IMG/VR virus record: IMGVR_UViG_2721755586_000001
Coordinates: 24,063 to 88,062 of that record
From: a virus
DNA: 64,000 bases
Strand: one strand, 5' to 3'
The notes beneath the pieces were generated by a model that did no database searches, was not told the origin of the DNA, and saw nothing but the letters and a program-made list of their open reading frames with translations. Of the stretch, positions 1 through 64,000 are shown piece after piece (positions within the stretch are counted from its first letter, which is position 1; each line of letters begins with the position of its first letter). Position numbers and translations under genes: made by a program.

Positions 1-250
1 CATTCGAACCAACATGATAGGCCAGCTCACTGTTCGGCAAACATTGAATTACTTTTGTGCCTTCTACAATGTAATGTGCTGAGCCAAACCCAGAAGTGCC
101 ACTTTTACGATTATTAAAGAAGTTGCGGTTTCCTTCTGCACTTGATCCTGGGTTAGCAACCCAGTGGATTACTACAGCTTTCACACCTTTTAAAGCTGTT
201 TGAGGTCTGGAGTATTTGTTGGGAGTCAACAAACTTTGAATAATGTTCAT
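1..250 (-). CDS. blyA: N-acetylmuramoyl-L-alanine amidase endolysin, N-terminal part (runs off the window)
   Basis: Manual translation MNIIQSLLTPNKYSRPQTALKGVKAVVIHWVANPGSSAEGNRNFF...SAHYIV...LAYHVG has Amidase_2 Zn-site motifs. RBS TGGAGG upstream; sits at the end of the tail module as in SPbeta. Confidence 0.88.
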   Translation of the reverse strand, partial: MNIIQSLLTPNKYSRPQTALKGVKAVVIHWVANPGSSAEGNRNFFNNRKSGTSGFGSAHYIVEGTKVIQCLPNSELAYHVGSN

Positions 251-379
251 TAAGTAAATTCCTCCAATTAATTTTTTGAGCACAAAAAGAGAGCAGGGGA
301 TAACCCAAGCTCTCTCGTTCTCACACATGCTCTGTCTTTCTCTGTTATGTATTGAATATATTCCTATAAAATCATAGTT

Positions 380-2497
380 TTATTTCAATAATGCAGCCTT
401 AAGTTCACGCATCTCTTGCTGCATCTTTTGGGTTTCACGTCTCATTAGAGCCATTTCTAGGAATTGACACTCATCAGCACGAATGCCCCACATGTATCCG
501 CCTTTTACGACTTCAATTGTGTCTCCAGTGAACTCACCTGTTTTAGGGTCTACCTTGTTTACAAATTCAGAATCCCACTTGTCATAACAAAGTAATCCAA
601 TTTCAGTTGCATCCAAGCCATGCTTTTTAAACACTTCATCAATTTTCTGAGCAATGACACCAATATGCCATCTTGCAGAACTTCCTTTTTCACTTACTGC
701 ATCTTTAAATTTAAATCTACAGAAATTAACTTCAGACCAAGCATCCAGCCATTCATCAGGAATACTAGTAATGTTTTGTTTGTATCTTTCATCAGAAGTG
801 TTGATCGTTCCATTTGAAGCATAGATGTTTGCCCATCGTCTAGAAGGCGCACCTAACGACTGAGAAGCATCAGTGTCTGGTCGCAAGTTTGCACGAACGT
901 TCATAATGTTATTTCCCATATCACCATAGATGAAAGGAGAGGCATTGCCGTCATTTCCATAATCAATCCACAATAATCGATCTTGGTTACTGTTAGGCAT
1001 CGCTTTATTCCCAATGATAATAGAGTTATTGCCAGTATAGTTAATGCCAGCTTCCGTTCCTACAACAACGTTTCGACTGCCATTTGCACCGTTTAGAAGT
1101 GTTCTAGCACCGATAGAGACGTTTGCTTCGCCGTCTGTTTTATTTTGATGAGCATATGTTCCAATAACAGTATTTAAAGTATGAGACGCATTCTTATTTC
1201 CGTTTGATCTTTGTCCAGCTTGATGTCCAATGAATATATTTCTAGTGCCGAAAACATCATAACCCATTGCGTTATTGCCGATAACAATGTTCTTTTGACC
1301 AGTTTGGTTGTACTTCATTGCATTTCTGCCAATACCGATATTTTCTTTACCAGCAAGGTTGTTGGCCAAAGCAAATGCACCAATAGCAGTACATCTTTCG
1401 GTAGTATAAGATCTTGCTAGAGCTTGATACCCAATTGCGGTATTATGGATGCCTCTAACCAATTGAAGCAAGGCGTTACGGCCAATGCCAGTATTCCCTA
1501 GCACTTGAGATGAAGAAGTTGCTGCAGGGAATCCTCCGCCCTCGTTAACAATAACTGCACCTTGAGGAGCAGGGTATCCTGTAGGCTGAATCAGCTTTTC
1601 AACTTCAGGGTTCATCTGCTTAAGAATGTAAGAGTCCGTCCCTGAAATATTCCAAATATTATTCAAATCTTTTTCATTAAGCCACAACTCATGTCTAGAT
1701 ACTATAGGATCCTTAATACCAGCCCATTTTAAGGAGTTGTTGCCTATAGCAGTGGTACGGCTGTAATAACTACCTTGAGCTAACGAACTTCCACCAAGTG
1801 AAACGTTTGAGTATTGTGTTTGGTTATTCATTTGAGATAAGAAGCCAATAGCGGTATTTTGCTTACCAGAAGTAAGGTTTCTTAAAGAATCTTCCCCTGT
1901 AGATGTGTTGCCGTAAGCGTCTAAAGTAATTTTATATCCTGAATTTTTTCCATAGAATTCATTGAGGATAGGAAGAGGGGTAGAGGTAAGAGGGAACAGA
2001 CGTTGATCTCTTTTTTGACTTGGGGGAGCCGTAGCATTAAAAGCTTCTCTTTCTTTGACAATAAGGAATGCGCCGTTACCGAAGTAATTGCCTTTTAAGT
2101 CGGCTTGATCAGCTAAATAAGTACCTGGTGGAACGAAGATCGGATACTCATTGTTAGATAGAGCTTCTGCAGCAAGGAAAGCTGGAGTGTCATCTGTTTC
2201 ACCGTCTCCAACTGCACCAAGCCATTTAACGTTAATCCCACGTTGGTTTAGTTCTTTTTTAATTGTATCTACAATACTTCCAGTATCTCCTGCAAGCTCG
2301 CCAATGTCTCCAATTAAGTCAGCCATTTCTTTCAGCTTATCAGTAGTTGTTGTAGACAGGTTTGTTACTGAATCTAGAATTCCATCAAATTTGGCTTTAA
2401 TTTCAGGTGCGGTATATCCAACACCGTCAGATTTCAGCAATTCAATGGCCATTGGCACATATTCACCAGTAGCAGGATCTGGCATTCTAAAACCCAT
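380..2497 (-). CDS. Tailspike/depolymerase-like protein with beta-helix repeats and C-terminal intramolecular chaperone (peptidase S74) domain
   Basis: INVKWLGAVGDGETDDTPAF (pectate-lyase-3-like N-terminus); many NTAIG/NIVIG repeats; TSDERYKQNI...WHIGVIAQ and terminal coiled coil typical of S74 chaperones. YomE position. Confidence 0.8.
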   Translation of the reverse strand: MGFRMPDPATGEYVPMAIELLKSDGVGYTAPEIKAKFDGILDSVTNLSTTTTDKLKEMADLIGDIGELAGDTGSIVDTIKKELNQRGINVKWLGAVGDGETDDTPAFLAAEALSNNEYPIFVPPGTYLADQADLKGNYFGNGAFLIVKEREAFNATAPPSQKRDQRLFPLTSTPLPILNEFYGKNSGYKITLDAYGNTSTGEDSLRNLTSGKQNTAIGFLSQMNNQTQYSNVSLGGSSLAQGSYYSRTTAIGNNSLKWAGIKDPIVSRHELWLNEKDLNNIWNISGTDSYILKQMNPEVEKLIQPTGYPAPQGAVIVNEGGGFPAATSSSQVLGNTGIGRNALLQLVRGIHNTAIGYQALARSYTTERCTAIGAFALANNLAGKENIGIGRNAMKYNQTGQKNIVIGNNAMGYDVFGTRNIFIGHQAGQRSNGNKNASHTLNTVIGTYAHQNKTDGEANVSIGARTLLNGANGSRNVVVGTEAGINYTGNNSIIIGNKAMPNSNQDRLLWIDYGNDGNASPFIYGDMGNNIMNVRANLRPDTDASQSLGAPSRRWANIYASNGTINTSDERYKQNITSIPDEWLDAWSEVNFCRFKFKDAVSEKGSSARWHIGVIAQKIDEVFKKHGLDATEIGLLCYDKWDSEFVNKVDPKTGEFTGDTIEVVKGGYMWGIRADECQFLEMALMRRETQKMQQEMRELKAALLK

Positions 2498-2521
2498 TAA
2501 TTAATTCCTCCTTTATGTGTA

Positions 2522-3340
2522 TCAATCAGGCTTATACCATATCTGCCCTGTTTCTGGAGCTGCATTAGAAATGACAACTCTTTTCTTGGTAGGACTTAAG
2601 CTCTCATCTTGATACCAAATATAATTTAAACTGTGGGGCTCATAAGCACTCAAAAGAATGTTGAATCCTTCATAGACTTCTGAAACACCTATATCAACCC
2701 ATTCGAATCCATCCCAGCGATAAACTGTTTTGATGTTCTTAACAGCGACAGTCCAACCGACCTGTGGGTTTGGATATTCAACAATTAAATCAGAGTAGTT
2801 ATTGACAGATGGGTAGTATTTCTTCTTGGTTTCTTCAACGACACGTTCATATTGTGAAGTGATTTGACGGCACCAAGTAGTTATTTCTATACAGCGTTTG
2901 ATGACTCGTTCACACTCTAAAATTCTCTCGTTCATGCGAATAATGCAATCTTCTGCTTCATCTATTAATCCTTGAAGTGTCTCAACGACTGTATTACCTG
3001 AACGTTTAATCCAAATGCGTGCTGCAGGGAAGAAGTGAGCACCTTCGCCAACGTATTTAACTTGCAATTCTTTTCCTTCGTTAGAGGCATTAAAAAAGAC
3101 AACTCCCATCATGTAATCAACACGATAACAGTCATCTTCTAATTCACCATCTTCAATTTCTTTCCACTCAGTATTTCCGCCACTTACTACAACTCTATTT
3201 TCACGATTAGGGTTTTCAGTTAAAAATATTCGACCATTTAGAATAGAGTGGGTTTCATCATAGCTCATATAAGGATCATCGTAAGTGTTTTTTCTTTTGT
3301 GGTATAAGATTGGATCATTATAAAGTTTTGGGAAATCCAT
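2522..3340 (-). CDS. Tail/baseplate protein (YomF position)
   Basis: 272 aa ORF with RBS in tail operon; YPNPQVGWTV...VYRWDG motif common in phage baseplate/fibre proteins. Confidence 0.6.
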   Translation of the reverse strand: MDFPKLYNDPILYHKRKNTYDDPYMSYDETHSILNGRIFLTENPNRENRVVVSGGNTEWKEIEDGELEDDCYRVDYMMGVVFFNASNEGKELQVKYVGEGAHFFPAARIWIKRSGNTVVETLQGLIDEAEDCIIRMNERILECERVIKRCIEITTWCRQITSQYERVVEETKKKYYPSVNNYSDLIVEYPNPQVGWTVAVKNIKTVYRWDGFEWVDIGVSEVYEGFNILLSAYEPHSLNYIWYQDESLSPTKKRVVISNAAPETGQIWYKPD

Positions 3341-3357
3341 ATAGAATCACTCCTTTC

Positions 3358-6048
3358 CTATAGATTTCTATATGCTTCGAAGAAGTATGTGACTCCTTGT
3401 TTGTTACCTTTAAACGATGAATCAGAACCTGTCATAAATCCCATGTCTACAAGTCGGCCGTTTGTGTTGTCAGGAAGGTTGTTTATTCCTTTAAAATAGA
3501 TATTTGATTCGAATATTTCCTCCACATAGCCTCCACTAGTGCTCACAATAGCTAACGCAGGATCGCTTTGAACTGTTGATTTAATCTTAACCAGGGAAGG
3601 GGAAAAGGGAAGGGAGACTGTTCTATTTTGAGTCCCATTGCCGATATAAGTACCTGCGAAATTTAATTGCTGAAGATTAGACAGTTTAATCTTTCCGTTT
3701 GCATCTAATGCTGCAATTCCATTTGGTGCATCCTTATCAGTTTTTAAAATAAAGTCTTGGTCTGTATACTCACCTAATTTAGATGCGCTACCCGAAATAG
3801 ATGCTGAAATCACACCGTTGTCGTCTCTTACAGGAATAGTGTTTGGTTCTTCATGTAAAGCAGGAGTGATCCCATTTAAAGAGTCTGCACTACCTGCAGT
3901 CTGGACAATCCATTGTTCACCATCATATAGTTCAGATTTATTGTTTGCTGGGTCAATCCAAAGGGTACCTGCATCTGGATTTGAGGGCTTTTCATTTGTA
4001 GAAATCTGATACAATCCATTTACTTTCCCTTTAACCTCAACGGTACTGGAAGGCCTATACGGATTCTCATATGGCGCTTGCGGTTGAACAATATCTGATA
4101 ACAAAACACCGTTGGAACTAATTGAGGTTTCAACATTTCTGTAGGACTGTACTCCAAAAGTGAAATATTTTGTTGGAACTTGTGAAGTAAAGGTAGCTAT
4201 TCGTTTATCATATCTAACAGAAATTCGTTGCTCCTTGGCTAGCGAAGCACCAAACAAGTAGGTGTCTGAAGATGTATCAGGATAACAATGTACGATAAAG
4301 CCGTCAATGTTGTATTTATCTTCATCAGAGGTTGGGTAATTCCAAGAGACCGAAATATCAACAGAACCATTTTCATTTACTTTGTGTGATACGGATTTCA
4401 CTCCGATTGTAGGAGGAGAAGGAGGAATTGAAATGCGGTCATTACGTGCATTGTAATTCGTGGCAAGTGTATCATAATCGATTTTCCGAGTGTTGAATTC
4501 AGTAGATGCTTTATCAACTCTATAAAGCAATTGGATAAAGTCATCGTCTTTTTTAGGTTTTTTTCCATTTGAGACTGCTACAGAAATAGATGCATCATCA
4601 AAATTTAAGCTCATACCAGTTAAGGTTGCTTTATATTCAGTTGCAAATTGCTTATTTTGCACTCTAACAATATCACCTAAAGAAACTCTGTCCCAATACT
4701 CCTTTTCACTTAGAGCATTATAAAAGTTGACTATATTTGTTTTGATGTCGATAGGAGGGGATTTACGCTTATCTAACTCTTCATAACTCTTTTCGTACAA
4801 TTCCGTTTCATCGAAGATATTTTCATTAGTCCATTCATCTTCGTGAATAAATTTAGACAGTTCAATTGACAGTTTTTCACCTAAATAACTATCCATATCT
4901 AACTTGTTTCTAAGTTGTTGAATCTGGTCATTTATCGCAGAAAGTTCTGAATTACTCTGATCAATCTCAGCTTTTTTTACGTCTACCTCTTTTATCTTTG
5001 CATCCCTTTGCTTAATTAAATCCTTGGTATCACCATTAGTTTCTTTGACAACTTCGATTCGATCTAGGATTTGTTGTAATTCTAAGATTTTCAGTATGAA
5101 TAGTTCATTTTCTTGAGTTGTTTTGTTGGCTTCTATTCGTTTTTTTTCATTCAACAAAGCTTTAAATGCTCCAGATTCCTTGTTTACCATCTCATTGTAA
5201 TCTAACAGAGCATGACACAATTCATTGCTCATGTAGTCACTTTTTTTTACTACATTCCTGTTTTCATCACGTTGAAATGGGTTTAAAAAGAAGCTGAAGT
5301 CATCCAAGTAACCTTGACCTGTCGGATTTACTGAATTGATAACAATGCCGTCTTTTCCGGTTACATGAAGCCTAGTCACGACATCATCCATGCTTCTAGT
5401 ATCTGTCATATCAATCATAAAGTTATGAGATGAAATCTTAACACCTTTGTATTTAGATACACTGTCCTTTTCGAAGAAGGATATTTTATTATTGATAGTG
5501 TCAAACACAGGCACAGCGTCAAATGTTTCACAAATATTCCTTAGAAAATCAAACCTTGATGTAATTGATCCAATGGAGAATGATCGTCTTTTTTCATTAA
5601 GTGTACTTTCAATTTCTCCAACAGTCCAACCAGTTCCCTTAAGACAAACCTCACCGATTTCTTGGAGGTTCTTTGATATACCTTCATATTGCCTGATTTT
5701 TGGCTTGTTTAGCATGTAAGGAGAGAGTTGGCAGCTTACCTGAATTTCTTCTTTTTCTGTTGTGCTATTTTTAGTAATACTGTCAATCACATAATATTCA
5801 GTTCGGTTAAAAAAAGTAGCCTTAATCAAATACCACTGTTTAATAAGTTGCGCTATGTGATTGGTCTTTATTTCATCACCATATCTAGCTTTAAGAGGTA
5901 TGCTAAAACTCAAATCATTAATGGCTGCGTGATTTAGGTTGACTGAAGCGCTATTAAAATCAACAATATTTGCGATTTTCTTTTTGTTCGTCTTACATAG
6001 CTCTAATTTAAGCTTACCTGGCTTAAAAGTGAATTCTCCTAAATTCAT
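3358..6048 (-). CDS. Tail-associated hub/endopeptidase-domain protein (YomG position)
   Basis: 896 aa; DDVVTRLHVTGKDG motif of prophage tail proteins, central coiled coil; directly follows the Dit-like gene. Confidence 0.7.
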   Translation of the reverse strand: MNLGEFTFKPGKLKLELCKTNKKKIANIVDFNSASVNLNHAAINDLSFSIPLKARYGDEIKTNHIAQLIKQWYLIKATFFNRTEYYVIDSITKNSTTEKEEIQVSCQLSPYMLNKPKIRQYEGISKNLQEIGEVCLKGTGWTVGEIESTLNEKRRSFSIGSITSRFDFLRNICETFDAVPVFDTINNKISFFEKDSVSKYKGVKISSHNFMIDMTDTRSMDDVVTRLHVTGKDGIVINSVNPTGQGYLDDFSFFLNPFQRDENRNVVKKSDYMSNELCHALLDYNEMVNKESGAFKALLNEKKRIEANKTTQENELFILKILELQQILDRIEVVKETNGDTKDLIKQRDAKIKEVDVKKAEIDQSNSELSAINDQIQQLRNKLDMDSYLGEKLSIELSKFIHEDEWTNENIFDETELYEKSYEELDKRKSPPIDIKTNIVNFYNALSEKEYWDRVSLGDIVRVQNKQFATEYKATLTGMSLNFDDASISVAVSNGKKPKKDDDFIQLLYRVDKASTEFNTRKIDYDTLATNYNARNDRISIPPSPPTIGVKSVSHKVNENGSVDISVSWNYPTSDEDKYNIDGFIVHCYPDTSSDTYLFGASLAKEQRISVRYDKRIATFTSQVPTKYFTFGVQSYRNVETSISSNGVLLSDIVQPQAPYENPYRPSSTVEVKGKVNGLYQISTNEKPSNPDAGTLWIDPANNKSELYDGEQWIVQTAGSADSLNGITPALHEEPNTIPVRDDNGVISASISGSASKLGEYTDQDFILKTDKDAPNGIAALDANGKIKLSNLQQLNFAGTYIGNGTQNRTVSLPFSPSLVKIKSTVQSDPALAIVSTSGGYVEEIFESNIYFKGINNLPDNTNGRLVDMGFMTGSDSSFKGNKQGVTYFFEAYRNL

Positions 6049-6058
6049 AGCAACCTCC

Positions 6059-6850
6059 TTAATAATATTTGAATCGATAGCTAAATCTTATCAAGCATGC
6101 CCCCTCGATTTTGATTCTATTTTGACCTTCACCAAGAATCACATAGCTTTCGTTTGATTGTTCGTAACATTCGTAGCCCGTCACACTAGATTCCATTAAC
6201 TCTTTTACTGAGTCTATTTGTAGTACTTCTTTATCTTTTAATTTATCAATTATGAAAGGAGTTCGATACATACTGAGATTCGTGATTTTTAAATTCCCAT
6301 CACCTATTTTTCGAATCTCCATTGAGAGAGGGACATCTAAGTCTCCCTTATTGTCAAAAGTGATAATGTTATCAACTTTATTTGAAGGGTTTATCCAAGG
6401 TGTTGAGATTTTTGTGCTGAATTTAAAAGGGAGGACTTTCATAGTCAATCGTATATAGCCGTCTTCAGAACAGTTATGTACTAAATCCATAGTATTCAAT
6501 GGAATTGCGTAGTAAACGATATCTAAATTCGAGCTGAAGGAGAGGGGAGAGTAGTCAGTAACCGTCAACCATTTTGCAATTTTTCTTAGTTTCTTTTGAG
6601 TAAGATTTCTATTTTTATAAAATCCTTCACGAATGTTCTGATCAACATAAAAGTTCAAAGGCATCTCAAAAGGTTCATAAACAATACTGTCAACAATAGG
6701 ATCAAGTCTATCTTTAAGAAACGTTTCGTTAATTGTCTTTCCCGCTAAAAAGTTCTCTTCTTGTAGGCCACCATCAGTATTAACATTAACAACACCCATA
6801 TCAATAGATCTTATATGATTAAATAAAAAATATTGGCTTTCTTTTATCAT
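6059..6850 (-). CDS. Distal tail (Dit-like) protein (YomH position)
   Basis: 263 aa directly after tape measure; NKGDLDVPLSMEI and GEGQNRIKIEG...FSYRFKY pattern of siphophage Dit proteins. Confidence 0.7.
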   Translation of the reverse strand: MIKESQYFLFNHIRSIDMGVVNVNTDGGLQEENFLAGKTINETFLKDRLDPIVDSIVYEPFEMPLNFYVDQNIREGFYKNRNLTQKKLRKIAKWLTVTDYSPLSFSSNLDIVYYAIPLNTMDLVHNCSEDGYIRLTMKVLPFKFSTKISTPWINPSNKVDNIITFDNKGDLDVPLSMEIRKIGDGNLKITNLSMYRTPFIIDKLKDKEVLQIDSVKELMESSVTGYECYEQSNESYVILGEGQNRIKIEGACLIRFSYRFKYY

Positions 6851-6895
6851 TTAAAATCTCCTTAGTTAAAAGGAAAAGAGCCTGATTTCAGACTC

Positions 6896-9800
6896 TTATA
6901 CCTTACCTTTCATTTGCTTTAATCCTCTTCTGATGTTTTCCATTACACTGTTTGCGCCATTCTCATCACCAACCATTTTATCAATCTGCAAGGTTAGATT
7001 GTAAACATCGCCCTGATCATTCGACACAGAAGACATAACTGTAGACTGAGGAGCTTTTGTAAGTTTTGTGATCGCACTAGGAATAATGCTAATGGCTGAT
7101 GCTGCGCTCTTAACAATATTCGCTCCAGCTAATTTAACTGCTTCAGTTGGAACGCTAGACAAAGCCGAGCTCAACTTTTGTCCAGTTCCCCATTTCGGGG
7201 TAAATGGCACATCATTTTGACCGATGTCTCTAACTGTTTCGACAGCTTTAAGCATGTTAACTGAGTCTTGTTTATTGAGGACAATTTCTCCATCATCTAC
7301 TACAGCTAAAGCTCCTTGGGCTGGTACTTTACCAACTGATCCACCAGTCTTAAAACGAGCGATCTTTTGTCCAGTTGTATTACCCTTAACGACAACACCG
7401 AGAGCATTTGAAGCCTCTTTAAGCTTATCAATCAAATTGTTAGAGATAGACTTACCAATTGACTCCATATTTGAATTGATGAATTTAGTGAACTCAGAAA
7501 GCTGTTTATTGATATCACTAATCTTACCGTTCATCAATTTTCCTTCTAAATCCTTAAACCCACGCTCATCGTTTACAAGGTCATCATATTTTGTATTGAT
7601 TGATTTCTCATCTTTTTCAAGTTGATCTTGTAGCGCTTCTTTACGTTTGGAGTTTTCACGATCTTTTAGGAATTGATCTAAATCAAGCTGTTCTTTTTGC
7701 ATCTGTTCGGTAAGCTCTTTGACTTTCGACTTACCGAACTCAGAGTCATCTAACGCATATTGATTTATCTGATCTAAAAGCTTCTGGATGCTTTCTTGGC
7801 GATCTTTTAAATCCTTTTGGAACTTTGCTTCATCATCTTCCTTATCGATACCGTCAATGATATCTTGAGTAGCTTTACGATGAGCTTCAAGTTCGATATC
7901 ACGCATTTTTTCATACATCTCTTTATAAATGGAGACGACTTCATCTGCTAGTGACTTGTAAATATCTTTGATGCTTTTCTTGGTTTGATATAGCTCTAAG
8001 TTGTAATCCTTTTGCTTATCTTTCCAAAATGCGATCTCATCCGATATTTGCTTTTGGATTTCAGGGAAACCCTTAGCTGCTTTTTTCTGTTTTTCAAGCT
8101 GGGATATGTATTTAGCAGCTTCTTTTTGTTGCTGTTGGATCAGCTTGATTTGCTGACTATAGTACTTAACTTTATCTTTGTCTTCTTCAGTTGTTTGTAT
8201 CTTAATGTCAACATTCTTAAGCTTTGATTCAGTCTTTTTGACTGACTTATCAATATTGTTAAGAATTTGATCAGTTTTAGATTGAACAATGGTAGCTTGT
8301 AGCTCATAAACTTGATCTTTGATGCTGATGAGGTCAAGTTTAGCTTGCTTTAATTCTTCACGTAATTGATCACGTTGAGCTGCGTTTAATTGCTTATTTT
8401 GTTTTAGCTCTTTGTTTATCCAACTAACCTTTTGAGATTGTATCTTTTGTTGCGCTTCAACTGCTTTACGTTGCTCATTTGTATATTTTCTAAACTGAGC
8501 ACTATCATTGAGATAGCGACTGGCTTTAGATTGGTTTTGAGCAACTTTCAACTCTAAATCAGACTTACGTTTTTCAAATTCATCAAGTTTTGACTGAACG
8601 ATTTCATATTGTAGGTCTTGAATTTGGTCTTTGACAGAAGATAGGTCACCTTCAAGTCCCAATAAATCAGACTTAGCTTGCGAAATAGCTTGTTGACGTT
8701 CAGCTTCAGAGCTAGACAAATCTGAACCGATTTGTTGCATATATGCTTCTGGATCAATCGCTTTACCGTTTTTCTCAATCTGCATATGAAGATGAGTGCC
8801 AGTAGAACGACCAGTGCTTCCCATCTTGCCGAGAGTTTGACCAGCTTGAACCTTTTGGCCAGCCTTAACATTGAGACCTTTTTGCATATGCATATACTTC
8901 GCTACGGTGCCGTCATCTTGCTGAACAACTACCCAATAACCAGCAGATTTAGAGTATGCTGCAGTAAGGACTTTACCTGATTTCAGTGATTTGATAGGAG
9001 TACCAGATTTAGCAGCTAAGTCTAAACCCTTATGAGGCGAAGAGCGCAAACCTTTTTCTTGTTGACCGAAATGAGATGTTCTTCTCATGGAGTCGTAATA
9101 ACCAGCAGCTGAACCTCCACTAGAAGATAGTGAACCGCCCATTTGTTTAAAGTAATTGTTTACTTTCTTAACGTAATTCTGCGTTTCTTTAATAGGTGGT
9201 ACGCCGCCATACTTCGTTACATTACCAGGCCCCGCATTGTATGCGGCTAAAGCTTTTTCAATTGACCCGAATTTATCAAGCATTTGTTTAAGGTACTTAG
9301 TACCACCCATAATGTTTTGATAAGGATCTTTAGAATTCTTAACTCCTAGACCTCTAGCTGTAGCAGGCATTAGTTGCATTAATCCTATTGCGCCTGCATG
9401 TGAACGAGCATTAGGGTTAAAGTTAGATTCTTGCTTAATAACCGCAGCGATTAACGCAGCTGGAACATTATATTTCGATGCAGCTTGATTAATAATGTTT
9501 GAATACTTACCAGAGTAAGAACCACCTGAAGCAGAATATGATGAGCTGGAAGGGGAGTAGGATGAAGAAGAATCAACTATGCCCGTTTGAGCAATGTATC
9601 CAGATTTAATTTGTTCTTTAAGTAGCTTAATCTGACTCTTAAGAAGTTTTTCTTTTCTTTCTAACGCCTTGATTTCCTTCTTAATTGAATCACGATATTT
9701 CTGACTCCATTTAGGGTAGTCGTTGGTCTTTCTATTTTGTTCCTCGATCTGCTTATTGACTCGTTCTAATGCTTCTTTATATTTGTCTGCAACATAGATT

Positions 9801-12800
9801 GAATCTTTCGTTGATTTTGAAGCCTTGTCAGCTGAATCCGACATTGTTTCAAAAGACGTTCCTGTTTCATTTAGAGATGCTTGAGTTAAGTCTGACAGCT
9901 TATCTAATTCTTCTAGTTGATCAGTGATACCTGATAATTCACCAAGATCTCTTTGCGCTGCTTTAAATTGTTCGATAGCGAGTTGATCTTGCTTACCATT
10001 GGTCATTTTCAAAGAATCTTCTTTGAGTTTTTCTAACTCCGCTTTCTTTCTCAGAGCATCTTGAACAGTTTTAATGGCTGTAATTTCAGACTTGTAATAT
10101 CCGATTTTTTTACTTAATGCATTAGCTTGATTCAATAGTTCTTGCTTTACGGATGTTTGCATATCTGCATATGCTTTAACCTTTGCGTTTCGTAGCTTTA
10201 TTACTGCATCACGATTTATTTTCACAATGCCGTTTTCAACTGAAATCGCACCCGCTAAATCTTTTTCCTTTTGAATAAGCTTCATCGCTTCTGAAGCCGA
10301 GATCGACTTGCCTTCAGCCATTTTTTCTAGTAATCCATTGAGAGGGGATACCTGATCAGCTAAATCATCGTATACATCACCTTGTAAAGCTTCCATTGCT
10401 GCTGTAGCTTGGCCAGATTGTAGTAATTGATCTAATACATCTGTCGTAGCTTCAATATCACCTTTAACTTCTTTGAGCTTATCGGATAGATTTCCAACCG
10501 ATTCGCCTAACTCATCTACACCTTCACCATTTTCATTCCAGGTGACTTTCGCTGAATCGCCAGAATTCTTAGCCTGATCTAACGAATCCTTAAGAATAGA
10601 GTAGGAGAGGTTCAAGTTATCGACTTTCACTTTCCCATCTGAAAACTCAGTAATAAGAGATTTCAGTGAGTCTGTTTGTTTATCAAATTCCGAGCCGTTG
10701 CCATTGTTTAGTGATTTTTGGAGCGAGTCCATAATTACAGCTACTTGCTGCGAAAAGCTCTTAAGCTGTTCAGGACTCAATTTACTAAAGTCCATTGTGT
10801 TTAAAATATCGGTGATTGATTGTTTGATGTTTGGGTTAATATCAATGGAGTTAAATGCACTGATTACATCTAATACTGAAGCCTGAATTTCAGCATTTGC
10901 GCTTACTATTGATTGTTTCGCACGCAAGGCTTCACGTTCGTATTTGTATCCTTCTTTTACGTAATCATCATCACTAGCAAAGGGGTTTTCGAAGATCCTT
11001 GTAATCCAACTTGAGCCTTCTTTGTAGTTATCAGCTAAAGTTTTATTAGCTTCCATTTCCTTGTTCAGTTCTTTTAACTTTTTAATTTGATCTTCAAAGT
11101 TGGAAGTTGCGTTATCTTTTAAATCACGTTTATTGAAGTTTGCCATCTCTTCAGTGTATTTAATTGCCTCTTTTAAGGCTTCGTTGTTCTTAATAATGGC
11201 ATTACCTTGAGCATCATACCCTTCAACAAGGTTAGGGAATGTTGCTGCTAACTGTTGTGAAACTGATAAGTATTCCTGTTCTTTTTCAGGCGTTAGTTGG
11301 TTGTCATCTTTAGCTTTACGAAGTTCTTTATACTTATCGATTAACCCTTGAGTAGCTTCTTTATTCGTAGTCCAAGCTTCGATAGAGGTGCTTTGTGCAG
11401 TCTCGAAATCCTCTTGAGCTTTTTTTGCATCAGAATAAGCGCTAACCAATTTCTCAACAACAAAACCCAATGCAGCAAATCCTGCAATAGGTAATGCGGC
11501 TCCAGCTAAAAACATTCCAGCAGATTTTGCTGCTTTTCCTAAAGTGGCAAAAGAAAGGGAAAGAACTCTATTTGTCGTTGCTGCTATCCCTGCACCAGTA
11601 GAGTATGTTTGCAATGTAAGAGGGAGTGCTTTAAGTGCGTTAATGATTTGAGCGCCACTTTGCATAGCCGTTGTTCTTAAAGCATTAGAAAACAGTATAG
11701 TGGCCACTGTAGCTGTTGCGAAAGCAGGAGCAAGGAAACCGATATTTTTAACTAAGCCAGTAGTCAATCCCATGAAATTTCCTAGAGCTTCTGTAGAAGC
11801 GATAAGACCATCTGAAATGAAGGCATCACTGGCGGCAACAGCGAATTCAGTAACCGTATTTTGAAGGCGGTTTATCCGTGCCTGTAAGCTATCAGCATAC
11901 TTTTCTTGTTCTTTCCATGCCGAACCCATTGAGTTTGCAGAAGTGTTAGCTGCGTCTTGATAGATAGAGTAGTTATTCAATAGGGCGTTAAATCTAGATA
12001 ACTGATAAATACCCGCAACACCAATCGATGTGTTTTGCTTTTGGGCATCAGACAAGCTGTCCCATTTTTCTGCTACTTCGCCAATTAACTGACTTGAAGT
12101 TTTTGCTTCACCAGCTGCCGTTTGCACAGAGATGCCGATTTGATCTAAGGCTTTAATAGAGCTTCTATTATTACCAATTCTCGCAAAAATGGTCTTTAAT
12201 GAGTTACCGACTATATTTCCACTTTCACGTGTTGTGCTTCCAATGGCTGCTGTATAGCCGATTAAGTCATTCAATTCAACACCGAAGGTGGAAGCGGTAC
12301 TTCCAGCTTTTCTTATCGAATTAGCCATGTCGAGCGTGGAAATTGCAAAATTGTTGTCAACTTCATTAAGTTTATCAGCGATAGAAATTGAATCTTTTGC
12401 TGATACGTTGAAATTGAGCATGGCTGCAGTAAGAGTGTTTACAGTATCTGATGCAGTTAGATCTGAAATATTCTGCAAAACTTGTGCTGTTTTGGTTAAA
12501 TCGGAAAGCTCATCTGCCTGAAAACCCATTCGACCAAAACTTCCCGTAATTTCTAGAACATCTGATACTTTGTTTGATAATTCATTACTTAAATCTAATG
12601 AAGTTTGAAGGAGCTCATTGAATTTGTAATCTGGCAAATCCATGACTCTTCGGATATTTGTCATTAGAGTGTCAATTTCAACAGCTTGCTGAGTTATATT
12701 TTTTAGAGCTGTAATAGCTCCATAAAATATAGAACCTGACAGCAAATATGCTGGAATACGACTAAAAGCATCACCCAATTGTTGTCCAAATGTTGCTGCT

Positions 12801-13744
12801 CTTTGAGTTGAGTTTTGAATAGAGGACGAAAGCTCTCTAAACTGCATATTGAGGTCTTTTATCTTTGAGGATAATGCAGGGGTTTTAGAGGTGAGTTGAG
12901 TCACGGAAAGAAGGTATTCTTGAATTTGCGCCTTGCTTTGATTACTCAAGTTATTGCCATATTTGCTAGTTAAATTGTTTGCATTAAGTTGAGCTTGGCG
13001 TTGATATAGTGCAATGGTTTGTTTTAACTCGTTGTTTTTTGCTACAGCAGACGACTTGTCATCCAATGTGCGAATTTTTTGTTTGAGAGAGTCAATTTGA
13101 GCTGAAGATTGAGCAAGATTGATTTTACGGCCGAGAGAGGAGAGAGTAGTATCAGATAGAATACCTTGCTCACGAAGTCTCTGAAGAGAGGCGTTTAACG
13201 CATCAATATCTTTTCTTTTTTTATCGAAGTTAGTGGAAACAGTAGAGTTTTTCACGTTTCCTTTTTCATCAAGATTATATATATAATCTTTGTAACCGTC
13301 ACGATTTTTCTGAGTAGAGCCTGTAACTTTACCTTGAGCATTCATTCTCTCAGTACTTTTAACAACTTGACCGAGTTTTTGTTGAGCACTTGCTAATTTA
13401 TTAGTTTCGGTTGTTTGCTCTTTAATTTTCTCAGTTGTTCGCTGGATAATTTCTCCACTGCGTTTATGTTCCTGAGTTACCTTTGTAACATTGCCATTAA
13501 GATGTTGGGTGATTCTTGTGGTTTCTTTAACTGTGTCGTTGTAATTTTTTAAATTGGACTGATATTTGTCAAATGCAGAAGTGAACTCTTTTAGAGTCTT
13601 TAGGGTGTTGGTGTCAATGTTTGTTTTTAATTCGAGGGCATTTAGCTTAGATTGAATTTGTTTTATTTGCTTGTTTAGATCATCAGTGGTCTTTGGAGAG
13701 GTGTCTGCTACTGGAGTAACAAATATTTTCAGTTGTTCGCTCAA
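6896..13744 (-). CDS. cwlP: Tape measure protein with lytic transglycosylase and M23 peptidase domains
   Basis: 2282 aa, long helical repeats; SLT motifs [29 protein letters not shown]; M23 motifs HKGLD and TGTHLH. Confidence 0.93.
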
Positions 13745-13843
13745 TTAATTGCTCACATCCTTTCAATACAGCACGGAAATTTGTGTTTGATTAAGCAGTT
13801 TATTACAGCTATACTTTTAACATAAGGTAAATGGGGGAACGCC

Positions 13844-14536
13844 ATGAATAAATCCATATTATTTATATTGGGAGCTATTTTTATCTTGTCCGGTTGTGGA
13901 CAAAACAAGGTATCAGAAGAATCTACTAGTTCTAAAAATGTAACCTCTGAAGAAAAAGTAAGCTCTACTAATGATAGCCACAATTTAAATGAAGAAGATA
14001 GAAAGTTTATAAGGCTTATAAAAGAAGAAAAATTTGATGAGGTTATTAGCAAAACTGCTGAATTGAAGGAAGTTTTTCAAAAAGATTATTATTTTATAGC
14101 TTCTGCTTTCAAAAAAAATAAAGAGTTAAATGAAAAGAAAACAAATGTTGAAAACTATGATTCATATGCATACATTGAAGCCATGTTAGATAAGGTTAAA
14201 TATTCAAAAGCTCATACTGATTTAAAATTTAAACAATTCAAAAAGAAGAACTTAGAAAAAATACAATCTTTAGAAACTCTTAAAACCGAAAACACAACAA
14301 TAGATAAGAATGAGATTGAAGAGTATGAAAGGAGCAAACAAATAGAGGATCGAACTTTAAACCCACAAAGCGTATCTATTGGAATGACGGAAGATGATGT
14401 GCTATTAAACGGGTGGGGGAGACCTACAAAAGTAAATACAAATGTCACTAAAAACCGAACCCTGAAACAGTGGGTTTATAAAGGAAATAAATACTTATAC
14501 TTTGAAGACGGAATATTAACATCAATTTCCAAGTGA
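13844..14536 (+). CDS. Lipoprotein moron oriented against the late operon
   Basis: Signal peptide with lipobox ILSG-C; Ser/Glu-rich linker; C-terminal IGMTEDDVL...WGRP...QWVY...YLYFEDG (SmpA/OmlA-like small domain); own RBS GGGGGAA. Confidence 0.75.
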   Translation: MNKSILFILGAIFILSGCGQNKVSEESTSSKNVTSEEKVSSTNDSHNLNEEDRKFIRLIKEEKFDEVISKTAELKEVFQKDYYFIASAFKKNKELNEKKTNVENYDSYAYIEAMLDKVKYSKAHTDLKFKQFKKKNLEKIQSLETLKTENTTIDKNEIEEYERSKQIEDRTLNPQSVSIGMTEDDVLLNGWGRPTKVNTNVTKNRTLKQWVYKGNKYLYFEDGILTSISK

Positions 14537-14541
14537 AGCCA

Positions 14542-14600
14542 TATAAAAATAGCTGTGCCAAATGTGTATCTCTCCCACAAACGGCACAGCTATTTTTATA
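14542..14600. terminator. Probable bidirectional terminator
   Basis: Perfect 18-bp inverted repeat TATAAAAATAGCTGTGCC / GGCACAGCTATTTTTATA between convergent genes. Confidence 0.75.
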
Positions 14601-14721
14601 TTCTTCATGCTTCTTCTGATTCATTTACTTCATAATTTATCTAATAGGCTAGACTTCGAGTTTTAAGGTATATTTCTTTCATTGCGAACAAAGTGTACTC
14701 TGATTATCCCAATAAGGTGAC

Positions 14722-15087
14722 TCAATTGTCTTTAAGTTTAATGAATTCCCAAAAGTGAATTAGATGATTTAGCTTATCATCAGGCGAATCCAAAAGCTCG
14801 TTGCAAAGCATTGCTAGCTTAGGATTAACCCTATGAGACATTAAGTTGATACACTTTACGTTTCTTTTTCCTTTTATCAAATACTCAATGCTTACGTTGT
14901 AAAACTTAGCTAAAATTATCAGAGTTTCAATGTCTGGCTCGTTATCGCCAGTTTCATACCTAGCGTATGCCGCTCTAGTAATATTCAATTCCTCTGAAAG
15001 AGCTTGCTGAGTCAATTTGGGTCGGTAAACATTTCGCAGTTGTTTCAGTCGTTCACATAGACTAGACATATGTATTACTCCTAACAC
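14722..15087 (-). CDS. XRE-family helix-turn-helix regulator
   Basis: RLKQLR...LTQQALSEELNITRAAYARYETGDNEPDIETLIILAKFYNVSIEYL is a canonical HTH_3 pattern. The true start is probably the MSSLCE Met. Confidence 0.85.
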   Translation of the reverse strand: MLGVIHMSSLCERLKQLRNVYRPKLTQQALSEELNITRAAYARYETGDNEPDIETLIILAKFYNVSIEYLIKGKRNVKCINLMSHRVNPKLAMLCNELLDSPDDKLNHLIHFWEFIKLKDN

Positions 15088-15212
15088 TTTCAGATATGCA
15101 CAATTGCTATTTTGATCTTATCACCAAGAACCAAATGATTAAAGGTGTTGTATTTTAGCCATAAGCAAAATCCCTCAAAAGAAGGATCTTGATTCTGAAT
15201 AAAAGAGGGATT

Positions 15213-16238
15213 TTATTCTTTTTCTTTATTCTTGCTGTCAAGCATTTTTTGTTTCATTTTGGCAATTTTCTCTCTGACCTCAGCTTTTGTTTGAGGTTTA
15301 ATATAAGCTGAACGGGTAGTCTCAACTGATTTGTGATTTCCCATTTCAGCAGCGAGAGCAAGATCGCCAGTTTTGTCGTAGATGTCGTTAAGTGCAGTTT
15401 TTCTGATGCAGTGAGCATGGAAGTCGTCTAATCCAAGAATTTGACCAATCCTTTTAATTCGTTCTTGAATTGTGCTTTTTGACATCAGTCGGTACTGTCC
15501 ACCGTACTTTGTGATAAACAAAGAATCAATTTCAAGATTGTCCATCTCTTTTCTCATTTCTAGCCATTCGCTTATCAAATCTTTACTATATTCATTGAAT
15601 GCCACTTCAACTTTATAGCCACGCTTTTCACGTATGCCTGTGAAAACCATGTTGTCCAAATCGAGGGCAGAAAGAGTTAACTTCGCAATTGCTCCAATAC
15701 GGTTTGCAGAATCAAGCATCACTGACCAAATCAGTCTGTCTTGAATATCATACTCTTCGTCTGTTTTCAATGTTTCTGTGATAAGATTCATTTGTTCATC
15801 ATCGAGATAATACGAATTAATTATCTTTTCTTCACTAGCGCCTTTCATGCGATCTAATTTCTTATCGAAAGGGTGTTTATCAACAAAACCACGCTTCAAA
15901 CTCCATAAATAAAAACTTGATACAGTAGATAACTTAGTATTGATTACTTTCTTATTGTTTTTCAATACATCTTGGCAGAATTGAATATAGCCTTCCATAA
16001 TATCAACAGCTTCTTCAATAAACTCTTCTGAATATAAATCGAGATTGTCATAATTCTCAGCGAGATAGACAAGAAACTGATCCATGTAATTGCTATACAC
16101 CTTATATGTCGTATCTTTAACATCACGATTTTTGATGATGTTGCTGTTTAAGTACTTATCATACTTTTTTCGATTTTCTTTTGAGATCAGTGCCTTTTTT
16201 TCTTTTGTGAAATAACGTATTCTTTGAATTTTACTCAT
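15213..16238 (-). CDS. yomM: Tyrosine recombinase
   Basis: Catalytic set present: R (NRIGA), K (REKRG), HxxR (HCIR), H (GNH), Y (RSAY). Same position as SPbeta yomM. Confidence 0.85.
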   Translation of the reverse strand: MSKIQRIRYFTKEKKALISKENRKKYDKYLNSNIIKNRDVKDTTYKVYSNYMDQFLVYLAENYDNLDLYSEEFIEEAVDIMEGYIQFCQDVLKNNKKVINTKLSTVSSFYLWSLKRGFVDKHPFDKKLDRMKGASEEKIINSYYLDDEQMNLITETLKTDEEYDIQDRLIWSVMLDSANRIGAIAKLTLSALDLDNMVFTGIREKRGYKVEVAFNEYSKDLISEWLEMRKEMDNLEIDSLFITKYGGQYRLMSKSTIQERIKRIGQILGLDDFHAHCIRKTALNDIYDKTGDLALAAEMGNHKSVETTRSAYIKPQTKAEVREKIAKMKQKMLDSKNKEKE

Positions 16239-16252
16239 AATTCACCGCCAGG

Positions 16253-16684
16253 CTATTTAATTGTTTTGTAACCAGCCTTGCGAACATCTTTCATAGCAGC
16301 GTCCAAAAGTTCTCCACTGTTTTTTAATTTTTCCATAGTGTTGCTCATAAAAGGACGAGGCTCGCCATATCCATAACCATATTCGTCAGGGAATTGATAT
16401 CCTTCACCAGTCTCAACAATAGTCGCAACATCTCGTCCATCGTCTGCTCTTACGTTGTCTAGTGAGATTCCATTTGGTTCATTTACCACAACAAAAGAAG
16501 CCTTCAACTCACCAGTTCGGTTATACTCCACTGGACTATATGAATCATATACCACTGTTTGGACTTGCTCTTGACCTGTTTTGACTAAGAGCTCTTTTGT
16601 GTGACTGCCATTCTGCAAGGCCTTTAAAACTGTTTTTTCAAGCATAACGGCTAATTCTTTCGAGTTTTTAGCGCTTTTAGCCAT
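16253..16684 (-). CDS. Virion morphogenesis protein (neck/tail-completion-like; YomN position)
   Basis: YNRTGEL and PRPFMSNT motifs resemble HK97-gp10-like proteins. Confidence 0.55.
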   Translation of the reverse strand: MAKSAKNSKELAVMLEKTVLKALQNGSHTKELLVKTGQEQVQTVVYDSYSPVEYNRTGELKASFVVVNEPNGISLDNVRADDGRDVATIVETGEGYQFPDEYGYGYGEPRPFMSNTMEKLKNSGELLDAAMKDVRKAGYKTIK

Positions 16685-17166
16685 TACGCTTTAGTAGTCA
16701 ATTTTTCAACTTTTTTTAGAATTTCTTGATTAGCTGTGTCAACAAGTGCTTCTTGAGTCGCAATCATACCTTCTGTCATAGAACGCAATTTTTCATCGAT
16801 GCTCTCGAAGCTTTCCTTTGGAAAAGAATCGTTGATTATTTTATAGTATGGGGACTTAACCAATTCACTCATTAAGTTAACTTTAGAAGTGATGCCTTGT
16901 GGGATATTTGCGACATCACTGAAGGTGAGGATTGTATAAATGTTTAAAAGATCAACGAAATTAAGCTTGTGTTTAATCTTTTTATTCGACTCGATTTCAG
17001 CTACATCTTCTAGAGCCATTTTGATCATTTGTGTAACCTTAACTGGATCAAAGTTGGGGTAGATGTGAACATGGAATTTATCATCTAACTGCACTTTGAC
17101 TTTCTCATCGTACTTCTTATTCCCATCTTTAATGGCATCGATCGTTAGTTTTTGAGTTGTCATCAT
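16684..17166 (-). CDS. Hypothetical protein, possible tail assembly chaperone
   Basis: 160 aa, RBS AAGGAG, translationally coupled to the next gene. Confidence 0.5.
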   Translation of the reverse strand: MMTTQKLTIDAIKDGNKKYDEKVKVQLDDKFHVHIYPNFDPVKVTQMIKMALEDVAEIESNKKIKHKLNFVDLLNIYTILTFSDVANIPQGITSKVNLMSELVKSPYYKIINDSFPKESFESIDEKLRSMTEGMIATQEALVDTANQEILKKVEKLTTKA

Positions 17167-17233
17167 ATCTCTCCTTATGATTAAAATAAAAACACCTCAA
17201 ATAGGGGAGAGGTGTCTAGATAAAATTCTTATT

Positions 17234-17383
17234 TTATTGTGGTGGAGTATACTGCTCCCCAGTAATTTGTTCATATTGTTCAGGCGTAATTCGGCCAGCA
17301 GCTACCGTATTGTATACTCTTTCTTTAGACCATGAACCTTCATCATAAAAACTTTTAATCAACTCATACCAGCTAATATCCAA
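17234..17383 (-). CDS. XkdX-family small protein (not in ORF track)
   Basis: TTG start after GGGAGG; MDISWYELIKSFYDEGSWSKERVYNTVAAGRITPEQYEQITGEQYTPPQ (49 aa) has the XkdX G-I-T-x-E-x-Y-x-x-I-T-G motif. Confidence 0.85.
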   Translation of the reverse strand: MDISWYELIKSFYDEGSWSKERVYNTVAAGRITPEQYEQITGEQYTPPQ

Positions 17384-17656
17384 TTAAATTCCTCCCATCG
17401 CAATAATATAATAAAGATCAGATACCCGTTGTTTAACTATGCTTATTTCAGATGGCTCAGGTTCGACTTTAAAAGAATCCATGTATTCTTGAGTAGCTGA
17501 TTCTTTCCATGTCTTTTCTTCGGGATAAAATTTACCTAAATATAGTGATTGGGGAGGTGCGATATCTGTGCTCATTTCTGGCAAAACTTCTCCTTCAAAG
17601 TAATCAGATTGTCTTAAGTAAATAAAGTTTTCATCATAGTAAAATATTGTTTTCAT
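17384..17656 (-). CDS. Tail fibre assembly/XkdW-like protein
   Basis: STDIAPP...WKE motif; lies between a fibre gene and xkdX as in Bacillus tail modules. Confidence 0.6.
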   Translation of the reverse strand: MKTIFYYDENFIYLRQSDYFEGEVLPEMSTDIAPPQSLYLGKFYPEEKTWKESATQEYMDSFKVEPEPSEISIVKQRVSDLYYIIAMGGI

Positions 17657-17670
17657 AGATGTGACCCTCT

Positions 17671-18753
17671 TTATGATAGTGGTATAGTTTCATTTAAGGA
17701 CACTCTTTCAACTTTGCTATCATCCTTAGAAAACAAACCAGAGTAGATTAAGTCTCCTGCTGTCGTTAGTGTCATTCGTGCTTGCCCATAAGAACCAACA
17801 GTAACACCAGTAAAATCAATGTTTTGAACAGGGAAATAAGACAACTTGGCAATCGTTGCGCCGAGCGGAGCGGTGAATGTTCCCTGTATCTCTAAAGTTT
17901 TAGAAACAGGAATGTATCTGTGTCTTAGTGGGTATTGCGGGTTTGTAGTCCCGACTACTAAAGTAGTATTAACCCAAACCACATTAAGATCATTAGAGGA
18001 TACAAGCTTGTTCCAAGTTGAATTTACATTTTGTAGCTTCGTGAAAAGCCATGTTTCATTATTTTTCAATGAGATTGCCAAGATAGTCTTATTGGAGTTG
18101 TCCTTAGAATTGATTAAGAAAAGGAAGGGATCTGTTGCAGAAGGGGCATTAGTTAAACTTTGACCTGTGTAAACTCCAGGGGGGAGAGTCAATACATCAG
18201 TTCCGTTTGCAAGATTTTGAGCTTTCCCGTCATCTTGAGTCAACTTGTATTTTTGTGCAGCATCCAAAGTTGTCGCTAACATGTCTATCAAACTTTCATA
18301 ACCGTTCCATTTGTCTTTCTCACCTGGCTGAGTATGTAAGTTTGTTTTCTGTTCGTGCTCATCAGTGTATTCTTTAGAATTTACTAAAGCCAAATCAGCT
18401 TTCTCTTGTGAACCTTCAATGGTTTCTTTATTATCCCATTGTTCTTTTTGATCTTGATTAACATGGATATCAGAGTCGTTTTGATGTTTATTAAACTCCG
18501 TCTTGCTGGCTTGTTCGATGTTCAATACATCACCAAGACCAACTTGCTCTTTTGTGACAGCATGAGGGTTCTGAGTGTTTTGCTTATGAGTTTCTAAGTC
18601 ACTTTTAATTTCCAACTTAAATGAATCATTATCACTTTTGAAGCTTTCAACATCACGCTTCATGGAATCTTCACTGGTTAAAAAGAGGTCTTTGAGGTTA
18701 GCGATTTGCTTCTCTAGCCTTTTGTACAACCCTCTTACTAATGAATCAAGCAT
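17671..18753 (-). CDS. Tail fibre/receptor-binding-type protein (YomR position)
   Basis: NPHAVTKEQVGLGDVLN and AQKYKLTQDDG motifs typical of Bacillus phage fibre/BppU-like proteins. Confidence 0.7.
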   Translation of the reverse strand: MLDSLVRGLYKRLEKQIANLKDLFLTSEDSMKRDVESFKSDNDSFKLEIKSDLETHKQNTQNPHAVTKEQVGLGDVLNIEQASKTEFNKHQNDSDIHVNQDQKEQWDNKETIEGSQEKADLALVNSKEYTDEHEQKTNLHTQPGEKDKWNGYESLIDMLATTLDAAQKYKLTQDDGKAQNLANGTDVLTLPPGVYTGQSLTNAPSATDPFLFLINSKDNSNKTILAISLKNNETWLFTKLQNVNSTWNKLVSSNDLNVVWVNTTLVVGTTNPQYPLRHRYIPVSKTLEIQGTFTAPLGATIAKLSYFPVQNIDFTGVTVGSYGQARMTLTTAGDLIYSGLFSKDDSKVERVSLNETIPLS

Positions 18754-19118
18754 TATGTCGAAGCCTCCCCAAACACAGAGACATCTCCATCAGTCACATC
18801 TTCTAATTTAATAAATACTTTTTTGAAAGGGGAAATCGGGAATTCCCAAGCCTCGTTAATTCCTTCTGTTCCAGTTGCTATTCGGTAATCACTTAACTGA
18901 GTACCTCCTAATTCAATTTCCTGATCATCATTCGTCAATCCCACAAACGAAATTTTTCTTGAAGTAGATGTCCCAGTGATGCTGATGGCTAATTTTTGAT
19001 AATGTTTAACTTCAAATGGCTCACCGTCAGAAGGGGAGGCTGACTTCTCATGAAAAACAAATGATGCACGATCAGGAATTACGACAATAGGAGCTGTATC
19101 TTCTGCTATAATAATCAC
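18753..19118 (-). CDS. Hypothetical structural protein (YomS position)
   Basis: 121 aa, RBS AAGGAG, coupled to downstream gene. Confidence 0.55.
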   Translation of the reverse strand: MIIIAEDTAPIVVIPDRASFVFHEKSASPSDGEPFEVKHYQKLAISITGTSTSRKISFVGLTNDDQEIELGGTQLSDYRIATGTEGINEAWEFPISPFKKVFIKLEDVTDGDVSVFGEAST

Positions 19119-19158
19119 TCCTTATAAAAAGAGGAGGGGAGACCTCCTCATAAATAAA

Positions 19159-19740
19159 TTAATCCATACCCCATACAGCTAAAGTAAAACCAGTTAAATC
19201 AACAGTTCCACTTGCCTTTACAACAATTGAAATTTTAGGTGATTTAAAAGAAATAGATTTAGAAAGAGGGGAATTTTTTGTAAGTGTAGATTCATTAAAT
19301 AATACATTTTTATCACTTTCGGAAGAAGGGGAAAATAAAGAGGAAGCCTTAGGGATTGCATAGACTTCACAATCAACTTTACCCAATTCATCTTCTTGCG
19401 TTGATAATAATGAAATTCCGTATGTATTAAATAAGCCAAAATCATCTACCAAATCAAGGGCGTATACAGAGGACTCTCCACTTGCAATATCTACATTTTC
19501 GGCAAGCAGTGCTTCTTTATAACCTTTTTGAACAGTTGTTTTAATTGGAATTGTATTCCTAATAACAACTGGGATAGAAGATGTGTTAGAAACTTCTACA
19601 GAAATTTTTTCATTTGATAGAGTTACATCAATTGGCTCCTTGTTGTTCACTTCAACAGAGGTGATAGGGTTGCCATTCCCGTCATCTTTAGATGATGTAT
19701 ATCGCCCATTAGACTGGTTTAAAAAGTCACCCAATAACAT
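19159..19740 (-). CDS. Hypothetical structural protein
   Basis: 193 aa, RBS AAGGAGG, beta-rich composition. Confidence 0.55.
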   Translation of the reverse strand: MLLGDFLNQSNGRYTSSKDDGNGNPITSVEVNNKEPIDVTLSNEKISVEVSNTSSIPVVIRNTIPIKTTVQKGYKEALLAENVDIASGESSVYALDLVDDFGLFNTYGISLLSTQEDELGKVDCEVYAIPKASSLFSPSSESDKNVLFNESTLTKNSPLSKSISFKSPKISIVVKASGTVDLTGFTLAVWGMD

Positions 19741-19753
19741 ATACCTCCTTTAA

Positions 19754-20530
19754 TTATGCTCCCAGATCGCCATCATTTGCGCCTTCATCTGGCTGTGCTG
19801 GGGGAGTAACAACTTCTTCTTTTTCACGTTTAACTCTTGCGAATTGACCAATATCCCCATCTTCGCTTAAAGCTTTGTACCCAAACTCTGGTGTATACAC
19901 CTGTCCAGCTTCTAACGACATATCGAATTCTCCGCTGAATGTAACCTTCGGCAGCTGAATATATAGGTCACTGAAAATCTTAGCTGTCTTTGGATCGTAT
20001 TCAATAGTGTGGATTTCGAGATAATAATTCTCAGAAAAGTTCTCTGCGCTAATTTTAACAGTTTCAGCATCGGCTTCAATTGGATAGTGAATAGTGACTT
20101 TCTCACCATCAGAAGCGAAGCTGGATGGAATATCGACAACTTTAGTGATGACATCCATTTCACTATATTCGCCATCTTCATTTCTCAATGCAATAGTATC
20201 AATTGGCAGTGTTTTTAAAGTTACTTTACTGTCTTTCACAGTCAGCTTTTCTTCTTCCCAAATTGTAATCGTATTGTTTTCGATGCTAACACCTTGAATC
20301 ATAGCCATGAATTCTAAGTTGAAAAATGCATTTCTAATATTACCTGACAAAGATTTATCAGAGCGAATGGTATAAACATCCGCATTACCCCAACCAGCTT
20401 TTAGAAAATCTTCTTGGATTTGTTGAGCGAGGGATGTTAGCTGAGTAACGGCTGATCCAAACACTCGGCCATCACTTTTTTTTTTAATCAAGACTTTACC
20501 AACGTCATGAATTACAGTGTCTTTAGACAA
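19754..20530 (-). CDS. Probable major tail tube protein (YomU position)
   Basis: 258 aa, RBS AGGAGG, beta-rich tail-tube-like pattern; called from synteny. Confidence 0.6.
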   Translation of the reverse strand: MSKDTVIHDVGKVLIKKKSDGRVFGSAVTQLTSLAQQIQEDFLKAGWGNADVYTIRSDKSLSGNIRNAFFNLEFMAMIQGVSIENNTITIWEEEKLTVKDSKVTLKTLPIDTIALRNEDGEYSEMDVITKVVDIPSSFASDGEKVTIHYPIEADAETVKISAENFSENYYLEIHTIEYDPKTAKIFSDLYIQLPKVTFSGEFDMSLEAGQVYTPEFGYKALSEDGDIGQFARVKREKEEVVTPPAQPDEGANDGDLGA

Positions 20531-20563
20531 ATATATTCCTCCTTATAATAAAAAAAGAAGCCT

Positions 20564-21283
20564 TTATTGGCTTCCAAACATTTTTTGTAAACTATTGGAT
20601 TCTTCATTGGATAAATGGTGATCCTCAGTTTTGTAAATATCTACATATTTACTCCAATCTCCCAATTTTGTTGTTGGAGATACAGTAGCGAATAATATAG
20701 ATGTATTATAGTTCATTATTTCTGCCATCCTATAATAGGATAAATAGAGCTGATAGATAGTCATGTTGCCAATGTATTTGTAGTCATAACCATTAAAAGC
20801 AGCTACACAACTTACGATATCCTTTAACTCCGATTGGGAGTCAGACTTTAACATTTTACTGATATCATTAAACTCTTGAATTTCTTCATTCTCACTTATT
20901 TCTTCCTCTGACAGGCAGTGCATATCCATGATAATCAATCTAATCTTATTGAAATTTTCTGCATTTATCTTTGTGAGTGATTCCTGATTTTCAACAATTT
21001 TTGTCAAAATTGCATGATAACTATCGCTGAAGTCAGGTAAGATATTGTTGACGATGTTGAAAAGAGAGCTCCTATTCAAATCGAATATTAATTGATCTAA
21101 TTCACCATTGATATTATGCTTTTTATAATGCCTTAAAATTTCTTTTTTTGACATTTTAATAGCATTCAAATGAATGGCATATTCAGGGTAGTCTTTTAAG
21201 CGTATGAAATTTAATTTCCCAATTTCAGTATCAACTGCACGACCAAGAAAATAAAATTGTTTCAAACTCTCTTTGTCAATCAT
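20564..21283 (-). CDS. Hypothetical morphogenesis protein (YomV position)
   Basis: 239 aa ORF in continuous late operon. Confidence 0.55.
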   Translation of the reverse strand: MIDKESLKQFYFLGRAVDTEIGKLNFIRLKDYPEYAIHLNAIKMSKKEILRHYKKHNINGELDQLIFDLNRSSLFNIVNNILPDFSDSYHAILTKIVENQESLTKINAENFNKIRLIIMDMHCLSEEEISENEEIQEFNDISKMLKSDSQSELKDIVSCVAAFNGYDYKYIGNMTIYQLYLSYYRMAEIMNYNTSILFATVSPTTKLGDWSKYVDIYKTEDHHLSNEESNSLQKMFGSQ

Positions 21284-21804
21284 TTAGAAGCTCCAAACGT
21301 GAAAACTAGCTTGTATCCAAGATGACCATCTGGTGGGTTAGGAATAAGTAATCTCTTGTATGTAATCATTGATCCGAAGCCAGTTATGTTCTTATCGAAT
21401 AAAAGGTTGCAAATCCTATCAGATATCTTTGTGTTTCTGAATTCAGTTTCCTCAAATGTGTCTATATGTGTGTAAACGTCTATCATAATGTCTTGGTTTA
21501 GGAGTTTATAGCTTTCATTTGGGCTTTTGGGGATTCCAGAGCCTAAATATATACATACTCTACAAATTGGCTGAGAGTTAAGATCATCCGTTTTAGGCGC
21601 ACGTTTAAACAAATTAGAATAGATAGGTGGGAGAGTGAGGCCAGTAGCTTCTTCGATAGCAGGTTCATAATAGTTATCCAAACTTTGGACATCAGGAAGA
21701 TCGGGTGAAAGGGGATCATCTTTATAATAGAGGAGGCGATTGACATCTCTGTCATTCAATATTTCTCTAAAAATGTCCGTTATATGTTGCACCATCATAC
21801 TCAT
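21280..21804 (-). CDS. Probable tail terminator/neck protein (YomW position)
   Basis: 174 aa, overlaps neighbours by 4 nt; position between head-completion and tail tube genes. Confidence 0.5.
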   Translation of the reverse strand: MSMMVQHITDIFREILNDRDVNRLLYYKDDPLSPDLPDVQSLDNYYEPAIEEATGLTLPPIYSNLFKRAPKTDDLNSQPICRVCIYLGSGIPKSPNESYKLLNQDIMIDVYTHIDTFEETEFRNTKISDRICNLLFDKNITGFGSMITYKRLLIPNPPDGHLGYKLVFTFGASK

Positions 21805-22463
21805 TTGTTATCACTGACTTTCTTTTTTGCGATGAGTTTAATGGTACCCACGCCATCAATTACTTTTGAATAATCAATATCGTGGACAATATACTCTTCT
21901 GAATAAAATTGCGTTTTTAACCCAATTTTTAATTGAGGATTAGTGGAGTAGGGGAGAGTAATATGAGCTTGTCCATCAGGAAGATTGATCGGTTGATCAG
22001 AGCCGTTAACTGATACTGTTCTCTCAAACACACAAGGGATTTCAATGTTTTCACCAGGAACAAGTTTTTTAATTGACTTTCCAGTGATTTCATTGATTTT
22101 ACCTGTATCTACATATATGTCACCTGACGATAGTTTAATTGAACTGTTGCATTGTTTCATAGTTGCGCTATCATTCATTTTATTATCAGTTGGTCGAGAA
22201 TTAACCAGCCAATAAGAACTGTCGTACAAGATAAGATCGCCACGATTCAACAATCCCAAAACTGTTATAACTTTTTTAACTTCACTATCTTGAGTTGTTT
22301 GGATAATAACATCAACAGGCTTATCGTTTAATAAAACACTATAAGTTTCTGGAGAGTTTGTTAATATCTCTTTGAATATCTCATATTTATTTGCAGAAAA
22401 CTCTTCGTTCTCCCATCCACTCAAATAGTTTGAAGAAGAACTCAAATACCAATCTTTAGACAT
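21801..22463 (-). CDS. Probable head-closure/neck protein (YomX position)
   Basis: 220 aa; LNRGDLILYDSSYWLV and YIVHDID beta-barrel patterns. Confidence 0.5.
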   Translation of the reverse strand: MSKDWYLSSSSNYLSGWENEEFSANKYEIFKEILTNSPETYSVLLNDKPVDVIIQTTQDSEVKKVITVLGLLNRGDLILYDSSYWLVNSRPTDNKMNDSATMKQCNSSIKLSSGDIYVDTGKINEITGKSIKKLVPGENIEIPCVFERTVSVNGSDQPINLPDGQAHITLPYSTNPQLKIGLKTQFYSEEYIVHDIDYSKVIDGVGTIKLIAKKKVSDNK

Positions 22464-22472
22464 TTAAGCACC

Positions 22473-22862
22473 TCATTCAAAATTATTTGTTTTAAGCTTG
22501 TGTAATAAAGCATCTATTTCATCAGACAAATCTTCGTATGCTCTATTTACTTGAGCTTTAGTATTCGCCAAGCCTGTTAATTGAATGTCTCTACCAATCA
22601 CATTGTTCAACTTTAAAGCTCGATCTCTATATCGCCCTAAATGTTGTTTGTACATAAGCAGCCCAAGTAGTTTAATTTTTGGTCTAGACATAACTTCACT
22701 GAACTCTTCTGTAGATTCATCGTACTTAAGCGGCTCGAGATCAAGCTCATACGAAGCTAACGCTTCAATGAAAAATTGTTTCTCTAGTCCTTCTGGAACT
22801 ACTTCATTTGATTGAAATTTTGAATGAAATGAATTTAATACATCTTCATATCCAGCCATCAT
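22473..22862 (-). CDS. Probable head-tail adaptor
   Basis: 129 aa helical protein downstream of the capsid genes. Confidence 0.45.
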   Translation of the reverse strand: MMAGYEDVLNSFHSKFQSNEVVPEGLEKQFFIEALASYELDLEPLKYDESTEEFSEVMSRPKIKLLGLLMYKQHLGRYRDRALKLNNVIGRDIQLTGLANTKAQVNRAYEDLSDEIDALLHKLKTNNFE

Positions 22863-22872
22863 AATCTATCCC

Positions 22873-23334
22873 TTATGCATCAAACTTAAAGCCAGTGTAT
22901 TCCTCAATGAACTTAATTTTGCTATGATCATTGATCTTAGAATCCTTTGCAACTTCAAATAGTTGGGCTTTTTCAGAATCTAATTTAATAGATTTTTTCA
23001 CATTGTCTTCAAATGATTTTTGAGTCTTAAGAGTTAAAATCTTTTTAATCGTTTCCTGATCAATAACATTTTGAGTAGTATCGTCACTTTCAAATCCTAA
23101 ATGAACTCTAGTTTCTTTGTCGTCAATATAAATCTTAGCGTGAGATCCAACCCCATCAGTTCCAGCAAACATTTTCACATTATCATAAACTTGGGACTGA
23201 ACTTCAGCTACAGTAATTTGTCTTACTCCGTTCGCAGGAAGTTTGAAATCTCCATTAGACTCAAACTTTTTGAAGTACAAATCCCAAGAACACAAGTTTT
23301 TGATTTTAATTTTCTTATCTAAATCGATTGACAT
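22873..23334 (-). CDS. Hypothetical protein (YonA position)
   Basis: 153 aa, RBS GGAGGG. Confidence 0.55.
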   Translation of the reverse strand: MSIDLDKKIKIKNLCSWDLYFKKFESNGDFKLPANGVRQITVAEVQSQVYDNVKMFAGTDGVGSHAKIYIDDKETRVHLGFESDDTTQNVIDQETIKKILTLKTQKSFEDNVKKSIKLDSEKAQLFEVAKDSKINDHSKIKFIEEYTGFKFDA

Positions 23335-23381
23335 TATATCCCTCCGTGTTTAAGGAGGGACAATGCCCTCCATATTAAATA

Positions 23382-24488
23382 TTATTCTGGTGTGATTTCG
23401 AAATTTTCATCTCGGATTAAGCCGATTTGATGTTCCATGCCCTCAGCAACTCCAGCACCTAGTTCCAAATCAAAACGAGTGATTTCAGTACCAGTGACCA
23501 CATCATTACCTGTCATAGTTGAGATTCCGCCTTTTTGGAACACTTGCAGTGGTGATTTAGCACCTTGAGGAATGAAGAAGAGGAGGCCTTCTGGAAGATA
23601 AGTTTTGAAGTTGTCCTTAGCTTTATTTAGCTCTGTCAGATTGTAGCTGTTTGGAAGCTCGACAATAGAAGATCCTTTGTATGTACTCAGTAAACCAGTT
23701 TTTCTGATCTCATCCATAACTGACTCAGGCAATTTTGTGCTTGAAGCATCTCCAGCCACAGCTTGGAATCCTGCGAAATCATTTAACTGCGAAACAACTG
23801 AATAGTCTCCCACAATTGAAGGTTGTCCAAATCTGCGAATCTTCTTAATCGTGTCATCCACAGCACTCTTAGCAATACCAGGGCTTTCAGAGAAATATTT
23901 TACGCCTTTAGCCTTTTTGATAGCATTAAACATTTCATTTACTACGTAATACATCGCCTTATTCATCATGTCGATTTGAACTTGATCCATGCCTTCAGCG
24001 ACCTTGTCGAGATTACCACTCATAATTTCACGGTAGTTTACTGCGTAACCGGATGAAATGGTTTGAGTAGCAATCGGGTATTCTCTCCAAGTTGTAGTTG
24101 CGAATGGAACATCACCACGAGAAGCTTGAAAACCACTTCTAATCGACTCATGTGCATATGTCGTCATCATAGGCTGTTCATCATAGCCGATTGGTTTAAA
24201 ATTGCCCATGAAATCGAACAATTTTAAAGCTGAAATTAACTTAGGTTCAATTGCAAACCTTACAATTTGATTGATTTCAGCTTTAGCAACTGGATTGCCA
24301 GCCAGAGCTTGGTCTCCTAAATTTTTGACGTGCTTCATAGCAGCGTCGACTTTAGCGCCGTTGAATTTAGACAAGTCCTTACCAGTTGCCACCGCAGAAA
24401 AGATTTCTACGAGTGGGGACTTAGTGTTTAACTTAGAATGTGTAAATACATCAGAATCACGTCTTGCGTTGTTTAATTCAATTTTCAT
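23382..24488 (-). CDS. yonB: Major capsid protein (YonB position)
   Basis: 368 aa, strong RBS; follows scaffold and decoration genes; called from size and synteny. Confidence 0.7.
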   Translation of the reverse strand: MKIELNNARRDSDVFTHSKLNTKSPLVEIFSAVATGKDLSKFNGAKVDAAMKHVKNLGDQALAGNPVAKAEINQIVRFAIEPKLISALKLFDFMGNFKPIGYDEQPMMTTYAHESIRSGFQASRGDVPFATTTWREYPIATQTISSGYAVNYREIMSGNLDKVAEGMDQVQIDMMNKAMYYVVNEMFNAIKKAKGVKYFSESPGIAKSAVDDTIKKIRRFGQPSIVGDYSVVSQLNDFAGFQAVAGDASSTKLPESVMDEIRKTGLLSTYKGSSIVELPNSYNLTELNKAKDNFKTYLPEGLLFFIPQGAKSPLQVFQKGGISTMTGNDVVTGTEITRFDLELGAGVAEGMEHQIGLIRDENFEITPE

Positions 24489-24512
24489 TATTTAATTCCT
24501 CCAGCGATAGAA

Positions 24513-24977
24513 TTAGCCCTGAACCGTAAGATAAAGTCCATTGCCACCGAATGTTGTATTTTCAAGCACTTTAAGTTTTACTTTATATTCATCATCTGTA
24601 CCGTCAGATTTAACCCATTTTCCTGAGCCGTCAGCGGCAGGTACTAAAACATCGTTTTTCACAATGTTTTCGAAGTCAGCCACAGTATCTTGGCTAAGTT
24701 CGATAGGCAAGCCAATGCAATCCGCCAATCGGAAAGCTCTTACAAACTCATTTTTCAAAACCTTGAAATCGGCTTTGTTTCTAATTTCAGGCTTGTCGAT
24801 GATATTTCCTACTACATAAACATCTCCTTTAGCAGCAGCTGCGGATGAAGGGGTAGGAGCTAGTCCTGTAGAATCGTCAGGCACAACTACATAACCAGGA
24901 ACCAGATCTTTTGTAGCTTTACATCTTGGATTATTTCGCACTTGCTTAAAAGCGCCAATAGTTCCGAATTTAAACAT
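24513..24977 (-). CDS. Probable capsid decoration protein (YonC position)
   Basis: 154 aa beta-rich protein between scaffold/protease and capsid genes. Confidence 0.55.
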   Translation of the reverse strand: MFKFGTIGAFKQVRNNPRCKATKDLVPGYVVVPDDSTGLAPTPSSAAAAKGDVYVVGNIIDKPEIRNKADFKVLKNEFVRAFRLADCIGLPIELSQDTVADFENIVKNDVLVPAADGSGKWVKSDGTDDEYKVKLKVLENTTFGGNGLYLTVQG

Positions 24978-25011
24978 TCAATTTCCTCTTTTCTATAAAA
25001 GTCTTATTTTA

Positions 25012-26151
25012 TTAATAAAGTTCCTCAATAGTTACAGAAGCTTCATTACCAATTTCATTAATTTCTGAGTAAATATCGTTTGTGCTATTAATCTCAGTTG
25101 TTGTTTGTTTCATTCTTTGGCTAATGTAAGATTGTGCAATAGCTGAGTTAATTTCTGAAACGATTTGGTCTTTTAACTCCTCAGTAGGGGAGGCAGAGAA
25201 GAGCTCAATTTTTTCTTTGGCTACAGATTTTTCATCTTCTGTATATCGGGAAAGGTGTTGATTCAACTCTGTTTTCAAAGATTCCTCTGTAACTGATTTT
25301 TTAAATTCCTTCAAAGAGTTAAGTTCAGCATCTGCTTTTTCTTTGTCCTCTTTAGCTTTTTTAACTTCTTCATCTTTAGCCTCAGTTTTAGATTTCTCAT
25401 CTTTAACTGCTTGCACTGCTGCATTAAGCTCATCTGTTTTTTTAGTAAGTAATTCATTTAATTCAGCAACCTTAGCTTCTAGAGATTCAATATCCACTTT
25501 AAGTTTCTCGTTAAGTTCCACAAGGGCTTCTTTTTCTTTAGACAAGATTTTATCCTCCTTATTTTTGCTATTTAGCTCTAACATCACTGCTGTGTCATCT
25601 GCTGGATCAATGCCTAATATCGCATCTCCAGTAAAGTCAAAGATCATAGGGACACGACCTTCTTCTTTATATCCACCTTCATATTCAATATTCGTTCTTC
25701 CTTCTACAGCGGATATTTCTACAGATGTCTCAGGGAAATCACCATCAAACATTTTCGACTTCAACCACTGAACAAATTTAGGATACCTCTGGTTGTAAAT
25801 GTATCCTTCGCCAATGAGTACACGTTTTTGTTTCCCTTTCACTTCAATAGAATCAATGAAGCCATTAGTTGTAACGCCTACAACCGCACTATTCTCAAAC
25901 AATGGTGTACCATCTTTGATTTCAGTTAGCCCATGTCCAAACGGCTCACTATTCTCATAATCAATAAACTCAACACATAGGGGCATCCCTTGAATAGAAT
26001 CTAAGTTAGCTTTAATGTGCTTTTCCAGCCAGGTGATACCGTTTTTATTGAATTGAGAGTTATTTTCGTGTATTTCTAGGACTACCCATTTCAAATAAGT
26101 CCTACCATTAACTTTCTTGTTATTGTTAATTTCTAAAATTGCACTTTTCAA
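25012..26151 (-). CDS. yonD: Prohead protease/scaffold protein
   Basis: N-terminal globular domain (ETSVEI, DPAD motifs) plus long acidic coiled-coil C-terminus. Confidence 0.7.
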   Translation of the reverse strand: MKSAILEINNNKKVNGRTYLKWVVLEIHENNSQFNKNGITWLEKHIKANLDSIQGMPLCVEFIDYENSEPFGHGLTEIKDGTPLFENSAVVGVTTNGFIDSIEVKGKQKRVLIGEGYIYNQRYPKFVQWLKSKMFDGDFPETSVEISAVEGRTNIEYEGGYKEEGRVPMIFDFTGDAILGIDPADDTAVMLELNSKNKEDKILSKEKEALVELNEKLKVDIESLEAKVAELNELLTKKTDELNAAVQAVKDEKSKTEAKDEEVKKAKEDKEKADAELNSLKEFKKSVTEESLKTELNQHLSRYTEDEKSVAKEKIELFSASPTEELKDQIVSEINSAIAQSYISQRMKQTTTEINSTNDIYSEINEIGNEASVTIEELY

Positions 26152-26169
26152 GTAAATTTACACCTCCTT

Positions 26170-27708
26170 TCAAGATCCCGAAGGTGTCCCGTTACTGTTA
26201 TTAGTTTTAGATTTAATGGTATTCTCGTTCTGCGAGTCTTTTTCTGGAGCGCCAGCTTTTTTATCTTTGCTTAGCGTGAATGATGTTTCATGGACTGGGT
26301 ATTTCTCATCGAATTTTTCTTGTTTTTCGTATTCCATTAAAGATATATAAGCATCAGGATTCCATCCAGTTGCTGCAATCCATGCAGTCAAACTTCCACG
26401 ACCACTGGTGTACAAATCTTTCATGTTCTGAACTTTTTCTTTTCTGTTAACGTGAGTAAGGGGGAGATAATAAACTTCAATAAATGATTTTGGATTCTTG
26501 ATAATATTTGCGTTAATTACCTTATTGAATTCATTGGAGATTTGTTCTAACCAGGAGAATATTTGAGAGGAGACCATTTCGATATTCGTTGATTGAGAGG
26601 AGTAGTTTCCATCTTGACCATTCAATGCTGAACCCGCAAAGCCCAGGTTAGTTGATATCCTTTTAATTAATTCGTCTTCACCTTTAACTTTCAGAAAATC
26701 AACGTTTGTTTCAAGCTTATTTAGCTTAGTTCCAGACGCTAATGAGAAAAATTTATATCCAGTCAAACCATTTCTTGAGCTAAGTGCATTTTTGATGCTT
26801 ATATGCTGTTGTTCTTGTTGTGTTTGAGAAAGGGAAGAAATACCTTTCTTTTCACCTTCAGGCAACGTTTGATAAATTAGAGTACTGTTTAGTTCATCTA
26901 AGATATTTCGTTTCGTATCAACAAAATAATCATCATAAACCATATCAACAAATGCAGCTAATCCTATAGGTCGACCCCATTGATCTTCTATACCTGCACT
27001 AGCTTTATTTGCGATAGTTCTATTGTTGTTTAACACAATCCAGCGTTTATTCAAATCCTTTTTATACTCGACATAACCTTGTCTAAACTCCTTCGGCCAC
27101 CTTTTAAGTTTCAAGGATCTGCCGTTACCTGTGAATTTATCAAAGTAAGATACATTAAACGCAACCAAATAAGAAGAGTTCTTCCGACCAACAATTTTAC
27201 AATAGTCAATAGGGAGCGTTAATACAGAACAATTAAAATCATCTCTGCTATTGATTTCAGTCATCCCTTCAATTTCAAGATCACTTAAGGTAGAAGGGAA
27301 GGGATCATCTCTAAAAGATTCAAAATAATGAAAAGAGGTTCCATAAGTACTCAACTTTCTAATAATATCTCTTGCAATTTCTTTATCGTTTATCTTAGAA
27401 AGAGCTTTTGTATAGTCAGCTTTATCTGAAACGAAACTGTCATGAGAGCTTGAATTTCCGTAGACAACTCTATCCAAAGTTACGAGCGAAACCATATAAT
27501 CAATCACATTTCGATAAATTCCATTTAAATTGTAGAGAAATTCTGAGGTTTCTCTGATTTGTTTATTGTATCTATTGTGGTCTTTTAGCCATGATTTAAC
27601 ATTTTCGTAATTGAAGGAGCCAGCAGAAGAAGAATAGTAAAGAGAAAGGGGGATAGGGGATGATAAATCTGTGTTAAATTCAAACGACTCACTTTTTTCC
27701 TTTTGCAA
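26170..27708 (-). CDS. yonE: Portal protein
   Basis: 512 aa between terminase and scaffold; WGRPIGLAAF motif typical of portals. Confidence 0.75.
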   Translation of the reverse strand: MQKEKSESFEFNTDLSSPIPLSLYYSSSAGSFNYENVKSWLKDHNRYNKQIRETSEFLYNLNGIYRNVIDYMVSLVTLDRVVYGNSSSHDSFVSDKADYTKALSKINDKEIARDIIRKLSTYGTSFHYFESFRDDPFPSTLSDLEIEGMTEINSRDDFNCSVLTLPIDYCKIVGRKNSSYLVAFNVSYFDKFTGNGRSLKLKRWPKEFRQGYVEYKKDLNKRWIVLNNNRTIANKASAGIEDQWGRPIGLAAFVDMVYDDYFVDTKRNILDELNSTLIYQTLPEGEKKGISSLSQTQQEQQHISIKNALSSRNGLTGYKFFSLASGTKLNKLETNVDFLKVKGEDELIKRISTNLGFAGSALNGQDGNYSSQSTNIEMVSSQIFSWLEQISNEFNKVINANIIKNPKSFIEVYYLPLTHVNRKEKVQNMKDLYTSGRGSLTAWIAATGWNPDAYISLMEYEKQEKFDEKYPVHETSFTLSKDKKAGAPEKDSQNENTIKSKTNNSNGTPSGS

Positions 27709-27726
27709 TATTCCACCTCCAATCGT

Positions 27727-29475
27727 TTAATTGAAAAAGAAACCGAACGAATACTCATCGTTGGATTCTTCTTTTTCTAAAAATAAAGCAATATAATATA
27801 ATGCATAAGCTATAGCGCTGTATCTGTCTTTATCTATTCGTTTAACCACTTGCTCTACACTAAAAGAATTTTGATTTTTTTTAATTCTTAAGTTGGCAAC
27901 TTCATCAATAAATAACTGTGTTTGAATGCAAGCAGCTTCTATCATCACATCATCTATTATTCCTTTTTGGTTTTTAATATCGTCATATGCCTTTAACAGC
28001 TTCAACTTACCAGATTCTACATAATCCAAGAATTGAGTGATAATGTCCTGGTTAATGCCTTGCGATTTCAAATTGTAAACAATCTCAGGGGAATTAGGAA
28101 CGTCAGGTTTTTGGTCAGTATTTATCGTAGCCCAGCATCCTAATTCTTCGTTGGTTTCTGGATCAGTGACATCTTCTAAAAGACGATCTATTAAACCACT
28201 TCCCACGCCGTTTCCATCTACAATAACTGCCTTGACTCTTGAGAGAGAAGAATCCTGATTACCTCCATAGTTTTTAAAAATTCTTTTAACAACTATAGAC
28301 TGCTCCTTGAAACTAAGTCCATTAGGGGGTTCAATTATATTTACAACTTGAACTTGTCTAATCAGATTGTTGCTATTTCTAATAATCTTTAAAACAACAA
28401 TTGCTGTTTTGTTGTTGGATTCAGCTGCAGATCTCGCAACATCGACACCTATGACGTATTCGTTCAATAAGAAATTTTTGTTCTTATCTTTAGGACACGA
28501 AAGCTCTGGCTGAGTTATTGTTCTAGCTTTAATGAGTTTACTGATATTAATGAGGGCTCCATCACTGGCACCTATCCAATCGCACAAGTAGTTCTGTCTG
28601 AAACGAGTGACATTTCCTTGTCTGGCTTTATTAATGGTCGACATTTTCTGCCTACCAAAATGAATTGGTATTCTCCAATCAGAACCGAACACAAACGAAC
28701 CTTTAAGATCGCCAGTTTCTTTAACCATAGTTAATATTTTTTCATACTCATCAGAGTTTTTGTAACCAGAAGTGGAAAAGCGGTTTATTTGACCGTTGAG
28801 CTCAGTTGGATCAATTTCACCAGTCATTGTAGTTCGAGGGATATTGAAAATAGGTTCAATGGCATCGTCGTACAAATCTTTATCAATCAATGCAGATTCT
28901 TCCAAAGAACCTCTTCTTCTACGAAGTCCTTTCGAGGACTGTGCATTTGCAAGGTTATCAATGATTGCACCATTTTGAAACTCCACTCTGCCAGTGTCTT
29001 TAGAGAAACTCTCACTTTTAATCTCGTCAGCCATTGCAGGATAGAATCTTAAAATCTCATCATGTTTTTCTTTCCAAATTTTTACCGCTGATTCTTTAGT
29101 AGAAGCTGTGATAGCTAATGTTATATTAGGAAAGCAAATCGCTGTATGATAAGCAACCATAATTTGAGTAAGGGTTTTCGATCCGCCACGAGGAATGCAA
29201 AAATAGTTTTGGGGGAACCGACTAAGAGTTCGCATCATTATTCTTTGATACAAATCAAGTTCTATGCCACCGACATCAGGTTTGAGCATATCGTAAAATA
29301 TATCTGGATAAAACCGAATAAATGAAGTGAATTCAGCCCATTTAGATATGTTCTTTTTGATGATGTTTTTCTCACCATCTCGATCTAAAGGTGTTTCGAA
29401 AGAGGATTCATAAATATCGTTTCTGTCGTTACTGTTCTTCTGATTTTTAGAAGTGAAGTTTTTATAACTAGCCAT
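27727..29475 (-). CDS. yonF: Terminase large subunit
   Basis: Walker A PRGGSKT, Walker B-like GSLEES, nuclease IGVDVA, VDGNGVG and KDRYSA; no intein apparent. Confidence 0.9.
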   Translation of the reverse strand: MASYKNFTSKNQKNSNDRNDIYESSFETPLDRDGEKNIIKKNISKWAEFTSFIRFYPDIFYDMLKPDVGGIELDLYQRIMMRTLSRFPQNYFCIPRGGSKTLTQIMVAYHTAICFPNITLAITASTKESAVKIWKEKHDEILRFYPAMADEIKSESFSKDTGRVEFQNGAIIDNLANAQSSKGLRRRRGSLEESALIDKDLYDDAIEPIFNIPRTTMTGEIDPTELNGQINRFSTSGYKNSDEYEKILTMVKETGDLKGSFVFGSDWRIPIHFGRQKMSTINKARQGNVTRFRQNYLCDWIGASDGALINISKLIKARTITQPELSCPKDKNKNFLLNEYVIGVDVARSAAESNNKTAIVVLKIIRNSNNLIRQVQVVNIIEPPNGLSFKEQSIVVKRIFKNYGGNQDSSLSRVKAVIVDGNGVGSGLIDRLLEDVTDPETNEELGCWATINTDQKPDVPNSPEIVYNLKSQGINQDIITQFLDYVESGKLKLLKAYDDIKNQKGIIDDVMIEAACIQTQLFIDEVANLRIKKNQNSFSVEQVVKRIDKDRYSAIAYALYYIALFLEKEESNDEYSFGFFFN

Positions 29476-30491
29476 TACTCATCTTCACCATTTTCATACA
29501 ATGGCTCAGTATATATTTTACCTAAATCCCTGAACACATTATTTCTTTCTTCTTTCGACTTTTTGATTTGATCATCAGTCAGACCCTTAGATTTAAAATC
29601 CTCTTCAAGCATTTCATCATAAAAGTGATAAATATCTTCATAATTAACAGGCTCTTTATCTTCTAATCTTCTGTAATAATTTATTATTGCCCAAATGATT
29701 AAGTCGGCATCATCATAGGGTTGAGCGGTCAATCGAGGAAGAAGTGGGATGATACCTAATTCTGTTTCCACAGCTTCAAAAAGTTGTGTGATAACATCTA
29801 CACCGCCGCTAATATCACTCTTACTGAGCTGCGAGACGTTGATCTTAGCGTCAGTAGCAGCTTTAGAAGCAAGCGATCCCCATTCTTTAGCTTCTTTAAC
29901 ATCACCTCTTGCGGTGGCCATCTCTTCTTTGACACGAAATCTTATAAACGATAGCAAACCTTCGGTATGCAGTGCCGTTTTCTCACCGTAGCTTCTAATT
30001 AGCTTGACATACTTACGTTCAAATTGTTTGTACTCATCCAGAGTGTATCCCGATCCCCATTTATCAATCATGTCATCTGTAATTTCTGTAGAGTAATCAG
30101 TTGACGAAGGGGAGGGAGTATTATCAACACTCATACTATTAGCTTCAGTTTCTATGCAACTATCTTTCCAGCACGTTCCATTGAATTGCTTTAAAGAGTT
30201 GGCCATTGTGATGTAAGCACTGAACGTGTCTGTTTTTCTCTGAATGGCTTGCTCCCAGTACAATGGATCAAACTTTACGTCCATTTGTTGAAGAGTGTTA
30301 TATACGGTTTCCATGTCATCATAATTAATCGTTTTCTTTAAACACGTTTTGCAAATAGGGAATTTTCCAATCTTTTCGTACAACTTGTTTTTTGTGTTAT
30401 AAAAACCATTCATTTTATCCTTTTCTTTAAGACAATCTAAACATTTCAAATGTTCTTTTCCTTTTTTGACTACCACATATAACACCTCCAT
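29475..30491 (-). CDS. Zn-binding protein upstream of terminase (YonG position; possible small terminase)
   Basis: CLDC and CKTC pairs at the N-terminus; coupled to the terminase gene. Confidence 0.55.
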   Translation of the reverse strand: MEVLYVVVKKGKEHLKCLDCLKEKDKMNGFYNTKNKLYEKIGKFPICKTCLKKTINYDDMETVYNTLQQMDVKFDPLYWEQAIQRKTDTFSAYITMANSLKQFNGTCWKDSCIETEANSMSVDNTPSPSSTDYSTEITDDMIDKWGSGYTLDEYKQFERKYVKLIRSYGEKTALHTEGLLSFIRFRVKEEMATARGDVKEAKEWGSLASKAATDAKINVSQLSKSDISGGVDVITQLFEAVETELGIIPLLPRLTAQPYDDADLIIWAIINYYRRLEDKEPVNYEDIYHFYDEMLEEDFKSKGLTDDQIKKSKEERNNVFRDLGKIYTEPLYENGEDE

Positions 30492-30553
30492 AAAACATAT
30501 TTTACGAAACGCCTAGTTTAGAGACTAGACGCTTTAAAAATATGCTGTAATAG

Positions 30554-30982
30554 TTAAATGATTTTATCCATGTAAGTTAATTCTCCACTTTTCGAAATGC
30601 GCACTTTTCTTCCTCTTGATTCCTCAATCATCATGTCAAATAAACCCTGACCCATGCCAGCTGTATCGATAAACAACCTTGAAGGGCGATGACTTAAAAT
30701 AAATTCAATGATCGATATCGCTTGCGCTCTAATAGAAGATCGTACACTTGTCAAAGTTAAATTTTTTCCTGAGTTTAATTCCATGTCTATTAAAACTATT
30801 CTCGAAAAATCCCGACCAGGATCTACATACATTATCAGATCTTTTCCTTTAGCCGAATCTATCCGAAACCTACGCAATGCTTCAAAAATCTCTTGATCGC
30901 ATTTATAACCAACTTCTTTAAGCCGAGCGAGAACTTGTAAATATTCAAATAGATCGTTTTTTGTCAGTTGTTCAATCATCAT
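30554..30982 (-). CDS. Small protein with terminase-nuclease-like (RNase H fold) motifs
   Basis: MYVDPGRD and LFIDTAGMGQGLFD resemble IGVDVAR and VIVDGNGVGSGLID of the adjacent terminase. Confidence 0.5.
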   Translation of the reverse strand: MMIEQLTKNDLFEYLQVLARLKEVGYKCDQEIFEALRRFRIDSAKGKDLIMYVDPGRDFSRIVLIDMELNSGKNLTLTSVRSSIRAQAISIIEFILSHRPSRLFIDTAGMGQGLFDMMIEESRGRKVRISKSGELTYMDKII

Positions 30983-31025
30983 TCATCATCCTCATCAATA
31001 AATTAAGTTAAAATTAAAGTTTTAA

Positions 31026-31436
31026 TTAAAATCTTTGATTCCCAACTCCAACATTCATTTTAAAGACCATCGGTACATAAAGCTGCTTTTTCAGTTCAGC
31101 AATATCTTTATAAGTGTTAGATAGAGCAAAGTGGGCTTTATAATCTTTTTGGGATAGAGATTCCACAATAGAACTTTGTAAATATTTTTCTACCTTTTTT
31201 AACTTCTCTGTAGATGCATTGAAAAAATCGGAATGCTCCATTCTTTGCTCGAAAGTCAAAGAGGGACTCAGAACAGAAATTAACTCTTTCGCTGCTTTAA
31301 CCAATGTTTTAATTTCTGCATATGGAAGTTTCTTTTCTTTAAACTTCTTCTCGATTTCAATAATCGTATCTGCGGTACTTTTTTTAACAAAATCTACAGT
31401 TTGCATATTTTTCTCCTTTGTAGCGATTGGTCGCAA
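31026..31436 (-). CDS. Hypothetical protein
   Basis: 136 aa ORF. The true start is probably the MQTVDF Met, which follows AAGGAG. Confidence 0.55.
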   Translation of the reverse strand: MRPIATKEKNMQTVDFVKKSTADTIIEIEKKFKEKKLPYAEIKTLVKAAKELISVLSPSLTFEQRMEHSDFFNASTEKLKKVEKYLQSSIVESLSQKDYKAHFALSNTYKDIAELKKQLYVPMVFKMNVGVGNQRF

Positions 31437-31451
31437 CCCTATAAGTAATGA

Positions 31452-32672
31452 TTAATTAAGTATGTAATCGTACTGAATTGTTCTTCCTTTACCAGATTCG
31501 AATATTGTTAAGTTGGCACCAGCTTTTGCACCAGTCATTAAACTGTCACTGTACTCATCTGATCCCATAACAGAAGGGAGTTGTATCACTTGTACATTAT
31601 GACCAGCTGCTTCACCAACAGTTAGCATATTCCCATGATGAAAATGCGAGATATACATATAGTCATAAAACTTTCTTTTTAATTGAGAAAGATCACGAAT
31701 GGCATTCTTTTTATTCTTAATCTGATGTCCATGACAAGCAACGAACTCAAACTCTAGTAGATTGAAATCGACAATACCGTCATCATAAAGCGGTACTTCA
31801 ATTCTCTCGTTTTCTTGCAGCATGTCGTGAATATATGTTGCGATAATACGCTCAACATCTTCTTTAGGCATTTCGCCACGACTTGTCCCATGAAGTCTCA
31901 GTTCTGTGTGATTAGCAGAGGGGATATGTATGTATTTAATCTTCACATATTTAGATAGCTCTTTGAGCCATTCAACTTTATAACGTGAATATTTAATTAC
32001 TTGATCCATGAAACCGTATTGCAAAGGAGTTAACTGCGAAACACGCAAAGCCATTCCTTCAACACTATCAGCACCATTTAATACTACGAGTTCATTCAAG
32101 GACTCTTTTTGAATACATTCAACCGTATCACTTAATAACTGAGCCATTCTTTCAAGATAGATTTGTTCGTTGTATTCATTATTCAAACTTTTGAATTCTT
32201 TGCCAAAGTGCTCATCTCCAAAACCTAAGATTGCAGCTCTCTGTTTGTGGTTGGGTTGCAATACATTGAAAGAGGGGAGAGGGAGAGAAGGTTGATTCTC
32301 AATAGCAGCAGTAACATGTTCGTACATTAGTTCATTTCTGCCTTTGATTCTCGTTTTTTTGTGGATTTCATTCTTCATGGCTTGGAGCTTTTTACGTTCT
32401 TCCATAACTTCAATTTTCTTCAGTTCAAGTTCAACAATTGCTCCGTTACCTTCAGCGACAACTTCTTTTTGATAGTCACGACCTTCATTGAAGTTAGTAA
32501 ACCATTTTCGATAAGCCGATTCACCTTTTTTGTCGCCAGTTTCCTTGTTAATCACTTCAGCGACTTCATTCCAGTTGCTAAGGCCATATTCCTTATAATT
32601 TTCACAAATCCGCAGTTTCCACTGCTTCAGATTTTCATCAGAGTGACGTTTCAATTTAATTGGATCAATCAT
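31452..32672 (-). CDS. yonJ: Calcineurin-like metallophosphoesterase with N-terminal helical domain
   Basis: GDEHFG, GADSVEG, SANH, CHGH and SHFH metallophosphoesterase motifs. Confidence 0.75.
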   Translation of the reverse strand: MIDPIKLKRHSDENLKQWKLRICENYKEYGLSNWNEVAEVINKETGDKKGESAYRKWFTNFNEGRDYQKEVVAEGNGAIVELELKKIEVMEERKKLQAMKNEIHKKTRIKGRNELMYEHVTAAIENQPSLPLPSFNVLQPNHKQRAAILGFGDEHFGKEFKSLNNEYNEQIYLERMAQLLSDTVECIQKESLNELVVLNGADSVEGMALRVSQLTPLQYGFMDQVIKYSRYKVEWLKELSKYVKIKYIHIPSANHTELRLHGTSRGEMPKEDVERIIATYIHDMLQENERIEVPLYDDGIVDFNLLEFEFVACHGHQIKNKKNAIRDLSQLKRKFYDYMYISHFHHGNMLTVGEAAGHNVQVIQLPSVMGSDEYSDSLMTGAKAGANLTIFESGKGRTIQYDYILN

Positions 32673-32686
32673 TAATTCACCAACCT

Positions 32687-32878
32687 TTACTCATACTTAA
32701 CAGGAAGCTCATTAACTTCTTTGATGGAGATACTTACCTGTTTTCCGTTAAATTTAGATAAAATTTCTTTTAAGTCATACGGATTTTTTTCAGATTCTCT
32801 AGTTTGCTCAACAACTTCCATAACGTCCATATCAAAAATACCTTTTAAATCAACAGTCACAGTCTGTTTACTTGCCAT
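32687..32878 (-). CDS. yonK: YonK-family protein
   Basis: 63 aa; KGIFDMDVMEV...KEILSKFNGKQVSISIKEVNELPVK matches recalled SPbeta YonK. Confidence 0.85.
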   Translation of the reverse strand: MASKQTVTVDLKGIFDMDVMEVVEQTRESEKNPYDLKEILSKFNGKQVSISIKEVNELPVKYE

Positions 32879-32924
32879 TATAAAACCTCCAAAATATATG
32901 TAATTTTTATTTATTTAGACCGAA

Positions 32925-33041
32925 TAAATTCCTTCGGATGCCCAATGCCGACACATTGGAACACCCGAAAAAGGAGAGATTGAAAAGAAGTAATAAGAAG
33001 AAATGTCGGAAGGGTGTTGGGGAAACACCCGAAGGAATTTA
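32925..33041 (-). ncRNA. Candidate structured RNA closed by a 13-bp terminal helix
   Basis: TAAATTCCTTCGG (32925-32937) is the exact reverse complement of CCGAAGGAATTTA (33029-33041); internal GGGTGTT/AACACCC and CCGACA/TGTCGG pairings. Strand inferred from operon direction. Confidence 0.5.
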
Positions 33042-33104
33042 CTAAATAGAATAACCTCTTTACATAGGAAAGAGGTGGGGAAGAAACTGATTTAATTAGC
33101 AAAA

Positions 33105-42539: not shown

Positions 42540-42574
42540 AACTATATAACCACCAACAAACCAAAAGGGAGAGA

Positions 42575-44443
42575 TTGAAAATGACAGCAGTTTTAAAAAT
42601 TAATGAAGAATTGAATGGAATCGAATTATATTTTGATAATAAGCCAGGAAATGAAACATTGACACATTTAAAATCTAACGGTTTTCGATACTCTGGCTTT
42701 AAAAAATGTTGGTGGAGTAAACGTACTAATGAATCTTTAAGAGTTGCTAAAGATATTACTAAAAATAAAATTACATATATTGAAACGAAAAATCAAAATA
42801 AAAAAGTGAAAAAGAATGACTTTAACCTCTGGAATGCTACACAGTGGGAACCATTTGAAGTTAATAAAGAACAAGATGTGAAATTGATTTCTAAAGAAAT
42901 TAAAAAACACCTTACACAACGTTTCCCAGGCTTCAAGTTCTCTGTGAGAACAGGCGGAAATTATATGTACAGCAGCATCGACATAGAAATCAAGAAAACA
43001 CCGTATGAGAAAAAGAGCGCTTATCTTTCTGCGGTTCGTGTCTATTGTGAAACTTTACTTAATCACTACCGAAACTGTTACGATGCTGCAGATCCCTACA
43101 CAGATTATGCGGGCAGCTATAATTTTTACGGTAACGTGTCAATCGATTGGGAATATTCACAATCAGAACAAACTGATGGGATTAAAGCTGACTGTGACCT
43201 ATATGACCAAAAATCAGAAGAAAAGGCAAAAGAGGAAAAACTAAAGAAAGAAGCAGAATTTGAACAATATCTTGAAGAAGAAGAAAGAAGAAAAAAAGAA
43301 TATCAAAGAAAGCAGCTTGATGAGTCTGAAAAGGCAGAAGAAATAAATTCATCTGTTGAAATTAAAGAGCTTAGTGAAGAAAATCAATATTACGTGATGA
43401 ATTCAAAATTTGCGAAATTAAACAAGAATAATTCAATAACAGAATATAAAACTGAAGTTGAAAAAGGTGATTATTCCAAAGAAGATGTAAAAATCACTAA
43501 AGAAATTCACTTTAATAAAGCTAATGCTTATGAAAATTTCGAAAATATGTTAATGACTAGCTTTGAATTCTTAAACGAAACGGGCGGTAGTTTCACCGAA
43601 GATAAAAGGATCAATTCTTATTTAGATTATGACATGATGGACGAATTTGAGAAAAGAACAGTTAAGTGGTTTAGAAAAGGCGTAGCGGTTTATTTTGATG
43701 GTGAATTGAAGTTTATTGTGGATGCTCAAGGTCATTCTTATGCGAGATATGTGGGATTAGTTGAGGGCTGTGAAATCAAAAAAACAGTTGAGCAGCAACA
43801 AACGTTAAAAGAAAAGGATTTAAAGGAATTAATCACTCAAGCCAATAAAATAGAAGATATTTCAACATCAATTATTGCAGAATTAGACTTGTTGGACACA
43901 TGGAAAAACGAAGGCTGGAAAGCTTACAAAAAAGCATTGAAAAAAGAAATGTTGTTGGCCAATATTAATCTTTCAAAGAATACTATTCAACAAATTGACA
44001 TACCAGAACTTAAGCAAAATCTTTATAAGTTGTTGATGGAAGTAGAAGGAATCCAAGAACAATTTGAACAAGCCTTTTTGAAAATGGGTGAAAAATACAC
44101 GCTTTGTTATATATCTGATTTAGGGTCATTTATTACACAACAAATCACCTTCGATTCTTTTGAGTCAACTAATTATGCTCAGTACGAAAATGCTGTGAAA
44201 CTTGTCTTTAAGCCTCAAAACAAAAGAAAATTGTACTACACCCATTTTTATTCCGATTTATTAATTTTTAAAGGGTGGCATGAACTTCCTGAAAATGTTT
44301 TGAATAATGTTAAAGAATCTAAAGGTTTCTTAACTATATCCAGCAAGTATCATTCTTGTGATAAGAAACAGTTTGATGAGGTATTGAATTATTTCAAAAA
44401 ACAAGATATAGAACCTATTATAAACACATATCGAACAAATTAA
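42575..44443 (+). CDS. Large multidomain early protein with LPD29-like domain
   Basis: IELYFDNKP...LKSNGFRYSGFKKCWW N-terminal module and KEIKKHLTQRFPGFKFSVR (LPD29-like) motif. Confidence 0.6.
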   Translation: MKMTAVLKINEELNGIELYFDNKPGNETLTHLKSNGFRYSGFKKCWWSKRTNESLRVAKDITKNKITYIETKNQNKKVKKNDFNLWNATQWEPFEVNKEQDVKLISKEIKKHLTQRFPGFKFSVRTGGNYMYSSIDIEIKKTPYEKKSAYLSAVRVYCETLLNHYRNCYDAADPYTDYAGSYNFYGNVSIDWEYSQSEQTDGIKADCDLYDQKSEEKAKEEKLKKEAEFEQYLEEEERRKKEYQRKQLDESEKAEEINSSVEIKELSEENQYYVMNSKFAKLNKNNSITEYKTEVEKGDYSKEDVKITKEIHFNKANAYENFENMLMTSFEFLNETGGSFTEDKRINSYLDYDMMDEFEKRTVKWFRKGVAVYFDGELKFIVDAQGHSYARYVGLVEGCEIKKTVEQQQTLKEKDLKELITQANKIEDISTSIIAELDLLDTWKNEGWKAYKKALKKEMLLANINLSKNTIQQIDIPELKQNLYKLLMEVEGIQEQFEQAFLKMGEKYTLCYISDLGSFITQQITFDSFESTNYAQYENAVKLVFKPQNKRKLYYTHFYSDLLIFKGWHELPENVLNNVKESKGFLTISSKYHSCDKKQFDEVLNYFKKQDIEPIINTYRTN

Positions 44444-44496
44444 ATTTAATAGGGAACGTATAATTAAAACTTGCGTTCCCTTATAAAGGAGAAACT

Positions 44497-46101
44497 ATGT
44501 TTAAAGAGAATCCAGATTTTTATCCCACGCCAGCAAGCTTAATAAACAAAATGAATAAAAAAATAGTTTGGAAGAATATTAAAACAGTATTAGAGCCTTC
44601 AGCGGGTTCAGGCAATTTGGTGGAAGCAATACATAAACAATTTGATTACACAAAAGCTTACAGACGTGATTTAAAATATGATATCGATGTTATTGAACAT
44701 GATGAAAATTTGCGCCACGTCTTAAAAGGGAAAAATTTTAGAGTTATTTCTGATGACTTTATATCTTTTAATACATACAAGAAATATGATCTTATATTTA
44801 TGAATCCTCCTTTCAGTAGTGGAGATAAGCATTTATTGAAGGCTATTGATTTGATTGAATCACAGAATAGAGCGGGGCAGATTGTTTGTTTGTTAAACGC
44901 TGAAACTTTAAAAAATCCCTATTCTAATGACAGAAAACACCTGATGAGAAAGTTGACTGACCTTGATGCAGATGTTGAATTTGTAAAAGATGCATTTGCT
45001 TACTCTGAAAGAAAGACTAGGGTTGAAACAGCTTTAGTTTATATAAAAATTGATAACGGTGAATATAACAGTGTTCTTTTAGATGAATTGCAAAGGGATG
45101 AAAGCCACAAACTTTCAAATGATTATAAATCAACTCAATTAATTGATTCTGACTACATAAGGGGAATTGTTGAGCAATTTAACTATGAGCTTAAAGCAGG
45201 CTTGAAACTTATAAATGAATACAATAGTATGAAACCGTTAATCTTAAATAGTTTTAAAGAAACTTCTAAACCGATACTAAAATTAGAATTGGATTCTTCT
45301 GCAAATAACTATACAGAAGATATGGAAAACGAATTTATTAAAAGTGTAAGGCAAAAGTATTGGAATACACTGTTTAATAATGCTGAATTCATGAGTCTTT
45401 TTACAAGCAATCTAAAGCAAAAATATTTGCAGCATGTCGAAGAGTTAAAAGATTATGATTTCTCATTATTCAACATATATACATTAAGAATACAAATGAG
45501 CAAAGAAATGATTCAGGGAGTCGAAGAAACCATTCTAAATTTGTTTGAAGAGTTCAGTCATAAGCATTATTATGATAAAACATCAAAGAATGTTCACTTA
45601 TATAACGGATGGAAAACAAACAAATCTTATAAAATAAACAAAAAAGTTGTAATCCCACTCAATGGCTATGGTACGTGGGACGGTAAATATGATCCAACTT
45701 ACTATACAGTTATGGATAAACTCAAAGATATCGAAAAAGTATTCAACTACCTAGACAATGGCCTTACTGACGATGTTAATATTGATGAAGTTTTAAAACT
45801 GTCTAAACACTATGGAGAAACGAAAAAAATTAATTTGAAATATTTTTACTTAACATTTTACAAAAAAGGGACATGCCATATTGAATTTAAAAATGATGAG
45901 ATTTTAAAGAAGTTCAATATTTTCGGAAGTCAGAAAAAAGGGTGGTTGCCACCATCATACGGTAATACAGAGTATACTGAAATGAACGAAGAGGAAAGAG
46001 CGGTTGTCAATGAATTCGAAGGTGAGAGAGAATATAGCAAGACAATGAAAAACAAAGGTTATTATATGTTAGATACATCAAAGGTTTTAATGTTAACATA
46101 A
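44497..46101 (+). CDS. Orphan SAM-dependent (probably N6-adenine DNA) methyltransferase with DUF4942-like C-terminus
   Basis: DFYPTP, VLEPSAGSG (motif I), MNPPF (motif IV); YKKGTCHIEF C-terminal pattern. No adjacent restriction endonuclease. Confidence 0.8.
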   Translation: MFKENPDFYPTPASLINKMNKKIVWKNIKTVLEPSAGSGNLVEAIHKQFDYTKAYRRDLKYDIDVIEHDENLRHVLKGKNFRVISDDFISFNTYKKYDLIFMNPPFSSGDKHLLKAIDLIESQNRAGQIVCLLNAETLKNPYSNDRKHLMRKLTDLDADVEFVKDAFAYSERKTRVETALVYIKIDNGEYNSVLLDELQRDESHKLSNDYKSTQLIDSDYIRGIVEQFNYELKAGLKLINEYNSMKPLILNSFKETSKPILKLELDSSANNYTEDMENEFIKSVRQKYWNTLFNNAEFMSLFTSNLKQKYLQHVEELKDYDFSLFNIYTLRIQMSKEMIQGVEETILNLFEEFSHKHYYDKTSKNVHLYNGWKTNKSYKINKKVVIPLNGYGTWDGKYDPTYYTVMDKLKDIEKVFNYLDNGLTDDVNIDEVLKLSKHYGETKKINLKYFYLTFYKKGTCHIEFKNDEILKKFNIFGSQKKGWLPPSYGNTEYTEMNEEERAVVNEFEGEREYSKTMKNKGYYMLDTSKVLMLT

Positions 46102-46126
46102 AAATATAAATAACATATAAAAACCA

Positions 46127-46155
46127 TTTACAATAATACAAATTACATATATAAT
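46127..46155 (+). promoter_or_regulatory. sigA promoter with SPBRE-like operator in the spacer
   Basis: TTTACA-N17-TATAAT; the spacer contains ACAAATTACATA. Confidence 0.8.
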
Positions 46156-46193
46156 AAAGATATAGAAAAACCGCAGATGAAGTAAGTCATCGG

Positions 46194-46475
46194 GTGCTGA
46201 GAGGGACTAAGATGAAGAAATATAATCAAAAGAAAATTCAAAATGAAGAATACAGCATTCAAGAAGAAACAGGTTATAAGGTCATTTATAGAGTCCACTC
46301 AGCAGCATCTGAGCCAGTCGCCGTCATTTATCCTGGAACAGAACAAGGAAGATTCAATATTGACGTACGGTATCTAGATAAAGAGTTTGGATTCAAAAGT
46401 GAAGAAGAAGCGGTAGGAACCGCCATACATCTTCATGAGAAGGTTTATGCAGCCTTGGTATCGAGATTAAAATAA
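46194..46475 (+). CDS. Small hypothetical protein
   Basis: ORF after promoter. The likely start is MKKYNQ, after GAGGGA. Confidence 0.6.
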   Translation: MLRGTKMKKYNQKKIQNEEYSIQEETGYKVIYRVHSAASEPVAVIYPGTEQGRFNIDVRYLDKEFGFKSEEEAVGTAIHLHEKVYAALVSRLK

Positions 46476-46508
46476 AATTCTAATTTTATATAGAAAAGAG
46501 GTATTGAT

Positions 46509-46736
46509 GTGAAAAATTACCGAGGTCATACACTTAATAGAAATCAAGCAGAGGCATTAAAAGAAGTAATACTTGCTATGGGAAGTTTACAAGAGAAAGC
46601 ACAGGAAAAAGAGAAGTGTTCAACTGAATCAGTTGATAATTTAATCTGTAAAGTTGAGAGTTTTTTAAATGAATTAGAAGCAACTGATCCGTTAGTAATA
46701 GGGGAGATCATTGATGATAAGGAATATCACCAATGA
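46509..46736 (+). CDS. Small hypothetical protein
   Basis: 75 aa, RBS AAGAGG. Confidence 0.6.
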   Translation: MKNYRGHTLNRNQAEALKEVILAMGSLQEKAQEKEKCSTESVDNLICKVESFLNELEATDPLVIGEIIDDKEYHQ

Positions 46737-46785
46737 GATAAAATGTTTCTTTTATACATAATGGAATTGTTTTTAATAAAGGGGG

Positions 46786-47052
46786 ATGATTATTATCGCA
46801 AACAAAGGAGATATTCTTGTATTCAAAGACGGTCAAGAATGTATGGTTGTCGAAAATAAAATAAGTCAAGGCAGCTACAATGAAAAAGGCGAATACCATA
46901 GCTGGGATGACAGTAGGTGGATTTTAGTTGATTTGGCAACAGGAAGTGTTGTCTTACATTATCGCTACAATATCCGATATGAAGATGGATTGCCCTATAT
47001 ACCTTTGTGGGGCGGGGTTACAAAAGTTAAAACAAGGGAGCAGAATAAATAA
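46786..47052 (+). CDS. Small hypothetical protein
   Basis: 88 aa, RBS AAAGGGGG. Confidence 0.6.
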   Translation: MIIIANKGDILVFKDGQECMVVENKISQGSYNEKGEYHSWDDSRWILVDLATGSVVLHYRYNIRYEDGLPYIPLWGGVTKVKTREQNK

Positions 47053-47118
47053 GTGCGCTTGAATGAAAATTAGATAAAACATGAGTTTTAAACAAATAAA
47101 TAACATATGATTTAAGGG

Positions 47119-47367
47119 GTGTTGATTATGGATTATAAAGAAATGTTTGAAGTGAAGGAAGAAATCAGAAAAAGTATAGAGGAAGCAGCTAAAAAAGCTG
47201 CAGAAACAGTATTTGCGAGCATTGATAAGGAAACATTCGAAAGTGCTGTCATAACAGGGTATATCGCTAGGAGAGTTTTTCAAGAAGCTTTTGATTTTAA
47301 GTATGAGACTCTGCTAATGGTCTCTGATGAAATAAAACCTGCATACGTAGTGAGTGGTAAAGAATGA
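47119..47367 (+). CDS. Small hypothetical protein
   Basis: 82 aa, RBS AAGGGG. Confidence 0.55.
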   Translation: MLIMDYKEMFEVKEEIRKSIEEAAKKAAETVFASIDKETFESAVITGYIARRVFQEAFDFKYETLLMVSDEIKPAYVVSGKE

Positions 47368-47474
47368 AATCAATTCAAGAGCGGTTATTAAAACGGCGGG
47401 ATGATTTAATCAGTATTGCTGTGTTTAGTCTATTGGCCATTATGCTGCTTTGTGCATTTGTTTATTCAGGATAA
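47364..47474 (+). CDS. Very small single-TM protein (36 aa, not in track)
   Basis: MKSIQERLLKRRDDLISIAVFSLLAIMLLCAFVYSG; ATGA overlap with the upstream stop. Confidence 0.5.
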   Translation: MKSIQERLLKRRDDLISIAVFSLLAIMLLCAFVYSG

Positions 47475-47508
47475 ATTATAAATTACATATACGAAAGAGG
47501 TGGATAGT

Positions 47509-47667
47509 ATGCGAGAAATAATCAAGAAAGAACTTTCAAAACCAAACATGCACAATATGTTTAAATGTTGGGCTGATCAGGAACAAATTTTAGATGAACT
47601 TGAAGTAGGGTACTTAGGTTTTGATGGCAGCGTAGAGGAATACTTAAACCATAAATTAAATTACTAA
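47509..47667 (+). CDS. Small hypothetical protein (52 aa, not in track)
   Basis: RBS AGAGGTGG; MREIIKKELSKPNMHNMFKCWADQEQILDELEVGYLGFDGSVEEYLNHKLNY. Confidence 0.6.
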   Translation: MREIIKKELSKPNMHNMFKCWADQEQILDELEVGYLGFDGSVEEYLNHKLNY

Positions 47668-47694
47668 GCTTCTACATAAAAAGGGGAATGGCCA

Positions 47695-47868
47695 GTGCCA
47701 ATTGGAAAACAATTAAAACAAAAATTAGCTAACACAAATGCTTTTGAGAAGAAACATAATGAATTCTTAGAAGAAATTAAAGAATTTAAAAATAATAAAG
47801 AACTCCAAAATGAATATAAACGTGTTCAAGATACTCTAAAAGAGAGAGAGGAGGAAACGAAAATATGA
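47695..47868 (+). CDS. Small charged helical protein (57 aa, not in track)
   Basis: GTG start after AAGGGG; MPIGKQLKQKLANTNAFEKKHNEF...EEETKI. Confidence 0.5.
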   Translation: MPIGKQLKQKLANTNAFEKKHNEFLEEIKEFKNNKELQNEYKRVQDTLKEREEETKI

Positions 47869-47945
47869 GAGATTCATGTTCGTTTATATGTTATGATATA
47901 TATGGCACTTAGGGTGAATTTTAGGTAATTCAAAAGGGGAATATC

Positions 47946-48509
47946 ATGAACATTTTAATATTTTTTGTTGCTGTTCTTGTGTTTAATTTCATATATAACT
48001 ACTATAAATATTTAAGTTGCAAAAAATATATTGAATGGTATGAAAAGTGGTGCGTATATCCTGATTTTGATGTGAATTTGGTTGAACACAAATCAGTTGT
48101 AAAATCACTTGTTGAAAATGCTGGAATAAAAAATACTAAAATTCCATATGAGCAGATGGGAATAAGCTCTAAACAGTATATGCTTATTGATTTTCTTGAT
48201 CAATTTCCAGCGAGAGAAAAAAGTATCGCCTTTCCCATCTTGAGAGCAATAGCTGAAGCAAAAGGTGTATATAAAAAAAGAATGGGCTCTTCATATAATC
48301 CATTAGCATGGATTGAATTCGCCATATATTTTCCAAGTAAGATTTTAAAATTTATTGGATCTAGAGAAGAAAGTGCAATTTCAAAAATCCTCAATTTTGT
48401 GTGGTGGATAGTTGGGGTTATTATTATTCCAATTCTAATTGCTACTTATACATCAGAATTAAGCATCTTTATAAGAAGCGTTTTCGAAAAAATCTCTGAA
48501 TTTTATTAA
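47946..48509 (+). CDS. Membrane protein (N- and C-terminal TM segments)
   Basis: 187 aa; hydrophobic N-terminus and FVWWIVGVIIIPILIATY segment; RBS AAGGGG. Confidence 0.7.
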   Translation: MNILIFFVAVLVFNFIYNYYKYLSCKKYIEWYEKWCVYPDFDVNLVEHKSVVKSLVENAGIKNTKIPYEQMGISSKQYMLIDFLDQFPAREKSIAFPILRAIAEAKGVYKKRMGSSYNPLAWIEFAIYFPSKILKFIGSREESAISKILNFVWWIVGVIIIPILIATYTSELSIFIRSVFEKISEFY

Positions 48510-48563
48510 ATTTAAAAGCAAAAAACAGATAAAAGAAGTATTTCATTTAGAAGGTGATTAAAC

Positions 48564-48596
48564 ATGATTATTGAAGCAATTAAAGTTGGAGGTTAA
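48564..48596 (+). CDS. Mini-ORF, peptide MIIEAIKVGG
   Basis: RBS AAGGTGA 6 nt upstream; ATG ATT ATT GAA GCA ATT AAA GTT GGA GGT TAA. Confidence 0.6.
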   Translation: MIIEAIKVGG

Positions 48597-48616
48597 GGGT
48601 TATAGGAGGTGAGATT

Positions 48617-48643
48617 ATGGCTGATATTCGCCCAGGAGGATAA
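48617..48643 (+). CDS. Mini-ORF, peptide MADIRPGG
   Basis: Near-perfect RBS AGGAGGTGA 4 nt upstream; ATG GCT GAT ATT CGC CCA GGA GGA TAA; followed directly by a terminator. Confidence 0.7.
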   Translation: MADIRPGG

Positions 48644-48669
48644 GAGGGGAGGGATTAAACCCTCTTTTT
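48642..48669 (+). terminator. Intrinsic terminator after the mini-ORFs
   Basis: GAGGG-ATTAAA-CCCTC (extendable to AAGAGGG/CCCTCTT) plus T-run. Confidence 0.7.
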
Positions 48670-48819
48670 CATTCCGCATTTGGCGCATTTACGTATGAAT
48701 TCACCTTTTGATATAGTGGACTTAAATTGAGCTGTATCACAATTGTCGCATCGTCCACTATTCTTATCAGGGTGTTCTCGTATGTCGTAGATCTTTTCTA
48801 AATCAATTTCTTTCAACAT
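48655..48819 (-). CDS. Small zinc-ribbon protein (54 aa, not in track)
   Basis: RBS AAGGAG; MLKEIDLEKIYDIREHPDKNSGRCDNCDTAQFKSTISKGEFIRKCAKCGMKKRV has CxxC...CxxC. Confidence 0.75.
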   Translation of the reverse strand: MLKEIDLEKIYDIREHPDKNSGRCDNCDTAQFKSTISKGEFIRKCAKCGMKKRV

Positions 48820-48970
48820 GATTTAATTTCTCCTTAGAGCAAGTATTTAAGTGTTTATTATAGTATATGATCAAACAAAATTAAACTCCTTATAATAAAC
48901 AACAAATTACATATATTCAGTTGACACAGAATTGAAATTATAGTAAATTTATTGTAGGGAGTGGGATCAT

Positions 48971-50128
48971 ATGAATCTTAAAACATACATAAAAAATAAA
49001 TGTGAAAATGATTCTTCTTTGGCTATGAAATTAGCTAAGATAGCGGGCTATTCGGATAGAACTGGCCTTTACAAATTTTTAAATAGCTCTAACAAAGAAA
49101 TGGATGACTTGAGCAATCTTATAAATTTAGTTAGAGAAGTTGATCAAGAAAGAGAAATTGAAATAATTAGCACCTATATCACAACACTCGACCCTAACAA
49201 GTCGGCTGCGAGACAAGCTGTAGAATATTTAGATGCTAATCAACTTGGTGAAGAAACAGATGAACTTGTTGTTAAATTATGCAACGCCAGCAACGCATTA
49301 AGCAAAGAGTGGGGGAATGTATATCGCATACATAGAATGCTCACAAAAGGTGAAATTGATTTAACATCTGCTATCAAAGAAACTGGCACTATAAAAATTA
49401 AGAGTGAAGAAATGTTTGTATTTGCAAGGATGATGACATTATATGAATACCTAAACTCAGGTGAGTTTGGTCTAATGAAGAGTACATCAGCATATATTGA
49501 TCTTTCTAATTTAAAAAAGGGGTATGTTAAAGACTCTTTTAGTTCAAGGTATTTGCTGCTTATGGCCAACGTGTTTTTAAATGACAACAATTTAAAGCCC
49601 CTCAGAGACTACTGTGATCAGATTATAACTGAAGATGTTAAGGTGAATCGGTTTCAAGTGTTTGCTCATCTGACCTGCGGAAATTCTTATGTATTTGATG
49701 ATTATAAGAAAGCAAAAACATACTACATCAACGGTTTGAAATTCGCTAAAAATAGTTTTCATAAATACAAACTTACATCAGCTTTGGCATTTTTAGAAAA
49801 CATTTGGGAAGTAAGAGAAAATAAATATCTCGAACAGGAACCTAAAAATGATTCTGATTATATAGAACTTGCACATCACTTTATGCTTAATGATCAGACA
49901 GATAAAATGATGGATGTGTTCAATAAATTAGATTCAACTACTATGCATGACAATGATTTAGGGTTCCTGTACTACGTTAAAGGTATATTCTATAAAGATA
50001 AAGGCTGTTTCTTGAAATCAGTTAAACATTTCAAGAAATCAGATGATAAATATTTTATTAAACTGCCTTTAATTAAATTAAAGAATATGGGCATAGAAAA
50101 TGAAATTTTAGAACTTTTGGCTATTTGA
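48971..50128 (+). CDS. aimR: Arbitrium receptor AimR (RRNPP family, HTH + TPR)
   Basis: 385 aa; N-terminal KLAKIAGYSDRTGLYKFLN HTH, LDPNKSAARQAVEY and TPR-like helices; followed by aimP; TTGACA promoter at 48921. Confidence 0.92.
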   Translation: MNLKTYIKNKCENDSSLAMKLAKIAGYSDRTGLYKFLNSSNKEMDDLSNLINLVREVDQEREIEIISTYITTLDPNKSAARQAVEYLDANQLGEETDELVVKLCNASNALSKEWGNVYRIHRMLTKGEIDLTSAIKETGTIKIKSEEMFVFARMMTLYEYLNSGEFGLMKSTSAYIDLSNLKKGYVKDSFSSRYLLLMANVFLNDNNLKPLRDYCDQIITEDVKVNRFQVFAHLTCGNSYVFDDYKKAKTYYINGLKFAKNSFHKYKLTSALAFLENIWEVRENKYLEQEPKNDSDYIELAHHFMLNDQTDKMMDVFNKLDSTTMHDNDLGFLYYVKGIFYKDKGCFLKSVKHFKKSDDKYFIKLPLIKLKNMGIENEILELLAI

Positions 50129-50156
50129 GTTTTAAGCTTGAAAGGAGGTGAGATAT

Positions 50157-50282
50157 ATGAAGAAATTAGTTATGGCTTTAGTTTTAGTTGCAGCGGTAGC
50201 AGGCGTATTCTCTGGCACACAGCAATCAATTGCTATGGATGCTGAAAAAGTGTCAACATCATCTGCTTCTAGAGGAGCTTAG
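50157..50282 (+). CDS. aimP: Arbitrium pro-peptide AimP, predicted mature peptide SASRGA (not in track)
   Basis: RBS AAAGGAGGTG; MKKLVMALVLVAAVAGVFSGTQQSIAMDAEKVSTSSASRGA = signal peptide plus C-terminal xxxRGA as in SPbeta/phi3T. Confidence 0.93.
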   Translation: MKKLVMALVLVAAVAGVFSGTQQSIAMDAEKVSTSSASRGA

Positions 50283-50297
50283 TAATCGTTTGTAGTT

Positions 50298-50324
50298 AAG
50301 GGATAGAAATATCCCCTTTTTCTT
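50298..50324 (+). terminator. Terminator after aimP
   Basis: GGGATA-GAAA-TATCCC plus T-rich tail. Confidence 0.8.
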
Positions 50325-50415
50325 GAAATTTTAAGAATGACAATATATAATCTAATGAATAATAGTGGTACATAATATGACGTATAACCCTTTAGGGGTT
50401 TGCGTCATTTTGTAT
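50323..50415 (+). promoter_or_regulatory. Promoter plus short terminated transcript at the aimX position
   Basis: TTGAAA-N17-TATAAT (50323-50351); hairpin ATGACG...AACCC-TTTA-GGGGTT...CGTCAT (50377-50408) plus T-run. Confidence 0.55.
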
Positions 50416-50502
50416 TTTTAAGACAATATGCCAATTTTTCCGAAATTGAATAATGATCTTACAAAAGCACATTGAAAATGTGCTATTTGTCGTGAAAAAA
50501 GC

Positions 50503-50531
50503 TTTACATATAAGTTTTTATCCATTAAACT
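50503..50531 (+). promoter_or_regulatory. Probable promoter of the sro (yopM-yopR) operon
   Basis: TTTACA-N17-TAAACT upstream of the RBS AGGAGG at ~50562. Confidence 0.55.
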
Positions 50532-50573
50532 ATAAATAAGACATACGGAAATATGTAATTTAGGAGGAGAATT

Positions 50574-50759
50574 ATGTTAGCTGCTAGAAAAGACAATGTT
50601 ATAAATTTCAATAAAACTGTTTATGCTCGTAAGATAGATAAATTCGGGGGAGAATGGTTTAATCACCAAGAAAACAAAAATAACATAGATAAGGAATTTA
50701 AAAAAGAACAAATTAGAAAGTCGATGATTGAAGGATATATGAAATTATTGAATAGTTAG
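50574..50759 (+). CDS. First gene of sro repression operon (YopM/SroA position)
   Basis: 61 aa, strong RBS; called from synteny after aimP. Confidence 0.65.
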   Translation: MLAARKDNVINFNKTVYARKIDKFGGEWFNHQENKNNIDKEFKKEQIRKSMIEGYMKLLNS

Positions 50760-50771
50760 GAGGTAAGGCCA

Positions 50772-51080
50772 GTGATTGCATCACCAGAAAAAAGCTGTGC
50801 GGACATTGAGTATCAATACGAAATAATCAACAGCTTAAAAGAAGAACTTGTATATTTACGCAGCATAAGTTTATCAATTAATTCACCAGTTGCTCTATAT
50901 AAGGTTAAACAAGCTGTATTTGAGTATTTAAAACAAATAGATGAGTTTTCTTTTAATCAAACCGTATTGACAAACACTTACACTGGAGATCTTCTCGCAG
51001 CCTACCGTAAGAGAATGGAATTTATAAAAGAACTTCGCAAATCCGTTGAGTATGAATTTGAATACTTTATCACTACATAA
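50772..51080 (+). CDS. YopN/SroB-position protein
   Basis: 102 aa, RBS AGGAGG; called from synteny. Confidence 0.6.
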   Translation: MIASPEKSCADIEYQYEIINSLKEELVYLRSISLSINSPVALYKVKQAVFEYLKQIDEFSFNQTVLTNTYTGDLLAAYRKRMEFIKELRKSVEYEFEYFITT

Positions 51081-51132
51081 ATTTAACACCAATGGCCAGG
51101 GCATCTAAGATACATAAGCATTCGAAGGAGAT

Positions 51133-51321
51133 GTGCCAGTGCCTAATAACTTACTAAATATTATAGAACAATCGAACAAAACTATAGATAGTGTAGCTGC
51201 TGAATCAGGTATTCCAGTGAAAAGACTAGAACAAATTATATATAATCCTGAAGAGGCTAGGTTAATTGAAATGGCAAAAATAGCGATTGTTCTTAATTCA
51301 ACAATTGAAGAATTAATGTGA
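51133..51321 (+). CDS. yopO: Small XRE HTH protein (YopO/SroC)
   Basis: TIDSVAAESGIPVKRLEQII...IAIVLNSTIEEL HTH pattern; synteny. Confidence 0.75.
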   Translation: MPVPNNLLNIIEQSNKTIDSVAAESGIPVKRLEQIIYNPEEARLIEMAKIAIVLNSTIEELM

Positions 51322-51334
51322 AGGAGGGAGAAAA

Positions 51335-52417
51335 ATGAATTCGAAAGCAGTTCCATTAAAGGAATACACTGTATATAACGATATCATGACCTATCTAAAA
51401 AAGATTGATGATGAGGGGTCGGTAGGAAACACGAATCACTTTGCAAAAGCAAAAAGAAGGCATAGTGTATTTGAGACAAACACTGCTGTAAACTACTATG
51501 GGGACATTAAACAATTTTTTAAATACCTTAAACCTGAAGTGGGTATAGAGTTCTTAACTCCCGAAGATATTGAAATCACCTCAATTGACTTAATAAATTT
51601 TAGGAAACATCTGAAAGAAGAAGGTTTAGCTAATTCAACAATCAACCGTAAAGTGATATCAGTTAAAGGCTTATACAAGTTTCTTAAGTCGGTTAGTACT
51701 TATTCTTCTTTAATTGATTTAAGTCAATTTGGATCAACAAAGAAGCTAAAAGAAATATCTAAGAGTTACGGTAAAACAACTCAAACTGAAGCAGAGAGAA
51801 TTGCGGATAACATGCTGCTAGAGCGTGAGAATGGCTTAAAAAAGAAGCTACTAACAAAATTTTTAATTCGTACTTCTTTTAGAATTGAGTATGCACTTAC
51901 TGTTAGATGGATGGACATTAAAAAAATTGACGGCGAATTTTATAAAGTAGAATCCTTGAATAAAGGGGCTTATGTAGTTTCTACAGGCCTTCATGAAAAT
52001 TTTTTAAATGAGCTGAGACAATTAAAAAAACAAAACAGTATGGATAATGATTTAGTGTTTAGCGGTTTAACATCAAGATCCTTTAGAGAATCCTTCAATA
52101 GAGCTCTGGATAGATTAGGAATACCAGCCTCAAGAAACCTTAAACCTCACTCATTAAAAGGCGTGGGGATTGACATAGCGTATGAAGAGTCCGGCAATGA
52201 TATAAGGGTTGCTATGGCTCAAGGAAATCACAAAGATCCTAAGACTCCATTGAGATATTTAACTAAAAACGAGAGTATCGAAAATTCTGCGGGTATATTG
52301 ATGGATAAAGAAGTAGATTTTACATTGATTGAAAGTGCCACAAAAGAGGATTTTGTCAATTTTTTTAGAAAAGCCGATAGGGGAACTATGCAAAAGTTCC
52401 TAGAATTTGTGAGGTAA
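51335..52417 (+). CDS. yopP: Integrase-fold protein YopP/SroD
   Basis: Tyrosine recombinase fold (FRIEYA, PHSLKG, GNHK...RY) with HxxK in place of HxxR; synteny. Confidence 0.8.
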   Translation: MNSKAVPLKEYTVYNDIMTYLKKIDDEGSVGNTNHFAKAKRRHSVFETNTAVNYYGDIKQFFKYLKPEVGIEFLTPEDIEITSIDLINFRKHLKEEGLANSTINRKVISVKGLYKFLKSVSTYSSLIDLSQFGSTKKLKEISKSYGKTTQTEAERIADNMLLERENGLKKKLLTKFLIRTSFRIEYALTVRWMDIKKIDGEFYKVESLNKGAYVVSTGLHENFLNELRQLKKQNSMDNDLVFSGLTSRSFRESFNRALDRLGIPASRNLKPHSLKGVGIDIAYEESGNDIRVAMAQGNHKDPKTPLRYLTKNESIENSAGILMDKEVDFTLIESATKEDFVNFFRKADRGTMQKFLEFVR

Positions 52418-52464
52418 GTTTACATTTAGATTAATTTTATGACTATAAATTGATTTAATATAAT

Positions 52465-53892
52465 TTGTTTGTTATTTTTGTTTTAGAAGAGGTGTGTATT
52501 TGTATGAATAACTTAGTAATTTTTGATGATGAAAAAGATACGCTTCTAAACGAAACCATTGAAGTGTTATTGCAAAAAAATAAACATGACAAACATTTTA
52601 GGGAAAGACTTCAAGACATTCTTTCTAATAAAGGTGTTTCACCTGGGGAAACAATGAATCTTATTATTAGATTTGGGAGACAGGAAACACTTCGAAAAGA
52701 AGAAAAATACCTTCTAGCTTCAGGTATATATGAAGTGACTAAAGATGAAAAGATTAATCCCGTAAATTATTTCCCAGAAAGAATAATTCAAGAAATTGAA
52801 ACAACGTGGGAAGGTGTCTCACAGAATAATACCAGTGAGTTGAATTTTCCTATAACATTTAAGGATGTTACTAAAGTAGATGACAACAACTACACATTCT
52901 TACTTAAAAGAAGCGAAATAGCAAAGATGTATGAAAACCATTTGCTTCAATACAATCCAAGAACTCAAAGAACTAGTGAGACTAAAAATTTTGAGTTCTT
53001 GGGTGGGGAAATACCGATTCCTGAGCTTAATCAAGAAGCGGTAGAACAGATTTCGCAAAAAGCAATTGATGGTACATTGATAAGCTCAACATTAATATTT
53101 AATGCAAGATTTGGGTCATCTTCTGAGGGTATTGAGATATCTTATGATACAAATGAGAGAAGCTTAACGGTGATGAAAGATACCTTGGTTGATGTAATTG
53201 ATGGTTATCATCGTATTGTTGGTATTTCTAAAGCAGTAAGGTCTGGCAGCTTTGATGACAAACAAATGAAAGTGGATTTTTACAACGTAACTCAAAAAGT
53301 TGCTAGGCAGTTATTTGGGCAACATAACACGATGACACCAGTTAGACTATCGAAATTAAAAGAAATGAATGAAGAAAATCCTGTGAACAAAGTTGTTACT
53401 CATATTCGAGATAACAGTGTAATTGGTCAAAGAATAAGTTTAGATCATGATGTGATTGCAACTCAATCAGATTATTTGTATTCCTTAAATGATGTAGCAA
53501 GTGCAATGGAGGCAACAAAATTCCCTAAGTTACTGAAAGATCAAATAGCTGTAAGGAAAATTGGAGTCTTTTTGGTTGAATTCTTTGATGAATTAACTGA
53601 GCTGTATTATGAAGAATTTCTAGGAGACAAATTTGAGCAAAGCAAAAAAACTGTAGTAATTAATAAAAACATTTTGGTTGGGTTCATGGAAATAGCATAT
53701 TTTATGTACACATCTGGTATTAGCGCAAAAATGGCGCAACAAATAATTAAAAAAATGAGACTTAGCTTTATTAGAAGTAATCCAGAGTTAAAAGAGCACA
53801 AAATCTTAAATAAAAAGAATGAAGTAACCCATAGTAAAAAACATGTTATTAAATATTTCCAATACAAATTGAATGAAGTAGAAGGTGTATAG
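52465..53892 (+). CDS. yopQ: YopQ/SroE protein (ParB/DndB-like VIDGYHR domain)
   Basis: LLQYNPRTQR and VIDGYHR motifs; synteny. The likely start is MNNLVI. Confidence 0.78.
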   Translation: MFVIFVLEEVCICMNNLVIFDDEKDTLLNETIEVLLQKNKHDKHFRERLQDILSNKGVSPGETMNLIIRFGRQETLRKEEKYLLASGIYEVTKDEKINPVNYFPERIIQEIETTWEGVSQNNTSELNFPITFKDVTKVDDNNYTFLLKRSEIAKMYENHLLQYNPRTQRTSETKNFEFLGGEIPIPELNQEAVEQISQKAIDGTLISSTLIFNARFGSSSEGIEISYDTNERSLTVMKDTLVDVIDGYHRIVGISKAVRSGSFDDKQMKVDFYNVTQKVARQLFGQHNTMTPVRLSKLKEMNEENPVNKVVTHIRDNSVIGQRISLDHDVIATQSDYLYSLNDVASAMEATKFPKLLKDQIAVRKIGVFLVEFFDELTELYYEEFLGDKFEQSKKTVVINKNILVGFMEIAYFMYTSGISAKMAQQIIKKMRLSFIRSNPELKEHKILNKKNEVTHSKKHVIKYFQYKLNEVEGV

Positions 53893-53894
53893 CT

Positions 53895-54884
53895 TTGTGG
53901 TATAACAAGGAGTTTAAGAAAACATATTTAGATACATTAAGTAGTGAAAGTCTACAAAAGCAAGCCTCTCTTTTATTTAATCATTCACAAAAAGAAGAAA
54001 AAATAAGGGATAAAGACTTATTTGATTTCACAACAGATGAAATTTTGAATGTGCTAAGAGCAATGTACTCAACTTCTCTTGGATCTTTGGAAACATTCTT
54101 ATACACCATGATAACCTATATAGATTGGTCAATTGCAAATGGTGTTACTAAGGGTAGTAATAATTTAGCTAGGTTGATAAAAACTAATGATTTATTATCA
54201 TGTATAGATTCAACTTTAAAATTATATATAACTAAAAATGAATTAGAAAAAATGTGTGCAGAATTAATTAATGCTCAAGATAGGGCATTGTTTAGATTGC
54301 TTTTTGAGGGCATATTAGGTTACGAGGCAAGTGAAATGACCAGTCTTAAAAGAAGTGACATAGAAAAAGCGTTAAATAATAATAATATGCTAACTGTGCA
54401 TGATTCGAAATTTGGAGAAAGAACAATAAAAGTAGAGAAAGCAACCTTGCAAGACTGTCTTGAAGCAAACCTTGAAACAGAATATAGACCATTGAATGGG
54501 AAACCAGGGCTAAGAAAGCCATCATTAAGTTTAGTTGATAATGAATATGTAATAAAAACAAAACAGACTAATGCAATTGGGCAAGGGCAAGCTTCGAGAA
54601 CTGTAGTAAGTTCTACTTTTAGAAACCTTAAAGAAATTTTTGGTTTTTCATTTTTAAGACCCATAGGTATAGTTAAGTCAGGCCTTCTATATGAGGGTTA
54701 TAAGCTAATATTAAAAGGGGAAGAGTTGGACAGAAAAGCTCTCAATCAAATATATGAAGGAAGAAAAGTGCAGGCAAATGATTTAAATCAAAAAATTATC
54801 TCGGATCGACGAGAATTCATGAATGAGGAAACCATAAGAAAATATTACGCAGATGAACTTAAAGAAGAAGGCAAATCTATATGA
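53895..54884 (+). CDS. yopR: Master repressor MrpR/YopR/SroF (catalytically inactive recombinase fold)
   Basis: 329 aa; NAQDRALFRLLFEGI box lacking the catalytic Arg; last gene of the operon as in SPbeta. Confidence 0.82.
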   Translation: MWYNKEFKKTYLDTLSSESLQKQASLLFNHSQKEEKIRDKDLFDFTTDEILNVLRAMYSTSLGSLETFLYTMITYIDWSIANGVTKGSNNLARLIKTNDLLSCIDSTLKLYITKNELEKMCAELINAQDRALFRLLFEGILGYEASEMTSLKRSDIEKALNNNNMLTVHDSKFGERTIKVEKATLQDCLEANLETEYRPLNGKPGLRKPSLSLVDNEYVIKTKQTNAIGQGQASRTVVSSTFRNLKEIFGFSFLRPIGIVKSGLLYEGYKLILKGEELDRKALNQIYEGRKVQANDLNQKIISDRREFMNEETIRKYYADELKEEGKSI

Positions 54885-55038
54885 TTTGTCTTCTTTTTAT
54901 GAAAAATTCTAAATAATTTCCCTATTCGACAAAAAAAGACAAAATATTGTGTATACAACCTGTTATGCTTATAGTAGTATAGTCTTATCAGTGAATTCGC
55001 TGATAATGGAGGTGCACTGAGACAATGGTCTCAGTTAA

Positions 55039-55257
55039 TCAATGTCTTATCCTAAACTCGAACAAATCGTCAATCCTGCAGCCTAATGCCATAGCGATCT
55101 TAGCTGCTGTTTTAATACGGATGTCTACAGGTTGATTGATTATTTGGAAGATGGTTTGTGGTGTCAGGCCAGTGGCTCTTGCCAAATCAGCCTGTGTCCA
55201 GTTTTTTTCCTTTAGCAGTTTAGGAATATGACATTGCCCGATCTCTACATTTAACAT
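55039..55257 (-). CDS. yopS: XRE HTH protein (YopS position)
   Basis: KLLKEKNWTQADLARATGLTPQTIFQII...KIAMALGCRIDDLF. Confidence 0.8.
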   Translation of the reverse strand: MLNVEIGQCHIPKLLKEKNWTQADLARATGLTPQTIFQIINQPVDIRIKTAAKIAMALGCRIDDLFEFRIRH

Positions 55258-55437
55258 CGGACAACCTCCAGTTTTGGTGTTAAAATGTACAAGCTCTATT
55301 ACATATCATACCAACTTAACCAGAATAAAAAAAGAAAAAAATATTGTAGCCAATATTAGAGCGAAGATGTATAATTAGAACAAGAAACAGAACACACGTT
55401 CCTTTTATGTTGCAGGAGACTAATTAGATAGGGAGAA

Positions 55438-55665
55438 ATGAGTATGGCTAATAAGTTTAAAGCCTGCTTCGTTATAAGCGCTGATACATTCATAGATATT
55501 GATGATGTTGAAAATGCTGAGGCTGCGTATAAAAAAGCGGAATTGGTTATGACACCTTATGAATTAACAACAGATATTATATTAAAAATTGGTGACAGGG
55601 AAATAAAATTAGAAACTGGATGTTTGGATATCACATTATTAGATGATGTTGAAGAAATAGATTAA
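55438..55665 (+). CDS. Small acidic hypothetical protein
   Basis: 75 aa, RBS AGGGAG. Confidence 0.6.
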   Translation: MSMANKFKACFVISADTFIDIDDVENAEAAYKKAELVMTPYELTTDIILKIGDREIKLETGCLDITLLDDVEEID

Positions 55666-55739
55666 ACCCAAAATAACATAAATCCAACATCTAAGATTGT
55701 AAGCACCTTGTTTTCGGATTGGAAAGAAGATAGCTAAAT

Positions 55740-55937
55740 ATGGCAAATGTCATTATTAAGAGAAAAGACTACCAGGATATTAATCTAAAAATCAATGTGG
55801 ACAAACTAAGTGACATGGAATTCGCCTTTGAACTTGTATTATCGGGGAAAGAAAATAGTATTACGATAACAATGAATCCCTCAGACTTGATACAGCTGAG
55901 GGATAAAATTAATGAAACAATTTTTAAACTGTCATAA
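55740..55937 (+). CDS. Small hypothetical protein
   Basis: 65 aa ORF in operon orientation. Confidence 0.55.
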   Translation: MANVIIKRKDYQDINLKINVDKLSDMEFAFELVLSGKENSITITMNPSDLIQLRDKINETIFKLS

Positions 55938-56066
55938 GAGCAAATAATGCTCTTATTTTTATGTAAATAAGTGAAACAAAAATAACAAATTTCTATTGAC
56001 AATGAAAGGAAGAGTATCGTAGTATTAAATTACAAATAACATACATTAACAAGAAAGGAGTTCTGT

Positions 56067-56237
56067 TTGGAAATATTAGAATCAAAGTTAGAAAAGATTG
56101 AGGGTTCGATTTCTAATTTCAAAAGAAATTTGAAGGAAGGTAAGACTGAAGCTATTGGAGACATTCACTCAATAATTGAATATGGATATGAAATGCTTTA
56201 CATATACGAAGCAGCAACTAAAGAAGATAAAATGTAA
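56067..56237 (+). CDS. Small hypothetical protein (56 aa, not in track)
   Basis: TTG start after AAAGGAG, downstream of a TTGACA promoter at ~55996; MEILESKLEKIEGSISNFKRNLKEGK...KEDKM. Confidence 0.6.
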   Translation: MEILESKLEKIEGSISNFKRNLKEGKTEAIGDIHSIIEYGYEMLYIYEAATKEDKM

Positions 56238-56325
56238 GTTTTATTTAGACTCTAGGAGGCGAATGCTATATCTTAAAGGATCTTTTATTCGAAATTAAAA
56301 ATACAAATTACACACATGTAAAAGA

Positions 56326-56595
56326 GTGATATCTGAAATGTTTCACATTAAAAATGGTGAAGCTGAAAGCAGGGATACATTGATTAAGTCAATTAGATTT
56401 ATTGATGAAGAAGTCTCATATTCCATTGGAGATAGTGTGGAGGGCTTCTTGGGCGCTAAGATATATTCTATCTATGACTATCGTGAAGAGCCAGAGAAAG
56501 CGTTCTGGATTCATTTAGATAATGGTGAACAGTTCTTTGTAAATAAGGGGAAAGTAATTGTAGAACATTATGAAGGAGGAGAGTATATCGACTAA
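56326..56595 (+). CDS. Small hypothetical protein
   Basis: 89 aa ORF overlapping the helicase start region. Confidence 0.5.
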   Translation: MISEMFHIKNGEAESRDTLIKSIRFIDEEVSYSIGDSVEGFLGAKIYSIYDYREEPEKAFWIHLDNGEQFFVNKGKVIVEHYEGGEYID

Positions 56596-57766
56596 GAAAT
56601 TTGAGTTATCAGAGATGCAACAGGAAGCTGTAAGGATTATTGAAGACTGGTTTAAGAATTCAAAAAAGAAATCATTTTTCCTGGCAGGGTATGCTGGAAC
56701 AGGAAAAACAACATTAGTTGAGTACATAATTAAAACAATGCGATTGAAAGATAGCGAAGTGGCTTTTGCTTGTTATACAGGCAAAGCGTCCTTGGTAGTA
56801 ACAAGAAAAGCAAACGGAAAGTATACAGCGAGTACCATACATAAACTTATTTACAACGTGAGAACGGATAGAAATGGTGACTTACATTCTGAGAAAAAAT
56901 CTAAGGATGAGCTATCTCATTTAAAACTCATTGTGATTGATGAAGCTTCAATGGTGGATGGGAAGATCATGAAAGATCTGAAGTCATTTGGTATCAAAAT
57001 TCTATTCATTGGAGATACAGGACAATTACCACCTGTATCACAAGATGGAATTGAAGATTTCATGGCTATGTTTAACAATCCAGATTTCACCCTTACTGAG
57101 ATTCATAGACAGGCAGCTGAAAACCCTATAATTAAATTGTCCATGATGGCTAGAACAAAACAAGAAATTGCTACTGGGGTATATGGAGAGAACAAAGAAG
57201 TTGTTGTCATTGATAAAGTAACGTGGGAATCGCATAAAAACAGATTATATAAAACTGCTGATCAAATCATTTGCGGGTTCAATAAAACAAGGTCACATAT
57301 TAACGATGAGATTAGGGAGCTTTTGGGTTTCGACTCAATTTATCCAATGATCGGCGATAAAATGATATGCCTGAAGAATGATTGGGATAAATCAGTTAAC
57401 GATTATTCTCTAGTTAATGGAATGACTGGTTATGTACATAAAGTATATAGCAGTGATGAAATTAAAAGGGATCCTAAATATGAGTCAACAGTTATTGATT
57501 TTAGACCAGACTTCACAGATGAATTTTTCAAGGAGCTTTATATCCCAAATGATTCAATTGGGAATCCAAGTTTTAAATTATTGCCTTATGATGAATCTGA
57601 TTACAATCGTTTTGATTTCGGATATGCAATTACCTGTCATAAATCTCAAGGGTCACAATGGGACAATGTTGTTGTAATAAACGAAGTACTAAATCATGAA
57701 ACACATTATAGATGGCTTTATACAGCTATCACTAGAGCAGCTGAAAAACTTATACTTGTTGTTTAA
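56570..57766 (+). CDS. SF1B helicase, Dda/RecD2-like
   Basis: Walker A GYAGTGKT, IDEASMV, GDTGQLPPV, LTEIHRQ, YAITCHKSQGS and YTAITRA motifs. Confidence 0.9.
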   Translation: MKEESISTKKFELSEMQQEAVRIIEDWFKNSKKKSFFLAGYAGTGKTTLVEYIIKTMRLKDSEVAFACYTGKASLVVTRKANGKYTASTIHKLIYNVRTDRNGDLHSEKKSKDELSHLKLIVIDEASMVDGKIMKDLKSFGIKILFIGDTGQLPPVSQDGIEDFMAMFNNPDFTLTEIHRQAAENPIIKLSMMARTKQEIATGVYGENKEVVVIDKVTWESHKNRLYKTADQIICGFNKTRSHINDEIRELLGFDSIYPMIGDKMICLKNDWDKSVNDYSLVNGMTGYVHKVYSSDEIKRDPKYESTVIDFRPDFTDEFFKELYIPNDSIGNPSFKLLPYDESDYNRFDFGYAITCHKSQGSQWDNVVVINEVLNHETHYRWLYTAITRAAEKLILVV

Positions 57767-57781
57767 TTAAGGGGGAGAGAG

Positions 57782-58243
57782 ATGGAAAAAGTAATTGTAT
57801 ACACTGATGGCGGTTGTAGAGGGAATCAAAATAAAACAAATGTTGGTGGCTGGGGAGCAGTCTTATCATATAAAGGGATAGAGATTGAATTGAAAGGCAG
57901 CAAGCTAAACACAACAAACAATGTGATGGAATTGAAAGGCGTAGTTGAAGCTTTAAAGCATATAAAGACAAATAACATACATATTGAAGTTTATACAGAC
58001 TCTGCATACGTGGTTAATGGCATGAATAGTTGGGTGAAGAATTGGATTAAAAACAATTGGCGTAAATCAAACAAGAAACCAGTCGAAAACAAGGAGCTTT
58101 GGATGGAATTAAACGAACTTGTTAAGAATCAAGCGTCAGTCACATTCTTAAAAGTAAAAGGGCATAGTGGTGATGCAGGGAATGAAAAGGCAGATGAGTT
58201 GGCCAACCAAGCAATGGATGAACTTGAGAGTGTGACACCATGA
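57782..58243 (+). CDS. rnhA: Ribonuclease HI
   Basis: [22 protein letters not shown], WxxxNW...[22 protein letters not shown]. Confidence 0.93.
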
Positions 58244-58632
58244 ATGTTAGAGAGAGGTTTTTGGAAAACAATATTCCATACGACCGTATCGACATACAAC
58301 TAATTAACTTAATAGACATTCTAAATTTTAAGCTAGGCTTGAAAACTCGACACTGCTGTTTTGGACATGAACCACTGGAAGAAATCTATGTAATTTTTGA
58401 AGATGATGTCAATCAGAAAGAGAATATGATATTAGAGATTGCTGAATTAGCAGGAAGAGAATGGATGGAACTTCATCTAAGTTTTAAAAAATGGGCTAGG
58501 TTTTCACCATTGATGTTTAATTGGCAGCTGGTGTTATCAAAAGGATTTGAGGATCCAGAAGACGATAAGAAATATAAGTACCTTAAAAAAATTGAAGAAT
58601 TCTTTGAGAAATATGCTGAAAAAGTTAAATAA
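58240..58632 (+). CDS. Hypothetical protein
   Basis: 130 aa, ATGA overlap with RNase H; KTRHCCFGH motif. Confidence 0.65.
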
Positions 58633-58824
58633 AAGATGCATTTCATACTAAAAATGATTAGGCGATATATTAACAAATGGACGCCTCCTTATCCATGTCA
58701 TGGTTGCCTATAGTATACTATCCAATATACATAACTAAATCTGCCTAATTAAATTAACCTTTAATTTAAATGAAAGCAAAACATTTTACTTAATCTTAAA
58801 CAATGAAAAGGAAGGGATTTTATA

Positions 58825-59415
58825 ATGGGTATATTCTTAGATGTATTAAATTGGATCATTTCTAACACAGGGAATTTAGGGATGTTTATATTAACAATAT
58901 TCATAGCATTTTATTCTAAAAAATCTTCAAAGGCTAGCTTAGAAGCTTCACAACTGGCTAAAAAAGAATATGAGAGTAAGAAAGAGCCAGAAATAATAAT
59001 CTATTTTGAGCTAAATGAGCATAGATTAGATTTTAAAATGAAGAATATTGGCAATGGAGTAGCGACTAATGTTACCGCCAGTTTAGAAGAGAAGAGTGGC
59101 AATTTCCAGAAAAGTTATATGTGTAAGATTAAAAATGGCCTCTTTGATACGATTATAAAAACTTTCGCACCAGCTCAGGAGATCAATGGTATTGCAGCTG
59201 AAATTTCAGATATTAAAGATGATTCTGGGTATCCTGTGTTTACATGTAATTTTAGTTACTACGATATGAATGGTAATCAATATTTTAGAAGCTATGATTT
59301 TGATTTGAACTATATAGGAGGGTTAGTTTGGACTAAGAAAACAACCTTAAAAGAAGTCACTGAAAAATTAAAAGGAATCAACAAAGAAATAAAAAAACTC
59401 AATGATAAAATCTAA
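58825..59415 (+). CDS. Membrane-anchored hypothetical protein
   Basis: N-terminal TM (GMFILTIFIAFY); RBS AAGGAAGGG. Confidence 0.65.
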   Translation: MGIFLDVLNWIISNTGNLGMFILTIFIAFYSKKSSKASLEASQLAKKEYESKKEPEIIIYFELNEHRLDFKMKNIGNGVATNVTASLEEKSGNFQKSYMCKIKNGLFDTIIKTFAPAQEINGIAAEISDIKDDSGYPVFTCNFSYYDMNGNQYFRSYDFDLNYIGGLVWTKKTTLKEVTEKLKGINKEIKKLNDKI

Positions 59416-59558
59416 ATTTATTGAAATGAAACTTTTACATGTTGCCAACAATATTTGTAAAGATTTATTAATACAAAGATGATTAGACATTAAAATCCGT
59501 TGGCAACGTGTACAGTATTAAAATAAAAAGACTGTTTTAACAGAAAGGAGCTGATGAA

Positions 59559-60245
59559 TTGCCAATCGATTTCAAGAAATTATCTAAACAAATGTCTGAT
59601 CCTGAATGGATTAAGCAGCAAGAGAAAGAAAGAGAAGAGGAAAAACGCACTTTTGAAGAAAGTGAAAAAATAAGACATAAAACAGTATGCTTCACAGGTC
59701 ATCGGCCACAAAAATTAGGTGGGTATGACATGAAGAATCCAACAATGCTGAAGTTAAAAGAAAAGCTTCTAGAAGTGATTGAAAAATTGATTGAAGAAAA
59801 TGAAAGTGAACGATTTATCACAGGCGGTGCTTTAGGTGCTGATACTGCTGCTTTCTGGTGTGTACATATTATGAAAGAGAAGTACCCTCATATCAAAAAT
59901 ATTGTTGCGGTGCCATTTGAAAATCAAGATAAGAAATGGTCTGCGGAACAACAGACCTGGTATTGGAAGATGCTTGATAAAGCAGATGAAGTAATCAAAG
60001 TAGATGAAATTAAAAATTACAAAGACAACTCAGTTCCAACTGGAGAATATTCAATTGAAAAGCTAAGTCGAAGAAACGAGTACATGGTGGATCACAGTAA
60101 GCGTATTGTAGCGATTTATGATGGAAGCAGGAGCGGTACATCAAACTGCTTATACTATGCTCAGAATAGATATTTAGGTCATGAAATATGGAGACTGTAT
60201 CCACAATATGATTTTCAATTAGACATTTACTATACACCAAGTTAA
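59559..60245 (+). CDS. YpsA/DUF1273-like SLOG-family protein
   Basis: VCFTGHRP, FITGGALGADT, RRNEYMVD...AIYDG..SGT motifs; TTG start after AAAGGAG. Confidence 0.85.
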   Translation: MPIDFKKLSKQMSDPEWIKQQEKEREEEKRTFEESEKIRHKTVCFTGHRPQKLGGYDMKNPTMLKLKEKLLEVIEKLIEENESERFITGGALGADTAAFWCVHIMKEKYPHIKNIVAVPFENQDKKWSAEQQTWYWKMLDKADEVIKVDEIKNYKDNSVPTGEYSIEKLSRRNEYMVDHSKRIVAIYDGSRSGTSNCLYYAQNRYLGHEIWRLYPQYDFQLDIYYTPS

Positions 60246-60280
60246 GATATTTATAAAAATGCATGAAGGAGGTGTGAAAA

Positions 60281-60565
60281 TTGGAACTTGTTAACAATAA
60301 AATTTACTTAACTGAAGAAGTAAAAGAAATTTTTGGAGACGTTGTTGAGACAGCGTACATAGAAAAACAATCTTATGAAGATGAGGATACATTCAAAAAT
60401 TTCTTTAATGTTTTTAAGCGAGAAATGGAGTCACAAATAGGAGAATTAATACCTGATGAATGGAATCCAATTAGGGTTGAATTAACTAATGGGAAACGAT
60501 TTGAAATATGGTCTTCTGAAAGAGGCGGAGGTATCTCAGCAATAAAGAAAGAGGGAACACAGTAA
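60281..60565 (+). CDS. Small hypothetical protein
   Basis: 94 aa, TTG start after AAGGAGGTG. Confidence 0.65.
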   Translation: MELVNNKIYLTEEVKEIFGDVVETAYIEKQSYEDEDTFKNFFNVFKREMESQIGELIPDEWNPIRVELTNGKRFEIWSSERGGGISAIKKEGTQ

Positions 60566-60699
60566 AGAGTGGGTGCCATTTGAAATTCAAAAGGGAAGAG
60601 AATGCCTTAGAATGGCTTTTCCTACTTGTGCCTAAAGAATTAACAGATTTAGAGTAAAATCAATAAAAGGATTATTTCAAAGGAATTGGGAGGGGAAGC

Positions 60700-60894
60700 A
60701 TGAAAACAGTTGTAACAAACTTAATGGCCAGAGATATTATTTTAGACATTATCGATGAAAAAACATCAATTAGAACTCCAGAGGAGTTGGCAGATTATCT
60801 TTTGAAACATAGAGATAATGAAACCATTTTTATTGAAGGATGGGAAAGTGCAGCTGACTTAGAACCGTTTGATGATTCTGAGTGGGATGACTAA
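60700..60894 (+). CDS. Small acidic hypothetical protein
   Basis: 64 aa, RBS GGGAGGGG. Confidence 0.65.
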   Translation: MKTVVTNLMARDIILDIIDEKTSIRTPEELADYLLKHRDNETIFIEGWESAADLEPFDDSEWDD

Positions 60895-61047
60895 TTAAGG
60901 TGTATAAATTAACAAATTACATATATTTTGTATGTCTAACAGCAAAGTTCAATCTAATCTGGTATAAGATGCACCATAAAGCGGACATAAACATCTTTGA
61001 GAACTGCAGCTGGAAGTCGTATGTAGCCTATAAACAATATAAGAAGG

Positions 61048-61251
61048 ATGGTGAAAGAAGTGGACAAGGTAATTTTTAAAAAAGACATTGCTCTTGCAGA
61101 GTATCCATATAACTTACAATTCTTAAAGGACAAAGAATATGAAGTTCTTGATGAGGATAAGGAATATATTTATGTTGGACATAAAACAAATTCAAATCAA
61201 TGTACTAAAGTTCCAAAGACAGATGAAGGTACATTGTTTGAATATAAATAA
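61048..61251 (+). CDS. Small hypothetical protein (SH3-like beta pattern)
   Basis: 67 aa, RBS AAGGA. Confidence 0.55.
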   Translation: MVKEVDKVIFKKDIALAEYPYNLQFLKDKEYEVLDEDKEYIYVGHKTNSNQCTKVPKTDEGTLFEYK

Positions 61252-61277
61252 CACATATCTTGAGGGAGATAATACAT

Positions 61278-61433
61278 ATGAACAATATGAAGAAATTGAT
61301 TAAAGAAAACGTTAAATTGAAAATGAAGCTGGCAGCTAACGAAGAAGCAATTTTGAAAGAGAAGGAAAAAATGAGAAACAACAAATTGATTAAAATCATG
61401 ATGAATGATCGACATGCAGGTTTAACAGTTTAG
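61278..61433 (+). CDS. Small basic coiled-coil protein (51 aa, not in track)
   Basis: RBS GAGGGAG; MNNMKKLIKENVKLKMKLAANEEAILKEKEKMRNNKLIKIMMNDRHAGLTV. Confidence 0.55.
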   Translation: MNNMKKLIKENVKLKMKLAANEEAILKEKEKMRNNKLIKIMMNDRHAGLTV

Positions 61434-61494
61434 ATGAAATCGTGATTTTAAGGAGAATGTCGCTTTTGATAAATAAAATTAAGGAGATGAGAAA

Positions 61495-61809
61495 ATGAAT
61501 ACATATGTTGTCACCGAGGAAACAGAAGGATGGCGTTACTTAGATGAAATAATAAAACAAACTATTTATGCGGGCTCAGATAAGCAATCTGCATTTGATT
61601 GCAACGTTTATACTAAAAAAAGTAGGCTTATATTAGATGTCTGGTTTAATGGACGTTTGGTTAAATCATTTAGTAGATCTTTTGAAAAAGAGTGGACATT
61701 GTTCTTTGATCAGTTAGCAATAACAAAACATGAAATTGAGGACTATAGTGAAAAATTAAGTAAAGCGCAAGATACTTTGAGATTAATCGAAGGCGCTCAA
61801 AAAATTTAA
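61495..61809 (+). CDS. Hypothetical protein
   Basis: 104 aa, RBS AAGGAG. Confidence 0.65.
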   Translation: MNTYVVTEETEGWRYLDEIIKQTIYAGSDKQSAFDCNVYTKKSRLILDVWFNGRLVKSFSRSFEKEWTLFFDQLAITKHEIEDYSEKLSKAQDTLRLIEGAQKI

Positions 61810-61851
61810 ATAAAAGATAGTTTTTATAAATATGAATGGGGGATAGATGAT

Positions 61852-62016
61852 ATGACTTTAAATGACTTATTGAAAAGAGTTTCGGAAGAAGATAAGGATA
61901 AAATGCTTTTATATACTGATGGAAAGGGTTGGGCTAATGTAAATATTCGTATCGATGACAGTAATATTTGGATTTTTGATGACGAATGCAACAGCCCATT
62001 TTCATCTGATAAATAA
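61852..62016 (+). CDS. Small hypothetical protein (54 aa, not in track)
   Basis: RBS GGGGG; MTLNDLLKRVSEEDKDKMLLYTDGKGWANVNIRIDDSNIWIFDDECNSPFSSDK. Confidence 0.6.
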   Translation: MTLNDLLKRVSEEDKDKMLLYTDGKGWANVNIRIDDSNIWIFDDECNSPFSSDK

Positions 62017-62030
62017 ACAATGAGTTTTTA

Positions 62031-62342
62031 ATGAAGGGGGTTAGTAATTTGAAAATTGAAAGTGTTGATGACTTAGATATTTTTATCAAACCTAATTCGT
62101 TAACTAATCTAATTAAAGGAAAGAAGATACGAAAAAAGTTGCTTGATAATGGGGTGAAAGTTGAGATTAAAAAAATAAAAATTCCCGTAGTAATGGAATT
62201 CACAACAACAAAAATTTCCTTTGTTTTTCATCGTCCACCCACAATTGAAAAGACAGCTATGAGTGAAATAGTTCATAGCCTTAGTGATGTCGTATGGAAA
62301 AAACATGATTGCGGTCAATGTTATGAATATGTTAATTGCTGA
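62031..62342 (+). CDS. Hypothetical protein
   Basis: ORF. The likely start is TTG (LKIESV), after AAGGGGG. Confidence 0.5.
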   Translation: MKGVSNLKIESVDDLDIFIKPNSLTNLIKGKKIRKKLLDNGVKVEIKKIKIPVVMEFTTTKISFVFHRPPTIEKTAMSEIVHSLSDVVWKKHDCGQCYEYVNC

Positions 62343-62441
62343 GTAAGAGCAGAGAATAATGAGCTAATTTAAATATAAATTTAAGCAGTATCCATAAAAG
62401 GCTTTATTAACAAGTGGCTAAGGGGTTATGTAACGGAGAGA

Positions 62442-63278
62442 TCAAGCTCTCCATGATTCGAAGGATGGTATACGGAGTTTGCCGTGCTTAGTCTTAAATC
62501 TGTGCTTAACCTTACATACAATAGGATCTATAAATACATATTTGTCAGATTCAGATTTTACTTGTTTCATAGAGTGGAATTTACTTCGTTCTTCACGTGG
62601 CATAAATTCCATAAATCCAGCTGATGATCCATCTGGATAGGAAAGAAGGAATTTTATATCTTCCTTTGTAAAGCCCGTAATGAGAACTTCGGTGTATTCA
62701 TAATTAATGACTTTAAGCCAATTGTGAGACCGTTTATTTATTTCATAAGGAGAGTCAGATCTTTTGAGTACGATTCCCTCTAAATTCTTTTCTTTGACCA
62801 GGTTGAAGTAAGCTAGTCCGTTGCCTTGAATTCCTGAGACTACAAAGACATTAGGGTGATTCAGTTCAAGCGAATAAAGAAGGTTCTTTCGCTCACTGAG
62901 CGGCTTAGCTGCAATACAAAAGCCATCTTTAAAAACAACATCAAAGATACAGTAAACAATATTATGATCTGATTTTTTGGACATGAAACGTTCCATTATA
63001 GACTCAAAGTCAGGAGCACCATTTGGATCAGCTACAATAACTTCACCATCGAGAACTGTACCATTTGGGATATCTAAATCCAAGAGCTCTGGGAATTTAC
63101 TTGTTACTTCGTTGTTATGTCGGGTGAATAGCTTTATCTGATCATTAAATTTAGAAAGAATGAGTCTTATTCCATCAAATTTAAGCTCTGTAATATAACT
63201 ATCATCATCGAATGGTTTTTTGATCGAATGCAATAACATTGGCGATACGAACAAAATATCACCTCCTACATATATCAT
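62442..63278 (-). CDS. ligB: ATP-dependent DNA ligase
   Basis: ELKFDGIR adenylation motif, LDGEV, FDVV, EGIVLKR, WLKV. The likely start is TTG at 63254, after AGGAGGTG. Confidence 0.92.
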   Translation of the reverse strand: MIYVGGDILFVSPMLLHSIKKPFDDDSYITELKFDGIRLILSKFNDQIKLFTRHNNEVTSKFPELLDLDIPNGTVLDGEVIVADPNGAPDFESIMERFMSKKSDHNIVYCIFDVVFKDGFCIAAKPLSERKNLLYSLELNHPNVFVVSGIQGNGLAYFNLVKEKNLEGIVLKRSDSPYEINKRSHNWLKVINYEYTEVLITGFTKEDIKFLLSYPDGSSAGFMEFMPREERSKFHSMKQVKSESDKYVFIDPIVCKVKHRFKTKHGKLRIPSFESWRA

Positions 63279-63388
63279 ATTAACTAAGAGACGGTGTTAT
63301 ATAAAGCGAAAGGGCAGTGGTACTTACTGGGATTGTATATGCATTAGCGATTGTGAATAATACGAAAAATTAAAAAGGAAGTGATGCA

Positions 63389-63559
63389 ATGTCTATAAAA
63401 CCACTTAAAAGAGTGATAATTAAAAGCACTGAAGATGGAATTGAGATTAGCAGATTGCCAAATAATGAAGAAATAGTTAGTAAAATCAATGAAATTGTAA
63501 GTTTTGTAAATACCTTGGATAATAAAAAAGCCGATAAGCCAATAAAAAATCTATTTTAA
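63389..63559 (+). CDS. Small hypothetical protein (56 aa, not in track)
   Basis: RBS AAGGAAGTG; MSIKPLKRVIIKSTEDGIEISRLPNNEEIVSKINEIV... Confidence 0.55.
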   Translation: MSIKPLKRVIIKSTEDGIEISRLPNNEEIVSKINEIVSFVNTLDNKKADKPIKNLF

Positions 63560-63581
63560 TAAATAAGAAACGGGTGATGCA

Positions 63582-63797
63582 ATGTCTGTAGTTGGAACTG
63601 AGCAAGTGCAGGTGTATATCGAAGGAACGTGGATTGAACAGTCATTTGAAAACTTAAAAAGTGGCCAAATATTTAAAATGCTGCATGAAGAAGGCATCGG
63701 TGTTTACACTGCGGTTAGCAACGCTTGGTACGATGAGTTATACGAGCAGTGGATGGTACATATTGAAGAAGATCACGGTGGATTAATTAGAAAATAA
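63582..63797 (+). CDS. Small hypothetical protein
   Basis: 71 aa; shares a 14-nt start context GTGATGCAATGTCT with the upstream gene. Confidence 0.6.
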   Translation: MSVVGTEQVQVYIEGTWIEQSFENLKSGQIFKMLHEEGIGVYTAVSNAWYDELYEQWMVHIEEDHGGLIRK

Positions 63798-63847
63798 CAT
63801 ATATCAATTAGATTAAAACAGAGATTTCAAACAAAATAAAAAGAAGG

Positions 63848-64000
63848 TTATTCCTCCTTTTTAAATGTATTTAAGTCTAGACTTCTCATACCGCAACTTA
63901 GACAAGCGTAATCAGAATGAGCACCAAACATATATTCTTTTCCTATCTTGATGTGATCACATTTAGGTTTACCTTGATCTTCCCACTTTTGAGAAATAGC
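63848..64000 (-). CDS. C-terminal part of a small Cys/His-rich protein (begins beyond the window)
   Basis: Open frame ...KWEDQGKPKCDH...EYMFGAHSDYACLSCG...KKEE-stop. Confidence 0.55.
   Translation of the reverse strand, partial: AISQKWEDQGKPKCDHIKIGKEYMFGAHSDYACLSCGMRSLDLNTFKKEE

Follow-up and report, generated by a model that had tools for sequence, protein, structure and literature searches.

Two very short open reading frames upstream of aimR in an SPbeta-like provirus encode peptides whose C-termini are identical to mature signals of arbitrium phages with receptors of a different clade. On the strength of this identity we think it probable that these mini-ORFs are leaderless minigenes, each encoding essentially the mature pheromone of a rival phage, and that their products would load the rival's AimR from inside the cell, sending it into lysogeny or dormancy. 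The window, the 64,000-nucleotide stretch of viral DNA that was analysed (IMG/VR record IMGVR_UViG_2721755586_000001, positions 24,063 to 88,062), contains the following features at this locus.

47946..48509, plus strand: upstream gene, a 187-aa predicted membrane protein with no Pfam match; the last ordinary gene of the operon
48529..48558, plus strand: conserved leader block, starting with ATAAAAGAAGTATTT and ending with the Shine-Dalgarno sequence (SD) of mini-ORF1
48550-48558, plus strand: SD of mini-ORF1, GAAGGTGAT
48564 (ATG) to 48596 (TAA), plus strand: mini-ORF1, 10 codons, peptide MIIEAIKVGG
48604-48612, plus strand: SD of mini-ORF2, AGGAGGTGA
48617 (ATG) to 48643 (TAA), plus strand: mini-ORF2, 8 codons, peptide MADIRPGG
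48644-48669, plus strand: hairpin and U-run with a fold of -14.9 kcal/mol, ending the plus-strand transcription unit
48655..48819, minus strand: convergent DUF8096 gene, a 54-aa zinc ribbon and homologue of phi3T_82
48971..50128, plus strand: aimR, the phage's own clade-2 arbitrium receptor (PF22871, E = 6e-80)
50157..50282, plus strand: aimP, the phage's own signal precursor, with a signal peptide

The original prediction had placed two tandem mini-ORFs here, each with its own ribosome-binding site, ahead of a terminator about 300 bp before aimR. Both ORFs are present, with the coordinates and SDs given above, and the SD of mini-ORF2 (AGGAGGTGA) matches the B. subtilis consensus over 9 nt. 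The hairpin, which was found by folding and is absent from the listing of a consensus-based scan, ends ~300 bp upstream of the aimR start at 48971, and its loop contains the stop codon of the convergent DUF8096 gene. The ORFs are also leaderless, as had been claimed: in-frame stops at 48555-48557 (mini-ORF1) and 48581-48583 (mini-ORF2) bar any upstream extension of the 10- and 8-codon frames. In the window the mini-ORFs have no promoter of their own, and because no hairpin separates the 187-aa gene from mini-ORF1, the two are probably co-transcribed. The phage's own aimP product ends in SASRGA, a known clade-2 pheromone (Gallego-del-Sol et al. 2026, PMC13220667; Manley et al. 2025, bioRxiv 10.1101/2025.10.13.681967), and it is unlike either mini-ORF, again in line with the prediction. 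A search of the 135-kb provirus gave one hit at E up to 1, and no second AimR-family gene. There is likewise no rap gene adjoining the mini-ORF locus, and we found no evidence for a Rap target of the peptides.

The peptides do match natural signals, and exactly. Mini-ORF2 without its Met reads ADIRPGG, which is the last seven residues of the AimP of phage vB_BauS_KLEB27-1 (7/7); precursors ending YKTADIRPGG occur in KLEB27-1 and in five viral contigs (L175-L179). The AIKVGG of mini-ORF1, which is EIKVGG in some relatives, is the C-terminus of natural AimPs in KLEB27-1-like prophages (6/6), with precursors ending SAIKVGG (G019, L137-L141) and SEIKVGG or AEIKVGG (G014, G032, L142-L144). The AIKVGG and EIKVGG AimPs belong to prophages of 60-70 kb with Wbeta-clade AimR receptors. 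The natural precursors are canonical, with a signal peptide and an overlap with the 3' end of an AimR-family gene of 385-436 aa, itself 31% identical to the Wbeta/J5a AimR. In KLEB27-1, aimP has a gene for a sigma factor next downstream. A random hexapeptide would coincide with one of 30 catalogued arbitrium hexapeptides with a probability of 9e-7, and both mini-ORFs would do so with a probability of 8e-13. Thus the proposal that the products are leaderless mimics of another arbitrium clade is borne out by the 6/6 and 7/7 identities, in a provirus without a receptor of that clade, and the comparison with catalogued AimP peptides yields its exact matches in KLEB27-1-like phages and prophages. 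The likeness to EIKPGG, attributed to a B. thuringiensis phage, named the right clade but the wrong phage; the correct one is Wbeta, a phage of the B. anthracis/cereus group. In Wbeta, EIKPGG acts as the functional pheromone, and it loses all activity when its first residue is removed (PMC8878798), so the N-terminus matters. The mini-ORF products have 1-4 N-terminal residues beyond the hexapeptide (M-A-, MII-E-).

The original prediction also offered a second explanation, that the di-glycine ends mimic ubiquitin-like proteins; in a broader form, CD-NTase tails are a further possible model, and the peptides would jam defence systems of the E1/E2 type. It has the GG end of the peptides in its favour and nothing else. 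However, GG is the normal ending in this arbitrium clade, closing 11 of its 14 catalogued C-terminal 7-mers (one artefact set aside), and the conserved, pheromone-identical part of the peptides is the residues before it. No E1/E2 context was seen, and the products, at 8-10 residues, lack a beta-grasp domain or the long tail recognised by E1. We give this explanation negligible weight.

The mini-ORFs and the natural aimP genes use different synonymous codons and have unrelated flanks, so the identity, as read from these comparisons, is at the protein level and not the DNA level. This bears on whether the mini-ORFs are inert relics, that is, 3' ends of aimP captured by recombination from KLEB27-1-like phages. 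SPbeta-like phages do recombine heavily here: the position of the upstream gene holds variable cargo that differs in nearly every relative locus (e.g., a PIN_12 protein, a RES-domain protein, or unrelated ORFs). Captured fragments are nonetheless highly improbable, given that the flanks lack DNA homology to natural aimP, that the synonymous codons differ, that each peptide has a strong SD to itself and a start codon immediately ahead of its mature part, that the same or analogous peptides occur in two further architectures, and that the ORFs are under purifying selection.

The case for selection comes from relatives. Taken alone, this one genome does not show the mini-ORFs to exceed chance: mini-ORFs of 4-14 codons that have an SD match of at least 6 nt number 145 in the 135-kb provirus, against ~126 in shuffles. 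When the phage collection was searched at the DNA level with the 600-bp region, there were zero matches, and relatives were therefore reached through the AimR and DUF8096 proteins; the 15 distinct relatives were thus gathered via neighbouring genes and not via the peptides. Homology among these 15 loci starts at the leader block, the first 15 nt of which also lie 5' of the equivalent terminator in SPbeta, there without mini-ORFs. The DUF8096 gene always adjoins the mini-ORFs in the group of the window phage. Its homologues are also present in SPbeta, phi3T, KLEB27-1 and 268TH002/007, and the homologous loci of SPbeta and phi3T have no mini-ORFs. The terminator hairpin is kept in all relatives, with a 5' arm of varying length.

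Across these loci both mini-ORFs are under purifying selection at the amino-acid level, as judged from their patterns of substitution. Over the last 13 codons (IKVGG-stop plus DIRPGG-stop), 12 of 13 minimal changes are silent and one is a replacement, where 26.5% silent is expected under neutrality (p = 1.2e-6); this is the synonymous conservation that had been suggested as a check. Third positions vary at 7 of 11 sites and first and second positions at 1 of 22 (Fisher p = 5e-4). In mini-ORF1, IKVGG is invariant among the 15 distinct loci through five synonymous and two stop-codon changes, and mini-ORF2 over its whole length shows six synonymous and two replacement changes, one relative (L029) being the exception with MADIRPGV. 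Depending on the relative, the stop codon is TAA, TGA or TAG and the start codon ATG or TTG. Between the two ORFs, the spacer (15-20 nt) is variable and carries indels, except in its SD core. The mini-ORFs stay unchanged across the phages' own pherotypes SASRGA, AIGNGG and DPGRGG, with no co-variation. An antisense frame was considered as the source of the wobble pattern in mini-ORF2 and rejected; that frame is broken by frameshifting indels in the terminator region of the relatives.

The same pattern weighs on a role in cis or at the RNA level, in which the mini-ORFs would be leader peptides tuning the terminator or the DUF8096 gene, or an SD/GGA-rich sponge for ribosomes or CsrA, with the resemblance to pheromones coincidental. 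The stop of mini-ORF2 lies 0-9 nt from the hairpin, so that a terminating ribosome would cover the 5' arm; the region contains several GGAGG motifs, and in a cassette of phi3T described below the Gly-Gly codons act as the next SD. However, synonymous changes break the GGA motifs while Gly-Gly stays (GGT GGG in L014), and the codons upstream of GG are also conserved at the amino-acid level only. The mini-ORF region folds no more stably than its shuffles (z = +0.23) and has no Rfam match, and the transcription unit contains no downstream gene, the next gene being convergent. Exact identity to pheromones would arise by chance at ~1e-12. Transcription and translation are uncoupled in B. subtilis, which further disfavours a cis-regulatory role, although a role in trans is not thereby proven. 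Altogether we regard the RNA-level explanation as very improbable.

How forged signals might act follows from where they would be made. The peptides have no signal sequence, so they would arise from the outset in the cytoplasm of the SPbeta-like phage's own host cell, skipping secretion, extracellular processing and re-import by Opp. The targets would be KLEB27-1/phi18-2-like temperate phages of 60-70 kb, found in the B. pumilus and B. subtilis groups and carrying Wbeta-clade AimR. In an entering or resident phage of the KLEB27-1 type, the forged peptide would occupy AimR much as a saturating dose of the phage's own signal would, shutting off its lysis-promoting output, and the rival would enter lysogeny or be kept dormant. 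The forger would gain twice, its host being spared lysis by the rival and its own induction being free of a co-induced competitor sharing the cell. For these steps we infer translation, N-terminal trimming (in mini-ORF2, removal of Met before Ala), binding, agonism and a fitness effect. There is precedent for the outcome among clade-2 phages with secreted AimP: in arbitrium crosstalk, one phage's peptide loads the other's AimR, lysogeny rises, induction of the receiver falls and the emitter benefits, as when a prophage's signal raises lysogeny of a superinfecting phage (PMC13220667; bioRxiv 10.1101/2025.10.13.681967).

Natural crosstalk operates via the medium, and the same forgeries might instead be exported by a leaderless route (a PptAB/EcsAB-type ABC exporter) and re-imported by Opp, misleading phages in neighbouring cells. 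The sequence identities apply equally to such an extracellular route, and there is a precedent in leaderless RRNPP pheromones such as SHP, which streptococci export by PptAB. However, the peptides have no export signal, no transporter gene is linked to the mini-ORFs in the window or in the relatives' loci, and 7-10 residues is far below the lengths of known leaderless pheromone precursors. Because the mature peptide is already encoded, export is superfluous for reaching a cytoplasmic receptor. We consider this route unlikely.

The direction of the effect could also be reversed. The peptides might be antagonists, or weak ligands with N-terminal extensions, that block the real signal; the rival's AimR would stay active, the rival would be forced into lysis or induction, and a resident competitor prophage may be evicted. 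Consistent with this are the extra N-terminal residues of the products, the finding that the N-terminus of arbitrium peptides sets specificity (PMC8878798), and MEVRVGG, a peptide of the phi3T cassette, which differs from the phi105-like EVRVGM at the last residue only. Nevertheless, in every case with a known natural counterpart the core matches it unaltered, as expected of an agonist; lysis by a co-resident rival would kill the forger's own cell; and the published fitness benefit has the opposite direction. Antagonism is, in our estimate, improbable, and we retain agonism inside the cell as the working model.

Compared with known systems, the mini-ORFs are closest to AimP of the Wbeta clade (EIKPGG of Wbeta, TIKPGG of J5a, ADIRPGG of KLEB27-1, INAIGG of phi18-2, and AIKVGG/EIKVGG of prophages), with which they share the type of C-terminal hexa- or heptapeptide and, for ADIRPGG, AIKVGG and EIKVGG, the sequence itself. 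Natural AimPs of this clade are precursors of 37-47 aa with a signal peptide, encoded by a gene overlapping the 3' end of its own aimR, whereas the mini-ORFs have 8-10 codons and no signal peptide and lie in an unrelated phage without the cognate receptor. Against the canonical definition of AimP, they do carry the pheromone C-terminus of an AimR receptor, but they lack the secretion signal and pro-region (~37-60 aa in all) and lie upstream of a clade-2 aimR instead of downstream of, or overlapping, a cognate one. They have neither the downstream gene nor the alternative RNA structures of a regulatory leader peptide or uORF, and in place of the RNA-level conservation of a structured or sponge sRNA their variation is concentrated at third codon positions. 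Streptococcal SHP and XIP (Rgg/ComR systems) and the lambda bar minigenes are, like the mini-ORFs, very small ORFs without a Sec signal, and lambda bar has in common with them the strong SD of phage minigenes. However, the precursors of SHP and XIP, at 17-25 aa, undergo export and processing and signal to a receptor of their own encoded next to them; bar minigenes have two codons and act via peptidyl-tRNA drop-off, not via the peptide. In the crosstalk known so far, the AimP that a phage secretes for itself acts as a by-product on similar clade-2 receptors, while the mini-ORFs are dedicated extra genes that encode another clade's signal, serve no receptor of their own and have no export signal. 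Orphan, leaderless or decoy peptides are unmentioned in the two crosstalk papers (PMC13220667; bioRxiv 10.1101/2025.10.13.681967), and the literature searched contained no description of such leaderless forgeries. Searches of the literature for DIRPGG, EIKVGG and EVRVGG gave no match, and AIKVGG and INIIGG appeared in unrelated papers only (HIV protease, plant genomics, linguistics).

Clade 1 signals of phi105-like phages (EIKVGM, DVRPGM) were the first lead, and were demoted to a secondary target because exact GG-ending matches were found in the Wbeta-like clade. The clade 1 peptides of phi105/phi106-like phages (EVRVGM, EIKVGM, DVRPGM, DPPVGM) have the core [DE][IV][KR][VP]G in common with those of the mini-ORFs. 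They are found in prophages of the same hosts, and both types are present together in one genome (G021); DPPVGM blocks induction (bioRxiv 10.1101/2021.09.20.460909). The clade 1 peptides differ in ending in M or A and never in G, in matching at 4-5 of 6 residues, and in the Arg codon family. Viral contigs scanned by pattern for clade-1-style precursors with a GG end yielded chance hits in amidase genes only. The clade 1 systems are possible secondary targets, and they offer the closest match available to the MEVRVGG of phi3T.

Two independent loci have an analogous design. In the first, a cassette of phi3T, INIIGG and MEVRVGG are encoded behind an extended -10 promoter and ahead of a terminator, both belonging to the cassette, and the Gly-Gly codons of one ORF double as the SD of the next. 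The cassette is kept in 20 records of B. subtilis SPbeta-like phages (those covering at least 80% of the query), with synonymous changes only. INIIGG is identical at 5 of 6 residues to INAIGG, the signal of the B. subtilis phage phi18-2 and also of 268TH002/007, and no natural INIIGG precursor was found in 49 Bacillus genomes. MEVRVGG has no exact natural counterpart in 91 Bacillaceae genomes, its nearest being EVRVGM (phi105-like phages) and ELRPGG. A third architecture is found in a B. pumilus-group genome (G040), where an autonomous fused gene encodes MKDIRPGGNRERAIKVGG. Taking these loci together we lean, as a single claim, towards the view that orphan leaderless minigenes in SPbeta-like phages constitute an unrecognised class of weapon, the private forgery of a rival's pheromone within the cell, and that the design arose or was rearranged at least three times, as the window type, the phi3T cassette and the fused gene.

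Arbitrium is the model case of virus-virus communication. To our knowledge, it was not until 2025-2026 that phages were shown to cross-talk, and there the effect was incidental to the signal that a phage secretes for itself and confined to a single clade. If the forgery model is true, phages evolve deception as a weapon, with dedicated genes for another family's signal, which would be a concrete selective force behind the fast diversification of pherotypes. The genes involved would form a new class of anti-phage or inter-phage conflict genes of 7-18 codons, too small for annotation pipelines, and a functional gene of a bacterial virus could be little beyond a start codon and a hexapeptide. Because an analogous cassette is carried by phi3T and by many of the SPbeta-like B. 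subtilis phages used in laboratories, the idea is testable in existing systems.

Forger and presumed target share a host group. The records in which the relatives lie are of B. pumilus and B. altitudinis, KLEB27-1 infects B. australimaris, a member of the B. pumilus group, and the prophages with the natural signals are located in B. pumilus-group genomes. The two elements never coincide in 19 B. pumilus-group species genomes, and the sample accessions of EIKVGM-type AimPs show no overlap with the NCBI/Logan assemblies that carry mini-ORFs. Reciprocal mimics (minigenes for xxxRGA or xxxRGG) in KLEB27-1, phi18-2 and one phi105-like record were as frequent as in controls, and these hits sit inside coding regions. 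Co-residence of a mini-ORF prophage with a target prophage was seen in one genome only, IMG genome 2524614764, where a prophage whose AimP ends in SEIKVGG (L143) is present together with a mini-ORF prophage (L004).

The gene layout around the two mini-ORFs bears out the original prediction of two tandem leaderless ORFs, each with an RBS, followed by a terminator upstream of aimR. They close a variable cargo operon in an SPbeta-like provirus of 135 kb, and the locus shows no promoter dedicated to them.

Features around the mini-ORFs (window coordinates)
47946-48509, plus strand: gene for a 187-aa membrane protein, last of a long operon
Between that gene and mini-ORF1, plus strand: conserved leader block
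48564-48596, plus strand: mini-ORF1 (ORF1), MIIEAIKVGG
Between the mini-ORFs, plus strand: spacer with a perfect 9-nt SD
48617-48643, plus strand: mini-ORF2 (ORF2), MADIRPGG
48644-48669, plus strand: hairpin and U-run
48655-48819, minus strand: DUF8096 zinc-ribbon gene (54 aa), convergent on the hairpin
48971-50128, plus strand: aimR (PF22871, E = 6e-80)
50157-50282, plus strand: aimP, product ending SASRGA

A YopP-like recombinase, a YopQ-like gene and an MrpR/YopR-like repressor all lie further downstream of aimP. The stretch just 3' of aimP (50300-50510) is probably the aimX region; it contains a terminator-like hairpin (50300-50315), a near-consensus promoter (50323-50351, 11/12 matches) and a weak, sub-threshold Rfam match to RsaF (50400-50510, E = 0.018). 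DUF8096 homologues (50-59% identity) occur in phages KLEB27-1 and 268TH002/007, in Bacillus phage 250 and in one Microcystis phage record. The gene sits between yopD and yopE in SPbeta and phi3T, mostly without annotation.

On count alone, a single genome gives no more such mini-ORFs than chance: 145 with an SD match of at least 6 nt in the provirus versus ~126 in shuffled sequence. We therefore gathered relatives through the neighboring proteins AimR and DUF8096, independently of the peptides, from 3 viral contigs, 2 species genomes (one a B. pumilus record) and 12 assembly or metagenome contigs, yielding 15 distinct sequences. Both mini-ORFs are kept in all 15. The gene upstream of the leader block differs in nearly every locus, homology sets in abruptly at that block, and the downstream aimR/aimP belongs to one of three pherotypes, SASRGA, AIGNGG or DPGRGG. 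The mini-ORFs do not vary with the pherotype that the phage carries. ORF1 reads MIIEAIKVGG, MNLEAIKVGG, MIVEAIKVGG, (TTG)IIGEIKVGG or MSLDEIKVGG; 13 loci have MADIRPGG as ORF2, and MTDIRPGG and MADIRPGV each occur at a single locus. The original prediction had proposed looking for synonymous conservation, and it is there: across the last 13 codons (IKVGG-stop plus DIRPGG-stop) of the 15 relatives, silent changes make up 12 of the 13 minimal ones, against a neutral expectation of 26.5% (p = 1.2e-6), and 7/11 third positions vary versus 1/22 first and second positions (p = 5e-4). All four Gly codons are used in the C-termini, TAA, TGA and TAG replace one another as stops, and the inter-ORF spacer varies, with indels, around a constant SD core. 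An antisense frame sharing the ORF2 wobble positions was rejected because frameshifting indels break it in several relatives. The mini-ORF region folds no better than shuffles, and an Rfam search of it matched no family. Together, the silent-change excess, the broken antisense frame and the lack of RNA structure or Rfam family indicate that selection acts on the peptides, chiefly on the last six or seven residues.

AimR-family genes were then sought in 49 Bacillus species genomes, and the adjoining small ORFs were read. The first likeness met was to AimPs of phi105/phi106-like prophages, ending EIKVGM, DVKVGM, EVRVGM, DVRPGM and similar; one B. pumilus genome (G021) contains both a phi105-like prophage of that type and a mini-ORF prophage. 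Exact matches came from a second receptor family of 385-436 aa proteins, matching PF22871 in the N-terminal half only and 31% identical to AimR of Wbeta and J5a. Their prophages are 60-70 kb and encode a family-A DNA polymerase, a primase and a DnaB helicase of their own, and aimP overlaps the receptor gene's 3' end, as in the J5a annotation.

Natural precursors matching the mini-ORFs
Ending SAIKVGG: species genome G019 and five viral contigs
Ending SEIKVGG or AEIKVGG: species genomes G014 and G032 and three viral contigs
Ending YKTADIRPGG: vB_BauS_KLEB27-1 (host B. australimaris, B. pumilus group) and five viral contigs

Because natural precursors end in these sequences, ORF1 carries the signal AIKVGG, or EIKVGG in two relatives (6/6 identical), and ORF2 is Met plus the natural ending ADIRPGG (7/7). 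A random hexapeptide would equal one of the 30 arbitrium hexapeptides in our catalogue with probability ~9e-7; for both mini-ORFs the figure is ~8e-13. The identity is one of protein and does not extend to the DNA, where different synonymous codons are used and the flanks are unrelated. EIKPGG is the Wbeta pheromone and TIKPGG that of J5a (PMC8878798), so the initial pointer to the EIKPGG clade was correct, the matching receptors being Wbeta-like. Codon-level conservation and exact pheromone identity contradict three other readings: that the mini-ORFs have a cis-regulatory or RNA-sponge role, that they are a recombination relic, and that, as the original prediction offered as its alternative, the peptides mimic ubiquitin-like proteins.

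Canonical aimP has a signal peptide and adjoins its cognate receptor gene, whereas the window mini-ORFs do neither; the pheromone sequence is common to both. With two defining features absent and the third present, we file the locus as a putative orphan leaderless pheromone minigene, a variant of arbitrium signaling outside the AimP gene family. At E up to 1, the 135-kb provirus holds one AimR-family gene, the phage's own, and no second.

The natural AIKVGG/EIKVGG prophages share hosts with the mini-ORF prophages: by comparison of the housekeeping gene sdhA, G014, G019 and G032 form one B. pumilus-group cluster (87-100% identity) that includes mini-ORF genomes G001 and G021. With 19 B. pumilus-group genomes, the sample of species genomes is small. 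In IMG genome 2524614764 a mini-ORF prophage (L004) resides alongside an SEIKVGG prophage (L143), the sole co-residence seen. Separately, the clade-1 phi105-like arbitrium system is present in 9/19 B. pumilus-group genomes, and in seven (G002, G020, G021, G026, G036, G048, G049; L062) such prophages are integrated ~7-8 kb from sdhA, suggesting a common attachment site.

Peptide-free AimR activates a lysis-promoting output and peptide-bound AimR does not, the bound state favoring lysogeny and blocking induction (Erez 2017 and Stokar-Avihail 2019, as cited in later papers, PMC8878798 among them; Aframian preprint, bioRxiv 10.1101/2021.09.20.460909). When a lysogen's signal cross-talks with a phage that superinfects it, lysogeny of the incoming phage goes up about tenfold and the resident benefits (bioRxiv 10.1101/2025.10.13.681967), and crosstalk also changes induction in mixed lysogens (PMC13220667). 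The mini-ORFs would place the rival's signal straight into the cytoplasm, bypassing export, processing and Opp import, and a KLEB27-1-like phage sharing that cell would read "signal saturated". Since the second residue of ORF2 is Ala, methionine aminopeptidase should leave ADIRPGG; the ORF1 product would need trimming, or a receptor tolerant of an N-terminal extension. Alternatively, the peptides might be exported as a public signal, or be antagonists and not agonists. The relatives' upstream cargo (RES-domain, PIN_12 and membrane proteins) fits a conflict locus, with the mini-ORFs at the end of a variable operon. In KLEB27-1 (L136, 34886 onward; also L135), an RNA polymerase sigma-factor gene directly 3' of aimR/aimP may be the lysis-promoting output under AimR control in the Wbeta-like clade.

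SPbeta and phi3T were scanned with a loose pattern for similar minigenes. In phi3T (KY030782.1, ~89180-89330; L123:1400-1560), an unannotated unit between a yorC-like gene and phi3T_133 comprises two conserved minigenes, GTG-INIIGG-stop (product (M)INIIGG) and ATG-EVRVGG-stop (product MEVRVGG), with an extended -10 promoter (TGATATAAT) and a short leader hairpin ahead of them and a terminator behind; the first minigene's Gly-Gly codons double as the second's SD. Among SPbeta-like phages of B. subtilis, 20 records carry the cassette (query coverage at least 80%), BUCT082/083, Goe11-14 and SPbetaL2-L8 included; SPbeta, SPR and SPbetaL1 lack it. Seven aligned sequences show synonymous changes only in the two minigenes; a third mini-ORF, further upstream in phi3T, is not conserved. 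INIIGG matches INAIGG at 5 of 6 residues; INAIGG ends the AimPs of B. subtilis phages phi18-2 and 268TH002/007 and those of several viral contigs in the Wbeta-like clade. No exact natural precursor was found for EVRVGG in 91 Bacillaceae genomes, the nearest being EVRVGM (phi105-like phages) and ELRPGG. In B. subtilis, this cassette is the counterpart to the window mini-ORFs.

A B. pumilus-group genome, G040, carries an autonomous 18-codon gene (G040:C19 ~61400-61550; L223:1430-1570) with its own TATAAT promoter, SD and terminator, adjoining copZ/csoR/copA. It encodes MKDIRPGGNRERAIKVGG, both window peptides in one ORF in reversed order; the resident Wbeta-like system has pherotype DPIPGG, unlike these peptides. 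The phi3T cassette and this fused gene are cases independent of the window locus. The case for forged signals is wholly comparative; one phi3T peptide, EVRVGG, has no exact known model.

A literature search gave no match for DIRPGG, EIKVGG or EVRVGG, and matched AIKVGG and INIIGG in unrelated papers only. The crosstalk papers (bioRxiv 10.1101/2025.10.13.681967, PMC13220667) cover secreted cognate AimPs, the Cell paper (PMC13220667) clade 2 only, and contain no word on peptides that are orphan, leaderless, decoys or mimics. A 2025 preprint lists Phi105 as without arbitrium, contrary to KY197768.1 (L064), a record labeled phage phi105 with a single annotated feature, whose AimR is 59% identical to that of B. 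pumilus phi105-like prophages and whose AimP ends EVRVGM. In phi106-type systems (L041 in G004, L056 in G045, L057 in G012), the DPPVGM pheromone is internal and not C-terminal, with 21-32 precursor residues after it. Two non-SPbeta clade-2 arbitrium elements (L039 in G003, L055 in G024) bear a conserved 18-19 codon ORF (MRSYVLILEPKEIEFSDSG / MRSYVLCELKEILYSDSG) with an SD, 60-120 bp upstream of aimR.
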